Positions 1 to 64,000 of a DNA stretch of 64,000 nt are shown in pieces. How positions within the stretch are numbered: position 1 is the stretch's first letter; every line of letters begins with the position of its first letter. The translations under genes were made by a program, and so were the position numbers. The DNA comes from a virus. Below the pieces are notes generated by a model. It ran no database searches and was not told where the DNA came from. It saw only the letters and a program-made list of their open reading frames with translations. Where the stretch lies: positions 54,696-118,695 of the IMG/VR virus record IMGVR_UViG_3300022930_000001. The stretch is one strand, 5' to 3'.

Positions 1-1
1 T

Positions 2-535
2 CAACATTGGAGTCCTTTTCAACATACTTATTTTGGTTTTAAAATTAGAACAAGTCGTGCAATAGGAAGAGAAATTCTAAGGCACTGGAGTATGGATCAT
101 CAAGAGCTTTCTCAACGTTATGAAGAAATACTTGAATTTGAACCAATTGAATTGCGTAAACAAGCTGAAAATAATAGACAATCTTCTGAAGAAGAAATTG
201 ATCCAGATCTAATCTGGACACAGTTAGAACCATATCAAGATGGATACACTTCTATAGAAGTGGATAGGAAGAAGTCTAGTGAACATATAAAGGATATATT
301 GCTTCTTATTAAAGAAGCCTATCAAATGCTCTTAGAAGTAGGAGTAGCTAGAGAATGCGCGAGATTTATACTTCCTGAGTGTACTTCAACAACAATGATA
401 TTAACAGGTAATATTCGTTCTTGGATTAATTTCTTGAATTTGCGTACAGATGCAACTTCTCAAAAAGAAATACAAATAATCGCAAATGAAATTAAAAAAA
501 TACTTGCTCAAGAAGTTCCATTAATATTTGCATAA
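2..535 (+). CDS. thyX: FAD-dependent thymidylate synthase ThyX (5' end truncated by the window)
   Basis: The frame is open from position 2: QHWSPFQHTYFGFKIRTSRAIGREILRHWSMDHQELSQRY...GVARECARFILP...NIRSWINFLNLR...QKEI. These are ThyX-family motifs. The ORF-track start at 92 is internal. Confidence 0.93.
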   Translation, partial: QHWSPFQHTYFGFKIRTSRAIGREILRHWSMDHQELSQRYEEILEFEPIELRKQAENNRQSSEEEIDPDLIWTQLEPYQDGYTSIEVDRKKSSEHIKDILLLIKEAYQMLLEVGVARECARFILPECTSTTMILTGNIRSWINFLNLRTDATSQKEIQIIANEIKKILAQEVPLIFA

Positions 536-562
536 ATTAGTTTTGTTTTGTTTTAAATAAGA

Positions 563-592
563 AAAGCCCAAGAGTTAATTCTCTTGGGCTTT
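563..592. terminator. Bidirectional intrinsic terminator between converging gene blocks
   Basis: Perfect 12-bp stem AAAGCCCAAGAG/CTCTTGGGCTTT with loop TTAATT and A/T tracts on both sides; lies between thyX (+) and the late block (-). Confidence 0.85.
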
Positions 593-614
593 ATTAATTA
601 TAATAAACTTTAAA

Positions 615-890
615 TTATATTTGTGGTTGTGGTATATTTTCAGGATCTGCTTCTACTATTTTACCTGTTTCAACATTACGAGCTATAATATCCTGTACTA
701 TTCGTTTTGCTGCAGCTACCTTAAGTATTGAAGGTACATCTAAATTTGATGTTACAAAGTTAGTAAGATAATCATTAAGTGCCTGAAGCTCTATACCTGT
801 AAACTGAAATTCATCAGAAACTTTCCACTGGTATACCGCAGAGGGATTATAAATTAGTTTCTTTATTTCTTGTTCTTGCTGTTCTGTCAT
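615..890 (-). CDS. Hypothetical protein
   Basis: 91-aa ORF, last gene of the minus block, A-rich leader. Confidence 0.75.
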   Translation of the reverse strand: MTEQQEQEIKKLIYNPSAVYQWKVSDEFQFTGIELQALNDYLTNFVTSNLDVPSILKVAAAKRIVQDIIARNVETGKIVEADPENIPQPQI

Positions 891-904
891 ATTAATTTGT
901 GGTT

Positions 905-1195
905 TTAATTTAATGGTTTATCAAATTCTCCTAATAATATATTTTTATTATTATTAATTAATCTTTCTTTTTGTTCAGTACTTGTTAAATGATCAATATC
1001 TTCTTTAATCATATCTAAAGAAAATTCTTTATTTAATGTATGTTGTATTCCAGAGCCTAATTTTATATCAGGAAAACGATATTCATACCACATAATATGG
1101 GGTAATTTATCTTTACCCTGTATAAAACCAAAAGAAAATCCTTCATTATTTGATTTTGTTTCTTCTAAAAATTTTAGAATTTCTGTACTTATCAT
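905..1195 (-). CDS. Hypothetical protein
   Basis: 96-aa ORF; TAATG-coupled to the upstream small ORF. Confidence 0.7.
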   Translation of the reverse strand: MISTEILKFLEETKSNNEGFSFGFIQGKDKLPHIMWYEYRFPDIKLGSGIQHTLNKEFSLDMIKEDIDHLTSTEQKERLINNNKNILLGEFDKPLN

Positions 1196-1362
1196 TAATT
1201 TATAATTGAACTATCGATATTATAATATATTTTTCCTTCAAATTTATCTAAAATATCATAATAAACTTTTCCTATTGTAAATCTTATTGCAATTATTTCT
1301 GCATCAACGTATTCTTCATTAGATATTGTATCTCCAATTTGATATTTACTTGGTAATTTCAT
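1195..1362 (-). CDS. Small hypothetical protein (55 aa, absent from the ORF track)
   Basis: MKLPSKYQIGDTISNEEYVDAEIIAIRFTIGKVYYDILDKFEGKIYYNIDSSIIN*; fills the gap, overlaps the next gene by TAATG, and has a promoter just upstream. Confidence 0.7.
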   Translation of the reverse strand: MKLPSKYQIGDTISNEEYVDAEIIAIRFTIGKVYYDILDKFEGKIYYNIDSSIIN

Positions 1363-1378
1363 TAGTTATTATTTTCAA

Positions 1379-1410
1379 CAAAACTACAACTAATTTTTTA
1401 ATTAAACGAA
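1379..1410 (-). promoter_or_regulatory. Bacteroidota-type sigma70 promoter
   Basis: -7 box TAGTTTTG (1379-1386) with TTCG 20 nt upstream. Confidence 0.55.
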
Positions 1411-1416
1411 TTTATT

Positions 1417-1698
1417 TTATAACGATATATTGAAGAATAGATTCTTTTGTATTTTTGTAGATTTTGCAAATTCAGGTTTAATATGAAATATTTTATGCAT
1501 TGCTAATACGTTTTCAAGAATATCTTCTCTGAAAGAGGCTTCAGATGGATTTATAACTATGCGAAGCTTGTCAACTTCTTTACTTATTTTAAGTATTGCT
1601 TCAGGATCTGCATGTGCAATAACGGCATTTAAAAACATTAAATAAAGTGCGGAATTATCAGAAATAATACCCTGTGTACCTGATAAATATACAATCAT
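1417..1698 (-). CDS. Hypothetical protein
   Basis: 93-aa ORF, TAATG-coupled. Confidence 0.7.
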   Translation of the reverse strand: MIVYLSGTQGIISDNSALYLMFLNAVIAHADPEAILKISKEVDKLRIVINPSEASFREDILENVLAMHKIFHIKPEFAKSTKIQKNLFFNISL

Positions 1699-2084
1699 TA
1701 TTTTACAAATTTAAGTTTATATAATGCTGTCGCTAAAGTATCTGAAATCTGGTCTATTATATTTTGAAGCCAAGATTCTTGAAATATAGTTCTATATTCT
1801 TGAATCCATTTATATTTTTCTTCAATCATTATTAGAGGATCAATGGCGGCTTTAGATTCAGGTATTGTTATTTGTACTATTCCATAAATACCTTGATATT
1901 TTTCAATAACAGAATCTATAGGCTCTAGAATACCTTTATATAGATCATCTAAAGCTTCATGTACAGCTAATGTTTTTGTTGGTTGTGCAAGATGTGTTAA
2001 ATGAACGGTATCTCTTATAAAAAATAAATACCCGAAGAAATCTCCGGGTGTAGTTTTCCTTTTGAAAGGTGACATATCTGCCAT
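1698..2084 (-). CDS. Ferritin/Dps-like four-helix protein (phage DUF5856-like)
   Basis: HLTHL...HEALDDLY...ID...EKYQG...LQNIIDQI...LYKLKF pattern typical of phage ferritin-like proteins. Confidence 0.75.
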   Translation of the reverse strand: MADMSPFKRKTTPGDFFGYLFFIRDTVHLTHLAQPTKTLAVHEALDDLYKGILEPIDSVIEKYQGIYGIVQITIPESKAAIDPLIMIEEKYKWIQEYRTIFQESWLQNIIDQISDTLATALYKLKFVK

Positions 2085-2752
2085 TATTTTCTGGTTTTTA
2101 TTGAAAAAATAGGTACTGCAACACCAATACCATAAACAATTTGTTTTGTAAAAGGATTATATCCTGCAATCAATGCAAAATCTAAAATAGTTCTTTGTTC
2201 TTTTAATGTAATAGAAGATCCTTCTTTTATACTATTATAAGGCGATTTATTCTTAATATCAATTTTAAGTTCATTTTTTCTAAAAAAATGTTTCTCTACT
2301 TCAACTACATATGTTAAAGTATCAATAGTTTTAATAGATATATCTCCTAAGTGAGTTAATTTATTATAACTAGCCTCGGCTTTAATATAATTATCTTCTT
2401 TTTTAAAAGTAATAACGGTATTTGTACTATCTACTTTTAGATTTTTAAATGATGTATCAATACTTTCTGTAAATGTTGTTACAGATTGTATTGCATTATT
2501 ACCTTTTATTTGTTTTTTTAAGCCTTTTGTAGCCTCTTTAAATTCTTTATTAGATGTAACTATCTGTACAGGAATTTGTGCATGAGAATCACCCTTAGAA
2601 TCGATATAATGAAAAACTGGTTTAAGAGTATCATTTATCTTTTTAGATTCTAGTGCATATTTATTATGAGTATTATTGAATACTATATAAATAATCAATG
2701 CACAAATTATACCTAAAGATATTAGATTTGACTTAAACCAGTTTATAAACAT
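2084..2752 (-). CDS. Membrane-anchored protein, putative spanin-like lysis accessory
   Basis: N-terminal TM segment (LISLGIICALIIYIVF) and C-terminal beta-hairpin AGYNP...YGIGV. Confidence 0.5.
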   Translation of the reverse strand: MFINWFKSNLISLGIICALIIYIVFNNTHNKYALESKKINDTLKPVFHYIDSKGDSHAQIPVQIVTSNKEFKEATKGLKKQIKGNNAIQSVTTFTESIDTSFKNLKVDSTNTVITFKKEDNYIKAEASYNKLTHLGDISIKTIDTLTYVVEVEKHFFRKNELKIDIKNKSPYNSIKEGSSITLKEQRTILDFALIAGYNPFTKQIVYGIGVAVPIFSIKTRK

Positions 2753-2753
2753 T

Positions 2754-3014
2754 TTATTGATTTTTATATTCTACCCTAAAGAGTCTTTCTTCATGATTAT
2801 TCATTCTAATAGTCATATCAGAAACACTGTCGTTAAGGTGTTTAATTCTTTCTTCTTGCGAAGTAAGATTTCGACCTATAGTTTTTAATTCATCAACCAT
2901 TACATCTAATTTCTTTAAAACTTCAGAAGTAATGGTTTTAATAATATATGCAAGAATACCCGCCATAATAATAACTACACATGTCAAAATCCAGTTTTGT
3001 AGTGTATAGTCCAT
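2754..3014 (-). CDS. Small TM plus coiled-coil protein, holin/antiholin-like
   Basis: One N-terminal TM helix followed by a heptad coiled coil ending HEERLFRVE. Confidence 0.5.
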   Translation of the reverse strand: MDYTLQNWILTCVVIIMAGILAYIIKTITSEVLKKLDVMVDELKTIGRNLTSQEERIKHLNDSVSDMTIRMNNHEERLFRVEYKNQ

Positions 3015-3015
3015 A

Positions 3016-3480
3016 TTATGAAAGAATTATTAAATATTGTGATGCAGGAGTACTATCAATATCTGCCGTATTAGTTGCTAATGTTATAGCACCTATAGAA
3101 CTTATTGTACCATCTCCCTGAATAACTGAAGTTGTCAATGTTCTACCTGTTGGAGTATTTACTGTAATAGAAACTTCTTCAGAAGTTTGATAAGGCAATG
3201 GAACAACAAGATATTGACCATTAGTTAATGATCCTGTCCATGTAAATCCAGGAAAAGATATTTCAGTAATATTAGCTGAAGCTGTAGTATTTCTAAATAC
3301 TATAAAGGAGCCATTTGGTTCTGTAGAACAACAATTTGTTACACACTGTGTAATATCTACCCAACGACCTATTTCACTAGGCTTTTTACGCCTCCATAGG
3401 GCACTCTGACTAATTGCAATCCCATTCGCATCTTTGCGAATGAACAACCTATCTCTGTAATTTAGGCGACTATTGCTCAT
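3016..3480 (-). CDS. Putative structural protein
   Basis: Basic N-terminus, CVTNCC linker, Thr/Ser-rich beta C-terminal domain. Confidence 0.5.
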   Translation of the reverse strand: MSNSRLNYRDRLFIRKDANGIAISQSALWRRKKPSEIGRWVDITQCVTNCCSTEPNGSFIVFRNTTASANITEISFPGFTWTGSLTNGQYLVVPLPYQTSEEVSITVNTPTGRTLTTSVIQGDGTISSIGAITLATNTADIDSTPASQYLIILS

Positions 3481-3501
3481 AATTTATAAATTTATTAAGT
3501 T

Positions 3502-3534
3502 AAAAAAAGAATATTTATTTAGAGTTAAATATTC
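3502..3534 (-). terminator. Weak AT-rich intrinsic terminator
   Basis: GAATATTTA/TAAATATTC stem followed by T7 on the minus strand. Confidence 0.5.
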
Positions 3535-3553
3535 AAACTTCTCCTTAAAATAA

Positions 3554-4030
3554 TTATGCTGCTACTGCGGCAATTACTGCAAAATTTATAGCTACTGCTT
3601 CACCTGCAGTAGAACCTATATTTGTTACTGTAATCTGACATGAACCTGCTGCTGTAGCAGTTATAGCTGCAGTATAAAGACCTGTTGTAGCACCAGATTT
3701 AACTGCAAGAGCTACAACATCTGTAGCTGCAATTGTAGAGTTAGTTAATGTAAACGATACTGAAGCTGCACCTGCAAGAGATGCATTATTCATTGTTATA
3801 GTACCACTATTAGTATTAAGTGTTACACCTGTTGATTTACTGGTAAGCTGAGTTACTGCACCACCTGCTCCTGTAGCAAAACCAAAATTTGCTGTCGGAG
3901 AACTTGTTGTCATTGTACCTGTTGCTACTACTGATGCAGGAGTTAGTGCAAGTGTTGCTCCACCTGTCATTTCTGTCCTCTTTATATATTCATCTATAAG
4001 AGGAAAATTTACGTTTGCTGCTGTCGCCAT
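3554..4030 (-). CDS. Putative virion decoration/fibre protein
   Basis: Ala/Thr/Gly-rich; GGAVTQLTSKSTGVTLN..SGTITMNNASLA motif of a kind seen in phage structural proteins. Confidence 0.6.
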   Translation of the reverse strand: MATAANVNFPLIDEYIKRTEMTGGATLALTPASVVATGTMTTSSPTANFGFATGAGGAVTQLTSKSTGVTLNTNSGTITMNNASLAGAASVSFTLTNSTIAATDVVALAVKSGATTGLYTAAITATAAGSCQITVTNIGSTAGEAVAINFAVIAAVAA

Positions 4031-4031
4031 T

Positions 4032-4448
4032 TTAATTTATTTTTAATTTTTGTTTAAATTTATATATATTTTTAATTATCCAACCTAATACAAAGACACA
4101 TACAGTAACTGAACCAATATGCCAACCATTAGGATGTATAAATTCATCAATAAGTTTACCACATGCAAGAGCAAGTATTGTTTTACTTGTAATATGTAGT
4201 ATGAATATTGGACTACTATTTTTGTGTGTTTCTATTAAATATATAGATATATACGTAAGACCTAATCCAATACATATCCAGGATAAATCCCAAGCTAAAA
4301 AATATATTAAATCGTTAATATTCATTGTTGGACTCCAAGGCCAATTTCTAGCTACTGTCCACCATTCTGATTCTCCCCTTATATTTGTACAAAAATCAAT
4401 AGGTAAAGCCAAAAGAATAAAAACTAATGCAATATATATTTTTTTCAT
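4032..4448 (-). CDS. Multi-pass membrane protein
   Basis: About four hydrophobic segments and a basic C-terminus. Confidence 0.6.
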   Translation of the reverse strand: MKKIYIALVFILLALPIDFCTNIRGESEWWTVARNWPWSPTMNINDLIYFLAWDLSWICIGLGLTYISIYLIETHKNSSPIFILHITSKTILALACGKLIDEFIHPNGWHIGSVTVCVFVLGWIIKNIYKFKQKLKIN

Positions 4449-4452
4449 TTAC

Positions 4453-4755
4453 TTAACTTTTTGGACGATGGATTCGATGACCTCCAAACAAATGATATGT
4501 TTCAAAATCATTTATTTTAGGGCGATATATTCCTGTACCAGAATTATTTGCAGATATAATACATTGTTCTCCATTAATTCGTATCATACAGAATTTTTCA
4601 ACACCAAAAGTATCTTTTTCTATAAAACATATTGAAGGAAACATTAGACAAAGATCTGTTGCTTTAACTCCATTTGTTGAAAGTCCTAAAAAAACATCAA
4701 TAAGATCATTATCAAAATCTATAAGTTCAATAGAACTCATTATTATATTTTTCAT
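4453..4755 (-). CDS. Hypothetical protein
   Basis: 100-aa ORF in tight tandem arrangement. Confidence 0.6.
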   Translation of the reverse strand: MKNIIMSSIELIDFDNDLIDVFLGLSTNGVKATDLCLMFPSICFIEKDTFGVEKFCMIRINGEQCIISANNSGTGIYRPKINDFETYHLFGGHRIHRPKS

Positions 4756-4761
4756 TATTTA

Positions 4762-4947
4762 TTATTTAATAACTATTATTTGTGATTTCCATAAATAATT
4801 ATATAAACTATCTTTTTGTAAACTATCAATGTTGTTTACTTTATAAGATAATATATTAATTGAATGGGATTTTGCTTTAGACGAAGTGATTATGTAAGTA
4901 AATATTAAACATAATATAACACATACATTAAAAATAGTAACCTTCAT
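4762..4947 (-). CDS. Small protein with N-terminal signal/TM segment
   Basis: MKVTIFNVCVILCLIFTYII hydrophobic N-terminus. Confidence 0.5.
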   Translation of the reverse strand: MKVTIFNVCVILCLIFTYIITSSKAKSHSINILSYKVNNIDSLQKDSLYNYLWKSQIIVIK

Positions 4948-4958
4948 AATTTATTTTA

Positions 4959-5342
4959 TTATGCAGATATAGATTGTATAATAACTCTATTTAACCCATC
5001 GCTTATAGTGCCGGGAACAGTAAATACAAAATCCATATCTAAAGTATCTGAAGCATTCATATTTATATTAGATCCTAAAGGATAATTAATACTCGTATCT
5101 CCGCCATCCATTGATACATCTACAGATCCTTTAATTACAGAAAAACTAATACTTTTATAGGTATTAGCATTTAATGTTAAAGTTTCAGTAGAAACAAGAT
5201 CATGTTGTTCTGGAGTATTTGCTACAGTTCCACCTCCACCACTATTTGTATCTACAGCATTGATAAGCATACGTTGAAAACGTAATTGTTTAGCAAGCCA
5301 TTGGGATTCAGGAGTAAGTATATTTGGAGTAGAATATGACAT
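4959..5342 (-). CDS. Putative short structural protein
   Basis: Likely ATG start at 5342 (MSYSTP...), because the track's start at 5360 overlaps the promoter box; helix-GGGG-beta domain layout. Confidence 0.6.
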   Translation of the reverse strand: MSYSTPNILTPESQWLAKQLRFQRMLINAVDTNSGGGGTVANTPEQHDLVSTETLTLNANTYKSISFSVIKGSVDVSMDGGDTSINYPLGSNINMNASDTLDMDFVFTVPGTISDGLNRVIIQSISA

Positions 5343-5357
5343 ATTAAAATATTTGCA

Positions 5358-5388
5358 CAAATATAAATAAAAAACAGCAAATTACCAA
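5358..5388 (-). promoter_or_regulatory. Bacteroidota-type sigma70 promoter
   Basis: TATATTTG (5358-5365) and TTGG (5385-5388), 19-nt spacer. Confidence 0.65.
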
Positions 5389-5442
5389 CAAATAAAGAAA
5401 TATTTATTAATGTATCTAATTATATTTGTTTATAATAGAGCA

Positions 5443-5670
5443 TTAGTTAAAAACTTCATCTGTCAATTCAATTATTTCTATTGATGGAAAATCAACATCG
5501 AATTCGTCTTTAAAATAATCGTAAAGCCATGCTACAGAAACTCTAATTCTAATATTATTTTCATTATAATATGCTCCTGATGTAAATACAACAAAATCAT
5601 TTATCGATGATGTTTTATTTGCCATTTTTAAAGCGAAATCTCGATTTATTATTATATATTGTCTTTTCAT
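5443..5670 (-). CDS. Hypothetical protein downstream of the fibre genes
   Basis: 75-aa ORF; starts 4 nt after the upstream gene's stop. Confidence 0.6.
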   Translation of the reverse strand: MKRQYIIINRDFALKMANKTSSINDFVVFTSGAYYNENNIRIRVSVAWLYDYFKDEFDVDFPSIEIIELTDEVFN

Positions 5671-5673
5671 AAA

Positions 5674-6402
5674 TTACATAAATAAGAAAAAATTACTATT
5701 ATTAGTATTTGCAGTTGCTGCGGCCTTAATACTCATTATTACAGTAGTTGCTTTAGTATTACCTCCAAACGTCCATAAAGGATTTGTTGCAGTAGCTGTA
5801 GTTTGAATAATGTATCCTACACCACCACCTAATCGAACATTCGCAACAGCATTTGTAGTAGTACTCGGACTTGTTGTATTATAACCACCAGATATAGTAG
5901 GAGCAACTGCAGTAGTTTGATAATTTTGACATACCATTGCAATTACAATTTGATTGTTTGTTGTAGGAGTAATACTTCCTGCGGCTAAAGAACCAACAGT
6001 AGTTGCTCCAGTGGTAGTAGCAACAGATAATTGATCTACAAATCCAACCGTATCTACTCCTGAAAGTGCAATTACCACTTGTGTCATTACATCACTTGTC
6101 TTAAGCATTGTAAATGTGTGTGTAGCACTAGTAGTAGGATTTAAACAATAATAAATACCTACTCGTGTTACTGTGCCGTCGTTATCGGCAGGTCTTACTA
6201 AAGTCCATATATTCAAAGAACTATCATAAGGAGGAGAAGAGGTGCTAGGGCCACCTGTAGGAGGTAATACACCAGATGCCTGATTATCACAAATAATACG
6301 TATAATGCAATTAGCCCCTATTGTACTCATTGCTGTAGTTGTTGTTGATAATCCGGGGCCGGTAGTAGCAGAAAGAACTTTATTTATAACTGTAATTGCC
6401 AT
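5674..6402 (-). CDS. Putative tail-fibre tip/adhesin subunit
   Basis: Thr-rich two-repeat beta protein ending in the short hydrophobic tail NNSNFFLFM; directly follows the fibre genes. Confidence 0.55.
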   Translation of the reverse strand: MAITVINKVLSATTGPGLSTTTTAMSTIGANCIIRIICDNQASGVLPPTGGPSTSSPPYDSSLNIWTLVRPADNDGTVTRVGIYYCLNPTTSATHTFTMLKTSDVMTQVVIALSGVDTVGFVDQLSVATTTGATTVGSLAAGSITPTTNNQIVIAMVCQNYQTTAVAPTISGGYNTTSPSTTTNAVANVRLGGGVGYIIQTTATATNPLWTFGGNTKATTVIMSIKAAATANTNNSNFFLFM

Positions 6403-6404
6403 AA

Positions 6405-7157
6405 TTAAAAATTATTTAAAAATGCGAGTAAATACCAATTTGTACCACTATATCTAAGACCTAACCACATTGTCTTGTTTGCAATAGTACTTGTAGGTAA
6501 TGCTAAATTAGATGAAACACTAATTCCAGAAAAAGATAGTGCATGTGATCCTGAATCACTTGTAATTTTTATTACTAAATCTTGTCCGTCAGTAGGTGTA
6601 CCTGTTATTGAAATTGAATCATTAGTTGCAAGTGCAGTAATATTCCATTGATCAAATAAATTACTATTTATACTTGTAGAAGTATTTGTAGTTTCAGTTC
6701 CAATTCTTTTTGTAATTCTTTTATTTGTTAAAGTATTGGTAGAAGTTGTAGTAATATAACCTGAAAGATCTGGTTTATTTAATATTTGAGATAATCCAGA
6801 TATAGAATTCCAGTCAGCATTTACTTGTGTAGGTACTGTTGAACCTGACATTTGATATGTCGTTCCATCATAAATCACAAGATTACCTGCAGAATAATTA
6901 ACATTACCTGCACCTAAATTTTGTATACCTCCTGTAGATACAATATACATATCTCCATTAGTACCAGTACCATTTTGAAGATGTGGAGAACCTCCTGCAG
7001 CAACAGACGCATCCCAAGTACCTTTATATGTTAATACTGATATAGGTATTTGTGCAATAGGTACTTTTGTATTGTTATCTAATGTTGCAACACCATTTGC
7101 AACTCCTTTTTGTGCTAAAGATATACTTGGCACAATATAGATTGATTCTGAACTCAT
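6405..7157 (-). CDS. Tail fibre protein
   Basis: KGVANGVATLD, YKGTWDAS and QVNADWN...ILNKP fibre motifs; C-terminal domain paralogous to that of 7168..8478. Confidence 0.75.
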   Translation of the reverse strand: MSSESIYIVPSISLAQKGVANGVATLDNNTKVPIAQIPISVLTYKGTWDASVAAGGSPHLQNGTGTNGDMYIVSTGGIQNLGAGNVNYSAGNLVIYDGTTYQMSGSTVPTQVNADWNSISGLSQILNKPDLSGYITTTSTNTLTNKRITKRIGTETTNTSTSINSNLFDQWNITALATNDSISITGTPTDGQDLVIKITSDSGSHALSFSGISVSSNLALPTSTIANKTMWLGLRYSGTNWYLLAFLNNF

Positions 7158-7167
7158 TTATTTTAGT

Positions 7168-8478
7168 TTAAATATTGTTTAATAATGCTAATAAATCCCA
7201 TTTAGTATCTGTTAAATTATATATAAATCCCAGATATAAAGTTTTACTTAAAATAGTAGTAGTAGGTAACGCTAAATCAGTAGAAGCTCGAAATATAGAA
7301 TTCCACGTTAAAGCTCTTGCTGTACCATTATCTTTTATTCTAATAATTAATTTTTGTCCTTGATATAGTGTACCTGTAGGTGCTGCAATTGTTAAACCTG
7401 CAGCCTGTGCTGTTAAAATATAAATATCTGTTATATCTGCATTTATTGTTAAAGTAGCTGTAGAAGTAGTACTAACAACTAATGGTTGATGCCTATCTAC
7501 ATAATTTGTAGATGCTATTTTAGAACTATTATCTCCCTGTGAAGGAGGTGATGCTAAAGTAGGACTACCCGTTAAACTTACAGATGCTTTTATAGTAGGA
7601 TTTGGATATGTTCCTGTTAAATCTCCACCTGCAGTTCCTGAAGGTGGTAATGATGTAGGCCCACCTGTAACTAAACTGTAGGGTACTGATCCTGCAATTA
7701 ATGTTCCAATAGTAGTTAATGAGGATGTAATTATAGAACTATTTAACGTAGTTCCAGTTAATGTATTTGCAGCAGCGGTAATGGTAATATTATTTGTACC
7801 ATCAAAACTAGTACCATTTATTGTTCTTGCTGTTTGTAATTTTGGAGCAGATACAATAGTTATTATAGGTGTTGTAGTACTTGTCGCAATAGTAGCCGTT
7901 GTTACATCTGCAGATGTAACAGAAGTTACAGTACCTGTATTAGAAGTATAACCATTTGGGTTACTTGCTAAATAATAAGTACTATTATCGTAACTTATTG
8001 TACTACCTGTAATTTTTACAAAGCCTGTGCCTGATAATGCATTTTGTTTAGTATTAAATGTATTCCAATCTGTCGAAGTTAAATAACCATTTTGAACAGC
8101 ATTTGCAGCTTGAGAACTTATTATTCCTGAACCACTATTAAAAAATATTGGAGATACTGCACTAATTGAAGCCAATGTTGGCCCTGTGTTTGTTATTGTA
8201 AAATTAGGATAAGTTCCTGTTACAGATATTCCTGTTCCATTAGTTATAGATACTATTTGATCAGGTGCGGTATTTATAATTGTACCTACACCAGTAATAG
8301 GATTAGGAGTAGCAGAAAGACCTGTTCCTGCGGTTATCGACAGTACAGTACCCGTACCTACAGGCAGATCTGCAAGTACGAGTTTACGTGCTTCTAATGG
8401 CCCAGAATAACCATCTGGTGTGGCAAAAACTAAATTAGGTTTTGGAGTTGGTGTAAATAAACTAGGATATGTTGTCAT
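7168..8478 (-). CDS. Tail fibre protein
   Basis: GTGTV.SI.AGTG, GYLTSTDWNTFN.KQ, KLQTARTINGTSFDGT.NITI, AGGDLTGTYPNP and KIASTNYV fibre motifs. Confidence 0.85.
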   Translation of the reverse strand: MTTYPSLFTPTPKPNLVFATPDGYSGPLEARKLVLADLPVGTGTVLSITAGTGLSATPNPITGVGTIINTAPDQIVSITNGTGISVTGTYPNFTITNTGPTLASISAVSPIFFNSGSGIISSQAANAVQNGYLTSTDWNTFNTKQNALSGTGFVKITGSTISYDNSTYYLASNPNGYTSNTGTVTSVTSADVTTATIATSTTTPIITIVSAPKLQTARTINGTSFDGTNNITITAAANTLTGTTLNSSIITSSLTTIGTLIAGSVPYSLVTGGPTSLPPSGTAGGDLTGTYPNPTIKASVSLTGSPTLASPPSQGDNSSKIASTNYVDRHQPLVVSTTSTATLTINADITDIYILTAQAAGLTIAAPTGTLYQGQKLIIRIKDNGTARALTWNSIFRASTDLALPTTTILSKTLYLGFIYNLTDTKWDLLALLNNI

Positions 8479-11400
8479 TATCTACCTGCTTTTGAATTAA
8501 TAACTATTCCCATTTCTTGTGCTGCTTCAGGTTCAAATATTGCAATATAATTAAGCATTTCTTTAGTTACAGGAAAAGTTTTCATTATATATTTTACTGG
8601 ATGTGTAGAGTCAACTAAATCCTGATCACCAATAGTATATCCAAATATTTCTGTTGCTAAATTTGTAAATATTTTAGTTATATCTGAAAGTACTCCCAGA
8701 CCCGGAAATATTCCTCCAGATAATATATGCTGAAGAGACATCGGATTATAATAAAATGACATTTCCTGAGTTATATTATCCATTGTACGTAAATAATAAC
8801 CATATGCTGCCTTAGTTGTTTTATCTTCATCATCTTCTGGTGCAAAATATTTCGCAGCTAAAAACATCGAAATAAGACCTAGAACAAGTAATGTATCCTT
8901 TACTTGTGATCTAAGATTTTGACGAACTAAATCATAAAATTCAGCTTCAGTCATTTCTAACTGTTTATTATTTTTTTCAAAATAATCTTTTTTCTTTTGT
9001 TCATATAGTTTTTGCAATCCATTAATACCATCTTTAGTAGCATAAACAGTATCATATATTTTCTTTATATTGGGTAATAAATTCCAAGAAAAATATCGAA
9101 TTGCCATACGCATTTTACCCCATTCATAAGAATCAGTTCCTGCTATATAACTTAATGGTTGTGCTCTTTGATAAATAAGATTAGGAACCCAGTTTTTAAA
9201 CATCATAAAAGATCTACCTAGAATAGTAAAACGTATTTGACTTTCATCGTTAGGTGATATATTGCCCGCTGCACGTTTACCTATTTGTTGAACTAATGAA
9301 CGATATTTATGAATTGATTCTTCTGTTGCGTCACCTATTTTAAATTTACCATCTACTACATTCGCTTTTTTAGCTACTCCAAATTGTTCTTTAAGTTCTT
9401 TTACTTTATTATCAAAATCTTTTTCTAATTTTCTGCTATCTGCTTCAGATAGATTATATCTATTTTGATATTCTTTAGTAGAAGCATAGTACGCTCTTGC
9501 ATTTACTAGTTTTTTATCTATAACTATTGCATTATCCATCATAGCTAAGAAGTTAGCATATTGAACAACACTATCTGCATTACGCATTATAGACATTATC
9601 AGATCTGAAGCCGAATGTTTAGTAAGATTAGAAAGTGACATATTATTCATCATCCTTTGTAATGATTCATCTCCAAGAGGTAAAAATGTTTTCATCATTG
9701 CAAGATGTACATTTTCCTTATCTCCTATAAATTTATGAGTTGCAAATTTCCATTCTGCAGCAAAAAACTCTGATTTATTATAATATTTACCTTCTGTGAC
9801 AAATGCTTGAAAATTACCACCCATAAACTGTGCAATAGAAGAAGCTACATTTAAACCAAGTGTTTTCATAGTAAACATTCTATTACCTGCATCGATTACT
9901 TTTACTAAAGATAAATTTCGAGTTTTAATTTCATCTGATACTTTGGGTAAAGTTGTACCAAATCTATTATTCATAGTTTCAGCAATACTATTCCATTTAT
10001 TGGCAATACCCTCTCCAACTTTTCCTAATAATACATCTGATGATTCTGAAGTAATATATTTTTGACCATAAAGATTATTTTTTATATAATTCTTTAAGAA
10101 TTTAGAATTTACTTCATTAGATTCATTTGGAAATTGCAAAGCATCTTTAATAAGATTACCATATTGATTTATTTGTAAAGATTGTTTATTTTTTTCTACA
10201 AAATAAAGTGCATTTGCAAGTCCTTCTACATTTTTCTTATTTTCATATTCTACTACTTGTTTAGTATAAATTGCAAGATTTTTAAATATATCGTCTGATA
10301 CATTAGAATAATCTTGATAAGAATTACCATCTTTATCTATTTTTGCTTGAGATATATCTGAAGTAAAATATTTAGGAATAGTATCTTCTATTTCACCTGT
10401 TAATGGATTAAAATTACCATATCCAACAGATTCATCATCTATTGATAAACTCGAAATTAAACTTTCTATAGGATTAAAACTTCCACCAAACACAAATTTT
10501 TCAGCAATAATTTTTCTAATAAAAGGTAAAAAGTTTTTATACTTTTGTGCTGTTAAATATTCTGATTCTTTTGCTTTAGTATTTATTTCTAATGCATAAT
10601 TATATAAAGCAAGAACTGATTCATTTTTTTGAAGTTCTTGATATTCTTTACTTAACCATTTATCCGTAGGAAATTGACGAAGACCTATTAAGTTAGTATA
10701 AGGAACATTTGAATTAAGATTTGTGATATATTCTAAATCAAGTTTCGCTTTTGTTTTAGCGTTAGCTTGTTCTTCCTTATCTCCTAAATATGTAGATTCA
10801 TCAATTTGTTTAATTTTATTTGCTTTATAATCGTTAATCCATTTTTCAAATTTTACAACATCAATATTTGCCTTAATCCACTTATAATCTTTAGCTTCAA
10901 TTTTATTTTTTAATTCTTTATAAAATTCAGAACTATATTTATCTATAAGTTGATTGACACCTTTACCACTTACTTGTTTTTCAATAAGTTTTTTATAATC
11001 AGAAATTTTTAATCTTTTAGATTTATAAGATTCTTTTAAATCTTTTTCTATTTGAATTAAACGTTCAACATAATCTTGTGTTTGTAATTCTGTTTTATTT
11101 CGGAATTCTTCTGCGATTAACCAATATGTTTGTACTGCTTTAGTAGGTGCTGAAGATAATGTTCTAAAATTTCTATCTACAGTATTTACAGATTTTTCTG
11201 CTTCTAATAAATCTCTAATATTTCTTTTTTCAGATATATATTTAGAAGTAAATTTATTAAATATTAATTTAACATTTTTACTGGCACTTCTTGCTTCGGC
11301 AGCCAATTGTTTGATATCTTTAAGATCATCTTTATGTTTGTCTAAATTTTCTTTAAAAAAATCTTCAAAATAAAGATCAATATCTTTGTATATTTCTAAA

Positions 11401-14400
11401 GCTTCTGCTAAATTATTTAATTTTATAGCTTCTTCATTTAATTCTAAATTAGTAAAATCTTCAAAAGATTTACCTTCAAAATCTAATTTATGCTTTTGCA
11501 ATAACTCATTTGTATTTTCTATTTGATTCTCAACCTGAGTAAAAAGAGGTCTAAAATTATTTGTCAATTGTAAATGACGAATTGTAGTAAATATTGCATT
11601 TAATTCTGAATACTTAATATCTCTACGACCTTCTATTACTGGAGCTTCATTAATAGTTTTATATAATGAATTAAGCTTTTGAATATATTTATCTATTTGT
11701 TCATTACCTGTTTTTTCATCTCTAACAGGAATAGGTTGTAGATATTCTAATTCATCATCTGTTACAGTAGCATTTCCTATTTTAAGTTTATTAAGTATTT
11801 TCTTATTACTGATTTTCTTAAAGTTTAATACAATAGGTATTGCTCTAGTATCTCCAAATTCTTTAACTCCATAAGCCTCACGTAAAATATTTTTAGTTTG
11901 ACCTATGTATTTTTGCATAGATTCACGCTGAGTTTTAGATATGTCTTTTTTAGGCTCATTTATGAATTCCCAAGTAAATATATCTACTTCTCCTGAAGGT
12001 TTAACAGCTAAGAAATCTGCAGTAGTTACTCTTGATTTAGCTTCATTATAAAGAATAGTATTATAAAGGAATTTAGTTCCTTTAGGATAAGTTAAAAGCC
12101 TTTCCTTAATATTTTTATCTAAAGTATCATAAAACTTTTGAGAAGCTGCTAATTGAGAATCATTAGTTTTTTCTAAAAATTGATCTCGCAAAGAACCATC
12201 CTTATCTATATAAAGATTTAGTATATTATTAATATCGTTTTTACCTTTTTCTGAATATTCAGATATAAATTCATCCTTATTATTTTCAGAAGCAAAAGAA
12301 TATTTAATTACATTATCATTAATTTTATAAATATTATTTTCTTTAATTACTTTAGAATTAATATCTTGAATCGAATTAATTATTTTAGATTGTTCTTGTA
12401 AATTATCTTCAGGATTTACTAAACGATAATAAATTTCACCAAGATCTCGCTTTTGATCTATATTTACTTGATTCCATTCATTACCGTATTCATCCTTTAT
12501 ACGAACTATATTATCCTTACCGTATATCTTATTAAGAGTATTCTTTACTCTATTCTCGTAGAAGTCATATATGGGTTTGAGTGCTGCAAAACCCTCAGAT
12601 TCAACTCTTTTAAGTTCTTCTTTAAGTTGGCTAATTTCATTACTATTATCCTTTTTACCAACTATAATTTGGATGCTTGCATCTGCTGCATTTTTTGCAG
12701 ATTCTGCTTGTTCCTTTGTGCTATACGTTTCTGTCCAAGCTTCTTCAGATTCAATATCTTTAAAATAAACTTCCCATTTATCTCTTTCAAGTTCTTTTAT
12801 CCTATCCTCTTTCTGTTTCTTAAAGTCCTCTATAGTCTCGTGACCCTCTACCTTACTAGCTGTATCTCCAGTAGGGAATAATACTTTCTCATATCCTTTC
12901 TTAGCACTATCCTGTACTATTGTCTTGATGAAGAAGTTGATCCAGTTACCTTCTTTATTAAGAAGTTGCAGAAAGTTATTTTTATTCTCATTTCTTTGGA
13001 TAGTACCTAGGTAATCATCATACTCATTCTGAGTAATTTTGTTTCTTGCCAGCATATCGTCTATAGTAGATTTCTGCATATTCATTGCAATTAAATCACC
13101 CTTATCTCTACCCTTCTGAAAGAGATCTGATTGTAGTTCAAGTATTCTACGTGTTTTAGTATTACCAAATGAATTAACCTTATTTATTTGTGTATTCTGA
13201 AATTCTTCCCAAGAATTATATATACCCAAACTTATTGCTTTACCAAAGTTTGAACCTATAGCTTCTTTGAATACTTCAATCTTGTTATCACTTAATTCTT
13301 CGTAAGAAAGATTATCTTCATCTTTTGTTACATAATTACTACCATCTGTATTCAACTTATCATCACTTCTAAACCAACCTATACCATTATCAGTAGCAAA
13401 TTGAGCGTGGCCTTTGATTGAAGGAGTAATGCCCGGAGTGGATATTTCATTTTCAGTATAGTTAGTACCTCCGGGAACTGCGAGATTGGAATAATAATCA
13501 GTATTATTTCCTTTATTAAGAGATTCTATTTTATTAATTTCCTCTTTTGTTGCAGGAATTTCATTTTCATAACCCTGTGAAGAATTCATCCATTGCCCCC
13601 TTACATTTCTAAACCATTTTCCATCTATTTGGACTTCTTCACCTGTTATTTTATCAGATATTCCCGCACTTCTAGCAGTATTTACCTCTACAGTATAAGA
13701 CATTTCTGCCATTATACCTAATTCAGCTTCTTCAAGAGTATTTACTTTATTAGTTTGTAGCCATTGTTTTAAAATATCTACTTGTTGTTTAGGTACGCCT
13801 AAATCTTGTGATAATTTGTTAAAGAATACCTCTTCATTACCTTTTTTATAGATATTATTGAAGAATGTATTTGCTTTAGATTCTCTAAGAGCTTTTACTA
13901 ATTTTAAAGTTGCATTTACTGCATTTTGATTTTGGTTATTAAAATATGAACCATTTGCAAATTGAACATCTGCAATTGTACCTGTAAATAGCTTATTACC
14001 TAATAAATAATCCGTTGTTTCTTCAAATGGATTAAATCCTGGTTTTTTAAATATATTTTTAAGCCAATCCAATAATTTAGATAACCATTGTTGGGCAATA
14101 TTCATTTTTTCAATATCCTCTGAAGGATATGTGAATGAATCTACTTCATTAGTATTACCTTCTTTTTTAGCAAGCATTTCTGCAATGAGTTTACCCATTG
14201 CTTCTTTCTTGAGCTTTTTAATATCTTTTTTACCATCTGTTTGATAAGAAGGATTATTAACATATAGTGGATCTTGCATAACTAGATCAAATATCTTATA
14301 TTGACCTATTTTATTAAACATCTCATTATAAAGCTTAGGATTAGTCTGCTCTATAATTTCAACAATCATGTGTGCTGCTTCTTCACCTATAGTAAAGCGT

Positions 14401-14699
14401 TCATCTCCATCAATCATTGCAATAATACCTTTTAAAGTATCTGCAAATCCTACAGATTTATCATTATTAGTATAATATTTCCATTCATCTTTAGAGAATT
14501 TATGAACATCAATACCTGCTTTTTCAAGAAAAGTATTTACTTTTTTTATTGTTTTATCACTAAGTTGTGTATCTGTAGCGGTTTTACCAATAATTTTATT
14601 AAATACTCCTTCTGAAGAACTTTGTTCAGTAGCAAGTACCTTAGAAAGTTCTTCACGAGTATAAATTTCACCTTTGTATTTTAAAGAATTACATTTCAT
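8478..14699 (-). CDS. Giant virion-associated polyvalent protein adjacent to the vRNAP
   Basis: 2073 aa; zincin-like EEAAH segment, inserted PGGTNY/ELQSD domain, degenerate PD-(D/E)xK-like segment, helical C-terminal region with MFKNW; crAss-like position after the RNAP gene. Confidence 0.75.
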   Translation of the reverse strand: MKCNSLKYKGEIYTREELSKVLATEQSSSEGVFNKIIGKTATDTQLSDKTIKKVNTFLEKAGIDVHKFSKDEWKYYTNNDKSVGFADTLKGIIAMIDGDERFTIGEEAAHMIVEIIEQTNPKLYNEMFNKIGQYKIFDLVMQDPLYVNNPSYQTDGKKDIKKLKKEAMGKLIAEMLAKKEGNTNEVDSFTYPSEDIEKMNIAQQWLSKLLDWLKNIFKKPGFNPFEETTDYLLGNKLFTGTIADVQFANGSYFNNQNQNAVNATLKLVKALRESKANTFFNNIYKKGNEEVFFNKLSQDLGVPKQQVDILKQWLQTNKVNTLEEAELGIMAEMSYTVEVNTARSAGISDKITGEEVQIDGKWFRNVRGQWMNSSQGYENEIPATKEEINKIESLNKGNNTDYYSNLAVPGGTNYTENEISTPGITPSIKGHAQFATDNGIGWFRSDDKLNTDGSNYVTKDEDNLSYEELSDNKIEVFKEAIGSNFGKAISLGIYNSWEEFQNTQINKVNSFGNTKTRRILELQSDLFQKGRDKGDLIAMNMQKSTIDDMLARNKITQNEYDDYLGTIQRNENKNNFLQLLNKEGNWINFFIKTIVQDSAKKGYEKVLFPTGDTASKVEGHETIEDFKKQKEDRIKELERDKWEVYFKDIESEEAWTETYSTKEQAESAKNAADASIQIIVGKKDNSNEISQLKEELKRVESEGFAALKPIYDFYENRVKNTLNKIYGKDNIVRIKDEYGNEWNQVNIDQKRDLGEIYYRLVNPEDNLQEQSKIINSIQDINSKVIKENNIYKINDNVIKYSFASENNKDEFISEYSEKGKNDINNILNLYIDKDGSLRDQFLEKTNDSQLAASQKFYDTLDKNIKERLLTYPKGTKFLYNTILYNEAKSRVTTADFLAVKPSGEVDIFTWEFINEPKKDISKTQRESMQKYIGQTKNILREAYGVKEFGDTRAIPIVLNFKKISNKKILNKLKIGNATVTDDELEYLQPIPVRDEKTGNEQIDKYIQKLNSLYKTINEAPVIEGRRDIKYSELNAIFTTIRHLQLTNNFRPLFTQVENQIENTNELLQKHKLDFEGKSFEDFTNLELNEEAIKLNNLAEALEIYKDIDLYFEDFFKENLDKHKDDLKDIKQLAAEARSASKNVKLIFNKFTSKYISEKRNIRDLLEAEKSVNTVDRNFRTLSSAPTKAVQTYWLIAEEFRNKTELQTQDYVERLIQIEKDLKESYKSKRLKISDYKKLIEKQVSGKGVNQLIDKYSSEFYKELKNKIEAKDYKWIKANIDVVKFEKWINDYKANKIKQIDESTYLGDKEEQANAKTKAKLDLEYITNLNSNVPYTNLIGLRQFPTDKWLSKEYQELQKNESVLALYNYALEINTKAKESEYLTAQKYKNFLPFIRKIIAEKFVFGGSFNPIESLISSLSIDDESVGYGNFNPLTGEIEDTIPKYFTSDISQAKIDKDGNSYQDYSNVSDDIFKNLAIYTKQVVEYENKKNVEGLANALYFVEKNKQSLQINQYGNLIKDALQFPNESNEVNSKFLKNYIKNNLYGQKYITSESSDVLLGKVGEGIANKWNSIAETMNNRFGTTLPKVSDEIKTRNLSLVKVIDAGNRMFTMKTLGLNVASSIAQFMGGNFQAFVTEGKYYNKSEFFAAEWKFATHKFIGDKENVHLAMMKTFLPLGDESLQRMMNNMSLSNLTKHSASDLIMSIMRNADSVVQYANFLAMMDNAIVIDKKLVNARAYYASTKEYQNRYNLSEADSRKLEKDFDNKVKELKEQFGVAKKANVVDGKFKIGDATEESIHKYRSLVQQIGKRAAGNISPNDESQIRFTILGRSFMMFKNWVPNLIYQRAQPLSYIAGTDSYEWGKMRMAIRYFSWNLLPNIKKIYDTVYATKDGINGLQKLYEQKKKDYFEKNNKQLEMTEAEFYDLVRQNLRSQVKDTLLVLGLISMFLAAKYFAPEDDEDKTTKAAYGYYLRTMDNITQEMSFYYNPMSLQHILSGGIFPGLGVLSDITKIFTNLATEIFGYTIGDQDLVDSTHPVKYIMKTFPVTKEMLNYIAIFEPEAAQEMGIVINSKAGR

Positions 14700-14702
14700 A
14701 AA

Positions 14703-17700
14703 TTAGCATTGTGGCTCAATTTCGCCATCATTAATCATATTATCAATTTGTTGATCAATAGAATTCTTCTCTTCAGAAGAAGATATTTCAGGATTTACAA
14801 TATTAGGTAAATTTTCTGATATATCCAAATTTTCTTGTATATTCTGGGCTTTATTTGTATTTAATCTATTTGCATAAGCTCTTACTATTTCTTGCATAGA
14901 TAATTCATTTTCAATTTTATATCCCGCATTATTAGTAACTGAAGGTCTGATATCAGTATAATACTCTTGAAGTTTCATACCATCACCTAATGGATTAATA
15001 GGTACATAAAGATAAAATCCGTTATCAGAAACAAATCCACTTGAATAGGTATTGAGTATTTCTATAGGTGTACCTGTTTCATCTTCCACTCTTTGCAACA
15101 ATATAGTTCTTTTATTAGTTTCATTTTCTGCATCTATCGGTGTTGGATAAGTATTCATAGTTATAAAACTATTATTTGCAACACCTTTTTTAGAAAATAT
15201 TTTATAAAGAGTATATTTATTATCTGTTATTCCTTTAGATTCTTTTAGGGCACTAAACCATTGTGGAGTACGTGGAAATTTATATTTACTTAATAAAGTA
15301 TCATCAAAATCTTCATTAATATTTGGAACTAAATCAGTATTTTTCCAATTATTTCTAAAGAACTGTCCTGTTTGAACAAATTCCTGAAGATTTGGTGCTC
15401 CAGTAATATTTTTTAACACATCTGCTATTTTAGTAGAATAATCTTCATAAGGAATAAATTTACTAAAAGCAATTGGTGATTGTCCTAAGCCTGATTGAAG
15501 AATAGAAAGATCTATTATGTTAGAGTATAATTCTTGTGTAATAGGGTTATCTCTTAATTCTCTAAAAGCATTAGTATAAACATCTGCTGTAAATACATCT
15601 TGAGGCTTCTGAGCAATAGTTATGTTTTTAACTTCACTGCGTTTGTTACCTACTAAAGATATTAGTTCTTGTAATATTTTATTATTAGCAAGATCTGAAT
15701 TTTTATGATTTTTAGTAAGATCTTTCTTTAATTCCCAAACTTGTTTTGCAAGATTCTTTTCAGTATCAAGCATAAGTTCTTGAATCCTAGTATTTGTTCC
15801 TAAGTTAGTTTGCACTATATAAGAAAGATAAGATTCTTCTACTTGCCTTGCTGCTTTTTCAAAATTTATACCTGAAGAAGGTAATTGAGATAAAACTTTT
15901 TCTATATTACCACGTATAATATCATTATAAATACTATAAGACTGGCTAATTGCTTTAGAAGATTTTTGAACCTTATCTACAACAGCTCCCAAGCTTGTAT
16001 TATCTAATAAACTATTTATTGATGTCCAAATATTATTAGTTTGCACAGCAACTAATAAATTAGTTTTTCTAAACTGCTGATTAGGCTCAGACTGAGGGTT
16101 TGTATCATAAGAAGTTGCTCTTTGAAAGTTAAAAAGATGTGTTGCAAGAACACTATATTTTAAATATTCATAAAGAATAGTTTTTTGCTGTTCATTCTCT
16201 TCTTGTGTAAATTTCTTACCTGAATAGAATTTTTCTATATTTCCTTTAAGAGATTTAGTATCTATACTATTTATAGTAATTGGATTAAGTAAGATACCAT
16301 TTTTAAAGAACTGTGGTAATAGACCAAATTTAGATAAAATATCTTTTATATTTTTATCATTATAAAGCCAAGCTGTTTTTCTATCATTAAGAAGTTTATT
16401 ATACTCACGTATAATAGGTTGATTTAAAAAGAATATTACATCTCTATCTGGTACACCAAGTTTTTCAAGGAATAATCCTGTACTAAATGAAGCTGTATTC
16501 TGAAATAATTGTGTTACCCAAGGATCTTTTGCAATATCCACTGGTCCATCTATATAACGAGATATTTTATCAGATATAAATTCACCTGCTTTATCTTTTG
16601 CTTTAGATAGTGTGGGAAGTGTTTTTCCTTCAAATACAGTTGTATTATGAGGTAACATTATATTTGCGTTACCTATCCATTTTCTTTCATTATCATCAAG
16701 TTTATCTAACTGTTCAGGATTTAATACAATCTGTGTAGATTGATTTAAAGCATTATTAGTTTGAGAAGATGCTGATATACCAACCCATGCCTTACCTATT
16801 AGGAATAGATGCCTCATATTGGACATATACTGCCTATTAAGGATTGATTTATCCTTAGCACTACTAAACTCATTAGGAGCTATAGTTTCAAGCTCTACAC
16901 GTAAAGCTTTACCTATATCTGCAGAGTTAGGACGTATAAGTCGTTCATAGTTTTCAGGAAGAAGTATTAAATCAGAAAGAGAATCAAAATATTCATTCTG
17001 CAATGATTCACCATACATTCTATCTGCTATTTTATTAACAGAATAAATATCAAAATCATCTCCTAGTATTTGAGCGATATATTCTTCATCTGTACCATTA
17101 AATTCAATATCTATTTCATCAAATTTAGCTCTAGCTTCTTTACCAAAACCAAAATAAGGAATAGGCTTTATATTACCTGATTCATCAAGATATATATTCT
17201 TAAGATAAGTATTTAGTTTATCCACATCAAAGTCACCACCAGATTTAGTAGTAATTGCTTCAGGAAGAACTATTGTATCTCCCATCCATTTAGGTATAAA
17301 ACCTTTAATGATGAAAGCTTCTACAGAGTTTAATTCCTGTGTAGGAATACGATAGCCAATACCTTTTAATACTTCTCTACCTTCTTTAGTATTATTTAAA
17401 TGTTCAAGAATATCTGCTTCAGAGGCGTTTTTCCACCTTTTACTTGTTTTAATTTTATCCCAAAAGAACATTGGTAATAATACTTCCATTCTACCTACAG
17501 AAGTTCTTATTCCTTGCTCATTATAAGTAGCAGAATAGAATTTTAATCCATTAGATACAAGTACATCTTTACCATCCTTTTTAGCTTTCTTTACTGTTCG
17601 TCCACCTATCTCAAAGCCTGTACCTGCTAATTGTATTTTAGGGCCACCATGCATTTTTGGTTTTGCAATAAGCTTGTCAACAAAACTGTAAAGAATATCT

Positions 17701-20700
17701 TTTATTTGTTGATAATTAGACATTGCTTCAAAAGGTATTATAAAATTACCATCTTTACCTACTTGTATTGCATCCTTAAGATTTTGAGGAGATTCTCTTC
17801 TAAAGAGTTCATTTTTAAGAAGTTTTGCAACTTTATTTTTATCTGGAGCTGTAAAATAACCACTTTTATCTTTTATTCCAAGCTTCTTTAGAAGTTCTTC
17901 ATAGCCATAATTAGTTATATTACGTAATGCTTCATTGTGGCGTTCTATTTTTTTCTGAATAGCTTCTGTTTGTGCTTGACCATTATCCCTAAGATTAACT
18001 ATTCCAAGTTTAGATAACTGACTACCAAGCGGACCTTCGTAATGACCACCTGCAGTTTCAACTTGAACTCCATAATATCTATGTGGTACATTAACAATTG
18101 TATTATATTTGTCTTTATTTACAGAACCATCTTCGTTATAAAGACTATCTGCATTTTGACCACCAAGTTTACGACCTGATTCCATTATTGCATATCCAAT
18201 ACCTTGCTTCCACATTTTTAAATAATGCGGTTCAAGTGCAGTACCTCTTACAAAAGTATAAGATAATGGAGCAAGAGATGTTTTATCAAGAAATATCTTT
18301 CCATCTAAAGTAATACCTGAGCCAATTGGTTTAATAACATGGAATTGTGCTTCACCTTTATAGCCTTCAGCTACTTTTTTAGTATCTTGAACTTTAAGAC
18401 TTGGTTTATAGTAATTTGCACTATCTTTATCATCATTAAGATGACCATCTTCATACATTGCTTGCCTATCTAGAGCAGTTACATACTGAAATAAGGCTTC
18501 ATGATCCTTACTGAATCTTCCACCATTCTTATAAAGAATTTCTCTATATGCAGGTAAAAATGCCCATGACTGTCCATCTGAAGGATTAGTTATTTCATAA
18601 TCATCAGCATATTGTGCAACACCTTCAGATTTATCATTAACAATACTTACAGCATCACCTAAATCGGTTCTTGCATCACTAGTTCTTAAATCTTTAATAG
18701 TTACTGTAGGAATAAATTCTTTATGCTTCCAATAACCATAATCATTAGGAGTAAGTTCAATATTTTCAGCTTTATTTAGTTCTTCATTTAAAGATCTGTT
18801 CAAGGCTTCGGAAGCGTACATAGCACTTTCTCTTGGAGAAAAGAATGATTTGTAACGTTTAAGAGGATCTTTAATTACAGAAGGATCACCAAAATACATC
18901 TTATGCATTTCGATATGATTAATCATATAATTAGTTTCAGTAAACTTAAATAACTGAGTTAATTCAGCTTCTGTAAAAGATTTACCCAAATGATTTGTAG
19001 CTAAAAATTCATCATCAAGTCCTTTTAATATAAACTTATCAGGAGTATTTTTATTAGAAGTAATTACATTGTTATCTTTCAAATATTTAATTATTGAAGT
19101 AACATTAGTGTCTATATAATTAATAAATTTATCTTTATTTAAATCTACAGTACTATAATTACTATTAAAATCTTTATGATACATAGTAGACTTATAAATA
19201 GACTGTTCATTCTTATCTAGTTTGATCTGTCCTTGTGTATCTGTAGCAATTCTTTTTTCAGTTTTATAGTAATTATTAAAAGTTCTATATATTACATCAT
19301 TAACATCATTGTTTGCAAATCTATCAAAAGGTACTATGTGTTCCATTTTAAGCATCCACTCTGTCTGAGCATCTGCGGGAACAAGCATATAATAATTCTT
19401 TTTAAGATTCATGTTTATTTGTTCTAGTAAACGAACAGGCGCGATCATTTTACTAATAGGTGTTTCTTCATCAGCTTCAGAATTAACTAAACCTTGATTA
19501 TAACCTATTTCAATAGATTTACCTGTTTTCTCACCTTCTTCTGTAAATAAGAATTTATTTAAATAAACTGAATCAGAACGATAATCTTCTGTTATAAATG
19601 GTAAACGCTGAATAAGATCATCTTTATCCTTACTACCATTTATATCATTAGTTAAATTAGATATAAAATTATTACCTACAAACTGCTGTTGTTTTTCACC
19701 ATCAATATTAGAAAAAGTAGATGTAGAATCTTCATTACCCCTAAGATATAAAGCAGCAATCTTATTGAAATTACCTGCACTATTCAAAGTACTTGGTGTT
19801 ATATCAATAACTTTATTTTTATTCTTTAAACTATTATTCAAATTAAGAACGGCTTTACTAAATTCTGTTTTATCAGATTCAGAAAGTTTATTATAAATTT
19901 GGTTAGTAAAAGGAATATTAAGATCGTTAAGATACTGTAGCTTATCAATAGCTGTTTTAAGAGGATTTGAGGCTATTTTAGAGCCATTAAATTCATATTG
20001 GTTGTCTTTGTCTATCTGTACAATATTATTAGGACTAGATACTGCTAATTTAAGTGTATCTAACCATTCTTGAGCTTTAGATTTAACAAGTGCATTTGTA
20101 TTAATAGCACGTACTCTTGAACCAGATTTACCTTCTTCATCCTTTCCTATAAAATGTATGTAAGCGTCAGGACGTTGTTTAGACATTACATTAAAGAATT
20201 TAGTACGTAAATTCCATGTATCTAAATCAACATTTGCCTGACCTATTTTTAATCTTTTATTTAAAGAAACATAGTTAGGATAATCTTTAGCAAGATCCAT
20301 TAATCTTTGTTCTTTTTCATCCCAAGTATTCACATCCCATAACTGATTAAGTAAGAAATTAAAAGTCTTACTATAGTTAGCCATCTTAGGCATTAAAGTA
20401 GCAGTATCTAATACTGGTTTAGTTCCTTTAGTTTTATCTATAGGATCAATATAAGTTGTTTCAGGTAATGTTGCCATCAAAAGCTTTACTGAATTAGAAG
20501 CATTCTTTTTAGCATCAACCTTAAATGAATTTACTAAATATCCTTCAGGATTATTAGCAGCATATTCGGTATTCTCAGCTTCTTTATTTGGATCTTTTTC
20601 AATATCTAAATCAAGAATAGATTCACCAGACAAATCTGCAACAATACTAAATGTTTTTAAATATTCTTCAACTAATGCGTTAACATTTTTATTATCTGCT

Positions 20701-23700
20701 TTAATAGAATCCCAAATCTTAGTAAAATTAGCAAATTGAACCTCGTTAATTCTACCTGCTTTTAATAATTGTGGTACTTTAACTGTAAATAAGTTTTCTA
20801 CATTTTTAAGAACTTTATTATAAAGATCTTTTACAGCATGTTCAGAACCTATTTCATCAAACTCGATAAGATTTCTATTATTTGCAAATAGTTCTCCCAT
20901 TATATTATAAGTTAAACCTCTTACAATATTATAAGAATCAGATTCTGTTAAATTAAGAATACTGTATTCTGCTCCATTATTATTTGCTTCAGATATATAA
21001 GCAGAAGTTTTATAATAACCTGTATTGATTTTATCAAACATTTGTTTGATCTTACTTTGATCAATACCTAGCATTGATTTAATAAAATCTACAAATTTCT
21101 TAAAAAATCTATAAATTGCATTTTGACCTTGTTTAGGTTCAGAATATAATTCATTATTTAATACATAATTACCAAGTTCCTCAGCAAGCTGTTCTTTGGC
21201 TTCATGTTCTGTTGCTTTAGAATAAGTGATCGCTTTACCTGTTTCAGAACTAATAAAAGAACCTGTACGAGCGTTAAATTCCTTAAGAACCTCTTTACGT
21301 TCTTTTAGAGTAGCAAAATCTCCCCATATAGCTTCAAAGCCTTCATGTTCAATTGTACCTAGTTTAGCATTTTTATACCAAGACGCAACTTTATTGAAAT
21401 AACTTCCCCAAGCATAACCACCACCTGTAACTTTTATTAAATGGTTGAGTCTACGGCTATCTACAGGAATATTCTCCTTAAACCATGCCTCTGATTTAGC
21501 TAAATTATGTTCAGTATAATTCATAGAATTAAGTACTGTTCTAAAAGCTTCTTCATTCCAATCACCTAGATCTAAACTATTTATATCACCCGGTGCAATA
21601 TTAGTTTTATCTGAAGGTTTAGTAACTTCTTCTTTACTTATTTCTTTAACTTGCTCTTGTATTTTTTCTTCATTAGCAACAGTGGTAACAGGATTTTCTT
21701 CTTGTATATTACTATTTGTAATGTAGTTATCTACTTGTTCTAATAAATAGTCTTCAGCTAAAGCCTTAGTAGGAGTTTCTTCATTAAAATATTCTAAATA
21801 ACTAATAAAGTCTTCTGTAGGATTAGTTAATAATGAAGTAATATATTTTTTATAATTACCATCACTAACTATTGCAATTGCATTATTTCCAGCTTTATTT
21901 TTAGTAACTGAAAAACGTAAATCTCCAATAGAAGTTTTATAAGTATTAACTGTTTTTCCATTAAACTGAATTCCAGTAGATTTAGTTTCAACAGGAGTAT
22001 TTACTGTTATAGGTGTTTCTTCAGTTTTTGTTTTTGATGCTGATTTAACTTCCTGCTTTATAATTGTATTAAATAATGGAGCATTTTCAGATACACTATT
22101 ACCTATTACAGCATACTTGCCTATATAGTTACTATCATTAGGTACTGTGCCATTAATTGGCCTTACAGGAGTCTTAAATGGTATTTCTAAATCACTTCTA
22201 GTTTTACCTGAGAGTTCGTTTTCTGTTTCTTCAATATCATACTTATTAGAAAGCAAATAATGCTGATAACTATTCCAAGTTATTGCATTAATATCACCAT
22301 TATCATTTATAGATAATTCTCTAAAAGGAGTATTATTTTGTACATATTTATTATTAGCATTTACAAAAATATTAGAAAATGCTTCTTTAATAGCTTCTTG
22401 ATTATCAAGAATTGCTTTAGATGTAAAAGGTGTACTATATTTACCAATATTCAGTATTCCTTTATTAAGATATACTTGACTATTACCAATAGTAGAACCT
22501 TCTTTAACTTCTCTCCAGTACATAATACCTCGAAAATATGTTAATATTTCTTTGTTAAAATGACCAGTTGCTTTAGCTTCAGTTACAAACTTTTTGAGTA
22601 AATTATAAACATTATTTACTTCATTTTCTGTAAACTTGCGATTATTAAGTTTTTCTACAGTATTACCATTTATAAGTACTAATTTACCTGAAGGAATATT
22701 TAATGTTTCATTATTAGGTGTTACAAATTTTCCATTAGAAACTTGCAATAAATTTCCTTTAGATAAATCACTATGTTTTATTAATGTACCTACAGCAGAA
22801 TTATATTTAATATTATTTTCCGCATCTAATTCTACTTCTGGAAAACCTCTAGAAATATTGAAATTATACATTTCAGGATTAGCTGAATTATTAGCTAATA
22901 TTATTTCTCTTTGTTTTTGCCAAGCTTCATTATCTGCTTTAATATATTCTTTAGAAGTATCATTTCTCCAAGGAGATTCTTCACCTGATAGATATTGTTC
23001 TTTAGCTATAGGCATTGTACCTATAATTAAATTATTAATATCTATTTGTGATATTCTTAATTTTTCTATAGCTTTTTTATCCGCTTCAGGAAATTCATTC
23101 CAAGCCAGATTTTTAGCATCATTAACAGATGCACCTTTGTTTATAAAATCATTAATTCTATCTTGTAAATTTTCTTCTAATTGATTTAATGCAAATTGAT
23201 TATCATTAGACAAAATATTTCCTTCAGAATCTAGATATTCAAATTTATCTTTATTCTGTTTAACAAATATTGCTAATACTGGTGTAAGTTTTGGATCATT
23301 TATATCATAAACTGCTCCATAACCACCTTCTAACATTTTTTCAACTAAACCATTAAGACCTAATGCTTCTTGATTATTTTTATGTACAAAAATAACTCGT
23401 GCATTGTCCTTTACATCTTTCTTGAAAGTATCAAATTTAGAAAAAAATCTTTTCTGAAGTTTATAATATTCTTTAGTAGAATTACTATTACTTGTTGTAG
23501 AACGATTTACTATTTCTTTAGCTTTCTTAGCTGCTTCTCTACTTTTAATTTCTGCTTCAGTATTTTCGTTAGTATCTTCACCTGAAGATAAATCGGGAGC
23601 AGTATTAGTTTCTTTAGCTAAAGTATTATCTAAATCTTCATAAAAGTTAGCATTTTCAGCTACAATTTCTTCTTCAGATTTTAGTTTTGTAAACTTATCT

Positions 23701-26591
23701 AAAAGTGTAGGATCTAAATACTGGATATCTCCTTTAGAATCACGTACTAATACACGACCTTTTTCATAACTTAAAAAGGTTATTTCATCTAGTTTAGTTT
23801 CAATATTTATATTTTCGGTATCTCTAGCTAATTCTGCTTCTTCTTTACTTTTAAAAGTATCTACAACAACTCCTTGTGGATTCTTAAGATCTGTTGTACC
23901 AACAGGTACAGTATAGCGACCTTCAATATTAGTTTTATACTGACGATCTACTTCATATGGTACTCCATTAATTTCTATTTCCTTTGCTTTAGACTCTTGT
24001 TTAGGGTTAGTATTATCAAAAGCAAGACCATTGAGCCATTCTTCATGATTTTTTATAAAATCTTCATAACCTTCTTGTGTAAAAAGATAATCATAAGTAG
24101 AACTTGCTAAATCTCTTCCTTTTTGTATTTGATTTATATCATGACCATAATTAATAAGATCTGTATTATTAACAGGATCTATTGTTGAAGCAATTGTTGG
24201 ATCTTGACCATTTACTTCAAAATTAGAAAGCTTGTTAAATAATTTAGGCAATTCATTCTCATCTCTTTTATTCAAAAAATTAGATATCGCTTCAGCATTA
24301 GTTTCATAAGCTTTTATCTGTTCTTTTGTTTTATTATATAATGTTGGATTTTCAGAACGTTTAATTGTTGTATTTAATTGTTCTGATAATTCATTTGCTT
24401 TAGATTTGTAATCTACTTTAAGCTCATTTAATTGTGAAGGATCAGTAAGTTTTGATATTAAGTCATTTGTTAATGCAAAATTAATCTGAGAAATATTACT
24501 TTGTATTGATCCTAAACGTTGATTAAAATCAGTCATATTATAACTCATTTTAACTAATGCACTTTTATAATCTTCAAAGGCAAACCATGCTTTATTTTCA
24601 TTAGTATGTGCCTCAGATTGAGGATTGCCTCTATATTGGTAAGGATTTTCAAATACATTAGCTACTGCATCATGTGACTTTTTAATTACTTGTGCTTTAC
24701 CAATTAATTCGTCTATATAAGCGTGATTAGATTCTCTTGTACCATCAGGTATTTGAAATAACTTATTAAGTTCTTCATTAGGAAGTTCTTTAAGCATTTC
24801 TAATTGAAGAGTTCGTACATCATAACGATTATTCTGTAATCCTGATTTAATAAAATTAAAAAATTCATCTGCTTTAAGATTCTTGAAAGCAAATATATTT
24901 TTATCTTGTACTGCTTGTGATATATCTTCTTTATGTTTTAAAGATTGTGCTGCACTATCATAATTATTTGCAAACAATCCAGTAACACCCTGTGCATTAA
25001 GATTATTTAATGCTACTTGTGAAGCTTCTTCAGGAGATAATACACCTGCTTTATTTCTTTGATATGTTTCATATTTAGAAGACAACGGATGAAACAACGC
25101 ACCAGTGATACTACCTAAAAGTATATTCTCAATACCTTCGGTAGTACCAAATTCTTGAGCTAAACCGTAGCCAACATTTGCAATTATATCTTTTAAATCA
25201 CCATTTATTTTACCATTATATTTATCTTCAAAATATTTTTTAACTCCTTTTTCAGTAGCAAACTGACCACCTTCTTCAAATATACCTTCAGAAAATATAG
25301 TTGGAACAACAGGTTTAATTGCATTCCATATTCTACCTACTTTTCCTATATTTTCTGTAGATAATGCAAGTCGATCAATATCCGAAACTACTTCTGGATT
25401 AATGTTTTCTAAACCAATTCTTCCTGCTTGTTCTTCTACAGTTGCTTCAATACCTTTTTTTACACCTTGTTTATAAGAATTCCAAGGCTTTAATATAGAT
25501 TCAAACTGAATTGCATTAGACACGGATAGAAGAGCCATATTAATACCGTAACGAGTATTACCTGCGGCAGTAGCAAATCCTTCTATTTTAGCAATATCAT
25601 CTGAAGTTGGATTATATCCATTTTCTTTATAAAAAGAATCTATTAAATCTTTTTTTACTTCTTCATAACCTTGACGTGCCTCCATACCTGCTTCAGTATT
25701 AGCTGAAGAGGCTAAAGTAGTCATATAACGCACACCTTTACCTATTCTAGCTCCTTCAGCAGCAGCCGCCATGTTTGCTATACTAAGAAGTGTTTCATCA
25801 CTTTTATTAAGTGTTCTTGCTGTATTGAGTACTTCTTCAAGACGATTTGTTCCTGTAAATAATTTATTAAGATATAGTGATGCTTTACCAACTTGATTTG
25901 CAAGTAGAGGTAATTCGCCAATACCTTCTGTAACAGCTCCAATAGCAATATCTTGTAATGCTGCTGAACCAATTGCACCTATCGTATAACCAAGATTTTT
26001 AACAACCTTATCTGACCAAAAATTAGCAGCACCTCCTGAAAAAGGTATTGCTGAAAGTAATGGATGTTCTTGTTCCCATTTAGTATAGTAATTTGGAAAT
26101 TGATCTTCAAGATTTTTAGTAAATGTATCTATAGTATTATACCAATCTCCTTTCCATATATTACCATCTTTAGTACCTGCAATAAGATCAGGTACTTGAA
26201 GTAAACCTTCAGCAAATGAACCTGCAGCAAGTCCGCCCATCTTAGCTAAACCATTACCCCATTTACTATACCAAGACTGATTCTTTGCATAATTTTCTTC
26301 ATTATCTTCAAAAGCATTATATACTGGATATTTTCTAGTAATAGGCTCTGGAGTAGATATTATTTTATCATAATTAGTAGTACGTTCTGGTTGAGCAAAA
26401 CGTGACATAACTTCAGACAAATCCATATCCATAAAACTCTTAGGTGTTTCACTTGTCACACCATTTGCTAATTGTTGAGGTTGATATGTAACAGGAGAAG
26501 CTTGAGGAATACTAATAGAAGATACATCCTGAATTTCAGGGTTTGGGCCTGTACTTAAATCTAAAGGAACTATTGGTGTTAAATCAGCCAT
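14703..26591 (-). CDS. Virion-packaged two-barrel RNA polymerase polyprotein (crAss-type)
   Basis: 3962 aa; catalytic GGDFDVDK (DFDVD at 17220-17234), GYRIPTQ, DPLKR, SDGQ, SGRK and KMHGG motifs; Gly/Ala-rich hydrophobic N-terminal region; zincin-like HEGFE. Confidence 0.92.
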   Translation of the reverse strand: MADLTPIVPLDLSTGPNPEIQDVSSISIPQASPVTYQPQQLANGVTSETPKSFMDMDLSEVMSRFAQPERTTNYDKIISTPEPITRKYPVYNAFEDNEENYAKNQSWYSKWGNGLAKMGGLAAGSFAEGLLQVPDLIAGTKDGNIWKGDWYNTIDTFTKNLEDQFPNYYTKWEQEHPLLSAIPFSGGAANFWSDKVVKNLGYTIGAIGSAALQDIAIGAVTEGIGELPLLANQVGKASLYLNKLFTGTNRLEEVLNTARTLNKSDETLLSIANMAAAAEGARIGKGVRYMTTLASSANTEAGMEARQGYEEVKKDLIDSFYKENGYNPTSDDIAKIEGFATAAGNTRYGINMALLSVSNAIQFESILKPWNSYKQGVKKGIEATVEEQAGRIGLENINPEVVSDIDRLALSTENIGKVGRIWNAIKPVVPTIFSEGIFEEGGQFATEKGVKKYFEDKYNGKINGDLKDIIANVGYGLAQEFGTTEGIENILLGSITGALFHPLSSKYETYQRNKAGVLSPEEASQVALNNLNAQGVTGLFANNYDSAAQSLKHKEDISQAVQDKNIFAFKNLKADEFFNFIKSGLQNNRYDVRTLQLEMLKELPNEELNKLFQIPDGTRESNHAYIDELIGKAQVIKKSHDAVANVFENPYQYRGNPQSEAHTNENKAWFAFEDYKSALVKMSYNMTDFNQRLGSIQSNISQINFALTNDLISKLTDPSQLNELKVDYKSKANELSEQLNTTIKRSENPTLYNKTKEQIKAYETNAEAISNFLNKRDENELPKLFNKLSNFEVNGQDPTIASTIDPVNNTDLINYGHDINQIQKGRDLASSTYDYLFTQEGYEDFIKNHEEWLNGLAFDNTNPKQESKAKEIEINGVPYEVDRQYKTNIEGRYTVPVGTTDLKNPQGVVVDTFKSKEEAELARDTENINIETKLDEITFLSYEKGRVLVRDSKGDIQYLDPTLLDKFTKLKSEEEIVAENANFYEDLDNTLAKETNTAPDLSSGEDTNENTEAEIKSREAAKKAKEIVNRSTTSNSNSTKEYYKLQKRFFSKFDTFKKDVKDNARVIFVHKNNQEALGLNGLVEKMLEGGYGAVYDINDPKLTPVLAIFVKQNKDKFEYLDSEGNILSNDNQFALNQLEENLQDRINDFINKGASVNDAKNLAWNEFPEADKKAIEKLRISQIDINNLIIGTMPIAKEQYLSGEESPWRNDTSKEYIKADNEAWQKQREIILANNSANPEMYNFNISRGFPEVELDAENNIKYNSAVGTLIKHSDLSKGNLLQVSNGKFVTPNNETLNIPSGKLVLINGNTVEKLNNRKFTENEVNNVYNLLKKFVTEAKATGHFNKEILTYFRGIMYWREVKEGSTIGNSQVYLNKGILNIGKYSTPFTSKAILDNQEAIKEAFSNIFVNANNKYVQNNTPFRELSINDNGDINAITWNSYQHYLLSNKYDIEETENELSGKTRSDLEIPFKTPVRPINGTVPNDSNYIGKYAVIGNSVSENAPLFNTIIKQEVKSASKTKTEETPITVNTPVETKSTGIQFNGKTVNTYKTSIGDLRFSVTKNKAGNNAIAIVSDGNYKKYITSLLTNPTEDFISYLEYFNEETPTKALAEDYLLEQVDNYITNSNIQEENPVTTVANEEKIQEQVKEISKEEVTKPSDKTNIAPGDINSLDLGDWNEEAFRTVLNSMNYTEHNLAKSEAWFKENIPVDSRRLNHLIKVTGGGYAWGSYFNKVASWYKNAKLGTIEHEGFEAIWGDFATLKERKEVLKEFNARTGSFISSETGKAITYSKATEHEAKEQLAEELGNYVLNNELYSEPKQGQNAIYRFFKKFVDFIKSMLGIDQSKIKQMFDKINTGYYKTSAYISEANNNGAEYSILNLTESDSYNIVRGLTYNIMGELFANNRNLIEFDEIGSEHAVKDLYNKVLKNVENLFTVKVPQLLKAGRINEVQFANFTKIWDSIKADNKNVNALVEEYLKTFSIVADLSGESILDLDIEKDPNKEAENTEYAANNPEGYLVNSFKVDAKKNASNSVKLLMATLPETTYIDPIDKTKGTKPVLDTATLMPKMANYSKTFNFLLNQLWDVNTWDEKEQRLMDLAKDYPNYVSLNKRLKIGQANVDLDTWNLRTKFFNVMSKQRPDAYIHFIGKDEEGKSGSRVRAINTNALVKSKAQEWLDTLKLAVSSPNNIVQIDKDNQYEFNGSKIASNPLKTAIDKLQYLNDLNIPFTNQIYNKLSESDKTEFSKAVLNLNNSLKNKNKVIDITPSTLNSAGNFNKIAALYLRGNEDSTSTFSNIDGEKQQQFVGNNFISNLTNDINGSKDKDDLIQRLPFITEDYRSDSVYLNKFLFTEEGEKTGKSIEIGYNQGLVNSEADEETPISKMIAPVRLLEQINMNLKKNYYMLVPADAQTEWMLKMEHIVPFDRFANNDVNDVIYRTFNNYYKTEKRIATDTQGQIKLDKNEQSIYKSTMYHKDFNSNYSTVDLNKDKFINYIDTNVTSIIKYLKDNNVITSNKNTPDKFILKGLDDEFLATNHLGKSFTEAELTQLFKFTETNYMINHIEMHKMYFGDPSVIKDPLKRYKSFFSPRESAMYASEALNRSLNEELNKAENIELTPNDYGYWKHKEFIPTVTIKDLRTSDARTDLGDAVSIVNDKSEGVAQYADDYEITNPSDGQSWAFLPAYREILYKNGGRFSKDHEALFQYVTALDRQAMYEDGHLNDDKDSANYYKPSLKVQDTKKVAEGYKGEAQFHVIKPIGSGITLDGKIFLDKTSLAPLSYTFVRGTALEPHYLKMWKQGIGYAIMESGRKLGGQNADSLYNEDGSVNKDKYNTIVNVPHRYYGVQVETAGGHYEGPLGSQLSKLGIVNLRDNGQAQTEAIQKKIERHNEALRNITNYGYEELLKKLGIKDKSGYFTAPDKNKVAKLLKNELFRRESPQNLKDAIQVGKDGNFIIPFEAMSNYQQIKDILYSFVDKLIAKPKMHGGPKIQLAGTGFEIGGRTVKKAKKDGKDVLVSNGLKFYSATYNEQGIRTSVGRMEVLLPMFFWDKIKTSKRWKNASEADILEHLNNTKEGREVLKGIGYRIPTQELNSVEAFIIKGFIPKWMGDTIVLPEAITTKSGGDFDVDKLNTYLKNIYLDESGNIKPIPYFGFGKEARAKFDEIDIEFNGTDEEYIAQILGDDFDIYSVNKIADRMYGESLQNEYFDSLSDLILLPENYERLIRPNSADIGKALRVELETIAPNEFSSAKDKSILNRQYMSNMRHLFLIGKAWVGISASSQTNNALNQSTQIVLNPEQLDKLDDNERKWIGNANIMLPHNTTVFEGKTLPTLSKAKDKAGEFISDKISRYIDGPVDIAKDPWVTQLFQNTASFSTGLFLEKLGVPDRDVIFFLNQPIIREYNKLLNDRKTAWLYNDKNIKDILSKFGLLPQFFKNGILLNPITINSIDTKSLKGNIEKFYSGKKFTQEENEQQKTILYEYLKYSVLATHLFNFQRATSYDTNPQSEPNQQFRKTNLLVAVQTNNIWTSINSLLDNTSLGAVVDKVQKSSKAISQSYSIYNDIIRGNIEKVLSQLPSSGINFEKAARQVEESYLSYIVQTNLGTNTRIQELMLDTEKNLAKQVWELKKDLTKNHKNSDLANNKILQELISLVGNKRSEVKNITIAQKPQDVFTADVYTNAFRELRDNPITQELYSNIIDLSILQSGLGQSPIAFSKFIPYEDYSTKIADVLKNITGAPNLQEFVQTGQFFRNNWKNTDLVPNINEDFDDTLLSKYKFPRTPQWFSALKESKGITDNKYTLYKIFSKKGVANNSFITMNTYPTPIDAENETNKRTILLQRVEDETGTPIEILNTYSSGFVSDNGFYLYVPINPLGDGMKLQEYYTDIRPSVTNNAGYKIENELSMQEIVRAYANRLNTNKAQNIQENLDISENLPNIVNPEISSSEEKNSIDQQIDNMINDGEIEPQC

Positions 26592-26594
26592 TTA

Positions 26595-29222
26595 TTAATA
26601 TTTTTTGTAGTTTTTTCTAGCCCATTCAATAATATCTGCAGGACTTAATTTATTTTTTGTAGCAGGATCAACCATAATACTTAAATCTTCTAATGCTTTA
26701 TTTGCTGAAGAAAGATTTGGATATTCTTGTCTTGCTCTTCCATTTTGATCTATACCCGGATCTATAGGTATTTTATTTCCACTATCATCTAATACATAAA
26801 CACTATATCCTGCATTTGGGCCATACCCTTTAGCAATAACATGTCTTATTTTACCATTGGTAGTTACTCTTACACCAACTCCTTTATCAGGAGTCATGTT
26901 ATTAGGACTTTTATCAATAGCTTGTTCTAATCTATAAAAAGGATCAGGTCGTCCAAAGGTGTTTGCTTGTGATGGTATTTTAATAGTTTGAATATCATCT
27001 TTTTTATTAGAACTTAAATCATTATAACGTAGGTATTGATTTCCATTTTCATCTTGATATGTATCTATTGGTTTAATTTTATCAACATCAATTTCTATCT
27101 TTTTACCCGGAGTTGCTTCTTTAATTGCAGATGCTGCTAATTTTTGATATTGTTTTTCAACTTCAGCTTTTCCTGAAATTATTGTAGAAGGATATGTTAA
27201 TGTTTGTCCTTTTACTTCATATAAAGAATCTATTGTTTTTTGACGCTTTGAAAGCAAATTATCTAAAGGTTGTACAATTTTTTTAGAAGCTTCTGCAAAT
27301 TTATTAATTCCACCATCTGCAATTGCTCTTAATATTGGATAGTCAGGATCGTTTTTGTAATGATCTGCAATATCTTGAATAATTTTTTTAGTTTCATTAC
27401 CACCAGTAGTTGCATCTAAATATTGATCTCCTAATGATTCTTTTAATTTATTTTCTACTTCTGTTTTAAATATTTTATATTTAGTTACAAATTCTTGATT
27501 TTGTGCAGGTGTAAATTCTAATTTACGTTTTATAGAACCATCTGGATATTTAATATTTAGTCCATCTACACTAATTTTTTCATTTAATCCTGCAAATGGA
27601 TGTTCTTTTATTGCTTGATTGACAATTGATTTATCTAAATTTTCCAAAGATGATTTATAAATTAAATCGTCTTGAACACGATTTTTATAACGTAAATAAG
27701 TAGAATTTACTTGTCCATCTCCATTTGCAATATGTTTTTCTTGTTCTTTTACAAATCCTACAAAAGCATCATTAAAGTATTTAGAACCTAATTCTAAATC
27801 AGGATTTAATTGTGCATAATTTTTCTTTAAATCTTCACTAGCATTATAAAGATTATCATCTGCTTGTTTTATACGAGACTGATTTTGTACCTGATCATAT
27901 TTATCTGGTGTAATACCTCCAACAGAACTATATAAACCTAAACTTTGCATTGCCTTATTACCTGATCCTGTTGAAAAACTACCATCAGGATTAAAAGATT
28001 TAATATTTGCATTAACAAATGATTGATAATATGGATCATCAATAGTTATAGCCGCACCTGTTACTGGGTTTTGTCCTGCAGCAATCATTTTCATTTCAAG
28101 TTCTTTACCTGCAATACCTAAATGCGCCTGAGCAATACCAATATTTGCTGCCTTAAAAGCATCATCTTGACTTTGAATAGCTGATTGATTTGCTTTTATT
28201 TCTAGTTCATGATCATCCTGCTGATAATTAGTCACATAACTTTTACGTAACTCATCATTAAAAAATGTTTGTTTAATTTTATTAAAATCTTGTCCTGAAG
28301 TAAAATAATTTATATATTTAGATTTATCTGCTTGTAGTTTAGTTATATTATGTTCAGTATCTGATAAAAAAGCATCTACTTGTTTTTGAACAATTGGATT
28401 AGTAGGATCTTCAGCTTTTTTTGCAATATAAAAAGCTTTTAAAGCATTATTTTGTTGCAATTGTGTATCATAAAAATTATTTATATGCCTATAGAAACTT
28501 ATAGGATTTTCATTACGATACGTATAAGCTCCTGATATATCTAATTGTTTTTGTATCCTAGGATCTCTAGCAATAATACCATTAACTAAATTTTCAATTT
28601 CGGCAGGTCTTACTTTACTTTCTTTATCGATAAAGTATTGAAATTTACCATCAGAATTGATTTTATAACTTACAGTAGGGCCGAGTTCGTCTAAAGCTTC
28701 TTTAATAGGTGTATTAGCATCAAAATAACGTGTTGCTGCTTTTGGGCCTTTATAGGAATCACTTAAATCTTGACTATTTAAATATCTATTTACTTCCTGA
28801 GTATCATACCACTCATTTTCAGGAGAATATAATTCAGGATGTTTTTCTTTTAATGTCTTTTGATCGCTCATTAAAGTTTTTATGCCCTGAGTAGACATAA
28901 TTGCACTTTGAATATTAGGATCTTTATATATTTTAGAAGATAACCCCATTGCTTGATTTACAATAGAATTATTTGAAAAATCTGTACCTGCTAAAGAATT
29001 TAATTCACTAGTAACATCTTTCACTTTATTTTGAAGATATTCTTTATCAATAGGACGATAAACATCTAATCCTGATGCATTATCAAGTGTTGATTGAATT
29101 CGAGATACATTTGAATCGTATTGACCTTGTTTTGTACGTAAAGTTCTATCCAATAGATTAAGATCTACTGATGGAGTATAAGGTGCAAGAGGTACGTTTG
29201 AAGATTCTAAATAGTTTGCCAT
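26595..29222 (-). CDS. Putative internal virion (cargo) protein
   Basis: 875 aa; N-terminal helical KQGQYD segment; lies between the first cargo gene and the RNAP as in crAss-like genomes. Confidence 0.65.
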   Translation of the reverse strand: MANYLESSNVPLAPYTPSVDLNLLDRTLRTKQGQYDSNVSRIQSTLDNASGLDVYRPIDKEYLQNKVKDVTSELNSLAGTDFSNNSIVNQAMGLSSKIYKDPNIQSAIMSTQGIKTLMSDQKTLKEKHPELYSPENEWYDTQEVNRYLNSQDLSDSYKGPKAATRYFDANTPIKEALDELGPTVSYKINSDGKFQYFIDKESKVRPAEIENLVNGIIARDPRIQKQLDISGAYTYRNENPISFYRHINNFYDTQLQQNNALKAFYIAKKAEDPTNPIVQKQVDAFLSDTEHNITKLQADKSKYINYFTSGQDFNKIKQTFFNDELRKSYVTNYQQDDHELEIKANQSAIQSQDDAFKAANIGIAQAHLGIAGKELEMKMIAAGQNPVTGAAITIDDPYYQSFVNANIKSFNPDGSFSTGSGNKAMQSLGLYSSVGGITPDKYDQVQNQSRIKQADDNLYNASEDLKKNYAQLNPDLELGSKYFNDAFVGFVKEQEKHIANGDGQVNSTYLRYKNRVQDDLIYKSSLENLDKSIVNQAIKEHPFAGLNEKISVDGLNIKYPDGSIKRKLEFTPAQNQEFVTKYKIFKTEVENKLKESLGDQYLDATTGGNETKKIIQDIADHYKNDPDYPILRAIADGGINKFAEASKKIVQPLDNLLSKRQKTIDSLYEVKGQTLTYPSTIISGKAEVEKQYQKLAASAIKEATPGKKIEIDVDKIKPIDTYQDENGNQYLRYNDLSSNKKDDIQTIKIPSQANTFGRPDPFYRLEQAIDKSPNNMTPDKGVGVRVTTNGKIRHVIAKGYGPNAGYSVYVLDDSGNKIPIDPGIDQNGRARQEYPNLSSANKALEDLSIMVDPATKNKLSPADIIEWARKNYKKY

Positions 29223-29237
29223 GTATTATATAATTTA

Positions 29238-29269
29238 CAAATTTAAATTAAAAAACTGATATAAACAAA
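29238..29269 (-). promoter_or_regulatory. Bacteroidota-type sigma70 promoter
   Basis: TAAATTTG (29238-29245) and TTTG (29266-29269), 20-nt spacer. Confidence 0.7.
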
Positions 29270-29289
29270 TATTTCATGTTATATCAGTT
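29254..29289 (-). terminator. Terminator-like hairpin overlapping the promoter -33 box
   Basis: AACTGATATAAACA / TGTTATATCAGTT inverted repeat (one bulge) with a T-run downstream on the minus strand. Confidence 0.55.
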
Positions 29290-29320
29290 AATTATGATTG
29301 TTATTTTCTAATGAATAACA

Positions 29321-32300
29321 TTAAAATATTCCACCCCAACGTTTCATTGAAGTTTTACGAGCTTTTGCTTTTGTTGTTTCATCAACAGCATCAGGATAAT
29401 CTGTTTCTATCTGTTTTATGATGTTACCATCTTTATCTCGTATATATACTTCTTTATTATTCGTATTATGTCCTCCTAAACCAGAGTTAGGAACAAACTG
29501 ATAAGGATCTCCAATATATTCTACTTTACCACTTGCAGGATTAAAACGATAATTAGACATTGATTCTATCAAATGTATATTATTATTTTCTGCCCGCTTT
29601 TGATCATATTTATTGGATATTGAAGCCAAAGCTTGATATTTTTGACCTTTTGTTGCTGCAATAGCCCTTGCTTGTTTATCTAGTTGGTCTGCAGTGAATT
29701 GTAAATTTATTTTAGATGCATCATTCATAATTGAATAATTCTTATTTAACACATCATTTTGAATACTTTGATTAGTTCTAAATTCTTCGGCATTAATAGA
29801 ATTTTCTTGATTATACTTTTGAGCAGCTAAAGAACTAGTTGCTGCGGCATTACCTACAAGATTTTTATTTAAAGCATTAAAAGTAGACTGCGCATCATTC
29901 TTTCTATCTTGAAAAGATACTTGATAAGGAGTTAATAATTGTGGATTATATTGCTGTCCAACTACTTGATCAGGATATTGACCCAATAAACTTATTTCAG
30001 GTAAAATATTAGAAAGACGTAATCTATTTTTATCAGCTAATGAATAAGGCTTATTATGATTAATAGGATTAATAGAACTTGTCATATCTCCTTTATAAGG
30101 AGGCAACTCAGGTATCGCTACAGATGAAATATTCGTTTGTTGTGGTTGAGCATTTAATAATTGTAATGGAGCATTATTAAGATATGAATTATCTCCTGCA
30201 AAAGGCTTTAGATCTAAATATGGATTTGACGTATTATTATTATTTATTCTGGAAGCTGTAACATTATAGTTTTCTGGAGCATAATCAATACTTGTATAAG
30301 GAATATTAGATAAAGGTTCTGCTGTTTGCATAGCATCTTGATCAAATCGATATCCAGACGCAGCCTTAACCATATTTCTAATATTGTCTGAAGTACTTCG
30401 TACTGCTTCTATAGAACCTCCATTAAAACAATTCTTACCTTTTTTCATTGTCATTCCCATTTTAGCTTCAAATTCTTTAGATATATTTTTAGGATTTATT
30501 CCCATTTTATCCGCAGCTTCAAGCATTGTATTTTGTAATTGAATCAATGCATCTTTTTGAGCAAATACTGATTTATTTTTCTGAGCTACAGCATCATTCA
30601 TGACAGACGCAGAATTAAAAGAAAGAATATCATTTAACTTAGAAGGATCTTTTATTGAAAGTAATGTTGTTGCCTTATTTTGCAATTTAGAGATTTTATT
30701 TTCTTGTTCTGCAATATCTTTTCCTGCAGATTTAAATTTTGTATTCGTAGTTGGTATGTACATATTTCCTAATACTACTGCGTTACCGTATTTATCTAAA
30801 GTTATTGGTTCACCTTTTTCAGCTTCTACTTGTGTACTACCAAATGCAATATTAGTTCCGCCATTTTCATGAGTATCTCCTAGTATTTCAGCCGTATGTG
30901 GAGAGAGCATTTTATATTTATCTCCTTCAACTTGTAATCCATTTTCAGCTAACATGTTTGTTCCATATTCTGCTTTATGATTCCAGTGCTTAGCATTCTT
31001 AGCAAAGTTTGCCATTTGACGTACATGAGGATCTTTACTATGAAGCGCTTCTTCAGTAGTTTTACCTGTACGCTTTTTATATGCTGTAAATTTACCTTTA
31101 TTTTCTGGTTTAATATGAATACCTGATTTAGCTTCTCTAATACTATCTAGAGAATAATCTGTATTTTCATCTGTATGCCAATTAGCTTGTTGATTTCTTT
31201 GTATTGATTGTGGACTATTTATAGGAATTATTTCTTGAATACTATTAGAAGCCATAGGAATACCTTGAGCATTTGATTGCCATTCAGGAGTATCGAACCA
31301 TTGCCCATTACCAGGATTTTCTTTTATAGCCCGTTCATAATCAGTACCATAATTTTTAGTATTTGTATTACCGAATCGATCTGTATGCTGATATTCATAT
31401 TGTTTATACCTCTGTTGAGCTGTTTTATGACCATAATAATTATCAACAGGAGAAAGACCTTCTACAGAACTGTTAATTCTAGAAGGATCCTGTTGTTGAA
31501 AATCTTGCTGAATCATCGCAAGCCTATCAGGATTAAATCCTTGAGATTGTAAATAAGAATTTCCTTCGGATTGATTATGATCATTTCCTAAATAACCATT
31601 TCTATAAGAATTAGATTGAATTTTTTCCCACTGATTACGTTCTTCAGGTGTTACTGGAGTTTGAGAATTTAAACCTAAATAAGGTATGTGTCCACCATTA
31701 ACATATTTTCTAGAACCATCATCATTATACAAACTATCTATCTGGTCATCTGTTCCATCAATAGGAATGTTCTGATTATTGCTGTACCAATCATCAGGAG
31801 CTTTAAAAGCTGGTAGATTAGGTACTTGTGTATACTGAGGTTGATAGTTGTTCTGACTATTCTGCCCCAGTTGTATAGGGTCTATATGCTGCCCTACTTT
31901 AACTGGTTGTTTTGGATAAGATGGTTCAATATAATATTCATTATTTGTATCAGGATTAAAAGAGGAATGTAACCAACTTGCTTTTGGTGTAGGTATTGAA
32001 TGTTTTCGATAAAAGTTACTTAATGCAAGATGATTGTCTTGCATTTTTTGAACTAATGGAGCAGTTATATCATTATAATGTTCTTGAGTCAAGGAATTAT
32101 TTTTAGATCTATCATCAAAGGCATTTATAACCTTTGTAGCAGCTTCTTTTGAAGCTATCTGTAAAGGATATACAAGTAAACTATCCTGATAAGCTTTATA
32201 TCTTGGGTCATTAGGAGAGTCTACATAGATAGGATCATTTTTTTTAATATTACCACCTTCTTTAAATATTGCTTGAGAATTATCTCCATTAGGATATGGA

Positions 32301-33430
32301 TTATAACCTTCTTGTAAACGATTAATATTATCTTTTTTACGTTGATCTGGTAAAAGAGAATTTACTCCCGCAATAATTCCCGCTGTCATATCCGCTGTAT
32401 TAAAATTACCTTTAATTCCAAAGCTTGTAGATCTATTTTGTCGAGGCGTAGTAGTTACAATTGGTTGGGTAGAAGGTGTTGCAACATTGTTATCTATTGG
32501 TCTATCAGCAGGAGTAGAATAATTATTTGTAGTAGGTGCTTGAAATACAGGTTGCTGAGGTGCAGTTGGTACTGCCTGTGGTATTGGTTTATATGCATTT
32601 TGATATGGATTTTCAGCATTGTCAAAATTAATATTCTGACCCATTTCAGCTTTCTTATTTTTTCTATTCTTTATCATACCACCATTTTCTTTAATTTCTT
32701 TGTAACCTCTTAACCAATCTTTTTTAAGAATTTTTCCTTTTTCAATAGGTATTTCGATATCTGCTATCTGACTCCAATCTTTATTTGGGTATCTGTTTCT
32801 GAAATTAGCCACATCTCTAGGTACTTCTGCAATAAAATCAGGACTGTAATCTTTAGCTAAATTAAATTCAGGTGTCCAATATGTTTTATCAAAAGATTTT
32901 TTAAGATTTATCCCAGATGTGGGAATTTCGGTATTAGAAGGTTTTGCTCGAAATACTTTAGATTTTAATGCATCTTTCATTCCTTCTTCTCCAATACCTC
33001 GATACATACTTCCTTCTGTAGGTTTAAAAGCTATTGAATTTTTAATTCCTTTACCTAATCCTACAATAGCAGAAATATCCATTAACATATCTGCTGCGGC
33101 TTCTGCTTTATTAGCTTTTTTAAAGTACTCCTGAGGTTCTGTAAGATTTATTGCCGCAGTAGCCGGATATGTTGCAAAATTTACAGCAGAACCAACTTCT
33201 TGTAATACACCAGAAGGAAGATAATGTGTAAAATCTAACTTGTTTCTTAATTTATTTTGTAAAGAAATATCTTGGCCTATTGCAGGTGTATTTTCTTGTT
33301 GTGCTCTAAGTTGGTTTATTTGAATCTGCTCTGGAGTAAAACTATTTAAGTATGCAATATTATCTTGGAGTTTTTGCTCTTGAGATTTTAATTCTTTACC
33401 ATCTTTGGCTTTTTTTATTAATTTTTTCAT
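29321..33430 (-). CDS. Modular internal virion (cargo) protein
   Basis: 1369 aa, low-complexity Q/N/P linkers, SGIHIKPENKGKFT and GDTHENGG..VEAEKGE segments, repeated xxxG(G) motifs; follows the muzzle gene. Confidence 0.75.
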   Translation of the reverse strand: MKKLIKKAKDGKELKSQEQKLQDNIAYLNSFTPEQIQINQLRAQQENTPAIGQDISLQNKLRNKLDFTHYLPSGVLQEVGSAVNFATYPATAAINLTEPQEYFKKANKAEAAADMLMDISAIVGLGKGIKNSIAFKPTEGSMYRGIGEEGMKDALKSKVFRAKPSNTEIPTSGINLKKSFDKTYWTPEFNLAKDYSPDFIAEVPRDVANFRNRYPNKDWSQIADIEIPIEKGKILKKDWLRGYKEIKENGGMIKNRKNKKAEMGQNINFDNAENPYQNAYKPIPQAVPTAPQQPVFQAPTTNNYSTPADRPIDNNVATPSTQPIVTTTPRQNRSTSFGIKGNFNTADMTAGIIAGVNSLLPDQRKKDNINRLQEGYNPYPNGDNSQAIFKEGGNIKKNDPIYVDSPNDPRYKAYQDSLLVYPLQIASKEAATKVINAFDDRSKNNSLTQEHYNDITAPLVQKMQDNHLALSNFYRKHSIPTPKASWLHSSFNPDTNNEYYIEPSYPKQPVKVGQHIDPIQLGQNSQNNYQPQYTQVPNLPAFKAPDDWYSNNQNIPIDGTDDQIDSLYNDDGSRKYVNGGHIPYLGLNSQTPVTPEERNQWEKIQSNSYRNGYLGNDHNQSEGNSYLQSQGFNPDRLAMIQQDFQQQDPSRINSSVEGLSPVDNYYGHKTAQQRYKQYEYQHTDRFGNTNTKNYGTDYERAIKENPGNGQWFDTPEWQSNAQGIPMASNSIQEIIPINSPQSIQRNQQANWHTDENTDYSLDSIREAKSGIHIKPENKGKFTAYKKRTGKTTEEALHSKDPHVRQMANFAKNAKHWNHKAEYGTNMLAENGLQVEGDKYKMLSPHTAEILGDTHENGGTNIAFGSTQVEAEKGEPITLDKYGNAVVLGNMYIPTTNTKFKSAGKDIAEQENKISKLQNKATTLLSIKDPSKLNDILSFNSASVMNDAVAQKNKSVFAQKDALIQLQNTMLEAADKMGINPKNISKEFEAKMGMTMKKGKNCFNGGSIEAVRSTSDNIRNMVKAASGYRFDQDAMQTAEPLSNIPYTSIDYAPENYNVTASRINNNNTSNPYLDLKPFAGDNSYLNNAPLQLLNAQPQQTNISSVAIPELPPYKGDMTSSINPINHNKPYSLADKNRLRLSNILPEISLLGQYPDQVVGQQYNPQLLTPYQVSFQDRKNDAQSTFNALNKNLVGNAAATSSLAAQKYNQENSINAEEFRTNQSIQNDVLNKNYSIMNDASKINLQFTADQLDKQARAIAATKGQKYQALASISNKYDQKRAENNNIHLIESMSNYRFNPASGKVEYIGDPYQFVPNSGLGGHNTNNKEVYIRDKDGNIIKQIETDYPDAVDETTKAKARKTSMKRWGGIF

Positions 33431-33433
33431 AAC

Positions 33434-36400
33434 TTATTTGTATGAAGGTATTGTCGGTGATAAAATAAATTTAGATATTAATTTAAAAGTATTATCATCA
33501 TCTTTTATATGACGAATTATACAATACTTACCTCGTATCTGATCCTTTTTAAAAGATCGTAAACCATAATCTAAATTATCTATATTTAATTCTTTATTTG
33601 TTTCTGTAAATTCACAAGTATTTAACCAAATATTATTTACAGGATTTTTTAATATATTGTAAAATTGATTATATTGATAAAAAGAATCTGATTTAGTTAC
33701 AAGTATATCTTTAGAATCAAGATTATTGATGGGATATCTATTATAATCACGAAGAGATATATTAGATTTAGGTATTAGATTCAATAAACCTGTACACTGT
33801 TGACCATTATAAATAATTGCTTTATTAAAATAAATTGTTTCATCTAATTCTGTCCAATTATCTTGATCTTGATATTTAATAACTGTAGTATAATCTTTTA
33901 TATTTTGAAGTATTTCATCATTAATTTTATAATGAAAAGGGTATTCAAGAATATATGGATATATTGTTCCATAATAACTACTAAAATTAGTATAATCAAT
34001 ATTATGATCCCATAAAGATTCTAAAGTATTTACACCTGATTGAAAATAATTTTCATGAGCAATATAGTAATTAGGTGTAAAAGAATGAAAACTAATCCAA
34101 CTATTTGTTTTAAATGAAAAACTAATAGACCATGATTTATTACAAAAATAATTAGGATCATTCACACTTATAATTGTTTTACCTCTATATCCGGGTTTTG
34201 CATTAATTACTTCTGGAGAAATACATGTTCCTATAGGTAGTTTTTCTTCATTTTGTGGGTTAAAACATACAACATAAGGTGGTGCATCACTAGGTCTTAT
34301 TTCATAACTATCAGGACAACATTGATATGTTGATGAAGGTATAGTAGTTTGTGATTCTGGAATTTCTATAGAATCTATATAAAAATTAGTACCATCATAT
34401 TTTATTGCTTCAGATAATGGTTCATAATCTAATTTTGTTAATATAAGCCTTTTATAAAAATTATCATATACGCCATTTAATCCTATTTGATTAAATGAGT
34501 TATCAATATTTATATTTGGAAAATAGTTAAGTATTTTAAATGGTAAATTTTCACTAAACCATTTATCCATACCCTTATCAGCAATATCTACAATAGATGT
34601 ATTTTGGAGTAAATATACTTGCCCTCTTTTAGCATCTACTGAAATAGTTCCATTTTCAGTTCTTAAAATGAATTTATGCTGTGATCCATAAGAGCCTGTA
34701 TCTGTATTTGATAAATCTAAAGGTATATTTGAAAACATCTTAGTATTACTGAGATATGCGTCCGGGCCTTGAGAAACCTGTACAGTAGTAAATGCATTAT
34801 ATATTTGAGATTTATTTTCAAAGCGTGCTAAAACTTGATTATTATCTAAAGTATCTAAAGCAGTAAGTTTACCATATGCTTTAGGAAAACTATATTCATT
34901 TGCAGGTCGATAAACTAACCAATTATTTTTAGTTTCTTCTAGTGAAGATTTATCTGACCATATTGCAGAATTTGGAAAATATGTAAAACAAGGTTCATCG
35001 GGATTCCAATCAGGTCTTAATGTACCATATATGTTTTCTTTATTTTGCTTTGAATAGGTTTTATTATAGACATAACTATTATCATAAATGATAGGTACAT
35101 TAGTTTCTTGTAACCAATCATCAGGTATATCCGTACTTACTTGTGGATAAAAATCTCCTTCCTTAATGTTAATTGCTTGACGCATATTGACATTAACTTC
35201 GGATTCTACATAAAAATAAGGTATGCCATATGCATATAAATATGCCTGACCTGTTTCATATAAACCATCTCCATTATAACACTCTAAATTAGTTATTTTT
35301 ATACCTAAAGATGTTAATAATCCATTTCTTAGTAATGCAACTAAAAGTACTACACCTGTTACAAGAATAGGTATACCACCAAGTAATATATTCAACAACC
35401 AATTATCTAAGGTATTAATAAAATTAGTTGTTGCGTTATTTATTGCAGTATTGTTAATATTTAATACATTATTAGATGTAGAATAATACCAAATAGGATA
35501 ACCTACATTTCCCTGCTGATCATAATCAATATCATATCCATCAGGTTTATTAACTGTGGATTTTAGAAAAAATGAATGTTTTCTTTTTAGTGCAAAACGA
35601 TTAATAAAAATATCTCCACCAAAAATAGTATCTATTTTAGTAATAGGAAATCCTTTATTATCATTAAATGTATAGTATTTACCAGTATCAATTGGCTCAT
35701 ATGAAAATATTTGACCCCATTGTGCAGGTAAATATCTTTTTATAGATGCATAGTAGGAAGAAATATCTCTATAAAAATTATTACTAGAATTACAAAATCC
35801 TAATTCACCTGCAGTAACTCTAGAGTTATCATCGGGGGTACTGCCATTTTCAAAAGCATATAATAAGTTCTTATCCCCAGTATTCAAATAAACAGAAGAT
35901 TCCCTATAAGAATTATTTATAGCATGATCATCCCCAAATGTTCCTTGTAAACCTGTTGTTATATAACCACCATTTTCAATAGAACGTATTTTAGAGCCAT
36001 TGTTGGCAATAGGATTATAATTACCATAAAAGCCTACACCATTGTATTGCCATCCATAATTAGTATAAGGAATGAGTTTATCTATTATTTCTAATACATT
36101 ATTAAATGTAGGAAAGAAATTTTCAGAATGAAATGAAGGAGCAATACCTACAGTAGAGGTAGCTAAACTACCTGTAGTAAAACTATAACTTCCTTCTAAT
36201 CCAACAATAGATGCAACACCACCGGCTAATGCAATTTCAAGATCTTTTATTGTTCTAAGTTTTTCTCTAGCATTATCTTTAACAGGTACAAAATGTGATT
36301 TACACTGACCATATTGTGCTGTTTCAAGTTTAAGAAAAGAGCCGTCTATTCCTGATGGATGATAAAAAGAAGTATCTGGTGAATGAAAAGTAAATCGACC

Positions 36401-38311
36401 TCTTTGAAAATCATTTAATCGAGTATTTGTATTTGATCCAGATTTATCATTGACTATTGCAGAACTTATAAATGAATCAGGATTAACATCATTAAAAGGA
36501 TAATTAGGATAATAGTATGTACTTGTTTCTTTAGTATATTTACCGCAATTATATAAATATCCTTTTGCAATAACCGCTTTATTATTTACACGATCTCCCC
36601 GCATAATTCTAAAGCCTACAATATCATCTTTTTGCTGTTGTGTTAAATCTGTAGAAGACTGTATAAGTTGTTTAATTTGTTCAATATCAATTTTAATACC
36701 TATCGGATATATATTATGTTGATAATTATTGTATTGATCAGATCCTACAGGATATGGATTTTCATCATGAATATGGGTAATAAGTGAATCTGGAAATCTA
36801 TGATGCCTTATGGGTGTATTTGCTAAAGTACCCCAAATTAAAGAATTATTAGGATATAATTCTGTAGATTCATGATAACCCATCAACCCATACTGATATG
36901 GCTGAGGATTACAGTTATCCAAAGGATTATATGTAGATTCCGTGCCTAATATTGAACCAGTATTATATACTTGCCATCTATAAGGACTTACTGTTGGGCC
37001 AGAACATAAACTAGAACTAGTACTAGAAACATCTGGATTTGAATTTGGAATTATTTGAAGATCAAAAGAATTTGCTACTCTACCCGGAATATGAAATCGC
37101 TTACTTGCTTTACCATTTCTATGAAAGAAATCTATTTCAAAAGGATAGACTTCATCACGCATAAATCCTTGTAAATTAGCACAAGTTACTCCATTACTAT
37201 AATTAACAGATGTATTATCGGGAATTTGATAAGTACCCCATAAAAGATTTATTTGATTGGCAATTTTTTGATATGAAATATCATCTTCTTTAATAAGATC
37301 TCCCCATACAAGTACATTATCTGTTTGAGTTAATGTTCCTGCGAGATCATAATAATTTACTTTTTCAAATATATCTTCTATTGTAAGATTATTATTTGCT
37401 TTAGAAGCTTCAGATCCAGTATAGGTATACTCAAATTGCGGACGTTGTATATAAAATGTTCCTACAAGTTCTACATTAGTAATTGCATTTATTGTTTTTA
37501 CGACTGCAAGATTAAAATAATCATATAAACCTGTTGTATCTAAATTATCAATAAGTAAAGAAATCGCCTGATTAGTTACTTCATTAAAATTACTAGAAAT
37601 TTTACCTTCTAAAAATATTCTTACAGGATTAGATACAGAATAAAAAGATGTATAACCATTTCCTAAAACATCAGAATACTGAATTGCAAATTGATAAGTA
37701 CCTTCAACGAGATTACCTCCAATATTTTCTTTTAGAGCCTCAATTTTAGGCACAGAAAAGTTTGGCTGTACAAGCATCCTATTTGTATTTATATTGCCTA
37801 CAATAGGCGTAAAAACACCTGCAATTAATACTTCTTTCCAAGGAAGATTATTTAGATCTATAAATCGTCTAGGATTAAGTTTATCAGTCCAATATAGTTG
37901 TGTAGAACAGTTTGTTGTTTTAACTTCTATCTTGTGTATTGGATTAGAAATATTAAAATTTAATAAATCACTTCCTGCAAATGTATCATCCAATAAAATA
38001 TTGTATATACATGAATCATTATCCGTATACCCAATTTGCGAAAATGCTGTTATTGGATTAGTTAAAAAATAAACAACTTTATTTAGTTGAGTTATATTTT
38101 TAACACCTATAACTTTATAATTTTCAGGAAATTGAATACATTCTATATTTGCCTGATCATTACCAATAGTAATTTCATTTCCATCAAAATTGGAAATATT
38201 ACCGTTTAATACATAGGTCATTGTTCCTACTGGAAGTTGACCAATAGTTAAATCAGTATTCATACCTGTAACGGCCTGATTTGCATTAAGACTTATTGAG
38301 GATTCTGCCAT
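33434..38311 (-). CDS. Tail muzzle/'stabilization' protein
   Basis: 1625 aa; GMNTD N-terminus, YWTD..NP.R.I, MRDEVY.F, FGGDIFI, WISFHS motifs; crAss gene order. Confidence 0.8.
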   Translation of the reverse strand: MAESSISLNANQAVTGMNTDLTIGQLPVGTMTYVLNGNISNFDGNEITIGNDQANIECIQFPENYKVIGVKNITQLNKVVYFLTNPITAFSQIGYTDNDSCIYNILLDDTFAGSDLLNFNISNPIHKIEVKTTNCSTQLYWTDKLNPRRFIDLNNLPWKEVLIAGVFTPIVGNINTNRMLVQPNFSVPKIEALKENIGGNLVEGTYQFAIQYSDVLGNGYTSFYSVSNPVRIFLEGKISSNFNEVTNQAISLLIDNLDTTGLYDYFNLAVVKTINAITNVELVGTFYIQRPQFEYTYTGSEASKANNNLTIEDIFEKVNYYDLAGTLTQTDNVLVWGDLIKEDDISYQKIANQINLLWGTYQIPDNTSVNYSNGVTCANLQGFMRDEVYPFEIDFFHRNGKASKRFHIPGRVANSFDLQIIPNSNPDVSSTSSSLCSGPTVSPYRWQVYNTGSILGTESTYNPLDNCNPQPYQYGLMGYHESTELYPNNSLIWGTLANTPIRHHRFPDSLITHIHDENPYPVGSDQYNNYQHNIYPIGIKIDIEQIKQLIQSSTDLTQQQKDDIVGFRIMRGDRVNNKAVIAKGYLYNCGKYTKETSTYYYPNYPFNDVNPDSFISSAIVNDKSGSNTNTRLNDFQRGRFTFHSPDTSFYHPSGIDGSFLKLETAQYGQCKSHFVPVKDNAREKLRTIKDLEIALAGGVASIVGLEGSYSFTTGSLATSTVGIAPSFHSENFFPTFNNVLEIIDKLIPYTNYGWQYNGVGFYGNYNPIANNGSKIRSIENGGYITTGLQGTFGDDHAINNSYRESSVYLNTGDKNLLYAFENGSTPDDNSRVTAGELGFCNSSNNFYRDISSYYASIKRYLPAQWGQIFSYEPIDTGKYYTFNDNKGFPITKIDTIFGGDIFINRFALKRKHSFFLKSTVNKPDGYDIDYDQQGNVGYPIWYYSTSNNVLNINNTAINNATTNFINTLDNWLLNILLGGIPILVTGVVLLVALLRNGLLTSLGIKITNLECYNGDGLYETGQAYLYAYGIPYFYVESEVNVNMRQAINIKEGDFYPQVSTDIPDDWLQETNVPIIYDNSYVYNKTYSKQNKENIYGTLRPDWNPDEPCFTYFPNSAIWSDKSSLEETKNNWLVYRPANEYSFPKAYGKLTALDTLDNNQVLARFENKSQIYNAFTTVQVSQGPDAYLSNTKMFSNIPLDLSNTDTGSYGSQHKFILRTENGTISVDAKRGQVYLLQNTSIVDIADKGMDKWFSENLPFKILNYFPNINIDNSFNQIGLNGVYDNFYKRLILTKLDYEPLSEAIKYDGTNFYIDSIEIPESQTTIPSSTYQCCPDSYEIRPSDAPPYVVCFNPQNEEKLPIGTCISPEVINAKPGYRGKTIISVNDPNYFCNKSWSISFSFKTNSWISFHSFTPNYYIAHENYFQSGVNTLESLWDHNIDYTNFSSYYGTIYPYILEYPFHYKINDEILQNIKDYTTVIKYQDQDNWTELDETIYFNKAIIYNGQQCTGLLNLIPKSNISLRDYNRYPINNLDSKDILVTKSDSFYQYNQFYNILKNPVNNIWLNTCEFTETNKELNIDNLDYGLRSFKKDQIRGKYCIIRHIKDDDNTFKLISKFILSPTIPSYK

Positions 38312-39195
38312 TAGTAGTGGTTATAACTTCTATCACCGGGTAAACGATACATATTATTTCTTCTATTTAATACACCAATTTGACGTATTTTTTCTGAGGA
38401 TGTTTGTTTCTTTAATTCTGTTTCTGCTATTATTAAAGCTTCTGCTTGTTCCTGTTCTGCTTTTAGCTTTTTACGTTCTACTTGATTATAAGTTTCATCT
38501 GTTATACTGTTACATAATTGTCTAAAACAATTATAAATAATATATTTACGAATATAATCCTGAACCCAAAAATTATCAGGAACCATTTGTACTAAACTAT
38601 CTATTGTAGAGTCAGCGTAATAAATCAAATGTATTTTTCCCTCAGGATAACTCACAATCATATGTCCATCTTCGACACTAAAAGTATTTGCTGCTTCAGA
38701 GTGCATATTGGGACATCCATCTCCACAAAATTGTTTAGAGCTATTATTTGCAGGACGTAACAAAAATGTATGCTGAAAACGATACATAATAGTATTTGTT
38801 GTTTTCATTGTTACTAAGAAATCTGTAGTACAAGTTTCAGTATCGAAACATTCATTGCATCTATCAAAGTTTGCTGGAGTTCCTACTCTACAATCTTTTT
38901 GCCAATAAAGCGAAGTTGGATCTTGATATATTACAGATGGTGTGAAAGTACAAGCCCAAGCTTCTCTTACAGCATTAAAATCACAAGGTAATTCTACCTT
39001 ATGATCTTTTATATCTAAAACAATTTCTTCTATTTTAAATGCAGACTTTCTAAATCTTTTTAAACAATGCTCTGTCCATTTAGGAAACATTACATCATCA
39101 ATAATACCTGATGAAAAATAAGAACGTAATTCTTCTTTAACTTCAGCATACAATGATTCAGGAGAGACAAATGTTTGTTTATAATATATTGACAT
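38311..39195 (-). CDS. Tail ring (tubular) protein
   Basis: ELPCDF, G.IHLIYY, MVPDN..VQDYI; immediately upstream of the muzzle gene. Confidence 0.65.
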   Translation of the reverse strand: MSIYYKQTFVSPESLYAEVKEELRSYFSSGIIDDVMFPKWTEHCLKRFRKSAFKIEEIVLDIKDHKVELPCDFNAVREAWACTFTPSVIYQDPTSLYWQKDCRVGTPANFDRCNECFDTETCTTDFLVTMKTTNTIMYRFQHTFLLRPANNSSKQFCGDGCPNMHSEAANTFSVEDGHMIVSYPEGKIHLIYYADSTIDSLVQMVPDNFWVQDYIRKYIIYNCFRQLCNSITDETYNQVERKKLKAEQEQAEALIIAETELKKQTSSEKIRQIGVLNRRNNMYRLPGDRSYNHY

Positions 39196-39686
39196 TATCT
39201 TACTTTAAGTAATTCTTTATAAATATTTTTATATTCACCTTTAGGAAGCTTTAAATTATCTTTAAGTTTACGACTATGTATTCTACACATTTCAAATTTC
39301 CAAATATAAGGATATTTAATACGTGCTTTGTGGTAATCCCACATAAAATAATATTTATATCCTTCAGTATGTGCATTTAGATAATAAACATATTTACCTA
39401 ATTTTTTAGTCTCTTGCCAATTAATAGATAAATTAGGCATTTCATTTCCTGCAGCAGTTATTTTTGTAGATTTAGGTTTATATTTGTTTATAACTAATGA
39501 ACCTAAACCGAATGGTAGTTTAATTATTTCACCTGTTTCAAGTAAATAGTCTCCTATTTTTTTATTATATGTATATATAATTAACTTATAATTATCAAAA
39601 GATAATTCTATTTTAGGATTCTTTTTACAGAATGCATCATAAGCCTCTTTAGAGGCTGTTCTATAACCCATTTGAGGTCTACTCAT
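39195..39686 (-). CDS. IHF/HU-like DNA-binding protein
   Basis: Basic; G..IKLPFGLGSLVI.K motif, INWQET, N.HT.GY as in crAss IHF-like genes. Confidence 0.7.
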   Translation of the reverse strand: MSRPQMGYRTASKEAYDAFCKKNPKIELSFDNYKLIIYTYNKKIGDYLLETGEIIKLPFGLGSLVINKYKPKSTKITAAGNEMPNLSINWQETKKLGKYVYYLNAHTEGYKYYFMWDYHKARIKYPYIWKFEMCRIHSRKLKDNLKLPKGEYKNIYKELLKVR

Positions 39687-39691
39687 AGTTT

Positions 39692-40372
39692 CTATTTGCT
39701 TTCATCCATATCGTTATCAGTACGATCAGGAATACTTTGTTTATACGTTTTAAGCATTGTTTCTCTTACAAGAGATAATACATTTGCTTCAAGATAAGAA
39801 GGACATTTAAATTCCATATCCATTGGATTTGGTTGGCAATCATAATCTACTCCTTGACAAGAAAATAATTCTTTATCTGGTTCTGTTTCAAAAAATGCAC
39901 TTATTTTAACAAGCTCTACATTTTCATCTGTAAGATATAAATATCCATTTTGTAACCAGTAAAATTTTAATAAACCTTTTTGCTTTGGATAAAGCTTAAG
40001 CATATCAGTATATCGTGTAGGATCTGCATAATCAAATTTTGTACTATTTTCTACAGAAAATACACCTTGTATTAAATAACCAAATATATTTTCAGCAATT
40101 CTTGGTAATTTTAATTTAGATTTTGCAATCATACAAGTTGAATTATAAGTACAACAAGTAGATAATGGAACTTGTTCCATTTCTAAGCAATTAATCCAAG
40201 TAAATATATTATCAGAAGAAAATAATTTACGTTTATCAGTTTCACGTTTGATAAGCATTAAAGCCGAACTTTTCAGTTCGGCTGCTATTGCTCTATTGCT
40301 TATCGTATCATCAGAGCTTACAAGTTTAAACTGACTTCTAATCTGACTAACTAATTCTCCTAGTAATGCCAT
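39692..40372 (-). CDS. Tail ring/adaptor protein
   Basis: ELVSQIR...DD.ISNR.I, CLEMEQV, NGYLY and C-terminal D..ND motifs; crAss gene order. Confidence 0.65.
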   Translation of the reverse strand: MALLGELVSQIRSQFKLVSSDDTISNRAIAAELKSSALMLIKRETDKRKLFSSDNIFTWINCLEMEQVPLSTCCTYNSTCMIAKSKLKLPRIAENIFGYLIQGVFSVENSTKFDYADPTRYTDMLKLYPKQKGLLKFYWLQNGYLYLTDENVELVKISAFFETEPDKELFSCQGVDYDCQPNPMDMEFKCPSYLEANVLSLVRETMLKTYKQSIPDRTDNDMDESK

Positions 40373-41580
40373 TATTTATACATTATATCTGTTAATCCTT
40401 CATTTTCAGTAATAAGGAATGCTGTCATTTTACCTTTACTAAGTGTATATCCATTTTCATCATCCCAATTAGATATTGCTTTAGACGTTTGTGCGAGACG
40501 ATAATAGGTTATTCCACCAATAGTTTTAGAAAGTTCTGTATGTAAATCACCTGCAAATATATAATGATTATCACAAAGAGAAAATTCTTTAAATTCCATA
40601 GGAAAATTTGTAGCTAATACTTCTGGTTTTTGTTTATACCCATGACTAAAAGCTAATGCCGTATTAGAATATTTAATATACTTTGTAAATTTAGGATCAG
40701 TAGTTATTGAAATATTTGGTTGATTTCTGTAATAAGCTTGAAGCCATTTTACCAAATTCCATCCTACATATTGATCGTGATTGCCCGGAACATAAAGAAT
40801 ATCTACATTAGAAGCTGTAGAAGCTAAAAAGTCAATTATAGTTAATTCATGATTACATATTGCTTCAAAACTTTTATGATAATCTGTAGTATTAGTTTGT
40901 GGTGTGCCATGAGTAGTGAAACCTGTATGTTCACTATTAAAAGCATCACTACCAATTATATAAACAATACGTTCAAGATTAATTGTGCCTATTGTTTTTC
41001 TTACAAAATATTCAATTTTATTCTGAGCATCTTTAAAACGATCTTCTATATTATTATTACCGCGTACATCATATTTATTCCAATGAGCATCTTGGGCGTT
41101 AATAATAAGACAGGCATTAAGATTTTCTCTACTATAAGATTTCCTCAAATAAGTGTTATCCTTAATTGTGGGTTTGTAAGTTCTAAGAAATTCAGTAAAA
41201 GATTCTTGTATATACTCTGCAGTATCTTTTTTTATTGCTTTAAAACAAGCAGATACTTGAAAACCTTTTGACTTTTGCTTACTCCAATATTGACTTAAAG
41301 TATATTCTTTAGAATCTATATTATGTGATTTTACTATTTCTTCTGTTGTTGGTTCTTTTTTCCAATAACCATTTATTTCTATTTCACCTTTTTCAATATT
41401 AAGGCGTTTGGTATTAAAAGTTTCTTGATTATCTATATTTGTATTTTTATTATGAATTTCGTTAAGCATATCCGTAATTTCTGCAACAGTGGTATTAAGA
41501 CGTTTTGCATAATACTCTTTAGATTGTTTTCTTGATAACAAAGATTTTAATTCATTAACAAGTTGATTTCTATTTTGCAT
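40372..41580 (-). CDS. Calcineurin-like metallophosphoesterase with N-terminal HTH-like region
   Basis: DAH, GSD, GNHD, HG and GDLH metal-binding motifs in order. Confidence 0.85.
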   Translation of the reverse strand: MQNRNQLVNELKSLLSRKQSKEYYAKRLNTTVAEITDMLNEIHNKNTNIDNQETFNTKRLNIEKGEIEINGYWKKEPTTEEIVKSHNIDSKEYTLSQYWSKQKSKGFQVSACFKAIKKDTAEYIQESFTEFLRTYKPTIKDNTYLRKSYSRENLNACLIINAQDAHWNKYDVRGNNNIEDRFKDAQNKIEYFVRKTIGTINLERIVYIIGSDAFNSEHTGFTTHGTPQTNTTDYHKSFEAICNHELTIIDFLASTASNVDILYVPGNHDQYVGWNLVKWLQAYYRNQPNISITTDPKFTKYIKYSNTALAFSHGYKQKPEVLATNFPMEFKEFSLCDNHYIFAGDLHTELSKTIGGITYYRLAQTSKAISNWDDENGYTLSKGKMTAFLITENEGLTDIMYK

Positions 41581-41608
41581 TTATAATTTTTTATGTTAGA
41601 TAATATTA

Positions 41609-41640
41609 CAAAGGTATACTAAAATTTTGGAATTACCAAA
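41609..41640 (-). promoter_or_regulatory. Bacteroidota-type sigma70 promoter embedded in a long inverted repeat
   Basis: TACCTTTG (41609-41616) and TTTG (41637-41640), 20-nt spacer; inverted repeat spans 41612-41656. Confidence 0.75.
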
Positions 41641-41679
41641 TATTTTTAGTATACCTCCTATTTTAACTAATATATATAA

Positions 41680-41985
41680 TTAAATATTAGTTTTGTTTTC
41701 CTCTATTTTAGGATCTACTTGTTTAGATGCTTCAATATTTATAGAAGCATTATCTTGTGTTTGAATACTATTTGCAGAATTTGATTTTTTAGCAGCACTA
41801 TTACCCCAATAATATCCTGAAATAAGCATTACAATACCAAATATACCTTGAGTTATTTGTGTTTGTATTGATTCTGTTCCTTTAAATACTCCTGAGGCAG
41901 CACAAAAGAAAAAACTTATTCCTCCAAGTGTCCATATAATAGCTAAAGATGCTTCTAAAGGATTTATTTTGTTTAAATTATCCAT
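41680..41985 (-). CDS. Putative holin (two TM helices)
   Basis: Two TM segments followed by GYYWGNS, a holin-like motif. Confidence 0.65.
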   Translation of the reverse strand: MDNLNKINPLEASLAIIWTLGGISFFFCAASGVFKGTESIQTQITQGIFGIVMLISGYYWGNSAAKKSNSANSIQTQDNASINIEASKQVDPKIEENKTNI

Positions 41986-41999
41986 TTTAAATTATTTTA

Positions 42000-42031
42000 A
42001 AAGTTAAAGGGTAGCCAACTGACTACCCCTT
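42000..42031 (-). terminator. Intrinsic terminator
   Basis: Minus strand GGGGTAGTC-AGTT-GGCTACCCT followed by TTAACTTTT. Confidence 0.75.
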
Positions 42032-42066
42032 TTTTGAATGGAAAACCACTAAACCATTCAAGAATA

Positions 42067-43893
42067 TTAAGGAACTACAATACTTCCTGTAGTACATAAT
42101 GCATTTAATTGGCTTGCATCATTAGAATATAATGTAACACCATTAATAAGTGTACCATATCTCCATTTAATAGTATAAGTGCCGGAGCTAACATTTGTAA
42201 ATTTTGCAATAGGATTAATACCTGTTGCAATTATTGTTGCTGTCAATGTAGGCCCAGTGCTATTCCATAATTGATATTCTACAGTATCTATAGTAGACAA
42301 CGGTGCTTGCTGAATAGAAACGGTACTACCTACTACTGCGTGTGATTCATTAGCACAATCATAAATTATCATTTCATAAATATTACTTGTTCCAACTCCA
42401 CCACCAGAACAAACACTATCAATTGCAAATTGATATACAGTATTAAGATTCAGATTTTCTACAGTTGCAGTTGTTTCTGAATTTGTTTGTGGATTTGGAG
42501 CATCTACATTAGGTGTAAGTAACCAAGTAGAAGTATTTCTTTCACGATATTTAACATTTTGACTTGTTGCAGTACCTGAAGCAGTCCAAGTTAAATCAAA
42601 ATCAGAACTAGATATTACAACAGATAAATTTGAAGGAGCAGTACATGAACCACCATCTGTTTGATTAACTAATGATTGAAATAATGTAAATATTTCAGGA
42701 TTTGTACTAATATAATTTATTATTGCTGGAATTAATACATCAGGATCTAATCCCGGAGATATACTTAAAGTACTATTATCAGTAGCAATAATAGGGATAT
42801 TACTTAAACCCCAATTAGAATTACCTGCACCAAGTATTTTAGATGATAAATAATTAGCATCAGTGTCAGAAACATTTATTGCAACTTTATTATTATTTGG
42901 TTGTAAATTAACAATAGTTAGTTGACCGGGATTATCACTTGTATTTACTTCAATTGTTGTACCATCTCCAACAATTTTATTGTCTAAAAAATCTGCATCT
43001 GTATACAAATCTGTAGATAATGCAGATTTATAATATTGAAGATAGGCAGTATCCATTGCAACTTTATATCCTTGATATGTTGAGCCTATGGTAGTTCTAG
43101 TGATACCCGCACCAATACCAATAATACCATTAGTTAATAGATAATTAACACTAGTAATTGTATTTTGTATTGTACCTTCAAGATCTGTTGCAGAAGAAAC
43201 ACCCCCAAATGTTATATTTGTATAATCAAAAGTTGGTAAATCACATACATAAGCTATAAGTAAATCAATTGTTTCACCTGCTGTATCGGTACTTGTTCCT
43301 GATAAACAATTACTGTCATTATCAAAAGTACCTATTAAAGGCTCTTTACCATCAATTTCGGTATCTTGTGATAGTTCATATGCAATGAGCGTATTAAAGG
43401 CAGCAACCGTACTTGTAGCCACACTAGCACCGATATTTGCCCAGTTAGCACTATTTGGTTTTATAGAATTTATAATATTTGTAAATCCTGTAAATTGTTT
43501 AGCATATACCTGTGATATAGTATCGGTATTAACAATACTAAATGCTGCATAAGTTAATCCGGGTTCTTGTAAATCTGTTATTGCAGTTGTAAATATAGAT
43601 TGATCTGAAGGATACTGTGTTCCTACAAAAGTATCGTATTCATCTTTATTATCACAAACTATTTTACTAATACCTTCAGCAAAATTCTGAGTATTTGTAG
43701 GATGAGAAACTCCATTAGTTTGAGTTATACAATATAGATTATATCCTGAATAATTAGGAGCACTACTACTTGAATTAATTGCAGTATTTATTTTTCCTAA
43801 TATTGTTTGCAGATTATCATTATCTGTTCCTACAACATTTATATAAGGAAGGTTTGTACCTGTATATATAACAAATTTACTATCTGTGGCCAT
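42067..43893 (-). CDS. Tail appendage protein with fibronectin-III-like domain(s)
   Basis: CTAPSNLSV...LTW...VKYR...L..NTVYQF.I FN3 pattern near the C-terminus. Confidence 0.7.
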   Translation of the reverse strand: MATDSKFVIYTGTNLPYINVVGTDNDNLQTILGKINTAINSSSSAPNYSGYNLYCITQTNGVSHPTNTQNFAEGISKIVCDNKDEYDTFVGTQYPSDQSIFTTAITDLQEPGLTYAAFSIVNTDTISQVYAKQFTGFTNIINSIKPNSANWANIGASVATSTVAAFNTLIAYELSQDTEIDGKEPLIGTFDNDSNCLSGTSTDTAGETIDLLIAYVCDLPTFDYTNITFGGVSSATDLEGTIQNTITSVNYLLTNGIIGIGAGITRTTIGSTYQGYKVAMDTAYLQYYKSALSTDLYTDADFLDNKIVGDGTTIEVNTSDNPGQLTIVNLQPNNNKVAINVSDTDANYLSSKILGAGNSNWGLSNIPIIATDNSTLSISPGLDPDVLIPAIINYISTNPEIFTLFQSLVNQTDGGSCTAPSNLSVVISSSDFDLTWTASGTATSQNVKYRERNTSTWLLTPNVDAPNPQTNSETTATVENLNLNTVYQFAIDSVCSGGGVGTSNIYEMIIYDCANESHAVVGSTVSIQQAPLSTIDTVEYQLWNSTGPTLTATIIATGINPIAKFTNVSSGTYTIKWRYGTLINGVTLYSNDASQLNALCTTGSIVVP

Positions 43894-44312
43894 TATTTTA
43901 ATTTAAAATTTATTGTAGGATCAATAATAAAATAGGGCATAAATGCACTAGATTTATTTGAAAGTATTCTTGTTCCTTCGGGAGGATTACAATCAACACA
44001 ATTTTTAGTATTTGTATTTAGTATAAAACTTATTGGTAAAGTATTATTTGTACAATCTTCACAAGGAGTTGGTTCTACAGGTTCATCACATACACAAGGT
44101 AAACATGGTATAGTTGGACTATTTAATGATTCTCTATAACTACATGCTTTATTTATAGGACAACAACCAAGACCATTATAATAAGTTCCATCTGGACAAC
44201 ATACATCACAAGCTATTGGAGCAGTTGTTTGATAATTTAAACCAATACAATTATCATTTTTACTATCATAAGTATATCCTTCAGGACAGCAAGTAAATCC
44301 GGGTATAGCCAT
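43893..44312 (-). CDS. Cysteine-rich protein
   Basis: 16 Cys in 139 aa, repeated CCPxG motif. Confidence 0.7.
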   Translation of the reverse strand: MAIPGFTCCPEGYTYDSKNDNCIGLNYQTTAPIACDVCCPDGTYYNGLGCCPINKACSYRESLNSPTIPCLPCVCDEPVEPTPCEDCTNNTLPISFILNTNTKNCVDCNPPEGTRILSNKSSAFMPYFIIDPTINFKLK

Positions 44313-45472
44313 TATGAAATTCTTTGTATATAGTATAATGCTCTATAAGGCATTCTATTTTCGTGTTTTGAACCACCACCTGCAATATTACCAGTTATTG
44401 CAACACTTTCAATACTTGTACGTCCATCAAACCATACTTCAACATTATTTGCAGTACCTGCACAGTTTGTTGCAACACCCGGAAATCCAGGTACAGATGT
44501 ACAAACATCTAATACAAAACTTGCATTACTTCCTGCACCATTAGTACTTGTATTTACAGAAACACCTCTTACTCTATGACTATGATTACCTGTTCCTGAA
44601 AAAGGTACTGTAGGTATCTCTGAATTTAAAAGAGTATGAAAATATTCTCCACCTATAGAATTAATAGGCATTGTAAGTGGTGGTGGTATTGGTGCAGTAC
44701 CCACCATATCTGTTGTTCCTAGAGGAACTAAGCCAATCATATTAACTGTACCATTATTACCATTGCATAAAGCCCAACCACAAGCACCTGATCCTGAAAT
44801 ACCTAATCCACTAGGATCAAATACAGATAAAGAACCTCCATAAGGCATTATTGAACCTATTGGGGCAAATCCTTTAAATGCGATAGAAGCTGTTGCTCCT
44901 GACCCTGTTTTAATAACATTTTGAGTTCCAGTGCAACTTGTTATTGCATTAAGTAAAAAATTACCTATTGTTGTATTTAAAGTAGATGTAATTGTATTAA
45001 CAGTTGTTTCTAAAGTAGAAACTCTTGTTTGTAATTTACAAAATTCAGTAATTAAAGACTGTATAATTACTTTAAGTGTAGAATTAGTTGCTATTGGAAG
45101 ACATCCTGTATTATACGGCCCTATTAATAGATCATTTACTGCCGTTTGTAATTCTGTGATATCAGTATATAATGTACACAAAGATTCAAAAATGATTTCC
45201 ATAAGACATGGTAAATCATCACAGCCTTCGCAACAAGTAACATGATCAACAAATAAAGCACAAGCTTTTAGATCTATATTAGGAATTGTTATACCTGTAC
45301 CAGTAGAATAATCTATTATTTTTTGAAGCACAATTGCTTCTATTTCTTTCAATGTATCACCCGTACAAATACCTAATGCAGGTATTGGATCTCCAGTATA
45401 TTTAACTCCAAAATCAGGTGTTAATTTTTGAAAATAACCATTTGATGAATTTGTTACACAGCCTGAACCCAT
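44312..45472 (-). CDS. Tail fibre/collar-domain protein
   Basis: Coiled coil followed by PIGSIMPY, GWALCNG.NGT, GGE..HTL...EIP and HENRMPYRALYYI collar-domain motifs. Confidence 0.8.
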   Translation of the reverse strand: MGSGCVTNSSNGYFQKLTPDFGVKYTGDPIPALGICTGDTLKEIEAIVLQKIIDYSTGTGITIPNIDLKACALFVDHVTCCEGCDDLPCLMEIIFESLCTLYTDITELQTAVNDLLIGPYNTGCLPIATNSTLKVIIQSLITEFCKLQTRVSTLETTVNTITSTLNTTIGNFLLNAITSCTGTQNVIKTGSGATASIAFKGFAPIGSIMPYGGSLSVFDPSGLGISGSGACGWALCNGNNGTVNMIGLVPLGTTDMVGTAPIPPPLTMPINSIGGEYFHTLLNSEIPTVPFSGTGNHSHRVRGVSVNTSTNGAGSNASFVLDVCTSVPGFPGVATNCAGTANNVEVWFDGRTSIESVAITGNIAGGGSKHENRMPYRALYYIQRIS

Positions 45473-45744
45473 TATCGTAGTAGTTTTTTAATTTTTGAAA
45501 CTATTTTTATTAGCCATGCATCATCTAAACAATTACATCCTAATAATTTAGTTAAAAGTATTTCTTTATAAATACATAAATCTTCATAAGCTGAAATATC
45601 TAATTCCGATTCTTGTCCAAGTCTTATACAATTATATTCATAATATGCAAAACTTAATATTTTAGAATCAATATCTTTTAATAGTTTATTTAAACTATCA
45701 TTAGAAGAATAATTATTAACAACTTGAGAAGATATACTGTACAT
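45472..45744 (-). CDS. Putative tail hub-associated protein
   Basis: 90 aa helical, TAATG-coupled within the tail module. Confidence 0.55.
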   Translation of the reverse strand: MYSISSQVVNNYSSNDSLNKLLKDIDSKILSFAYYEYNCIRLGQESELDISAYEDLCIYKEILLTKLLGCNCLDDAWLIKIVSKIKKLLR

Positions 45745-45857
45745 TATGATTTCTTTAATTTAGCTGCACATGAAGGACATTTACCTCCAATCAACTTACA
45801 TTTTTTCATTTTTACTTCACATTCTGGAGTAGAACATTTTGTTACTGCACAAGACAT
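45744..45857 (-). CDS. Tiny Cys/Lys-rich protein (37 aa, absent from the ORF track)
   Basis: MSCAVTKCSTPECEVKMKKCKLIGGKCPSCAAKLKKS*; A-rich leader and TAATG overlap. Confidence 0.7.
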   Translation of the reverse strand: MSCAVTKCSTPECEVKMKKCKLIGGKCPSCAAKLKKS

Positions 45858-45869
45858 AATTATTTAATT

Positions 45870-46493
45870 TTAACGTGAACAACTAGAACATGATCCAGAT
45901 GTAACACATGGTGAACATTGATTACATGTTGTAGCAGGTAAACCAAATTTACAACATATATTATTTAACATATTTTCAGCCTTTTGATAAAGCTTATAAG
46001 CAAGATAATTATTACAATCATTTGCCGCAGCTACAGAACCATTTATTAGTAAATCAATCTTTTTTAGTTCTTCTTTATATCTACGTTGTTCGTGATTATG
46101 ACAATCACATTCCAAATCAACTTTTAGAAAAGCTTTTTGATAAGAACATTTTAAATTATCTACTCGTATAAATGTTTTTTCTATAGATGCAATTATAGAT
46201 GTTTGATTTGGATCGGGTATTACAGAATAGATAACATCATAAATACCATCAGGTAAAGGACAGCACTCACTAAGTGGACATTCTATTCCTAAATCAATAC
46301 ATTTATAAACATTTACTACACCTGCAGTAAATGGTACATTAATCATATCATAACCCGGAGGAGTAATTTGTAAAGCTAAATTTGATCCTGAAGGAATTAT
46401 TGCATAAGTACTTAAATCTACAATTCCTAAAGAAGTAATATCTCTAAAATCATGTACTTGAATATCAAGAATTGGGGGTGTAGATATAATCAT
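45870..46493 (-). CDS. Putative tail hub protein, Cys-rich
   Basis: LPDGIY motif and Cys-rich C-terminus; crAss gene order. Confidence 0.55.
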   Translation of the reverse strand: MIISTPPILDIQVHDFRDITSLGIVDLSTYAIIPSGSNLALQITPPGYDMINVPFTAGVVNVYKCIDLGIECPLSECCPLPDGIYDVIYSVIPDPNQTSIIASIEKTFIRVDNLKCSYQKAFLKVDLECDCHNHEQRRYKEELKKIDLLINGSVAAANDCNNYLAYKLYQKAENMLNNICCKFGLPATTCNQCSPCVTSGSCSSCSR

Positions 46494-46951
46494 TATTTTT
46501 TAATATAAAAGTTAAATTCTTTTTCTCTTCTTATAACTAAACCTTTAGTTATTTTACCACCTGATTTATTCCATCGATACCAAGCTTCTTTAATATTTTC
46601 TATACTGTCCTTAGCGTTGATTCTTTTTAATACTGTAGAATCAAGAAATGCCTGATTACCAATATTATAAACTAGAGATCCTATAGCATCAATTTGATTT
46701 TGAGTTTGTGGAACTTTTAATCCTTTATTTAAAGCGGGTAATGTTATTTTAGTAGCATGATCTAAAGCATATTGTTTTGCTTGTTCCCTAGTAATAGGTT
46801 TATCTTGCATTGTAACTTTTTTACCATTAGGATAAACAATTGTTCCTACACCTATTGTGGGAACTCCCGCAGTATCTAGATATGGATTTAATTTTAATCC
46901 TTCAAATTCTACAAGCAGATTAAATAATGTATCTGAAAATGTATAAGTCAT
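46493..46951 (-). CDS. Lysozyme/endolysin, GH24 family
   Basis: FEG...PY.D..GVPTIG.G (E-x8-D-x5-T triad), Q.DA..S..YNIG and GLV.RR..E. Confidence 0.93.
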   Translation of the reverse strand: MTYTFSDTLFNLLVEFEGLKLNPYLDTAGVPTIGVGTIVYPNGKKVTMQDKPITREQAKQYALDHATKITLPALNKGLKVPQTQNQIDAIGSLVYNIGNQAFLDSTVLKRINAKDSIENIKEAWYRWNKSGGKITKGLVIRREKEFNFYIKK

Positions 46952-46963
46952 AGTTTTAAAATT

Positions 46964-46997
46964 AAAAAAGGAGATAGGAAGTTTAAACCTATCTCCC
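46964..46997 (-). terminator. Intrinsic terminator after the capsid operon
   Basis: GGAGATAGG/CCTATCTCC stem followed by T6 on the minus strand. Confidence 0.85.
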
Positions 46998-47022
46998 TTA
47001 GAGGTTAAAGATATTATATTTA

Positions 47023-48060
47023 TTATGATTCGTCTATTGGAGAACCAAGGAATGCAATAAGTACTGCAATTGTTCCGGCATTCTGCCCTGTAGGATTAAG
47101 AATTATACAAGCAGAATCCTGAGGTACAACAGGGTTATTAGAATTATTAACCAAATCTTTAAATTTCAAATAATAGAAATCATAAAAAGTATTAGTTATA
47201 ACCTGTGACAAATATGCGCCATTAAAGTTAACATCTGACCAAAGTACTCGTGCTATAGGGGCAGTATTATAAGAATTATAATCTCTTTCTATTTTAAGTG
47301 CTTCAAGATAACTACCACGAAGATAATCTGCATCCTGAGTAGTTGTTACTGTTGCAAATGGATCACATGAATCCCAAACATTGTAATCCTGAGATGTAGC
47401 CGGGCCTTTATAAGCAAATGCCCAGAAGTAAAGCCTATCATACTGGAAAGGAAAGTTAGTAGGATCTGCAGTCAATGGTTCAGCAGCAAGAGTCTTACCT
47501 GTAAGACGAAGAGTTGTATCTCCAACATTAGAAGCAGTAAGATAATTACCTGCACCATTAATAAGTAGATCTGCATTTATTTTAGCTACAAACTGATCAA
47601 TAAGATCTCCAACATCAGTAGTAGTACAAGGATTATCTCCACAATCGCAACAAGGAGTTGTAATTGTATATGATTTTGTAAGACCATTAAAATATGCAGT
47701 GTCTATATAGAATGACCTAAGACGAACACTGATTGTAACATCTTCACCACAAACTGCAGAGAAATTAGTTATATCTATAATCTGAGGAGTTGCACTATTT
47801 ACCGCAGACACAGAATACCATTCTACAACACGATCAAGAGCTATTTTATCAGATTTCTTAGATCCAACACCCGGTAGTGCCTGAGGACGACCCTGAGCCA
47901 AAAATATCCAAGGCTGAGAAGCAACAGTAAGTGCTGTAGCCGGAGTGTAATCAGGTTTGAATATACCAAACTGATTAGCTGTCAGATTAGCAGTACTACC
48001 AGTAGTAGGTAGAGTGTTAGAAGCTGGCAGTATAAAGACGGTTGTTTTACTATAATCCAT
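47023..48060 (-). CDS. Auxiliary capsid/structural protein
   Basis: 345 aa with apparent high-expression codon usage like the MCP; position matches crAss capsid modules. Confidence 0.65.
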   Translation of the reverse strand: MDYSKTTVFILPASNTLPTTGSTANLTANQFGIFKPDYTPATALTVASQPWIFLAQGRPQALPGVGSKKSDKIALDRVVEWYSVSAVNSATPQIIDITNFSAVCGEDVTISVRLRSFYIDTAYFNGLTKSYTITTPCCDCGDNPCTTTDVGDLIDQFVAKINADLLINGAGNYLTASNVGDTTLRLTGKTLAAEPLTADPTNFPFQYDRLYFWAFAYKGPATSQDYNVWDSCDPFATVTTTQDADYLRGSYLEALKIERDYNSYNTAPIARVLWSDVNFNGAYLSQVITNTFYDFYYLKFKDLVNNSNNPVVPQDSACIILNPTGQNAGTIAVLIAFLGSPIDES

Positions 48061-48094
48061 TTTTATTTATTTTATTTTTAATTTTAATTATTTA

Positions 48095-48814
48095 TTATTC
48101 GGCATTTTTACTTCTAATCTGATCGTATTGTACTACTGGAACATTCTCTGTATCCATACCTAATTCAACTATCGCTAATCTAAGTAATTCATCTTCTAGA
48201 TAAGCTTCTAATTCACAATCTTGATCTATTGACATTGTACCATCAAAATCTTCATAGCCGGCAACATCTATTTTTTGTGGATATCTTAGATATGATAAAC
48301 CTAAACTATTTACAGTAAAAGTTCCATCAGTATATATTATATAATCATTTCCAGATATTACACAAAATGTTTCTTGCCATTCAAAAGAAGGAGTATAATG
48401 AGTGTTATACATTAGAGTTGTTAAATCTCCATGCTTTATAGGTCTTAATATTGGAATTAATCTATTTTTACATTCATCCTTACTACAAATCGCATAAGCA
48501 TCAATAGGTAAAAAGTATTTTTTATTTGTTGTATTTAAATCAGCTTTAAATGCAGGATATGCAGAAGTATCGGGAATCACATTTAATGTTTCAAATTGAA
48601 CTATTAAATTTTGTAAATCTTGATATCTTTTTTTAAATCCGTCTAAACCTAACCCATAAAGATTATTAATATCTATCTTATTTTTAATTAAGGCTATTTG
48701 TGCCTCATTTAAAGCTAGTATTTTATCTTCCTTAGGTATACTCTGGTGTTCTAATGAAGTCTTCTTATTGAGCTTCATATCGAGTTTATAGAGTAGTTTT
48801 GCGGTTGAGATCAT
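48095..48814 (-). CDS. Tail ring/head-tail adaptor protein
   Basis: LNEAQ, DLQNLI, YLRYP and CEL motifs; crAss gene order. Confidence 0.65.
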   Translation of the reverse strand: MISTAKLLYKLDMKLNKKTSLEHQSIPKEDKILALNEAQIALIKNKIDINNLYGLGLDGFKKRYQDLQNLIVQFETLNVIPDTSAYPAFKADLNTTNKKYFLPIDAYAICSKDECKNRLIPILRPIKHGDLTTLMYNTHYTPSFEWQETFCVISGNDYIIYTDGTFTVNSLGLSYLRYPQKIDVAGYEDFDGTMSIDQDCELEAYLEDELLRLAIVELGMDTENVPVVQYDQIRSKNAE

Positions 48815-49797
48815 TAGGATATATCTATTACTTTAGCTTCTTTAATCTTTTTCTTAAGTGCAAGATAGTCATCTTGGTTTTTACTATTTGTAAAATATTC
48901 TATTGCTTCATCTTCTGTATCTGCAACAAGAACTTCACCTTCTAGTATTTTACCGTTCTTACCTCTACGGAATATATTAAAATCAAGTGCTTCCTTTATA
49001 TTAAAGCGAATTTCAATATTTTCATCTGCCATTGCAGAGATATTATTAAAGTTCTTAACATTTGAAAGCATCTTTGTATTCTTAGAAGAAGCTTCCTTAA
49101 TATATTTGTTAAGTGTATTATATACTACTGATGGCTTTGTATTATAAGAAAGTGGTAAATTAAGCAATTTAGCTATTTTAAGCTGCCTTGTAGGTGTCAT
49201 TGCATCCAAAGCACTTATTGCGCTATTGATTGCAAGATTTTCCTTATAAGCTACTTCTGATTCGTATTCTTCATCATCTACAAAAAATGCACACTGTGAA
49301 ATTTTAGGACAACGACTATTCGATATACCACGTTCCCATGCTGAGTAATTAGGTGCTATTTCAGGATGTACTCGTAGCCATGCATATGTTATTGCGCTAT
49401 CTACATCTGCAAGATTAAATGTATTGCCATGTGGATCATCTACAAGTTTAACATATGAAGCTGTTTTAATTCCTTCGGCTTCTGCCCTAAACATTTTTGT
49501 ATAATAATCAGACCTAGATGATAAATCTAAACCACTTATTTGTTCAAGTTCTTCTTTAAGAGCACGTACACGTTCTTTTTCCATTATCTGATCTTCTTTT
49601 GGAAGACCTTTAATATAAAGTGCATTTTCATCTAGTCCTGTACGATATTCACCATTTCTTTCTTTGTGTGGAGTTTTAATATCAAATGTACCCGGAAAAC
49701 GAGTATAACCTTGTGCTGCTAATGAGCTTGCTAATGATTGTCCATGTTCAGTAGAATACTGTTTCTTAATTGGACTTATCTTTCCTATTAATGCCAT
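48814..49797 (-). CDS. Conserved capsid-module protein (gene after MCP)
   Basis: 327 aa; YRTGLD and AWLRVHP motifs; directly downstream of the MCP. Confidence 0.7.
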   Translation of the reverse strand: MALIGKISPIKKQYSTEHGQSLASSLAAQGYTRFPGTFDIKTPHKERNGEYRTGLDENALYIKGLPKEDQIMEKERVRALKEELEQISGLDLSSRSDYYTKMFRAEAEGIKTASYVKLVDDPHGNTFNLADVDSAITYAWLRVHPEIAPNYSAWERGISNSRCPKISQCAFFVDDEEYESEVAYKENLAINSAISALDAMTPTRQLKIAKLLNLPLSYNTKPSVVYNTLNKYIKEASSKNTKMLSNVKNFNNISAMADENIEIRFNIKEALDFNIFRRGKNGKILEGEVLVADTEDEAIEYFTNSKNQDDYLALKKKIKEAKVIDIS

Positions 49798-49830
49798 CGT
49801 TGTAGTTGTTTAATTCTTGGTTTTTAATTT

Positions 49831-49904
49831 TGCTGATCTAGAAAGGAATCGAACCTTTTTCTGTCTCCTGAAGGGAGCTATTCTACCGTTGAACTACTAA
49901 TCAG
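49831..49904 (-). tRNA. Non-canonical tRNA-like element (pseudo-tRNA; 5-nt anticodon loop CUUCA)
   Basis: U8A9, D-arm GTTC-AACGGTA-GAAT, T-arm AAAGG-TTCGATT-CCTTT, bulged 8-bp acceptor stem; no encoded CCA. Confidence 0.7.
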
Positions 49905-49921
49905 AACTCTTTAATTATTTT

Positions 49922-49962
49922 GCAGGGGATGATTGAAGGAAGGAAAATAAATCATCCCCTGC
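49922..49962 (-). other. Strong hairpin directly after the MCP stop codon
   Basis: 13-bp perfect stem GCAGGGGATGATT/AATCATCCCCTGC with a 15-nt loop; no U-tract on the sense strand. Confidence 0.7.
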
Positions 49963-49972
49963 GATATTTTAT

Positions 49973-51523
49973 TTAGAACTGTGGATTTTCTTCTATAAGA
50001 ACCATCCTAGAAAGATCTTCAACGAAGATATCTGAACGATCTTCCATCCAAACAGTACATGTAGGACTAAGTGAGCTTGAAATCATTCCCTGAGAAGCGG
50101 CATGACCCTGTACACTTGTACGGCCATTTACATAACCCCAAGTCATTGAAGGAGCACCCTTCATACGAACTTCACGAACATTATTTTTAGGAGTACCATC
50201 ACCTTCTGGAGTTATATCGAACACCATAAATATTGGTGTTGATTTCTTATTCTGACCAAACTCGTTATTAGTCTGTGGAAGATCAAGTTCCTTAAGATGA
50301 CGAAGTTCTATTGTACCTGTATCCAATGTCCAAACACGAGAGAAATTCATATTAAGCATCAAATCCTGTCCAGAACCAGTAACAAACTTATCGTTATCAC
50401 CGGCATTGAAAACTACACCAGAACCCATTGCATCTTGCTTAGCAGCAGTATTGAAAACTTCCATACCTGCTTCATTCGTATAGATGCGTACACGCCTCTT
50501 CTGAATATCAACCCTACGGTAGAACAAATCTCCATAGATATTACGCATCAAATTAATAGTAAAGTCACCACGATTATAAGTAACACGATTACCATAATTA
50601 CGCATCTTCCAATAAAGACCTTCAACAGATTTCTTTATCTCCTGACGAGTTCCCATTGACTTAGAAGTACCCGGTTTAGACCATATAAAACGACTAACCT
50701 TAAGATCAAGCATTTCTTTACGCATCTGAGACTCAATAAATGATTCCCAACGCATATCAAGCAATTTAGGTTTACCAACTTCATTTAGCTGATATTTACC
50801 ATATGCCATTACATTCAATGGATTACCATTTGCATCTTTCAATGAAAGCTGATTAGCCCATTTAGTAATAGTATGCTGAAGACCATAACCACCTGCCATA
50901 GTTTCATATAACTGGATCGTCTGACCCAATTCTGGAAGACCTGACAATTCCTGATCAAATTCACCAATATGGACATCGACACGTTGCATATTAAGACCTA
51001 CCTGAAGCCATACTGCAGCATCTACATATTCTGTACCTGAAGATATTGAATCCAAAGTACATTTGTATTTCCAACCTGCATTATATGGAGTAGGATCTTC
51101 AATAACAGTAAACTGAGGAGCATAACGATGATCTGCAGTTATAGCATCATTTACAAAGAATGCTTTCCTATCTAATACTATTTCAAAAGGTTGTCCGTCA
51201 ATACCCGGAGTAGAAAGTGCCTGAGTTGATGCAGGTATTTCTATGATAGTTGGATAACGATAAGGAACACCTATTTTCCAAGTCCAGAAATCATTATCAG
51301 AGTAGAAAGTATCCGACTGATTTATCATCTGAAGGAAATCATTGCTATACTGAGATGTTTGTGTATACAGGGTTATAATTTCCTTGTCATACTTACTTGG
51401 GTGCATCTGATGCAAAGAATAAAGGCTGTTCGTATCTGTAAACTTACCGACAGCACGACTATCCATAGAGGATACCCTCGTTGCCTGATAGCCTATAAAA
51501 CCCGGAATGTTAGTTAAACTCAT
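49973..51523 (-). CDS. Major capsid protein
   Basis: 516 aa, downstream of portal and scaffold-like genes; biased codon usage; EGL...M and V.IYTNEAG..VF segments as in crAss-like MCPs. Confidence 0.85.
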   Translation of the reverse strand: MSLTNIPGFIGYQATRVSSMDSRAVGKFTDTNSLYSLHQMHPSKYDKEIITLYTQTSQYSNDFLQMINQSDTFYSDNDFWTWKIGVPYRYPTIIEIPASTQALSTPGIDGQPFEIVLDRKAFFVNDAITADHRYAPQFTVIEDPTPYNAGWKYKCTLDSISSGTEYVDAAVWLQVGLNMQRVDVHIGEFDQELSGLPELGQTIQLYETMAGGYGLQHTITKWANQLSLKDANGNPLNVMAYGKYQLNEVGKPKLLDMRWESFIESQMRKEMLDLKVSRFIWSKPGTSKSMGTRQEIKKSVEGLYWKMRNYGNRVTYNRGDFTINLMRNIYGDLFYRRVDIQKRRVRIYTNEAGMEVFNTAAKQDAMGSGVVFNAGDNDKFVTGSGQDLMLNMNFSRVWTLDTGTIELRHLKELDLPQTNNEFGQNKKSTPIFMVFDITPEGDGTPKNNVREVRMKGAPSMTWGYVNGRTSVQGHAASQGMISSSLSPTCTVWMEDRSDIFVEDLSRMVLIEENPQF

Positions 51524-51558
51524 TTTCTGTTATTTTATTATTATTTATTATTTATTTT

Positions 51559-52749
51559 TTATAGTCCACTAAAGAACGAATCACCGGAAGTTACTGGACG
51601 AGAAGTTCTTTTAATGTGTTTATCTTTTATAACTAAATCTTCAAAATATCTATTTGATTCTTTAGATACTAAATTTGTTTTTATTTTGGAAAGATCAAGT
51701 TTATTTTTTAACAGAAGAGCCATCTTGAGTTTAAGTTCTATATTTTTTGGATCACGAAGTTCTAGAATATCTTTATCGAAATCTGTAAGCTTTTCACCTG
51801 AAGGTAATTGCCATTTTTCAGTATCTAAATAATCATATGTTTCTCGAACAACTTTATCTGTTATTGGTATACCATCAAACTCTTTTGCTTTTATTTTATC
51901 TGCAAGCAATTTCTGCAAATTATTTTGATATTCTGCTTTCTGCCGTTTACGATTAATTTCTTCAGATGCTTTCTGTTCTGTTATTTCCTGAAGTTCTTCT
52001 TCTTCTTGCCTCATGATAAGTTCATGAGCAATAGGAGCTTCTTCCTCTAGATCACCATAATCTTTAAGTTTCTGTATTTTCTTGTCAATTATTTCATCTT
52101 TAAGACCTTGCCTACGAAGAGATTCACGAACTACTCGTTCCTGATTCATTTCTTGTGTAAGATCTAAATCTCGCATTGATTGTAGTTCAGAAAATTTAGA
52201 AAGATATTCTTTAGGTGAAACTCCTTTAACAAAAATATCTTCAAATACTTTCAAACCTTCTTCTCCATGCTTTGAAACAAGAAAATTTTGTATATCACTA
52301 TTAACTTGTTCCTGACGTTCAGCAATCCATTTATCTTTAAACTCTTCTCCTGTTGCAGGAAGTTTTTCATCATCTTTCTGTGAAAAGATTCCTAAATCTA
52401 CAAGATTTTTAGAAAGAGTAGAAAAAGTGTTAGAATCATCTTCATCTTCAGTTATAGTATCTTCCTTAGGAGTAGTTGTAGGTTTTTCTATATCTGTTTT
52501 CTCTTTAGATATAGCTCCTAGATTATCTAATAGATCTTCAGCATCTACTTCTACAGAAGTTGCTATTATTTCTTTAGATGCATCTTCGTCAATTTTAGTA
52601 ATTTGTGTTTTATTAATTGGTTGAACCTTATTAGGATCTGTAGAAGGACTTCCACCACCAAAAAGTAAATCAGCAACATCCGAATCTATAGCAGAAGAAG
52701 CCTGTATACCAAAGCCACCACCTAAGAAGTTTGTATCTTGATTTTCCAT
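51559..52749 (-). CDS. Scaffold-like acidic coiled-coil protein
   Basis: Acidic N-terminus and helical core; lies between portal and MCP. Confidence 0.7.
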   Translation of the reverse strand: MENQDTNFLGGGFGIQASSAIDSDVADLLFGGGSPSTDPNKVQPINKTQITKIDEDASKEIIATSVEVDAEDLLDNLGAISKEKTDIEKPTTTPKEDTITEDEDDSNTFSTLSKNLVDLGIFSQKDDEKLPATGEEFKDKWIAERQEQVNSDIQNFLVSKHGEEGLKVFEDIFVKGVSPKEYLSKFSELQSMRDLDLTQEMNQERVVRESLRRQGLKDEIIDKKIQKLKDYGDLEEEAPIAHELIMRQEEEELQEITEQKASEEINRKRQKAEYQNNLQKLLADKIKAKEFDGIPITDKVVRETYDYLDTEKWQLPSGEKLTDFDKDILELRDPKNIELKLKMALLLKNKLDLSKIKTNLVSKESNRYFEDLVIKDKHIKRTSRPVTSGDSFFSGL

Positions 52750-52788
52750 ATTGTAGTTAAATTGTTACTGGTTTTTTGTAATATGATG

Positions 52789-52819
52789 CAAATATATATT
52801 AAGTTTTTTAATCTGCCAA
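52789..52819 (-). promoter_or_regulatory. Bacteroidota-type sigma70 promoter of the capsid operon
   Basis: TATATTTG (52789-52796) and TTGG (52816-52819), 19-nt spacer. Confidence 0.7.
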
Positions 52820-52889
52820 CACTGTTAAACTAATTGTAAGATATAATATAGCATAAGTAAAAATATATTTTCTAATTATAAATATTTAA

Positions 52890-55493
52890 CTATTTCTTCT
52901 TAGAAGAAGCAGCTTTTTGCTTATTTTCTTTTGCTATTTTAACCTGTTGATCAATTTTATACTTTTCCATTTGAAGTTTCTCTCGTTGTAAATTATTACT
53001 ATCTAATGTTTGTCTTTGTGAATTTAAAATATCTGCTTGCTTCTGAGTTAATTCTTTAAGTTTTAATTGATACTCACGTTCAGCTTTAGATATTTCTAGA
53101 TTTTGTTGAGAAAGTTCTAATACATCAGGTAATCCATTTCCATTGACATCTTCACCACCTGATTTGGAAGTAGCACTAATCATTGCGATTCTTTCTTTTG
53201 ATAAGCGATCTTGTTCCTTTTGATAAGCATCATATGCCTGATCCTTTTCATGTTGCAATTGTAACAACTGTTGTGTTTTTTCAAACTGTTGCTGCTGCAT
53301 TTGCATTTCTTGCTGTTTCATTTGCTGTTCTTGATCAAGACGTTGATCAGTTTCTTTTTTCATTTTCTTAAAGATGTCTTTCATTTGACGCATACTCTTA
53401 GTAGAATATAATACCGCAACCTCATAAGGAGAAGCACCATTCTGAAGCATAGCTTGAGAAAGCTGTCTAAATTCTTGAAAATTCCTAGCATCTTCAGCTC
53501 TAGAAGTAACAAATACGCCAAGTTCTTTTAATTTAAGATCTGCACCATTAACTTGAACAAATGCTGCTTCACCTTCAGTGGTAATATAACTAATTGTGCT
53601 TTGAGGTTTAGTTGATTCTATTTTCAAAGCAGCATCAAGAATTGCTTGATATAGTTTATTAAGAGTATATTCATGTTGAGCAAACCAAGGTTCTGTTTGG
53701 GCATAAGATTGTGTTAAAGAACTATTAATAGCTGTTGCAGTCTCTGTTGCTTTAGATTCACCAACACGATTATCAGAAAGACCTATAAGTTTCCAACATT
53801 CTGTACGCATCTGTACTGCAAGATTATAATACCCTTGTATTTCATTTGCTCTTGATAGATTTAATGCAGTGTGTTGATTAAAGCTTGAAGGTGCTTTAAG
53901 ATTTTCAGGTGAATCATCTATAAAGATAATACCCTTTTCTCTTGCTTCTGCTTCCCACATTTCTAGAGCATCTTGGTGATCTCCATCTTTTGGTACAGGT
54001 ATATGTCGAATAGATGTCAAAAATGTCATACCCATGTCCTTTTCAGTAAGCTTAAACAGCTTATTCATTGCTACATTATAAAGCATTTGAAAAGGTTTCA
54101 TCATATCTATTAATGATGGTGGATCAGTAACATTTTTAGGTTCAAACAAACAACCTACTATAGGACAATAGTCAAGTATTTCTAATGGTTTAACATAATA
54201 AACATCTAATCCTATTTTAACTCCTTCATACCACTGATTAACCCATCCCCATTCTAAAGATATCTGTTGTGGATGCATACCTGATTTATATTCTTCACCA
54301 ACAAGCATTACCTGTTCTGCGCCATCCTCATCAATATATTTTAATTCTCCTACTTTCTTTTTAGAAGCCCAATATGCTCGAACAATAAGAAATTTATTAC
54401 CAAATACTGCCGCAGAACTAGTTATTCCTAAAAGTGAACTTAATTCATCTTGATTTTCATGAGCTTCTCCTTCCAATAGTTGTCGATATTGTAAAACGGC
54501 AGGATCATAATTATCATATCGAACACTATTAAAACCTGCTTTACCGGGAACAACTAAATTAGAAGGTGTAGAATTTAATAGATAACCTTGTTGAGACATA
54601 TCTCTAAGATGATCAATTTCATCTTTACCAAGTTTAAATTTATTAATAATTTCTGAAAACTCCATTATTTCAACTGTGCCTGCAGCATAAGCTCCCTTAT
54701 TCATATCTAAAGGATCAGAAGTATATCTCGTATCAGTACTATTAAGATACCATACGTTTTTAGGATTCATTACTTCAATATTAAATCCAAAAGGAGAATT
54801 ATCTGCATAAATATGATAATATTCTTCTGCAGATATGAGAAGATCTCTAAAAGCATCTTCTGATTTTTCTTTTATATTAAATCTCATTTTCATAAGATCT
54901 AATACTCTAGCTCCCCATCTCTCGGCCATTGATGAATAAGAAGTTAAATATTCCTCTGCTTTTTCAGCAGTCATTTGATTTAACTCATCATCTTCCATTT
55001 CAATACCTTGCATAGAAGCTTTTGCTTGCAACTGTTGTTTTACTACAGTCATAATAAGCTGCTGTAAAGTATCTGTTCTAAATTCTAATTCTTGTGATTT
55101 AGAATCATCATCAAAAGCCTTAACAATAACATTGTCAGGTCGTTTAGTCATTTCACCAACCATAGTATTCAGTGGTGAATTTAATATAGAATAGTGCTTT
55201 ACATAAGAAGGTAATGATTCATCTCGCAAAAGAGTTTCTGTAAAAGATTGAACTAATGGTTCATTATAAAAATCACTACGTCTTAGAATACCTTTTACTA
55301 ATTCATAATTAGGAACTATCTTATATCGATTATGAGTATATTGTTGAAGTGCAAGATTATAAAAATAATCCATATTTACTTTCCACCAATCATGATCTTG
55401 TTTTTCTCGTTCTCCTACAAACTGATCAGGATAACGATTAAGAAGTGCAAAGTTTGGATCAGTATACTTTTTTGTATATTTAATGATTGCCAT
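52890..55493 (-). CDS. Portal protein
   Basis: 867 aa after TerL; GE..KRP, SLIDMMKPFQMLYN, R.G....ETA motifs and a Q-rich C-terminal coiled coil. Confidence 0.9.
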   Translation of the reverse strand: MAIIKYTKKYTDPNFALLNRYPDQFVGEREKQDHDWWKVNMDYFYNLALQQYTHNRYKIVPNYELVKGILRRSDFYNEPLVQSFTETLLRDESLPSYVKHYSILNSPLNTMVGEMTKRPDNVIVKAFDDDSKSQELEFRTDTLQQLIMTVVKQQLQAKASMQGIEMEDDELNQMTAEKAEEYLTSYSSMAERWGARVLDLMKMRFNIKEKSEDAFRDLLISAEEYYHIYADNSPFGFNIEVMNPKNVWYLNSTDTRYTSDPLDMNKGAYAAGTVEIMEFSEIINKFKLGKDEIDHLRDMSQQGYLLNSTPSNLVVPGKAGFNSVRYDNYDPAVLQYRQLLEGEAHENQDELSSLLGITSSAAVFGNKFLIVRAYWASKKKVGELKYIDEDGAEQVMLVGEEYKSGMHPQQISLEWGWVNQWYEGVKIGLDVYYVKPLEILDYCPIVGCLFEPKNVTDPPSLIDMMKPFQMLYNVAMNKLFKLTEKDMGMTFLTSIRHIPVPKDGDHQDALEMWEAEAREKGIIFIDDSPENLKAPSSFNQHTALNLSRANEIQGYYNLAVQMRTECWKLIGLSDNRVGESKATETATAINSSLTQSYAQTEPWFAQHEYTLNKLYQAILDAALKIESTKPQSTISYITTEGEAAFVQVNGADLKLKELGVFVTSRAEDARNFQEFRQLSQAMLQNGASPYEVAVLYSTKSMRQMKDIFKKMKKETDQRLDQEQQMKQQEMQMQQQQFEKTQQLLQLQHEKDQAYDAYQKEQDRLSKERIAMISATSKSGGEDVNGNGLPDVLELSQQNLEISKAEREYQLKLKELTQKQADILNSQRQTLDSNNLQREKLQMEKYKIDQQVKIAKENKQKAASSKKK

Positions 55494-57532
55494 TAGCTAA
55501 ATAATTTGTTTATATTTTTTGATTTACCAAATAGATTTACAGTTGATCCAAATAATCTATCAGCCTGTTTTCTTTCTTTATTAAATAATTCTTTAATTCT
55601 AGGATCAGATTCAATACTACTAACTTTATGTAAAGGATCTAGATGATTAGCTAACGCAATTGCTAATTCAATAGCAACAATTCGGTCATAGTTACCATCT
55701 TCATTAAATTGAATAATCTCTTCAAGTAACATAGAATCTCTAATACGAAATACTCCAAATGTTTCAGAGATTGTACTTCCAGACTCATCTTTTTTAATAT
55801 CAATTACTTCATCAAGATATTCTTTTAAACAAGAATGAAGATAATTAATAATTTTTTCAGATGATCTATGCATTCCATACTCTCTATTAACGGTAGTATT
55901 TGGAACTACTTCTTTTAACCATCCGGGTTGAGGCTCTAGATAATGTATTGCATCACCTTTATGCTTCATATATTCTATAAAAGACATTTCATCATTTTCA
56001 CATAATGTTTGTGCATTATATAATTTGATAAGAAGTCTTGCTTGTTCATTCCATTCTTCTTTACTATCTGGTCTCGCAACATATGATGCTACAATTGTAT
56101 CTTGGAACTTTTCTGATACAATATCATGCATTCTTTTCAAGATATAAACAGATCCTAAAGAATCTGAATATTTAGAACTATCATGTCGATAAGGATCGAC
56201 TCCTGCAACATATAACCCTCTAGGAGGATTTTGCATTGGTTTTTCCCATATAACTACAGGTGCATCTTTATTATGTCCACCTTTTGCAGGAAATATAGAA
56301 ACAGGTACTTTAGTTGTAGGTGCTAAATAAATACCATCTTCAGATTGTTTTAATACATAAAATTCACCAGTAATATTGTCTTCACGCATTCTGGCTTGTT
56401 GAGCCTTAGCGGTGTAAATATTAAAAAGATTTGTATCTTCATTAAGAAATATATCATCCACTTCTATAGGATAATACATTTTTTCCTTTAGATATGCGTT
56501 TCTATCTCCTGCTTTTCTTAATTTTTCTAGATTAGTTTTAGTTATTTCTAAAGCTTTTTCTTCATTAGAAACTAATATTGGTACATTATCTAAATCTGTT
56601 CCAGGTTCTTTTCCTAAAAATTCTGCTAAAGTTTTTTTGTCTTTAGCTTCCATACGATATTTTGCAGGAATAAAAAGACCATGAAATCTTTTACTATTTT
56701 TAGGATCAGGATATGTTAAAAAATTATATTGATCTGTATCAAAAAATAATGATTTGGCATCCATGAATTTTCGCATGTCACCACCTGTTCCTGTAATAAT
56801 AGGAGAACAACCCCAACCATAAGGTGTAGTAAAACCGGGTATAGCTGCTTGTAATGCTTTTAGAAATCCACCTTTACCACCTTCATCAATAATAAGCTTT
56901 CTAGGTTTTGTACCTGCTATTGCTTCTTGATTATTACCGTCATCTAGATTACGAATAAGAATATATGAAAATGGCATACGAGTACCATCTTTTGTTTTTA
57001 CTCCAAGTGTTACTTGATTCTTCCAGTTATCTTCAATTCTTTGCCACTTCCAAGCTTCAGGAAGAGCATTTAATCCTTTATCAATCTTATCTGTTACAAG
57101 CTTAATATCTTGAGCATTAAGACCAGATATTACATTCTGTGAATCTTGATCAAATGTAGCTCCCCAAGAAAGATAGGAAGATTCTAAAACAGTTTTAGAA
57201 AACCTTCTTATACCAAATATGCATAAACCTTTATGCTCTTGTTCCGCACGGTATATTTCATTAGTAACTAACCATTCATTATCCCTAAGCAAAGGATTCA
57301 TATATTTCTGCTGCATTCTACCTCGTTCATCAGGAGGTAAATCGACTTCCGTATTCCAGAAATTCATATGCCACATAAGAAAAGGATTAATAAACTCTCC
57401 TTCCATCATAGCTCCTTCTTGACAAAGTTTTTTATGAAAATCATAAAATGCTTTATATTCACTAGATTCTTTATCAGGAACTCTTTTTTGATTAATAAAC
57501 CAATCCTTATATTGTATATTTTGTAATTCCAT
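55493..57532 (-). CDS. terL: Terminase large subunit
   Basis: Walker A-like GIRRFSKT, Walker B LIIDE, TGTGG, YYP....F, nuclease GVDPY and YDRI. Confidence 0.92.
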   Translation of the reverse strand: MELQNIQYKDWFINQKRVPDKESSEYKAFYDFHKKLCQEGAMMEGEFINPFLMWHMNFWNTEVDLPPDERGRMQQKYMNPLLRDNEWLVTNEIYRAEQEHKGLCIFGIRRFSKTVLESSYLSWGATFDQDSQNVISGLNAQDIKLVTDKIDKGLNALPEAWKWQRIEDNWKNQVTLGVKTKDGTRMPFSYILIRNLDDGNNQEAIAGTKPRKLIIDEGGKGGFLKALQAAIPGFTTPYGWGCSPIITGTGGDMRKFMDAKSLFFDTDQYNFLTYPDPKNSKRFHGLFIPAKYRMEAKDKKTLAEFLGKEPGTDLDNVPILVSNEEKALEITKTNLEKLRKAGDRNAYLKEKMYYPIEVDDIFLNEDTNLFNIYTAKAQQARMREDNITGEFYVLKQSEDGIYLAPTTKVPVSIFPAKGGHNKDAPVVIWEKPMQNPPRGLYVAGVDPYRHDSSKYSDSLGSVYILKRMHDIVSEKFQDTIVASYVARPDSKEEWNEQARLLIKLYNAQTLCENDEMSFIEYMKHKGDAIHYLEPQPGWLKEVVPNTTVNREYGMHRSSEKIINYLHSCLKEYLDEVIDIKKDESGSTISETFGVFRIRDSMLLEEIIQFNEDGNYDRIVAIELAIALANHLDPLHKVSSIESDPRIKELFNKERKQADRLFGSTVNLFGKSKNINKLFS

Positions 57533-57858
57533 TATCGCCTGTTAAGAAAATCTTCAGCAAGTGAAGATACTTCTGTTTTACCTCGTGTTTCTATTTTCTT
57601 AGATTCTGCTTCACGCATTTTATTTACTTGCTCAAGTAATGCAAAATATTCCTTTAGAGTATCTCTAAGAGCTTTCTGTTGAGATTCTATTGATGCTACT
57701 ACTGTAGGTATCATTCCACCATTACGAGTTTCTTTATAAGCCATACGATCCTCTAATTCACCATAAGGATGAGAATCATAATATTCTTTCCATTCTTGTA
57801 ACTTTTCTTCCGCCCACTCTAATTCTGAAAGGACAAATAATTCTTTTTTTGTTGCCAT
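57532..57858 (-). CDS. Putative terminase small subunit
   Basis: Helical 108-aa protein coupled directly upstream of terL, with C-terminal RG. Confidence 0.5.
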   Translation of the reverse strand: MATKKELFVLSELEWAEEKLQEWKEYYDSHPYGELEDRMAYKETRNGGMIPTVVASIESQQKALRDTLKEYFALLEQVNKMREAESKKIETRGKTEVSSLAEDFLNRR

Positions 57859-57882
57859 GCTATATATTATATACTTATAATT

Positions 57883-58155
57883 TTAATAATCTTCTTCATC
57901 ATCTTCTAGATTTGTATCTAAATTCATCCCATCTTTGATAATCATATCTAATTCTGAAGGATTTGTATCTAGTTCTTTTTCACATCGATATTTTTCAAAT
58001 ATAAAATATAATTCCTTATCGGATATTCCATCAAAGTTTTTATTATAATCTGCAAGTGCTAGGGATAGATGCTGGGCCAACGCTTGCTTTGGATATTGTC
58101 GAGATAGTTCTTTTAGAACATTTATAATCTCAATTTTATAGTTCTGGTTTTTCAT
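57883..58155 (-). CDS. Hypothetical protein, weak YihD/DUF1040-like pattern
   Basis: I..L..L...YP...L.Q.L......ISDKEL pattern. Confidence 0.55.
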   Translation of the reverse strand: MKNQNYKIEIINVLKELSRQYPKQALAQHLSLALADYNKNFDGISDKELYFIFEKYRCEKELDTNPSELDMIIKDGMNLDTNLEDDEEDY

Positions 58156-58480
58156 TTTTTATTTGTTCTTGGATTTTAGTATTTTCTTCATGTGTTGTAA
58201 CAGATGTCCAAAGTACTTCTAATTTAGCTTGTGGATTTACTTCATTATAATTTTTAATACCACATTCACAAGATAAACATTTAGTCTTTGCTTTAAGATT
58301 ACATCCACATGCCTTACAATAACTAGTTAAAGTTATTTTACCACAAGTAGAATTAAAAGGACAATTTAGGCATATTGCTCTTCGTTCCTCTGCTACTTGT
58401 TCTATTAGATCTTCTAAATCCTTTGGAGGAATTATTGCATTTCTAAATCCTTCAAGAATCTTATTTGGTTCAATTTTCAT
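58136..58480 (-). CDS. Cys-rich putative Zn-binding protein
   Basis: R..IC..CP, C..CGC.L.AK..C....C. Confidence 0.7.
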   Translation of the reverse strand: MKIEPNKILEGFRNAIIPPKDLEDLIEQVAEERRAICLNCPFNSTCGKITLTSYCKACGCNLKAKTKCLSCECGIKNYNEVNPQAKLEVLWTSVTTHEENTKIQEQIKNEKPEL

Positions 58481-58685
58481 TAATAATATTATTTATTAGG
58501 TTATCCATAATTATTTTTTCTTCTTCTGAACACCACTCTCTAATTCTAAAATATCTTTCTTTAGTTTCTTTACTTTGATTATCTATACTAAAAACAAAGT
58601 TTTTAGTCTTATCTAAAAGCATATTCAATTTTAAACCATTTAGAGCAAGTTCAAAATTAGTAGGTTGCGGATAATAATTATTCAT
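58470..58685 (-). CDS. Hypothetical protein
   Basis: 71-aa ORF overlapping both neighbours. Confidence 0.6.
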   Translation of the reverse strand: MNNYYPQPTNFELALNGLKLNMLLDKTKNFVFSIDNQSKETKERYFRIREWCSEEEKIIMDNLINNIINEN

Positions 58686-59010
58686 TTAATTTAGTTTTTA
58701 AATATTCAATATCTGAAGTGGCTTGAGATATATGTATATTGATTGTTCTTATTTTGCGTTCATTAGTTTCTGTTTCTAATTTAGTTTTTCCACTATTTAT
58801 ATATCTCTCAAGTTTTTGTATTCTTTTATTTATAACTGAAGGGCGTAAACGAAATTTACCTAAACCAGAATCTTCTACTGAAGATTGAATTGAAATATTT
58901 TCATATATTGTTCGCCATTTATGATTTATAACAATATCTACAATATCAAAGTCAATGTTTAAATCAGTTGCGGTTTCTTTTAATATTGAATCTAAACTAT
59001 TAATTGACAT
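58678..59010 (-). CDS. HU/IHF-like protein with C-terminal coiled coil
   Basis: I..E.A..L.I....V..VI...; SVE.SGLGKF.LR. Confidence 0.65.
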   Translation of the reverse strand: MSINSLDSILKETATDLNIDFDIVDIVINHKWRTIYENISIQSSVEDSGLGKFRLRPSVINKRIQKLERYINSGKTKLETETNERKIRTINIHISQATSDIEYLKTKLNE

Positions 59011-59356
59011 TTTTACTAATTTTAATTGCTAATATCAATTCCTTTTTATTAAAATCAGGTAAAATTTGTGGATTAATACGAATTTTATTATCCTTATCCT
59101 TAAAAAGAATATTTAATTTTTTTAGTTCTGATATCATATTGTAAACACTATTCTTAGGCACATTAAATATTCGCATAAATTCATTACGAACAGGTGGTGT
59201 ACTAATTGTACCATGTACAGCACAGTATGCTACAAGATCTAGTTCCTTGTGTGTAATCTTAAGATTATTCAAAGCAAACAAAATCACATAGTATTTTCTA
59301 GCTATTTCAAAATCTGTATCATACTTCTGTATTATTTGCTGAAAAAAAGCTTCCAT
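59000..59356 (-). CDS. Winged-helix DNA-binding protein
   Basis: IT.KEL.L, SVYNMISELKKLNIL.K...IRINP wHTH pattern. Confidence 0.65.
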   Translation of the reverse strand: MEAFFQQIIQKYDTDFEIARKYYVILFALNNLKITHKELDLVAYCAVHGTISTPPVRNEFMRIFNVPKNSVYNMISELKKLNILFKDKDNKIRINPQILPDFNKKELILAIKISKNVN

Positions 59357-59382
59357 ATGTAGTTAATAATAATTCTTAGTTG

Positions 59383-59390
59383 CAAAGATA
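59383..59390 (-). promoter_or_regulatory. Bacteroidota-type -7 promoter box for the packaging operon
   Basis: TATCTTTG followed by CA; no clear -33 box. Confidence 0.6.
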
Positions 59391-59438
59391 ATATAATTTT
59401 TTCTAATAGATGATAGAGTTTATAGTTAATATGCTATA

Positions 59439-59786
59439 TTATGCTTTGCTAAATAATTTTTCCATTTGTTTTTCTATTTCCTTGATTGTGCCTGTTACTG
59501 TAACCATTAATCCTGAAGCAAGATATACATCAACAGAATCATATCTAGGATCGTCAGGATTCTCCGTAAATGCTTCTAGTGAGCAATTCTCTATCATTGC
59601 AACGATCTGGTCAGGATCTACCCTTAAATTGGCTAGTTTAGCTATCGGTGCTTCTTTATCTTCCCTTATATCTTTTTTCCAAGCATCTGCTTCATCATAG
59701 TCTTCAGATTCATCTAAAGAATTTAAGTATGCATCATATTCCTTACTCTTATATGTTCGTGTTTTTAAATTAAGATATTTTTTCAT
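59439..59786 (-). CDS. Hypothetical acidic protein
   Basis: 115-aa ORF in the minus-strand run. Confidence 0.7.
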   Translation of the reverse strand: MKKYLNLKTRTYKSKEYDAYLNSLDESEDYDEADAWKKDIREDKEAPIAKLANLRVDPDQIVAMIENCSLEAFTENPDDPRYDSVDVYLASGLMVTVTGTIKEIEKQMEKLFSKA

Positions 59787-59964
59787 CTTCTTTTATATTA
59801 AATAGTTTTAAATATTCCTTAGCCTTTTCACTTTGATTTAAATCAACCATTACAACTTTTCCAATATCTTTTGACATAATATCTACAAAAGCGTCTCGTA
59901 CTTGTTTATATTCTTTATATTTAAGTTGCATTAAATCAAACAAATCTTTTAATTCTGCAGTCAT
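59770..59964 (-). CDS. Hypothetical protein
   Basis: 64-aa ORF overlapping the next gene. Confidence 0.6.
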   Translation of the reverse strand: MTAELKDLFDLMQLKYKEYKQVRDAFVDIMSKDIGKVVMVDLNQSEKAKEYLKLFNIKEDEKIS

Positions 59965-59966
59965 AA

Positions 59967-60269
59967 TTATATAGTTTTAATTTTAGCAATTGGTTCAGGC
60001 TCTGACATAAGTAGATAAAATTCATTATCTAATTGATTAACAGGTATACCTATACCTGAATGAGGGCCAAACATAACTCGATCACCTACGATATATTTCT
60101 TTACATCAATTCCTATAGCCACTACAACACCTGTAGGTATATCTACTTGTTCTTTTTGATGTCCTGCAGATACTATAAGACCTCCTGCTGATACAAGATC
60201 TGAAGCCTTATCTTGCCTTATAATCATTCTATTTCCTGATAGTTCTAATTGTTCTACTTTAATATTCAT
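59967..60269 (-). CDS. groES: Co-chaperonin GroES-like protein
   Basis: L.GNRMII, SAGGLIV mobile loop, GVVVAIG, VGDRVMF..HSG, YLLMSE..IA. Confidence 0.88.
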   Translation of the reverse strand: MNIKVEQLELSGNRMIIRQDKASDLVSAGGLIVSAGHQKEQVDIPTGVVVAIGIDVKKYIVGDRVMFGPHSGIGIPVNQLDNEFYLLMSEPEPIAKIKTI

Positions 60270-60463
60270 TATTCTTTAGTTTTGGTTTTTTCTTGATTAA
60301 TTAAATCTTGTAAAGATTGTGAAGCTTTATTGTACTGTTCTTGATAAGGCTTCATTAATTCGATTAAACTTTCATGTTGTTTTTCCTTAAATTCTTTTCT
60401 AGCTTTAGCTTCTTCAAAAGATTCCCACTTAAATTGTTCTTCTCCTTCTTGTGTTATATTCAT
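60269..60463 (-). CDS. Hypothetical coiled-coil protein
   Basis: 64 aa, coupled on both sides (ATGA and TAATG overlaps). Confidence 0.6.
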   Translation of the reverse strand: MNITQEGEEQFKWESFEEAKARKEFKEKQHESLIELMKPYQEQYNKASQSLQDLINQEKTKTKE

Positions 60464-60738
60464 TTAAAAGATTTTTGATATTCTATTACTTTTTTATATA
60501 AATCTATTAATGCATCATTTGGATTATTGCCTTTTCCTACAATTCCTTTATAGTCTTTCCAAAATATAAACCTTTCATGATCATCTGGACTATCTGATTC
60601 ATATGGAATATCTTCTGCATTACCTCTCCATGCTAACCACTTTCCATCACTATCAGCTCCTCCATATCTATCATCTACTATAGTAACTAATCCTAAATTT
60701 AAAGCGTTTTCTAATATTAAATTACACTCCATAATCAT
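60460..60738 (-). CDS. Hypothetical protein
   Basis: 92 aa; DRYGG...GKWLAW and VGKG..P..A..DL. Confidence 0.7.
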   Translation of the reverse strand: MIMECNLILENALNLGLVTIVDDRYGGADSDGKWLAWRGNAEDIPYESDSPDDHERFIFWKDYKGIVGKGNNPNDALIDLYKKVIEYQKSFK

Positions 60739-60973
60739 TATTCAGTTCTTTTATAATTAAATCATTAAACTCTTTCATCCATTTTTTAGATGCTTCTTCA
60801 TCAGGGCAAATAACTTGTAAGTTTATTCTACGCTTATTTTTTTCTAGTTTATCTTTATGGTAGAATAAGTCCTTAAATACATCTTCTATCATTTTAGAAG
60901 TAAATTCTCCTTGCTTATATTCTTGTTTATTTTCTTGCATTTGTGATATAATACCTTTACTTTCTGGTTGCAT
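60722..60973 (-). CDS. Hypothetical protein
   Basis: 83-aa ORF overlapping its neighbours. Confidence 0.6.
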   Translation of the reverse strand: MQPESKGIISQMQENKQEYKQGEFTSKMIEDVFKDLFYHKDKLEKNKRRINLQVICPDEEASKKWMKEFNDLIIKELNNDYGV

Positions 60974-61619
60974 ATACTTCTATTATTTTTTCGACTATAG
61001 GATCACGATGATTAGTCTTAAGAGTAACAATACTAAATCCGGGAATATCCTTTAGATTTTCACATATAAAAGTAAAACCTGACATTCTATCATCCCTAAG
61101 ATCTATCTGGGCAACATCACCACAAAGAATCATTTTAGAACCATTACAAAGCCTACCAAGCATAAGTTCCATTTGCTTATCCGTAACATTCTGAGCTTCA
61201 TCTACTACAACTATACAATCAGTCATATTTCTTCCCCTCATGAAAGCTAGAGGTATAACTTCTATTTTGCCTTCATGAAGAAGTGAATCAATCTTATCCC
61301 TATTATAAAGCCTATACATATTGTCGTATATTGCGGCGGTATAAGGTGCAAGCTTAGAATCAATATTACCGGGCATAAAACCTATTTCTTCACCTGCAGT
61401 TACAGTAGGACGAGTAAGTATAATACGACTTACTTCTTTACGAAACAAAAGGTCAAGTGCTATCTGAGCAGCAAGCATTGATTTACCACTACCTGCAAAT
61501 CCTTTAAGAACAGTTATCTTATTCCTTAGTATAGTATCTTTAGCTTCTTTCTGTTCTTGATTAAGCTCTACTGCAAAATGTATTGGATTCTTAATTACTT
61601 TCTTTTTCTGTTCCATCAT
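60957..61619 (-). CDS. phoH: PhoH-family ATPase
   Basis: GFAGSGKS, TRP, GFMPG...K..P, FMRGR, DEAQN, GSKMILCGD..Q.D, HR.P.V. Confidence 0.95.
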   Translation of the reverse strand: MMEQKKKVIKNPIHFAVELNQEQKEAKDTILRNKITVLKGFAGSGKSMLAAQIALDLLFRKEVSRIILTRPTVTAGEEIGFMPGNIDSKLAPYTAAIYDNMYRLYNRDKIDSLLHEGKIEVIPLAFMRGRNMTDCIVVVDEAQNVTDKQMELMLGRLCNGSKMILCGDVAQIDLRDDRMSGFTFICENLKDIPGFSIVTLKTNHRDPIVEKIIEVYATRK

Positions 61620-61625
61620 TAGGTT

Positions 61626-62060
61626 TTATTTAATATTTAAATACTGCATTATTTTCTTTAGTTCGTTAATAGATTTAATTTCTCCCCAAAAAACGCCGTT
61701 TCCTCTATCGTCTATCTGCCACTTTCCGCCCCAACCAGCACAATAAATAAGATCGTATCCCGATTCACTACTAACTAACTTAGTATAACTTTGATTATAA
61801 CCATCTTGTGTATATTCTTGGCATACCCATCCTAATGATTCTATATCTGATTGATCAAGATATTTAGTTCTAATAAACTTTTTAAGACTATTTTCTTCTT
61901 CTGCCCATTGTATGTACCATCTTAAATCAGTACTAGTTAATTTGTCTTTAACTACATCATCATAATCTTCAACAATAAAAGATGACATATTACTTGTATG
62001 TTCACATTCATATCCTACATATAGATCTTCTATTTCAGGAGTATAATATTTATTCTTCAT
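61626..62060 (-). CDS. Hypothetical phage protein
   Basis: YYTP.IE...VGYE.E, KYLD..DIESLGW, IKSINELKK. Confidence 0.75.
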   Translation of the reverse strand: MKNKYYTPEIEDLYVGYECEHTSNMSSFIVEDYDDVVKDKLTSTDLRWYIQWAEEENSLKKFIRTKYLDQSDIESLGWVCQEYTQDGYNQSYTKLVSSESGYDLIYCAGWGGKWQIDDRGNGVFWGEIKSINELKKIMQYLNIK

Positions 62061-62250
62061 CTTCTTCCTCCATTTTTATAAATCCATTCTCAATCATTTG
62101 CTTAGGGTAGAATTGATGAGTTTTACCATTCTCAGTCTTCATACTAAAATAATTATTATTACTCATATAATAGATCTGTCCTTCAGGGAAAGTATAAGTC
62201 TCATCTACTATTTGATCCTTAAGCCAAGTTATTTTTATTCTTTTTTTCAT
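62050..62250 (-). CDS. Hypothetical protein
   Basis: 66 aa, first gene after the promoter at 62270. Confidence 0.65.
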   Translation of the reverse strand: MKKRIKITWLKDQIVDETYTFPEGQIYYMSNNNYFSMKTENGKTHQFYPKQMIENGFIKMEEEDEE

Positions 62251-62269
62251 ATACTTATTTTTACTATTG

Positions 62270-62301
62270 CAAAAATAGTGTATATATTTTAGATGACCAA
62301 A
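62270..62301 (-). promoter_or_regulatory. Bacteroidota-type sigma70 promoter
   Basis: TATTTTTG (62270-62277) and TTTG (62298-62301), 20-nt spacer. Confidence 0.75.
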
Positions 62302-62319
62302 TTTAATTTTTAAAATTAG

Positions 62320-62532
62320 TTATTTATATATTGGATGCACTGATAACCAAGCTTTTGTGATTTCATCTAATACATCTCCTTTTACATAGGATTTACAATT
62401 CTTATAATAGTTCTTATCTAATACTAGATTATATTTATTTTCTAAAGCAATTAGTTCTTCTTCAGTTAATCCTGTGAGATAATTTCCTTCTTTATTTCTA
62501 TATGGACAATATGCTATTTTTCCTGTTATCAT
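62320..62532 (-). CDS. 70-aa miniature paralog of the N-terminal domain of 48814..49797
   Basis: ATG at 62532 (MITGKI...); PYRNKEGNYLTGL and ITKAWLSVHP match PHKERNGEYRTGL and ITYAWLRVHP. Confidence 0.7.
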   Translation of the reverse strand: MITGKIAYCPYRNKEGNYLTGLTEEELIALENKYNLVLDKNYYKNCKSYVKGDVLDEITKAWLSVHPIYK

Positions 62533-62536
62533 AAAG

Positions 62537-62566
62537 CAAAGATAAATAAAATTTTTTAAAGTCAAG
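62537..62566 (-). promoter_or_regulatory. Bacteroidota-type promoter, nearly leaderless
   Basis: TATCTTTG (62537-62544) 4 nt before the ATG at 62532; CTTG about 18 nt upstream. Confidence 0.6.
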
Positions 62567-62715
62567 TATAGCCTAAAAATTTTTAAAATTTTGAAAGTTG
62601 TTTTATGTACCCGGGGTTATACCACATCATCTTCAGACTCCCGTTATCGTTTGCGAGGTGACGGTATTCCCCTATGCACTATTTAACTTAATTTAACTTT
62701 AAAACAAAAACAATT

Positions 62716-63159
62716 ATGAAACGTGAATTGAATGTTCCATTTATGACTCGCATCACCAAGTTCCGTGGTGACAAACAAGCTCAAGCTTTGAATTCTAAGC
62801 AAGAAGTACTTGCTATTCCAGAAGCATTTCGTGCTGACATAGCCGAAGGTGACAGTGTTATCTGTATGCTTAAGGAATACAATAGTGCATCTATTGATCC
62901 TAATACTGGTGATGCATTGGTTGATGCCAATGGTGCAGTAGTATATGGTGGCCCAACCTTTACTCGTATTGATGTAGTAGACTTTGGTACTACTGTTGAG
63001 ATAACTCAGAAGTTCTATGCTGATGAGATACTTGATGCAGAAGCTACTGATATAGTAAAGGAAACTATCACTGCTGCTCGTGAAGCACGCAAGCGTCCTA
63101 TTACTACAGATCGTAAGCCTGTTGTAGCTACTGCTGATGCAGAGCCTGTAATGAGCTAA
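62716..63159 (+). CDS. First gene of the plus-strand (putative early) region, hypothetical
   Basis: 147 aa, apparent high-expression codon bias, A-rich leader, followed by a terminator. Confidence 0.85.
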   Translation: MKRELNVPFMTRITKFRGDKQAQALNSKQEVLAIPEAFRADIAEGDSVICMLKEYNSASIDPNTGDALVDANGAVVYGGPTFTRIDVVDFGTTVEITQKFYADEILDAEATDIVKETITAAREARKRPITTDRKPVVATADAEPVMS

Positions 63160-63168
63160 GAATAATCT

Positions 63169-63212
63169 TTAAGAGCTATTGTACTGTAATGGTGCAGTAG
63201 CTCTTAATTTTT
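63169..63212 (+). terminator. Intrinsic terminator
   Basis: 18-bp stem TTAAGAGCTATTGTACTG/TGGTGCAGTAGCTCTTAA with several G-U pairs (favours the plus strand), then a T-run. Confidence 0.8.
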
Positions 63213-63314
63213 ATTAGTTACAACCTCTATAATACTAGCTGCAGAGCCGTTGTGAACCTTGAATACAATTACCCTGATCAGGAGTATTCTTGTAGTATGT
63301 ATGTTGTAACTAAT
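63213..63314 (+). ncRNA. Candidate structured RNA
   Basis: 12-bp closing stem ATTAGTTACAAC/GTTGTAACTAAT enclosing nested stems ATACTA/TAGTAT, GAATAC/GTATTC and the palindrome CCTGATCAGG. Confidence 0.45.
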
Positions 63315-63400
63315 TATTTTATTATCATGTGCTTCTGATAGTATACATTAGTTGCATTTATTTAATAATCATATCTAACTAATTATAATATTAATACCTT

Positions 63401-63508
63401 ATGCGAATATCTAGAGTATTATTAGACAAATGGGTTTATTCTTTTTATCCAGATCTTCATCCTAGAATAATGTATTATCATTTATTATGTTGGAGATCTA
63501 ATTATTAG
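63401..63508 (+). CDS. Possible 35-aa small protein
   Basis: MRISRVLLDKWVYSFYPDLHPRIMYYHLLCWRSNY* after an A/T-rich leader; not in the ORF track. Confidence 0.35.
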   Translation: MRISRVLLDKWVYSFYPDLHPRIMYYHLLCWRSNY

Positions 63509-63588
63509 TTGCAATCATTACTTATATATTCTTTTCTATTATATCTTATTACTATTCAACTTATTATTCATTCTTTAATATAACTATT

Positions 63589-63786
63589 ATGACTAGGCTA
63601 ATGAAATATCATACAATAATGGCTAATCCTGAGTACTATTGGGAGAATAATCAAGTTGCACACCAACTACTTAAGAAAAAGTTAACTACACATCAAGAAT
63701 ATCGCGATGCATGTAGCAGTGCAGGATGTATGGTTTATACTGAAGCAGTTTATACTGATCATATGAATGATGTTCAACACAACTAA
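63589..63786 (+). CDS. Hypothetical early protein
   Basis: 65-aa ORF with an A-rich leader. Confidence 0.6.
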   Translation: MTRLMKYHTIMANPEYYWENNQVAHQLLKKKLTTHQEYRDACSSAGCMVYTEAVYTDHMNDVQHN

Positions 63787-63797
63787 TTAAAAATAAA

Positions 63798-63829
63798 TTT
63801 GGTGGATTGATTTATTTGTTTTATCTTTG
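63798..63829 (+). promoter_or_regulatory. Bacteroidota-type sigma70 promoter
   Basis: TTTG (63798-63801), 20-nt spacer, TATCTTTG (63822-63829). Confidence 0.8.
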
Positions 63830-63835
63830 CATCAA

Positions 63836-63924
63836 TAGATTGTTGTGCGACAATCATCAAGAGTTTAAACTGTTAATCAGTTCACCCACTTAGATGCGCA
63901 CACATCTGGTGGGTTTTTTCTTTT
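63836..63924 (+). ncRNA. Small RNA or attenuator leader with kissing loops, ending in an intrinsic terminator
   Basis: Hairpin 1 loop TGTGCG is the exact reverse complement of terminator loop CGCACA; terminator is followed by TTTTTCTTTT. Confidence 0.6.
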
Positions 63925-64000
63925 AATACAATTCTGATTAACAAACTGCTAAAAGGGATCAGATAACCAAGCATTGTGCCACTGTAACTACAGACGCTAT

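Follow-up and report, generated by a model that had tools for sequence, protein, structure and literature searches.

A stand-alone core of a Gp33-like N-terminal domain and neighbouring look-alikes of head-protein segments in an accessory block of a crAss-like phage

The virus studied here is a complete record of 118,695 bp with a 127-bp direct terminal repeat, and the only sequencing run that contains this region carries a leaf litter metagenome label. Our analysis covers a window of 64,000 nt, which corresponds to bases 54696-118695 of the record and supplies the coordinates used throughout. We assign this leaf-litter virus to the crAss-like phages because its MCP matches the Pfam family Crass_capsid (PF23898); a PDB sequence search with the MCP returned no match. 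The genome is laid out in two divergent arms, both starting from the intergenic segment at 62533-62715. The plus arm wraps past the end of the record, and the minus arm carries the genes for TerL, portal, MCP, tail and giant virion proteins. A lineage-specific block of tightly packed, overlapping ORFs heads the minus arm (Table 1), and the gene layout agrees with the first-pass annotation, a model-made reading of the letters, in placing the small gene mini70 at the very start of it. Rfam and ARAGORN searches gave nothing near the mini70 gene.

Table 1. Features of the accessory block, the mini70 upstream region and the parent genes (window coordinates).
Feature	Coordinates	Strand	Remarks
Lineage-specific accessory block	59439..62532	-	orf115, orf64b, GroES-like, orf64, orf92, orf83, PhoH, orf144, orf66, mini70
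mini70	62320..62532	-	70 aa; stand-alone core (residues 38-146) of Gp33-like N-terminal domain
TATCTTTG -7 box	62544..62537	-	4 nt upstream of mini70 ATG; fits TAnnTTTG
CTTG	62563..62566	-	putative; partial match to -33 element TTTG, 18 nt upstream of -7 box
orf83, 83 aa	60722..60973	-	residues 5-50 resemble MCP about 305-352
orf64, 64 aa	60269..60463	-	residues 23-61 resemble portal about 455-493
orf100, GroES/Cpn10-like co-chaperonin	59967..60269	-	PF00166 and phrog_3188
Full-length paralogue, 327 aa	48814..49797	-	PhiCrAss001 Gp33 orthologue; directly downstream of MCP
MCP	49973..51523	-	PF23898, E 6.3e-22; parent of orf83 look-alike segment
Portal	52890..55493	-	BLASTP to PhiCrAss001 Gp20 portal, E 7e-30; parent of orf64 look-alike segment

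The mini70 frame begins with an ATG at 62532 and ends with a TAA stop at 62320-62322, while a TTG-started alternative of the same frame would reach 62565 and encode 81 aa. The first-pass annotation had read this protein as a miniature paralogue of the 327-aa protein that follows the MCP, encoded 12.7 kb away, and had proposed a pairwise HMM alignment as a check. All four of the string pairs that it quoted are present in the sequences. BLASTP detects the last of these blocks alone (10 of 16 residues identical, pairwise E 1e-4). In Smith-Waterman alignment, z is 4.6 under default gap settings, where 2 of 1000 shuffles score as well, and 6.7-7.8 under three gap-lenient settings, in each of which 0 of 1000 do so. 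When mini70 is compared with the 85 other window ORFs of 60 aa or more, it scores highest with the 327-aa protein (93.9), ahead of a 2073-aa protein (64.4). A local HMM of the Gp33-like family finds mini70 at E 1.2e-4 among the 165 proteins of the genome, and when hhalign aligns mini70 alone with the profile of 33 family sequences, Prob is 78.9% and E 1.6e-5 over 20 columns. When mini70 and its two homologues (see below) are combined, the alignment of the 3-mini profile with the 33-member family profile rises to Prob 97.1% and E 6.3e-11 over 65 columns, setting residues 5-68 of the mini against 38-146 of the full-length protein.

These hhalign results and a MAFFT alignment uphold the miniature paralogue, limited to a minimal core of the parent. 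The core consists of a beta-hairpin (P-x5-G-x-Y-x-T-G-L) and three helices that end in W-L-x-V-H-P. Of the four collinear blocks originally described, blocks 2-4 stand in both hhalign and MAFFT, while block 1 (MITGKI/MALIGKI) appears in the lenient pairwise alignment only; profile alignments and tblastn to relatives set residues 1-9 of the mini against 34-42 of the full-length protein, and block 1 is probably not homologous. The loss of intervening loops was read correctly and amounts to two internal deletions of ~21 and 23 residues. The C-terminal half is likewise absent, with residues 147-327 missing, and residues 1-37 are missing too. The full architecture of the family (N-domain, SAP-like and RecA-CTD-like domains, about 320-330 aa) is therefore not that of mini70, which ends at family position ~147. 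Additionally, the position directly downstream of the MCP gene is shared by the parent and PhiCrAss001 Gp33, but not by mini70.

Several lines of evidence indicate that mini70 is a gene. Its codon log-odds is 0.28 bits per codon in frame and falls inside the range of the small genes of the minus arm (0.34 +/- 0.15), whereas the five alternative frames score between -0.38 and -1.77. An exhaustive HMMER search of 1.84 billion representatives at E <= 0.001 returned five proteins: mini70, P0122, P0123, P0124 and P0125. P0122 and P0125 are internally repetitive proteins and were discarded as spurious. The remaining two are encoded on other contigs, P0123 (69-aa core) on one of 121,674 nt and P0124 (71 aa) on one of 8,197 nt, and a separate profile search recovered the same three minis, each a singleton. 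The three share 44-48% identity, the identical two deletions and a common ending, ...HPxYK. At the level of nucleotide records, tblastn of mini70 against GenBank phages gave seven records, all with E of at least 6, which is chance level, and the same search with P0123 and P0124 gave no match. Pattern scans for mini relatives in viral_contigs, metagenome_contigs and genome_contigs produced candidates, of which 0 were confirmed. All five small proteins that were checked are singletons at 90% identity, and Pfam, PHROGs and NCBIfam hold nothing for mini70, orf66 or orf144.

Eleven family-conserved core positions are retained by all three minis: P43, G49, Y51, G54, L55, Y99, W140, L141, V143, H144 and P145. 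Four polar residues, E46, R52, D56 and R142, are conserved in 94-100% of the 33 full-length family members, and three of them are replaced in every mini (E46 by N/N/D, D56 by T/T/T and R142 by S/K/S), while R52 is altered in two of the three (L/R/L). The minis therefore carry a signature of their own, with GLT in place of GLD, N/D in place of E46 and S/K in place of R142. This pattern reads as a fold under its own constraint and not as decay. The first-pass annotation had allowed that mini70 might prove to be an unconserved, decaying duplicate with a non-significant alignment; instead the alignment is significant, two homologues of ~70 aa have the same architecture and the codon usage is gene-like. 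These findings place mini70 in a conserved small family of ~70-aa proteins, and we hold it to be, with high confidence, a real and conserved truncated paralogue.

The AF2 model of mini70 is moderate (pLDDT 72.9) and was built on an alignment that includes the parent family, so its resemblance to the family fold is not independent evidence. Compared with 48,161 PDB chains, the model returned one row, at Z 2.2. No BFVD entry matched it at E <= 0.001; the top entries (E 0.026 and 0.84, TMq 0.63 and 0.51) are uncharacterised proteins to which the full-length model matches as well, an agreement that is again not independent.

The first-pass annotation also credited mini70 with its own promoter-like box almost abutting the ATG, and the box is there: TATCTTTG, separated from the start codon by a 4-nt gap, in the layout cTTG-N18-TATCTTTG-N4-ATG. 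The Bacteroidetes promoter consensus, as given in the part of the source available, is TAnnTTTG at -7 with TTTG at -33 (PMC7366714). The 8-mer TATCTTTG occurs 4 times in the window, where 6.2 copies would be expected, and thus shows no enrichment. The degenerate TAnnTTTG on the transcribed strand is intergenic in 25 of 95 cases, compared with 9.4% intergenic DNA, and the mini70 box is missing from the 25 because the arm boundary used for the count assigned it wrongly. The arrangement TATYTTTG-N4-ATG also occurs at three other gene starts of the genome, with TTG-containing elements 20 nt upstream there, and TAnnTTTG-N4-ATG is observed six times, compared with 3.1 +/- 1.8 in shuffles, an excess that is not significant alone. 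Because the box lies only 4 nt before the ATG, a leaderless or near-leaderless mRNA is predicted, and a leaderless mini70 mRNA is plausible. In P0123, the in-frame upstream residues ...YLCSM mirror ...YLCFM of mini70, and these protein residues suggest that the box and its 4-nt spacing may be conserved there.

The 327-aa parent is an orthologue of PhiCrAss001 Gp33 (hhalign Prob 95%, E 3.7e-8, 209 columns) and occupies the same post-MCP position. PhiCrAss001 Gp33 is annotated in its record, YP_009910773.1, as a 'double-stranded DNA binding domain containing protein'. A word-indexed search found 307 homologues of the 327-aa protein, while tblastn against GenBank phages gave no match. Pfam, PHROGs and NCBIfam hold no family for it; Pfam run across all 33 family members gave only single-member chance matches, and a PDB sequence search with the family profile gave none. 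Its AF2 model (pLDDT 84.7) comprises an N-domain at about 1-172, followed by two predicted domains that are missing from mini70: a SAP-like helical domain at about 175-256 (Z 8.4, rmsd 3.0 A over 77 residues) and a RecA-C-terminal-domain-like domain at 257-323 (Z 10.0, rmsd 1.6 A over 62 residues). In the PDB, Foldseek matched the full-length model to RecA only, over 57-61 columns and at E of at least 0.23. The N-domain is without a PDB match, and in the ESM Atlas it matches only viral clusters without names; an AntA row was set aside at TM 0.28. In BFVD, the proteins whose folds match the parent come from crAss-like viruses, Cellulophaga phage phi14:2 and Azobacteroides phage ProJPt-Bp1 and are uncharacterised; short proteins of 162-188 aa also match the Gp33-like model.

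mini70 has in common with PhiCrAss001 Gp33 and its crAss-like orthologues two signature motifs of the family, although the WLxVHP motif is absent from PhiCrAss001 Gp33 itself. It differs from the family in covering residues 38-146 only, in its two deletions, in the absence of C-terminal domains, in its distance from the parent and in the replaced polar residues. The role of the parent is less clear than the first-pass annotation took it to be when it spoke of head assembly: the protein is a Gp33 orthologue, and a head role is suggested by gene position only. The main text of the PhiCrAss001 structural atlas contains 'gp33' 0 times and never mentions a scaffold (PMC10172136), the portions available of a Crassvirales review describe assembly mechanisms as not established (PMC10136315), and those of the 2018 isolation paper do not name Gp33 among the detected virion proteins (PMC6235969).

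mini70 is not the only protein of the block that resembles part of a protein of the head module. An all-against-all BLASTP of the genome's 165 ORFs revealed similar resemblances for orf83 and orf64. Nine family HMMs run against the 165 proteins gave three non-self matches at E < 1e-3, namely orf83 to MCP, orf64 to portal and mini70 to the Gp33-like family, whose HMM has mini70 as its only non-self match. The control HMMs for TerL, gp31-like, gp34-like, p207 and orf108 gave no non-self match at E <= 0.1 among the same proteins. All three look-alikes lie inside one block of nine ORFs (hypergeometric P ~1e-4, the block having been set post hoc). The codon usage of orf83 and orf64, like that of mini70, is gene-like.

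The resemblance of orf83 is the firmer of the two. It aligns with MCP residues 312-347 at a BLASTP pairwise E of 1e-7 and a shuffle z of 8.8, and an MCP HMM built from the orthologues of 82 relatives finds it at E 2.5e-7 among the 165 proteins. Its sole Pfam match is PF23898, at E 0.026 and 13.3 bits (cutoff 27) over profile positions 283-325 of 496, and its sole PHROG match is phrog_11589, major head protein, at E 0.043; neither match passes its threshold. We class orf83, which does not amount to a complete HK97 fold, as a look-alike of an MCP segment and not as an MCP. The family consensus gEFT..lI..VF.DLFY fits orf83 better than it fits the genome's own MCP, and mini70 is 37% identical to its own-genome parent, compared with 26-39% to other family members. 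Because mini70 is no closer to its own parent and orf83 is nearer the family consensus, the mini copies would be old or imported and held to conserved positions. Pairwise BLASTP was too weak to map the MCP segment onto PhiCrAss001 gp32.

The similarity of orf64 to portal is short. BLASTP pairs it with portal residues 460-479 at a pairwise E of 5e-5, the portal HMM finds it at E 2.2e-5 and its best PHROG is phrog_156, portal, at E 0.0052. Its residues 7-30 also weakly resemble MCP about 258-285, and the MCP HMM matches its N-terminal half at positions 258-301 (E 0.0047), so that both the portal and the MCP HMMs match this K/E-rich protein, which lies outside the top 15 by shuffle z. Because orf64 is K/E-rich and does not stand high by shuffle z, we treat its portal resemblance as tentative, and as weaker than that of orf83. 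The portal segment maps to residues 429-448 of PhiCrAss001 gp20, upstream of the inner stem helix at 519-541, and may correspond to the outer stem helix. In tblastn searches, orf83 has matches in 125 loci that were taken by position as relatives' MCP genes, and orf64 has matches in 81 loci, taken as relatives' portal genes; pattern scans for both in viral_contigs gave 0 confirmed. The neighbouring orf100 matches PF00166 at E 8.6e-7 and 29.3 bits (cutoff 21.1) over profile positions 6-92 of 93, and phrog_3188, co-chaperonin GroES, at E 1.9e-10. By these comparisons, the operon contains a co-chaperonin and, besides mini70, one look-alike of a head-protein segment (orf83) and probably a second (orf64).

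The block is not a general feature of the phage group. The relatives surveyed are distant (TerL 65-67% identity), and the closest, L100 (74%), has too little upstream DNA. The six block genes that were queried are absent within 10 kb upstream of TerL in the 26 relatives with full flank (the other four were not queried), and those 26 keep only orf108, orf114, orf110 and orf118. In one relative, a minus-type arm begins ~2 kb upstream of TerL. Neither the whole records of 14 large relatives, 13 of them at least 90% complete, nor 177 loci showed a separate mini70; short frames that resemble MCP or portal do occur in those 177 loci, but only as cut or interrupted copies of the parent genes. With no sign of any of the three minis in these relatives, the set appears dispensable for the phage group.

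Known systems offer partial parallels. microProteins are small proteins with a single domain that derive from the same ancestry as larger multi-domain proteins and interfere with them (PMC9638782). mini70 is similarly small (8 kDa), single-domain and kin of a larger multi-domain protein, and is without the putative effector or DNA-binding domains. However, a protein counts as a microProtein once it has been demonstrated to interact with its larger relative, and mini70 is a candidate; microProteins have been described mainly in plants and animals, not in phages. H-NST proteins, encoded on horizontally acquired islands, are truncated paralogues of H-NS and antagonise it. mini70 has no sequence relation to them but is likewise a truncated paralogue of an accessory region that keeps the N-terminal domain and has lost a DNA-binding domain, although DNA binding by its parent is only putative. 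In phage T4, the Gol peptide of the MCP gp23 acts on the Lit protease, a case of a short MCP segment that is active alone, and gp31 is a GroES-like co-chaperonin that serves capsid-protein folding. Here too, an MCP-segment look-alike neighbours a GroES-like gene, but Gol is a part of the MCP and not a separate gene, whereas orf83 is a separate ORF.

As candidate roles of mini70, the first-pass annotation put forward a dominant-negative timer of head assembly, a superinfection-exclusion factor and a decoy for a host sensor. We favor trans-acting interface mimicry as an explanation, and we put the probability of an interface-competitor mechanism in the manner of microProteins at roughly 0.35. 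In this mechanism, the small proteins would act in trans by mimicking interfaces, each occupying the partner site that normally recognizes the matching segment of the Gp33-like protein, MCP or portal. In the case of mini70, this would mean competition with the Gp33-like N-domain for its partner, without the ability to deliver the C-terminal, possibly DNA-binding, domains. The parent's job would be left undone, and a step of procapsid nucleation or head assembly would be tuned or blocked. Two points count against a competitor. Fragments that copy the phage's own conserved residues would also disturb its own assembly unless dose or timing prevents this, and the set is dispensable in relatives. 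A wider and more doubtful proposal is that of a 'self-mimicry cassette', an accessory operon beside a GroES-like gene that would express stand-alone copies of the most conserved segments of portal, MCP and the Gp33-like protein. If Gp33 is a scaffold, these are the three proteins expected to meet at procapsid nucleation. The fragments would then work jointly, serving as a nucleation checkpoint or else luring away host or satellite factors that recognize the conserved segments. The resemblances of orf83 and orf64 favor a mimic set, but they also revive the idea that the operon preserves the relic of a second head module.

That idea holds that a second head module was gained by recombination and mostly deleted, and that its scrambled leftovers are functionless or repurposed away from their parents. 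That fragments of three neighbouring head genes lie within 2.3 kb points most simply to a common origin, all sampled relatives are without the set, and orf83 and orf64 are without known homologues. Nevertheless, we consider a relic unlikely. The fragments stand in the reverse of the parental order along transcription, yet on the same strand, and each is in frame in a start-to-stop ORF with gene-like codons in a tight operon. Dead DNA is usually lost fast from phage genomes, and here the 70-aa architecture of mini70 has held across homologues of 44-48% identity, with the residues retained being the family's most conserved. Equally, the Gp33 N-domain core could be a self-sufficient binder and the target of mini70 unrelated to Gp33 function, for example a host protein, which would make the neighbouring look-alikes coincidental. 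The minis' own signature residues, their equal distance from all full-length members and the short BFVD proteins that match the Gp33-like model would suit an independent domain of this kind, but the clustering with two more head look-alikes counts against it, as does the lack of any fold or family match pointing to another activity, and it seems improbable to us. Chance similarity in a spurious ORF is hardly credible: although BLASTP alone shows one 16-residue segment and the 8-mer box is not enriched, the profile alignment (E 6.3e-11) and the two independent homologues refute it, and the Smith-Waterman shuffles, the top rank among 85 ORFs and the gene-like codon usage agree with that refutation.

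It has also to be considered that the minis are decoys that bind bacterial sensors of MCP, portal and perhaps the Gp33-like protein without activating abortive infection. The parents are the most conserved proteins of the phage group, and the minis have replaced polar conserved residues while keeping the fold core. The lineage-specific accessory block adjoins the divergent promoter region, and counter-defence genes are often found beside such regions. Moreover, the part available of a recent preprint documents MCP and portal as targets of bacterial pattern-recognition receptors (bioRxiv 10.64898/2026.01.04.697583). Several points make decoys an unlikely explanation all the same. The HMM scan of the 165 proteins found no look-alike of TerL, a classic sensor target. 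The mimicked segments are helices that look buried and not exposed. An Avs-type sensor envelops the whole folded MCP, burying 3,700 A^2, according to the same portion of the preprint (bioRxiv 10.64898/2026.01.04.697583), and a 40-residue segment would hardly imitate this. A phage-encoded fragment decoy of this kind did not turn up in the part of the literature that the search covered, and neither did a report of phage-encoded fragment copies of MCP or portal, which is not proof of absence.

As a naturally stand-alone core of the Gp33 N-domain, mini70 marks an independent module within Gp33, which crAss-like phages conserve beside the capsid gene, and it could serve directly as a competitor in experiments. 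If the look-alikes work as a set, this phage would be using pieces of its own conserved proteins to regulate or protect head assembly, a strategy that did not turn up in the literature searched. A cassette of that kind would be a regulatory or counter-defence device of a type new for phages, as well as a handle on Gp33 function. If they are relics, the block would instead bear witness to a second head module that was rearranged in an unusual way. Separately from these readings, the AUX HMM gave two weak matches that also fall in the block, orf144 at E 0.0072 and orf64b at E 0.021.

The C-terminal half of the Gp33-like protein, the 327-aa post-MCP product orthologous to PhiCrAss001 Gp33, is modelled at residues 175–323 as a SAP-like domain and a RecA-C-terminal-domain-like domain, in agreement with the 'dsDNA binding' annotation of PhiCrAss001 Gp33. 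The predicted fold hints at a DNA-handling role for this protein rather than a purely structural one. The Gp33-like model also matches three short uncharacterised proteins in BFVD, A0A8S5UP40 (178 aa), A0A8S5RK61 (162 aa) and A0A8S5S0Q6 (188 aa), which derive from other crAss-like or podoviral contigs. The first of these is likewise the top BFVD match for the model of mini70, the 70-aa ORF that begins the minus arm and is a truncated paralogue of the Gp33-like protein core. The three proteins may be N-domain-only or split Gp33-like forms elsewhere.

Coordinates of the features discussed (window positions unless marked)
Feature	Position	Strand or arm	Length
Gp33-like protein gene	48814-49797	(-)	327 aa
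orf144	61626-62060	(-)	144 aa
orf114	58136-58480	(-)	114 aa
Downstream ORF similar to orf114	41680-41985	(-)	101 aa
GC-rich island	62606-62680	(+)	
Terminator-like hairpin	63169-63207	(+)	
Box-abutting gene 1	genome 8001 (outside window)	plus arm	157 aa
Box-abutting gene 2	genome 8818 (outside window)	plus arm	167 aa
Box-abutting gene 3	genome 42203 (outside window)	plus arm	145 aa
Interrupted TerL of relative	L100:1674-2400		

The divergent intergenic region between the two arms contains a GC-rich island, the plus strand of which folds into a long imperfect hairpin (−28.8 kcal/mol, z −3.46, equalled by 0 of 200 shuffles). The minus strand of the island gives no comparable fold (z −0.26), and the island has neither an Rfam nor a tRNA match. 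The sole terminator-like hairpin within 61500-64000, an 18-pair stem with a T-run, lies directly 3′ of the 147-aa first plus-arm gene. Elsewhere in the plus arm, three genes besides mini70 have their ATG 4 nt past a TATYTTTG box that is itself preceded, at a distance of 20 nt, by a TTG element, a sequence arrangement that points to a promoter abutting the ATG as a recurrent design in this phage.

Among the other small minus-arm ORFs, orf144 shares 28-38% identity with relatives in nine other viral contigs, including two or three tandem copies in each of two loci (L002 and L003), and is weakly matched by the auxiliary-capsid-protein HMM (E 0.0072). Separately, orf114 is similar to the downstream 101-aa ORF (Smith-Waterman z 7.1), and the two may form another small paralogue pair.

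In the closest TerL relative (L100, 74% identity), the gene is broken by in-frame stops. The two of these stops that were read at the DNA level are TGA, each opposite a Trp of the window's TerL, a pattern suggestive of TGA=W recoding in L100. Under code 11, the genes of the window itself are open.

What the first reader, a model, noticed from the sequence alone, without database searches (positions are those of the whole stretch)
63798..63943. Promoter-driven ~85-nt RNA whose 5' hairpin loop is perfectly complementary to its own terminator loop
Seen: a consensus promoter (63798-63829) is followed by hairpin GATTGT-[TGTGCG]-ACAATC (63838-63855). Terminator ACCCAC-T-TAGATG-[CGCACA]-CATCTG-GTGGGT (63884-63914) plus a U-tract follows. 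The two 6-nt loops are exact reverse complements and GC-rich in an AT-rich genome. TGTTAATCAG (63871-63880) can either form a local hairpin (AACTG/CAGTT) or pair perfectly with CTGATTAACA (63934-63943) beyond the terminator. Inference: a kissing-loop attenuator or trans-acting small RNA controlling read-through into downstream genes, conceptually similar to P4 CI or P1 C4 RNA immunity, and a possible basis for carrier-state or superinfection control.
Basis: partly seen in the sequence, partly recalled or inferred. Interest (0 to 1): 0.75.

Follow-up and report, generated by a model that had tools for sequence, protein, structure and literature searches.

The report
Promoter-to-terminator small RNA unit in phage

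Summary
All motifs lie at the stated coordinates. The promoter is credible. It belongs to a conserved A-rich/TTTGG/TAnCTTTG class also found in related phages. Of 18 such motif hits in this genome, it is the only intergenic, sense-strand one with no ORF start within 150 nt. A strong intrinsic terminator follows about 50 nt downstream (12 bp, about -16 kcal/mol, U-tract).

The special pairings are each only marginally unusual. A GC-rich 6-nt loop-loop match occurred in 2 of 60 genome shuffles. The flank pairing around the terminator is matched by 4-7% of controls. An antiterminator-like alternative helix is matched by 3.5-7% of controls.

No homolog was found by BLAST, covariance model, pattern scans or flanking proteins. 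No RNA run holds the phage, so covariation and expression could not be tested.

Earlier notes of this scan describe the same kissing-loop terminator leader design on other Bacteroidota phage DNA. My structure search did not find it recurring in this genome, 6 complete relatives, 101 other loci or 4 named phages.

The most likely reading is a host-polymerase-made small RNA or leader at the head of the early block. The window ends at an assembly junction, so the downstream genes lie at the start of the record.

The parts
63589..63786 (+). Upstream 65-aa ORF. It has no terminator of its own before T1.
   Evidence: One search lists the ORF. The codon-usage score is +0.19 per codon, against -0.46 +/- 0.17 for 13 shadow ORFs. 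It has no homolog except itself among 5.8 billion proteins.
63786..63829 (+). Bacteroidota sigma-A-type promoter. It has an A-rich upstream stretch, -33 TTTG(GT) at 63798, a 20-nt spacer and -7 TATCTTTG at 63822-63829.
   Evidence: Sequence. blastn of the region against 80 terminase-related loci matches only this stretch (L100 at 89% over 37 nt, plus L108, L158, L152 and others). Of 18 motif hits in the genome, 11 have an ORF start within 30 nt. This is the only intergenic, sense-strand hit with none within 150 nt. The -7 box lies at -12 to -5 in Flavobacterium (PMC9723704, passages).
63834..63924 (+). Predicted short non-coding transcript. The start is inferred 5 nt after the -7 box. The 3' end is inferred within the U-tract, giving about 86-91 nt.
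   Evidence: MFE -25.5 kcal/mol, z -3.46. The largest ORF is 17 codons by my reading, and no ORF of 30 aa or more is listed. There are no Rfam matches. No RNA data exist.
63838..63855 (+). 5' hairpin GATTGT[TGTGCG]ACAATC.
   Evidence: Energy alone is -4.7 kcal/mol. Pair probabilities are 0.8-0.93.
63855..63861 (+). CATCAAG. Together with the TGTGCG loop it can pair with CTTAGATGCGCACA (63889-63902), the 5' half plus loop of the terminator, as an antiterminator-like alternative.
   Evidence: This is the MFE at transcript lengths 69 and 75 nt. The duplex is -12.1 kcal/mol, reached by 6.9% of 2000 shuffles and 3.5% of 1222 genomic 50-mers. The full-length alternative folds at -18.3 against -25.5 kcal/mol.
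63868..63882 (+). Weak middle hairpin AACTG[TTAAT]CAGTT. It overlaps the left arm of the inverted repeat (AGTTT..TGTTAATCAG, 63862-63880).
   Evidence: -2.7 kcal/mol.
63884..63924 (+). Intrinsic terminator T1. It has 12 bp with one bulged U, the loop CGCACA, and the tail TTTTTCTTTT.
   Evidence: Energy is -15.9 to -16.3 kcal/mol. It is not listed by the simple scan. Its loop has 4 of 6 G/C, whereas the other strong terminators of the genome have A/T-rich loops such as TTAATT.
63934..63948 (+). Right arm of the inverted repeat, CTGATTAACAAACT. It pairs with 63862-63880 across T1 and is present only in read-through transcripts.
   Evidence: I15. The folds at 110-130 nt show it. Significance is marginal.

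Best explanation
This is a self-contained short transcription unit on the + strand of a circularly assembled 118.6-kb phage. The phage is AT-rich (28.8% GC) and carries promoters of Bacteroidota type. The unit lies at the head of the phage's early gene block.

Proposed mechanism, all inferred from sequence:
- The host RNA polymerase with its primary sigma factor starts at about 63834, from a -33 TTTG / -7 TATCTTTG promoter.
- It transcribes three hairpins.
- It mostly stops at a strong intrinsic terminator, releasing a non-coding RNA of about 86-91 nt.
- The same terminator also ends transcripts of the 65-aa gene just upstream. The arrangement therefore resembles a small RNA with its own promoter that shares an mRNA's terminator.
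- A minority of transcripts would read through. They would cross 180 nt of GC-elevated non-coding sequence to a second terminator-like hairpin at record bases 222-257, and then reach a 30-codon hydrophobic ORF and the early genes.
- The two GC-rich apical loops, UGUGCG and CGCACA, are the likeliest interaction surfaces. They could pair with each other, giving a compact kissed fold. Alternatively they could pair between the short RNA and nascent or read-through copies.

Only the sequence anatomy is shown. The transcription start, the 3' end, the termination efficiency and any pairing are inferred.
For: Promoter:
- Only the promoter stretch of the region is conserved in terminase-related phages.
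- It shares the extended AAATAAATTTGGT...TATCTTTG form with the genome's promoter at record base 25854.
- 11 of 18 motif hits in the genome are followed by an ORF start within 30 nt. This one has none within 150 nt. The first + strand ORF of 30 aa or more lies 356 nt downstream.

Terminator and structure:
- The terminator has 12 bp at about -16 kcal/mol and a U-tract.
- Structure z-scores are -3.46 and -3.29.
- GC is 0.33-0.40 from the predicted start to the second hairpin, against 0.15-0.28 in the flanking non-coding DNA.
- The loop-loop match is GC-rich, and a match of this kind arose in only 2 of 60 shuffled genomes.
- T1 is the only strong terminator of the genome with a GC-rich loop.

Published context:
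- In the crAss-like phage phi14:2, host RNA polymerase transcribes from sigma-A-like promoters. Intergenic regions at the start of its early block give abundant non-coding RNAs (preprint 10.1101/2020.03.07.982082, passages).
Against: - There is no expression evidence. The only two runs holding the phage are DNA, kept as contigs.
- No homolog was found anywhere I could search, so conservation and co-variation are untested.
- The simple terminator scan does not list T1.
- No phage target stands out. The best duplex with 160 translation-start regions is -20.5 kcal/mol. Shuffled versions of the RNA reach a mean best of -21.6. There is no antisense match of 12 nt or more beyond chance.
- The elevated GC runs 200 nt past T1. 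This hints that the longer transcript matters.
- Apart from a weak -7 box at record base 2962, no other host-type promoter lies on the + strand in intergenic DNA for the next 8 kb. This fits a leader as well as a stand-alone small RNA.
- The host is unknown.
Confidence: 0.5

Rival explanations
1. Regulated leader (attenuator). The promoter's real task is to express the downstream early genes, and T1 (with the second hairpin) is a conditional stop. The hairpin-1 loop plus CAUCAAG pairs with the terminator's 5' half and loop before the terminator can close. This would occur either in cis, as an antiterminator or kiss, or through the already terminated short RNA acting on nascent copies, as in IsrK or P4 CI.
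For: - The alternative 13-bp helix is the MFE at transcript lengths 69 and 75 nt.
- Apart from a weak -7 box at record base 2962, no other TTTG/TAnnTTTG promoter lies in intergenic DNA on the + strand between this one and record base 7965.
- GC stays elevated as far as the second hairpin.
- A 10-14-nt complement of the RNA's middle part lies just beyond T1, so it is present only in read-through copies.
- Earlier scan notes report the same design heading genes in other Bacteroidota phages. These are leads, not support.
Against: - The antiterminator duplex is matched by 3.5-7% of controls and the flank pairing by 3.6-7.3%.
- The terminator fold is 7.2 kcal/mol more stable.
- A loop-loop kiss needs the terminator hairpin to be formed already, so by itself it cannot prevent termination (inference).
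- No aptamer-like family matches.
- The first gene is 356 nt away, behind a second terminator-like hairpin.
- In phi14:2, early genes are made by the virion polymerase without a recognisable promoter motif. The early genes here therefore need not depend on this promoter.
Confidence: 0.25
2. Ordinary gene-end terminator plus a promoter whose short product has no function of its own. T1 simply ends the 65-aa gene's mRNA and insulates the early block. The loop match, the inverted repeat and the alternative helix are coincidences.
For: - Each special pairing is only marginally unusual. They were picked after the fact from 64 kb.
- About one loop-loop match of 6 nt is expected per strand per genome, and 2 other matches exist in this genome.
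- In three structure searches, reverse-complement loop matches were no commoner than the control relations:
  - 3 against 2, 4 and 3 among 307 terminators.
  - 0 against 11, 1 and 2 among 483 terminators.
  - 1 against 6, 3 and 3 among 190 terminators.
- No homolog is known.
Against: - The promoter is of the conserved strong class and lies between a stop codon and that gene's terminator. This position is odd for a promoter without a product.
- The two loops are the GC-rich exception among this genome's terminator loops.
- A GC-rich match is about 30 times rarer than any match.
Confidence: 0.15
3. A DNA-level element, not an RNA. The nested inverted repeats would serve as protein-binding sites, a replication origin, or a packaging or end region. 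They lie in the large non-coding zone next to the divergent junction of the two gene blocks.
For: - The unit lies 1.1 kb from the divergence point of the + and - gene blocks, in a gene-poor zone.
- The related phages have repeat-rich junction regions.
- The record's ends fall inside the unit.
Against: - The 127-bp terminal overlap is the kind an assembler leaves on a circular contig. That reading is recalled, not tested. A second assembly of 118,598 bases runs straight through the last 5 kb of the window.
- The repeat words do not recur as clusters elsewhere in the genome.
- The promoter, the U-tract and the strand asymmetry (no T-run on the - strand) all point to RNA.
Confidence: 0.05

Closest known systems
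IsrK small RNA of the Gifsy-1 prophage of Salmonella (PMC4825925; abstract and passages read)
   Same: - A promoter is followed closely by a Rho-independent terminator, so most transcripts are a short RNA.
- A portion reads through to give a long isoform carrying downstream ORFs.
- The short form pairs in trans with the long form. Here, 10-14 nt of the short RNA are complementary to a site just past T1.
   Different: - There is no sequence or host relation.
- The pairing here is short and statistically marginal.
- No expression data exist, and no antiterminator protein gene was identified nearby.
P4 CI RNA and P1/P7 C4 RNA immunity (P4 as described in passages of PMC4825925; P1 details recalled)
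   Same: A phage RNA carries a sequence complementary to sites in its own operon's transcript. That pairing enforces termination or blocks expression of downstream genes.
   Different: - Those RNAs are cut out of a longer primary transcript and act in lysogens or plasmid prophages.
- This unit has its own promoter and terminator.
- The phage shows no lysogeny genes in what I examined. I did not survey the whole genome for them.
- Rfam lists no match in the unit at E up to 10.
Abundant non-coding RNAs from intergenic regions at the start of the early block of the crAss-like phage phi14:2 (preprint 10.1101/2020.03.07.982082; passages)
   Same: - A Bacteroidota phage with a large virion-polymerase-type genome layout.
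- Non-coding transcripts from intergenic DNA among the first early genes.
- Function unknown.
   Different: - Those regions are hundreds of bases long, and one holds a tmRNA gene by ARAGORN.
- My model finds no match in phi14:2.
- No promoter-terminator-kiss unit was found there by structure search.
Kissing-loop terminator leader RNAs noted earlier in this scan on other Bacteroidota phage DNA (e1-5903126, e1-5795767, e1-3439917, e1-5354353, e1-3428426, e1-6074612, e1-5635487, e1-5767792; AI notes)
   Same: - A host-type promoter.
- A small hairpin at the 5' end whose loop is complementary to the loop of a terminator hairpin.
- About 85-105 nt in total.
- Absent from Rfam.
- One of the notes is also from a leaf-litter phage.
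   Different: - Those leaders are said to abut the gene they head and to recur several times per genome and in relatives with different loop letters.
- Here the next gene is 356 nt away, behind a second hairpin.
- I found no second copy in this genome, 6 complete relatives, 101 other loci or 4 named phages.
- I could not see the other elements' sequences.
Promoter-proximal terminator units released by antitermination, such as lambda PR'-6S RNA-tR' (recalled)
   Same: A strong promoter is followed within 100-200 nt by an efficient terminator. The default product is a short RNA, and downstream genes need read-through.
   Different: No Q-like antiterminator or binding site was identified. The unit heads early genes, not late genes.

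Membership tests
Bacteroidota primary-sigma promoter (-33 TTTG / -7 TAnnTTTG) | A -7 box TAnnTTTG and a -33 TTTG about 19-21 nt apart | tested here: met
   TTTG at 63798-63801 and TATCTTTG at 63822-63829, with a 20-nt spacer. The form matches the genome's gene-heading promoters. The box position is taken from PMC9723704 passages.
Bacteroidota primary-sigma promoter (-33 TTTG / -7 TAnnTTTG) | Transcription actually starts there | not testable with these tools
   No RNA run holds the phage.
Intrinsic (Rho-independent) terminator | A GC-rich hairpin directly followed by a U-tract | tested here: met
   12 bp with 8 G-C pairs, -15.9 to -16.3 kcal/mol, then TTTTTCTTTT. The simple scan does not list it, because the stem has a bulge.
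P4 CI / P1 C4 antisense RNA family | Match to the curated RNA family model. That Rfam holds such a model is recalled. | tested here: not met
   cmscan at E up to 10 lists no such family over window 62000-64000 or record bases 1-1627.
P4 CI / P1 C4 antisense RNA family | The RNA is released by processing of a longer leader, and complementary target sites lie upstream and downstream in the same transcript | tested here: inconclusive
   The unit has its own promoter and terminator, not processing sites. One complementary site lies downstream (63934-63948). None lies upstream of the RNA. Processing cannot be tested.
Kissing-loop terminator leader RNA (class noted by this scan, unpublished) | A host-type promoter, a 5' hairpin and a terminator hairpin with complementary loops, within about 85-105 nt | tested here: met
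   The -7 box ends 8 nt before the hairpin, the loop match is 6 of 6, and the U-tract begins 84 nt after the -7 box.
Kissing-loop terminator leader RNA (class noted by this scan, unpublished) | Recurs in the genome or in relatives, with the loop pairing kept by different letters | tested here: not met
   A structure search found no other promoter-linked case. It covered this genome plus 6 complete relatives (307 terminators), this genome plus 80 relatives' loci (25 promoter-terminator units), 101 other loci (483 terminators) and 4 named phages (190 terminators). Control relations scored as often. My descriptor is strict, and the collections where the class was reported were not searchable.
Kissing-loop terminator leader RNA (class noted by this scan, unpublished) | Directly heads a gene | tested here: not met
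   The next + strand ORF of 30 aa or more starts 356 nt after the predicted start, behind a second terminator-like hairpin.
Riboswitch or other catalogued cis-regulatory RNA | Match to an Rfam model | tested here: not met
   Only 9 weak, unrelated matches, with E from 0.64 to 9.5. None lies within 63798-63943.
Type I toxin-antitoxin (antisense RNA over a small hydrophobic ORF) | A real, promoted small toxin ORF on the opposite strand, overlapped by the RNA | tested here: not met
   The - strand 30-aa ORF (63882-63974) scores -0.31 per codon, within the range of shadow ORFs. No -7 box lies upstream of it.

The most novel reading that the evidence does not exclude
The unit is a diverged, single-copy member of an undescribed design of Bacteroidota-phage RNA. 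In this design the loop of the first hairpin of the transcript recognises the loop (and here also the 5' strand) of the promoter-proximal terminator. The amount of short RNA already made would then set how much polymerase reads on into the early genes. That would be product feedback on termination through a private 6-nt code.
Probability: 0.15. Interest if true: 0.7.

Novelty: new member of a known kind. Interest (0 to 1): 0.35.

Why it matters
Small RNAs and leader switches of phages that infect Bacteroidota are almost unstudied. The searches turned up no description of one in crAss-like phages, apart from the uncharacterised non-coding RNAs of phi14:2.

If the two loops really talk to each other, this would be a very small, self-contained device for dosing transcription. 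It could be tested with a handful of point mutants.

As it stands it is one unconserved candidate from one metagenome. Its value is mainly as a further example to set beside the similar units that this scan noted on other DNA.

Tried and rejected
**Homolog searches that found nothing**
- blastn (distant mode) of 63560-64000 against 50,697 phage records gave no match.
- The flanking 65-aa, 100-aa and 147-aa ORFs, used as anchors in IMG/VR, gave no relatives.
- The exact hairpin-1 word in IMG/VR gave one hit, inside an unrelated coding region.
- PhoH loci: 80 were kept of 156 found. None shares any neighbouring gene, so they are not syntenic.
- The 65-aa and 147-aa ORFs have no homolog except themselves.
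- The 100-aa ORF has 30 homologs. Its 21 loci hold no neighbour homolog and no look-alike of the unit.
- The stems-only pattern gave 0 hits in IMG/VR, and the terminator-stem pattern gave 0 in genome contigs.
- Covariance model R1 was built from the single sequence entered twice.
  - It matched itself at 121.9 bits.
  - In 10 complete relatives it gave only one weak hit, E 0.19. That hit has many non-standard pairs and no U-tract, so I rejected it.
  - It gave 0 hits in 100 loci totalling 1.48 Mb and 0 in 5 named phage records.
- The scan index holds no look-alike.

**Sequencing runs**
- No RNA holder is listed.
- The two DNA runs are both leaf litter, and one may be the source. They are kept as contigs and show no variants.
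- Parts without cover in X2 say nothing.

**Readings rejected**
- Trans targets in the phage: not better than for shuffled RNA.
- Type I toxin-antitoxin with the - strand ORF.
- A coding reading of the unit itself. The largest ORFs are 17 and 10 codons by my reading, and none of 30 aa or more is listed.
- Homology of the GGGGGTAGGGGG hairpin region to the relatives' G-run leaders: only a short, weak similarity (z up to 3.6).
- Pfam and PHROGs give no function for the neighbouring small ORFs.
- The representative search with the 108-aa ORF found 1172 relatives. It was of no use once contigs could not be fetched.

**Other limits**
- Supplementary files of the papers were not opened. Supplementary Tables 2-4 and file 1 of the phi14:2 preprint may list promoters and non-coding RNAs that bear on the comparison.
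Full report
**What is there**

- TTTG at 63798-63801 and TATCTTTG at 63822-63829, 20 nt apart.
- The hairpin GATTGT[TGTGCG]ACAATC at 63838-63855.
- A weak hairpin AACTG[TTAAT]CAGTT at 63868-63882.
- A 12-bp hairpin with one bulged U and the loop CGCACA at 63884-63914, followed by TTTTTCTTTT.
- The 10-nt inverted repeat TGTTAATCAG / CTGATTAACA at 63871-63880 and 63934-63943.

The 92-nt stretch folds at -25.5 kcal/mol with z -3.46, and 0 of 200 shuffles fold as well. My repeat on 89 nt gave z -3.29, with 1 of 200 shuffles as good.

RNAfold closes hairpin 1 with an extra U.G pair, leaving a 4-nt loop. The 6-nt-loop version costs 1.2 kcal/mol more.

The sigma-70 and simple terminator scan lists neither the promoter nor the terminator. 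It is not built for Bacteroidota promoters or for bulged stems. An RNAfold-based scan finds the terminator at -16.3 kcal/mol.

**Where it lies**

The window is bases 54696-118695 of a 118,695-bp virus record. The first and last 127 bases of that record are identical. The window end therefore cuts the unit's surroundings at an assembly junction.

A second assembly of the same phage (118,598 bases, in the run that may be the source) carries the last 5 kb of the window in its interior.

Downstream of the terminator, the record start shows in order:
- About 180 nt without an ORF.
- A long hairpin with GGGGGTAGGGGG in its loop and a T-run, at record bases 222-257.
- A 30-codon hydrophobic ORF at 317-409.
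- Small + strand genes.

The genome has two divergent blocks. The + block starts at window 62716 and wraps round to about record base 55230. The - block holds the portal, terminase, capsid and giant proteins.

The terminase is at most 38% identical to that of any named phage. It is 29.7% identical to those of Cellulophaga phages phi17:2 and phi4:1, and 25-30% identical to those of Crassvirales members. About 167 uncultured contigs carry a terminase 65-67% identical. Several are complete genomes of 111-118 kb.

The two runs that hold the phage are leaf-litter metagenomes.

**The promoter is real in kind**

When the 1-kb region was compared with the 80 related loci, only window 63786-63830 matched. 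L100 matched at 89% over 37 nt, and six further loci matched more weakly. There the same A-rich/TTTGG/TAnCTTTG form heads transcription units.

In this genome the motif occurs 18 times.
- 11 hits are followed by the start of an ORF of 25 aa or more within 4-28 nt.
- 3 have such an ORF at 75-101 nt.
- 4 have none within 150 nt.

Of those last four, three lie antisense inside the opposite gene block (record bases 66005, 89181 and 11176). The fourth is this one.

The motif as such is only about twice as frequent as in Markov shuffles: 11 and 9 per strand against about 6. The argument therefore rests on the extended form, its conservation and its position.

In Flavobacterium the -7 box lies at -12 to -5 (PMC9723704, passages). 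That puts the start at about 63834.

**The terminator and the product**

Strong hairpin-plus-T-run terminators are few in this genome, about ten, and their loops are A/T-rich, several being TTAATT. T1 is of that strength but has a loop with 4 of 6 G/C.

The 65-aa ORF that ends 12 nt before the promoter scores as coding: +0.19 per codon against -0.46 +/- 0.17 for 13 shadow ORFs. It has no terminator of its own. T1 therefore probably serves both that mRNA and the promoter.

The expected main product is a non-coding RNA of about 86-91 nt.

GC stays at 0.33-0.40 from the predicted start to the second hairpin, against 0.15-0.28 in neighbouring non-coding DNA. The 166 nt between the two hairpins show no structure signal (z -0.09).

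**How unusual are the pairings**

*Loop-loop match.* 3 of 1212 adjacent hairpin pairs per strand in the real genome match over 6 nt or more. Shuffled genomes give 0.97 per strand. Matches with 4 or more G/C appeared in 2 of 60 shuffles.

That sequence is the terminator's inner 5' strand plus its loop.
- This 13-bp helix is the MFE when the transcript is 69 or 75 nt long.
- The duplex (-12.1 kcal/mol) is equalled by 6.9% of 2000 shuffles and 3.5% of 1222 genomic 50-mers.
- The full-length alternative is 7.2 kcal/mol weaker than the terminator fold.

*Repeat around the terminator.* It extends to AGTTT[AAACT]GTTAATCAG / CTGATTAACAAACT. Equally strong pairing occurs in 3.6% of 3000 shuffles and 7.3% of 1941 genomic positions of the same geometry.

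Each feature is suggestive and none is compelling. All were chosen after looking.

**Relatives and expression**

The searches are listed under Tried and rejected.

The two ORFs upstream of the unit are orphans. No RNA run holds the phage.

**The scan's earlier notes**

One search returned eight earlier reports. They describe a 'kissing-loop terminator leader RNA' in other Bacteroidota phages, of the same design as here. It is said to recur with different loop letters and to head nuclease and other early genes. These are unchecked AI notes, so I treated them as a lead.

I wrote a structure search for a terminator whose loop is the reverse complement of the loop of a hairpin within 100 nt upstream. 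Three control relations were scored alongside: identity, reverse, and complement without reversal. The number of terminators with a loop match of 6 nt or more was:

| Set searched | Terminators | Reverse complement | Controls |
|---|---|---|---|
| This genome plus six complete relatives | 307 | 3 | 2, 4, 3 |
| 101 other phage loci | 483 | 0 | 11, 1, 2 |
| phi14:2, phi17:2, cr10_1, cr130_1 | 190 | 1 | 6, 3, 3 |

A further search anchored on promoters covered this genome plus 80 loci. It found 25 promoter-terminator units, of which 2 reached 6 nt: this one and an A/T-rich case with a 15-nt loop.

Only the present unit combines the match with a -7 box, which ends 8 nt before the hairpin.

The design therefore does not recur in anything I could reach. 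That neither confirms nor refutes the earlier notes, which concern other genomes. My descriptor is also strict.

**What it most likely is**

I commit to a host-polymerase-driven short non-coding RNA that ends at T1, with some read-through (confidence 0.5).

The regulated-leader reading is second (0.25). Three things favour it:
- The lack of another strong host-type promoter in intergenic DNA for the next 8 kb of the + strand.
- The transient antiterminator-like fold.
- The GC-elevated stretch running beyond T1.

It is weakened by the marginal statistics. It is also weakened by phi14:2, where early genes are made by the virion polymerase without a recognisable promoter.

A plain terminator with coincidental pairings stands at 0.15. 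A DNA-level element stands at 0.05.

**Comparison with known systems**

The closest published analogue in logic is IsrK of Gifsy-1. There a short terminated RNA acts on its own read-through isoform (PMC4825925, abstract and passages).

P4 CI, as described in the same paper, shares the idea of self-complementary sites. It is made by processing, and the unit matches no Rfam family.

phi14:2 shows that crAss-like phages make abundant non-coding RNAs from early intergenic DNA. Those regions are different in kind, and one contains a tmRNA gene.

I rate the unit as a new member of a known kind: a phage promoter-proximal terminated small RNA or leader. Interest is 0.35, because nothing beyond sequence anatomy supports a special mechanism.

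Noticed in passing
L086:7934-7985, L118:7735-7785 and about 40 more sites in L084-L163; own record bases 222-257 (outside the window): In the related phages, the junction promoter of the same class is followed at once by two G-runs (for example GGGGGGGATTTAGGGGGGG or GGGTGGAGGGTGGGG). There were 42 such sites in the 80 loci. This genome has a single comparable element, GGGGGTAGGGGG. It lies not at a promoter but in the loop of the second terminator-like hairpin, flanked by GTTACAAA/TTTGTAAC words that also occur in the relatives' promoter spacers.
   Followed up: partly
window 59443 (- strand; record base 114138); L086 about 8070, L105 about 7890, L117 about 7860: The word GCATAATATAGCA (or a near-identical form) lies about 2 kb upstream of the terminase, on its strand, both here and in the relatives. 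It may be a conserved promoter or regulatory site of another class.
   Followed up: no
record bases 26480, 46738 and 51611 (outside or before the window); L188:4560-4581: Several strong terminators of this phage share the loop TTAATT, and so does one in Cellulophaga phage phi14:2. At record base 51611 the terminator overlaps the -33 box of the next promoter.
   Followed up: no
record bases 1682-1768 and 5366-5453 (outside the window): ARAGORN finds two tRNA-Leu(UAA) genes in early intergenic gaps and no tmRNA anywhere in the record. A first-stage note (e1-6140531) speaks of a tmRNA in this genome.
   Followed up: partly
record bases 556-858 (L002): The 100-aa Cys-rich protein (GNGYHGxCxHC ... 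TDLGYCSW ... C) has about 30 homologs at 42-60% identity (two partial matches reach 74%), in phage-like contigs with unrelated neighbours. It has no Pfam or PHROG family. It appears to be a mobile accessory gene of unknown function.
   Followed up: partly
record bases 1599, 2888 and 11338 (+ strand, outside the window): The word (T)A(A/G)(T/A)AGAACTATTA recurs in three early intergenic gaps. It may be a promoter of another class, such as one for the virion polymerase.
   Followed up: no
L188:4031-4500 (Cellulophaga phage phi14:2, NC_021806.1): ARAGORN calls a tmRNA gene (tag GSSVQKLAMVA) inside the non-coding zone before g006. This lies within one of the two highly transcribed 'long non-coding RNA' regions of the phi14:2 preprint (passages). 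I did not check whether this is already in print.
   Followed up: partly
record bases 317-409 (L002): A 30-codon ORF encodes a hydrophobic peptide (MSTADAIGNILGIVIFFGILSCLFERNTTN). Its codon score is positive (+0.27). It is the first ORF after the two hairpins. The relatives also place small membrane-protein ORFs after their G-run leaders.
   Followed up: no
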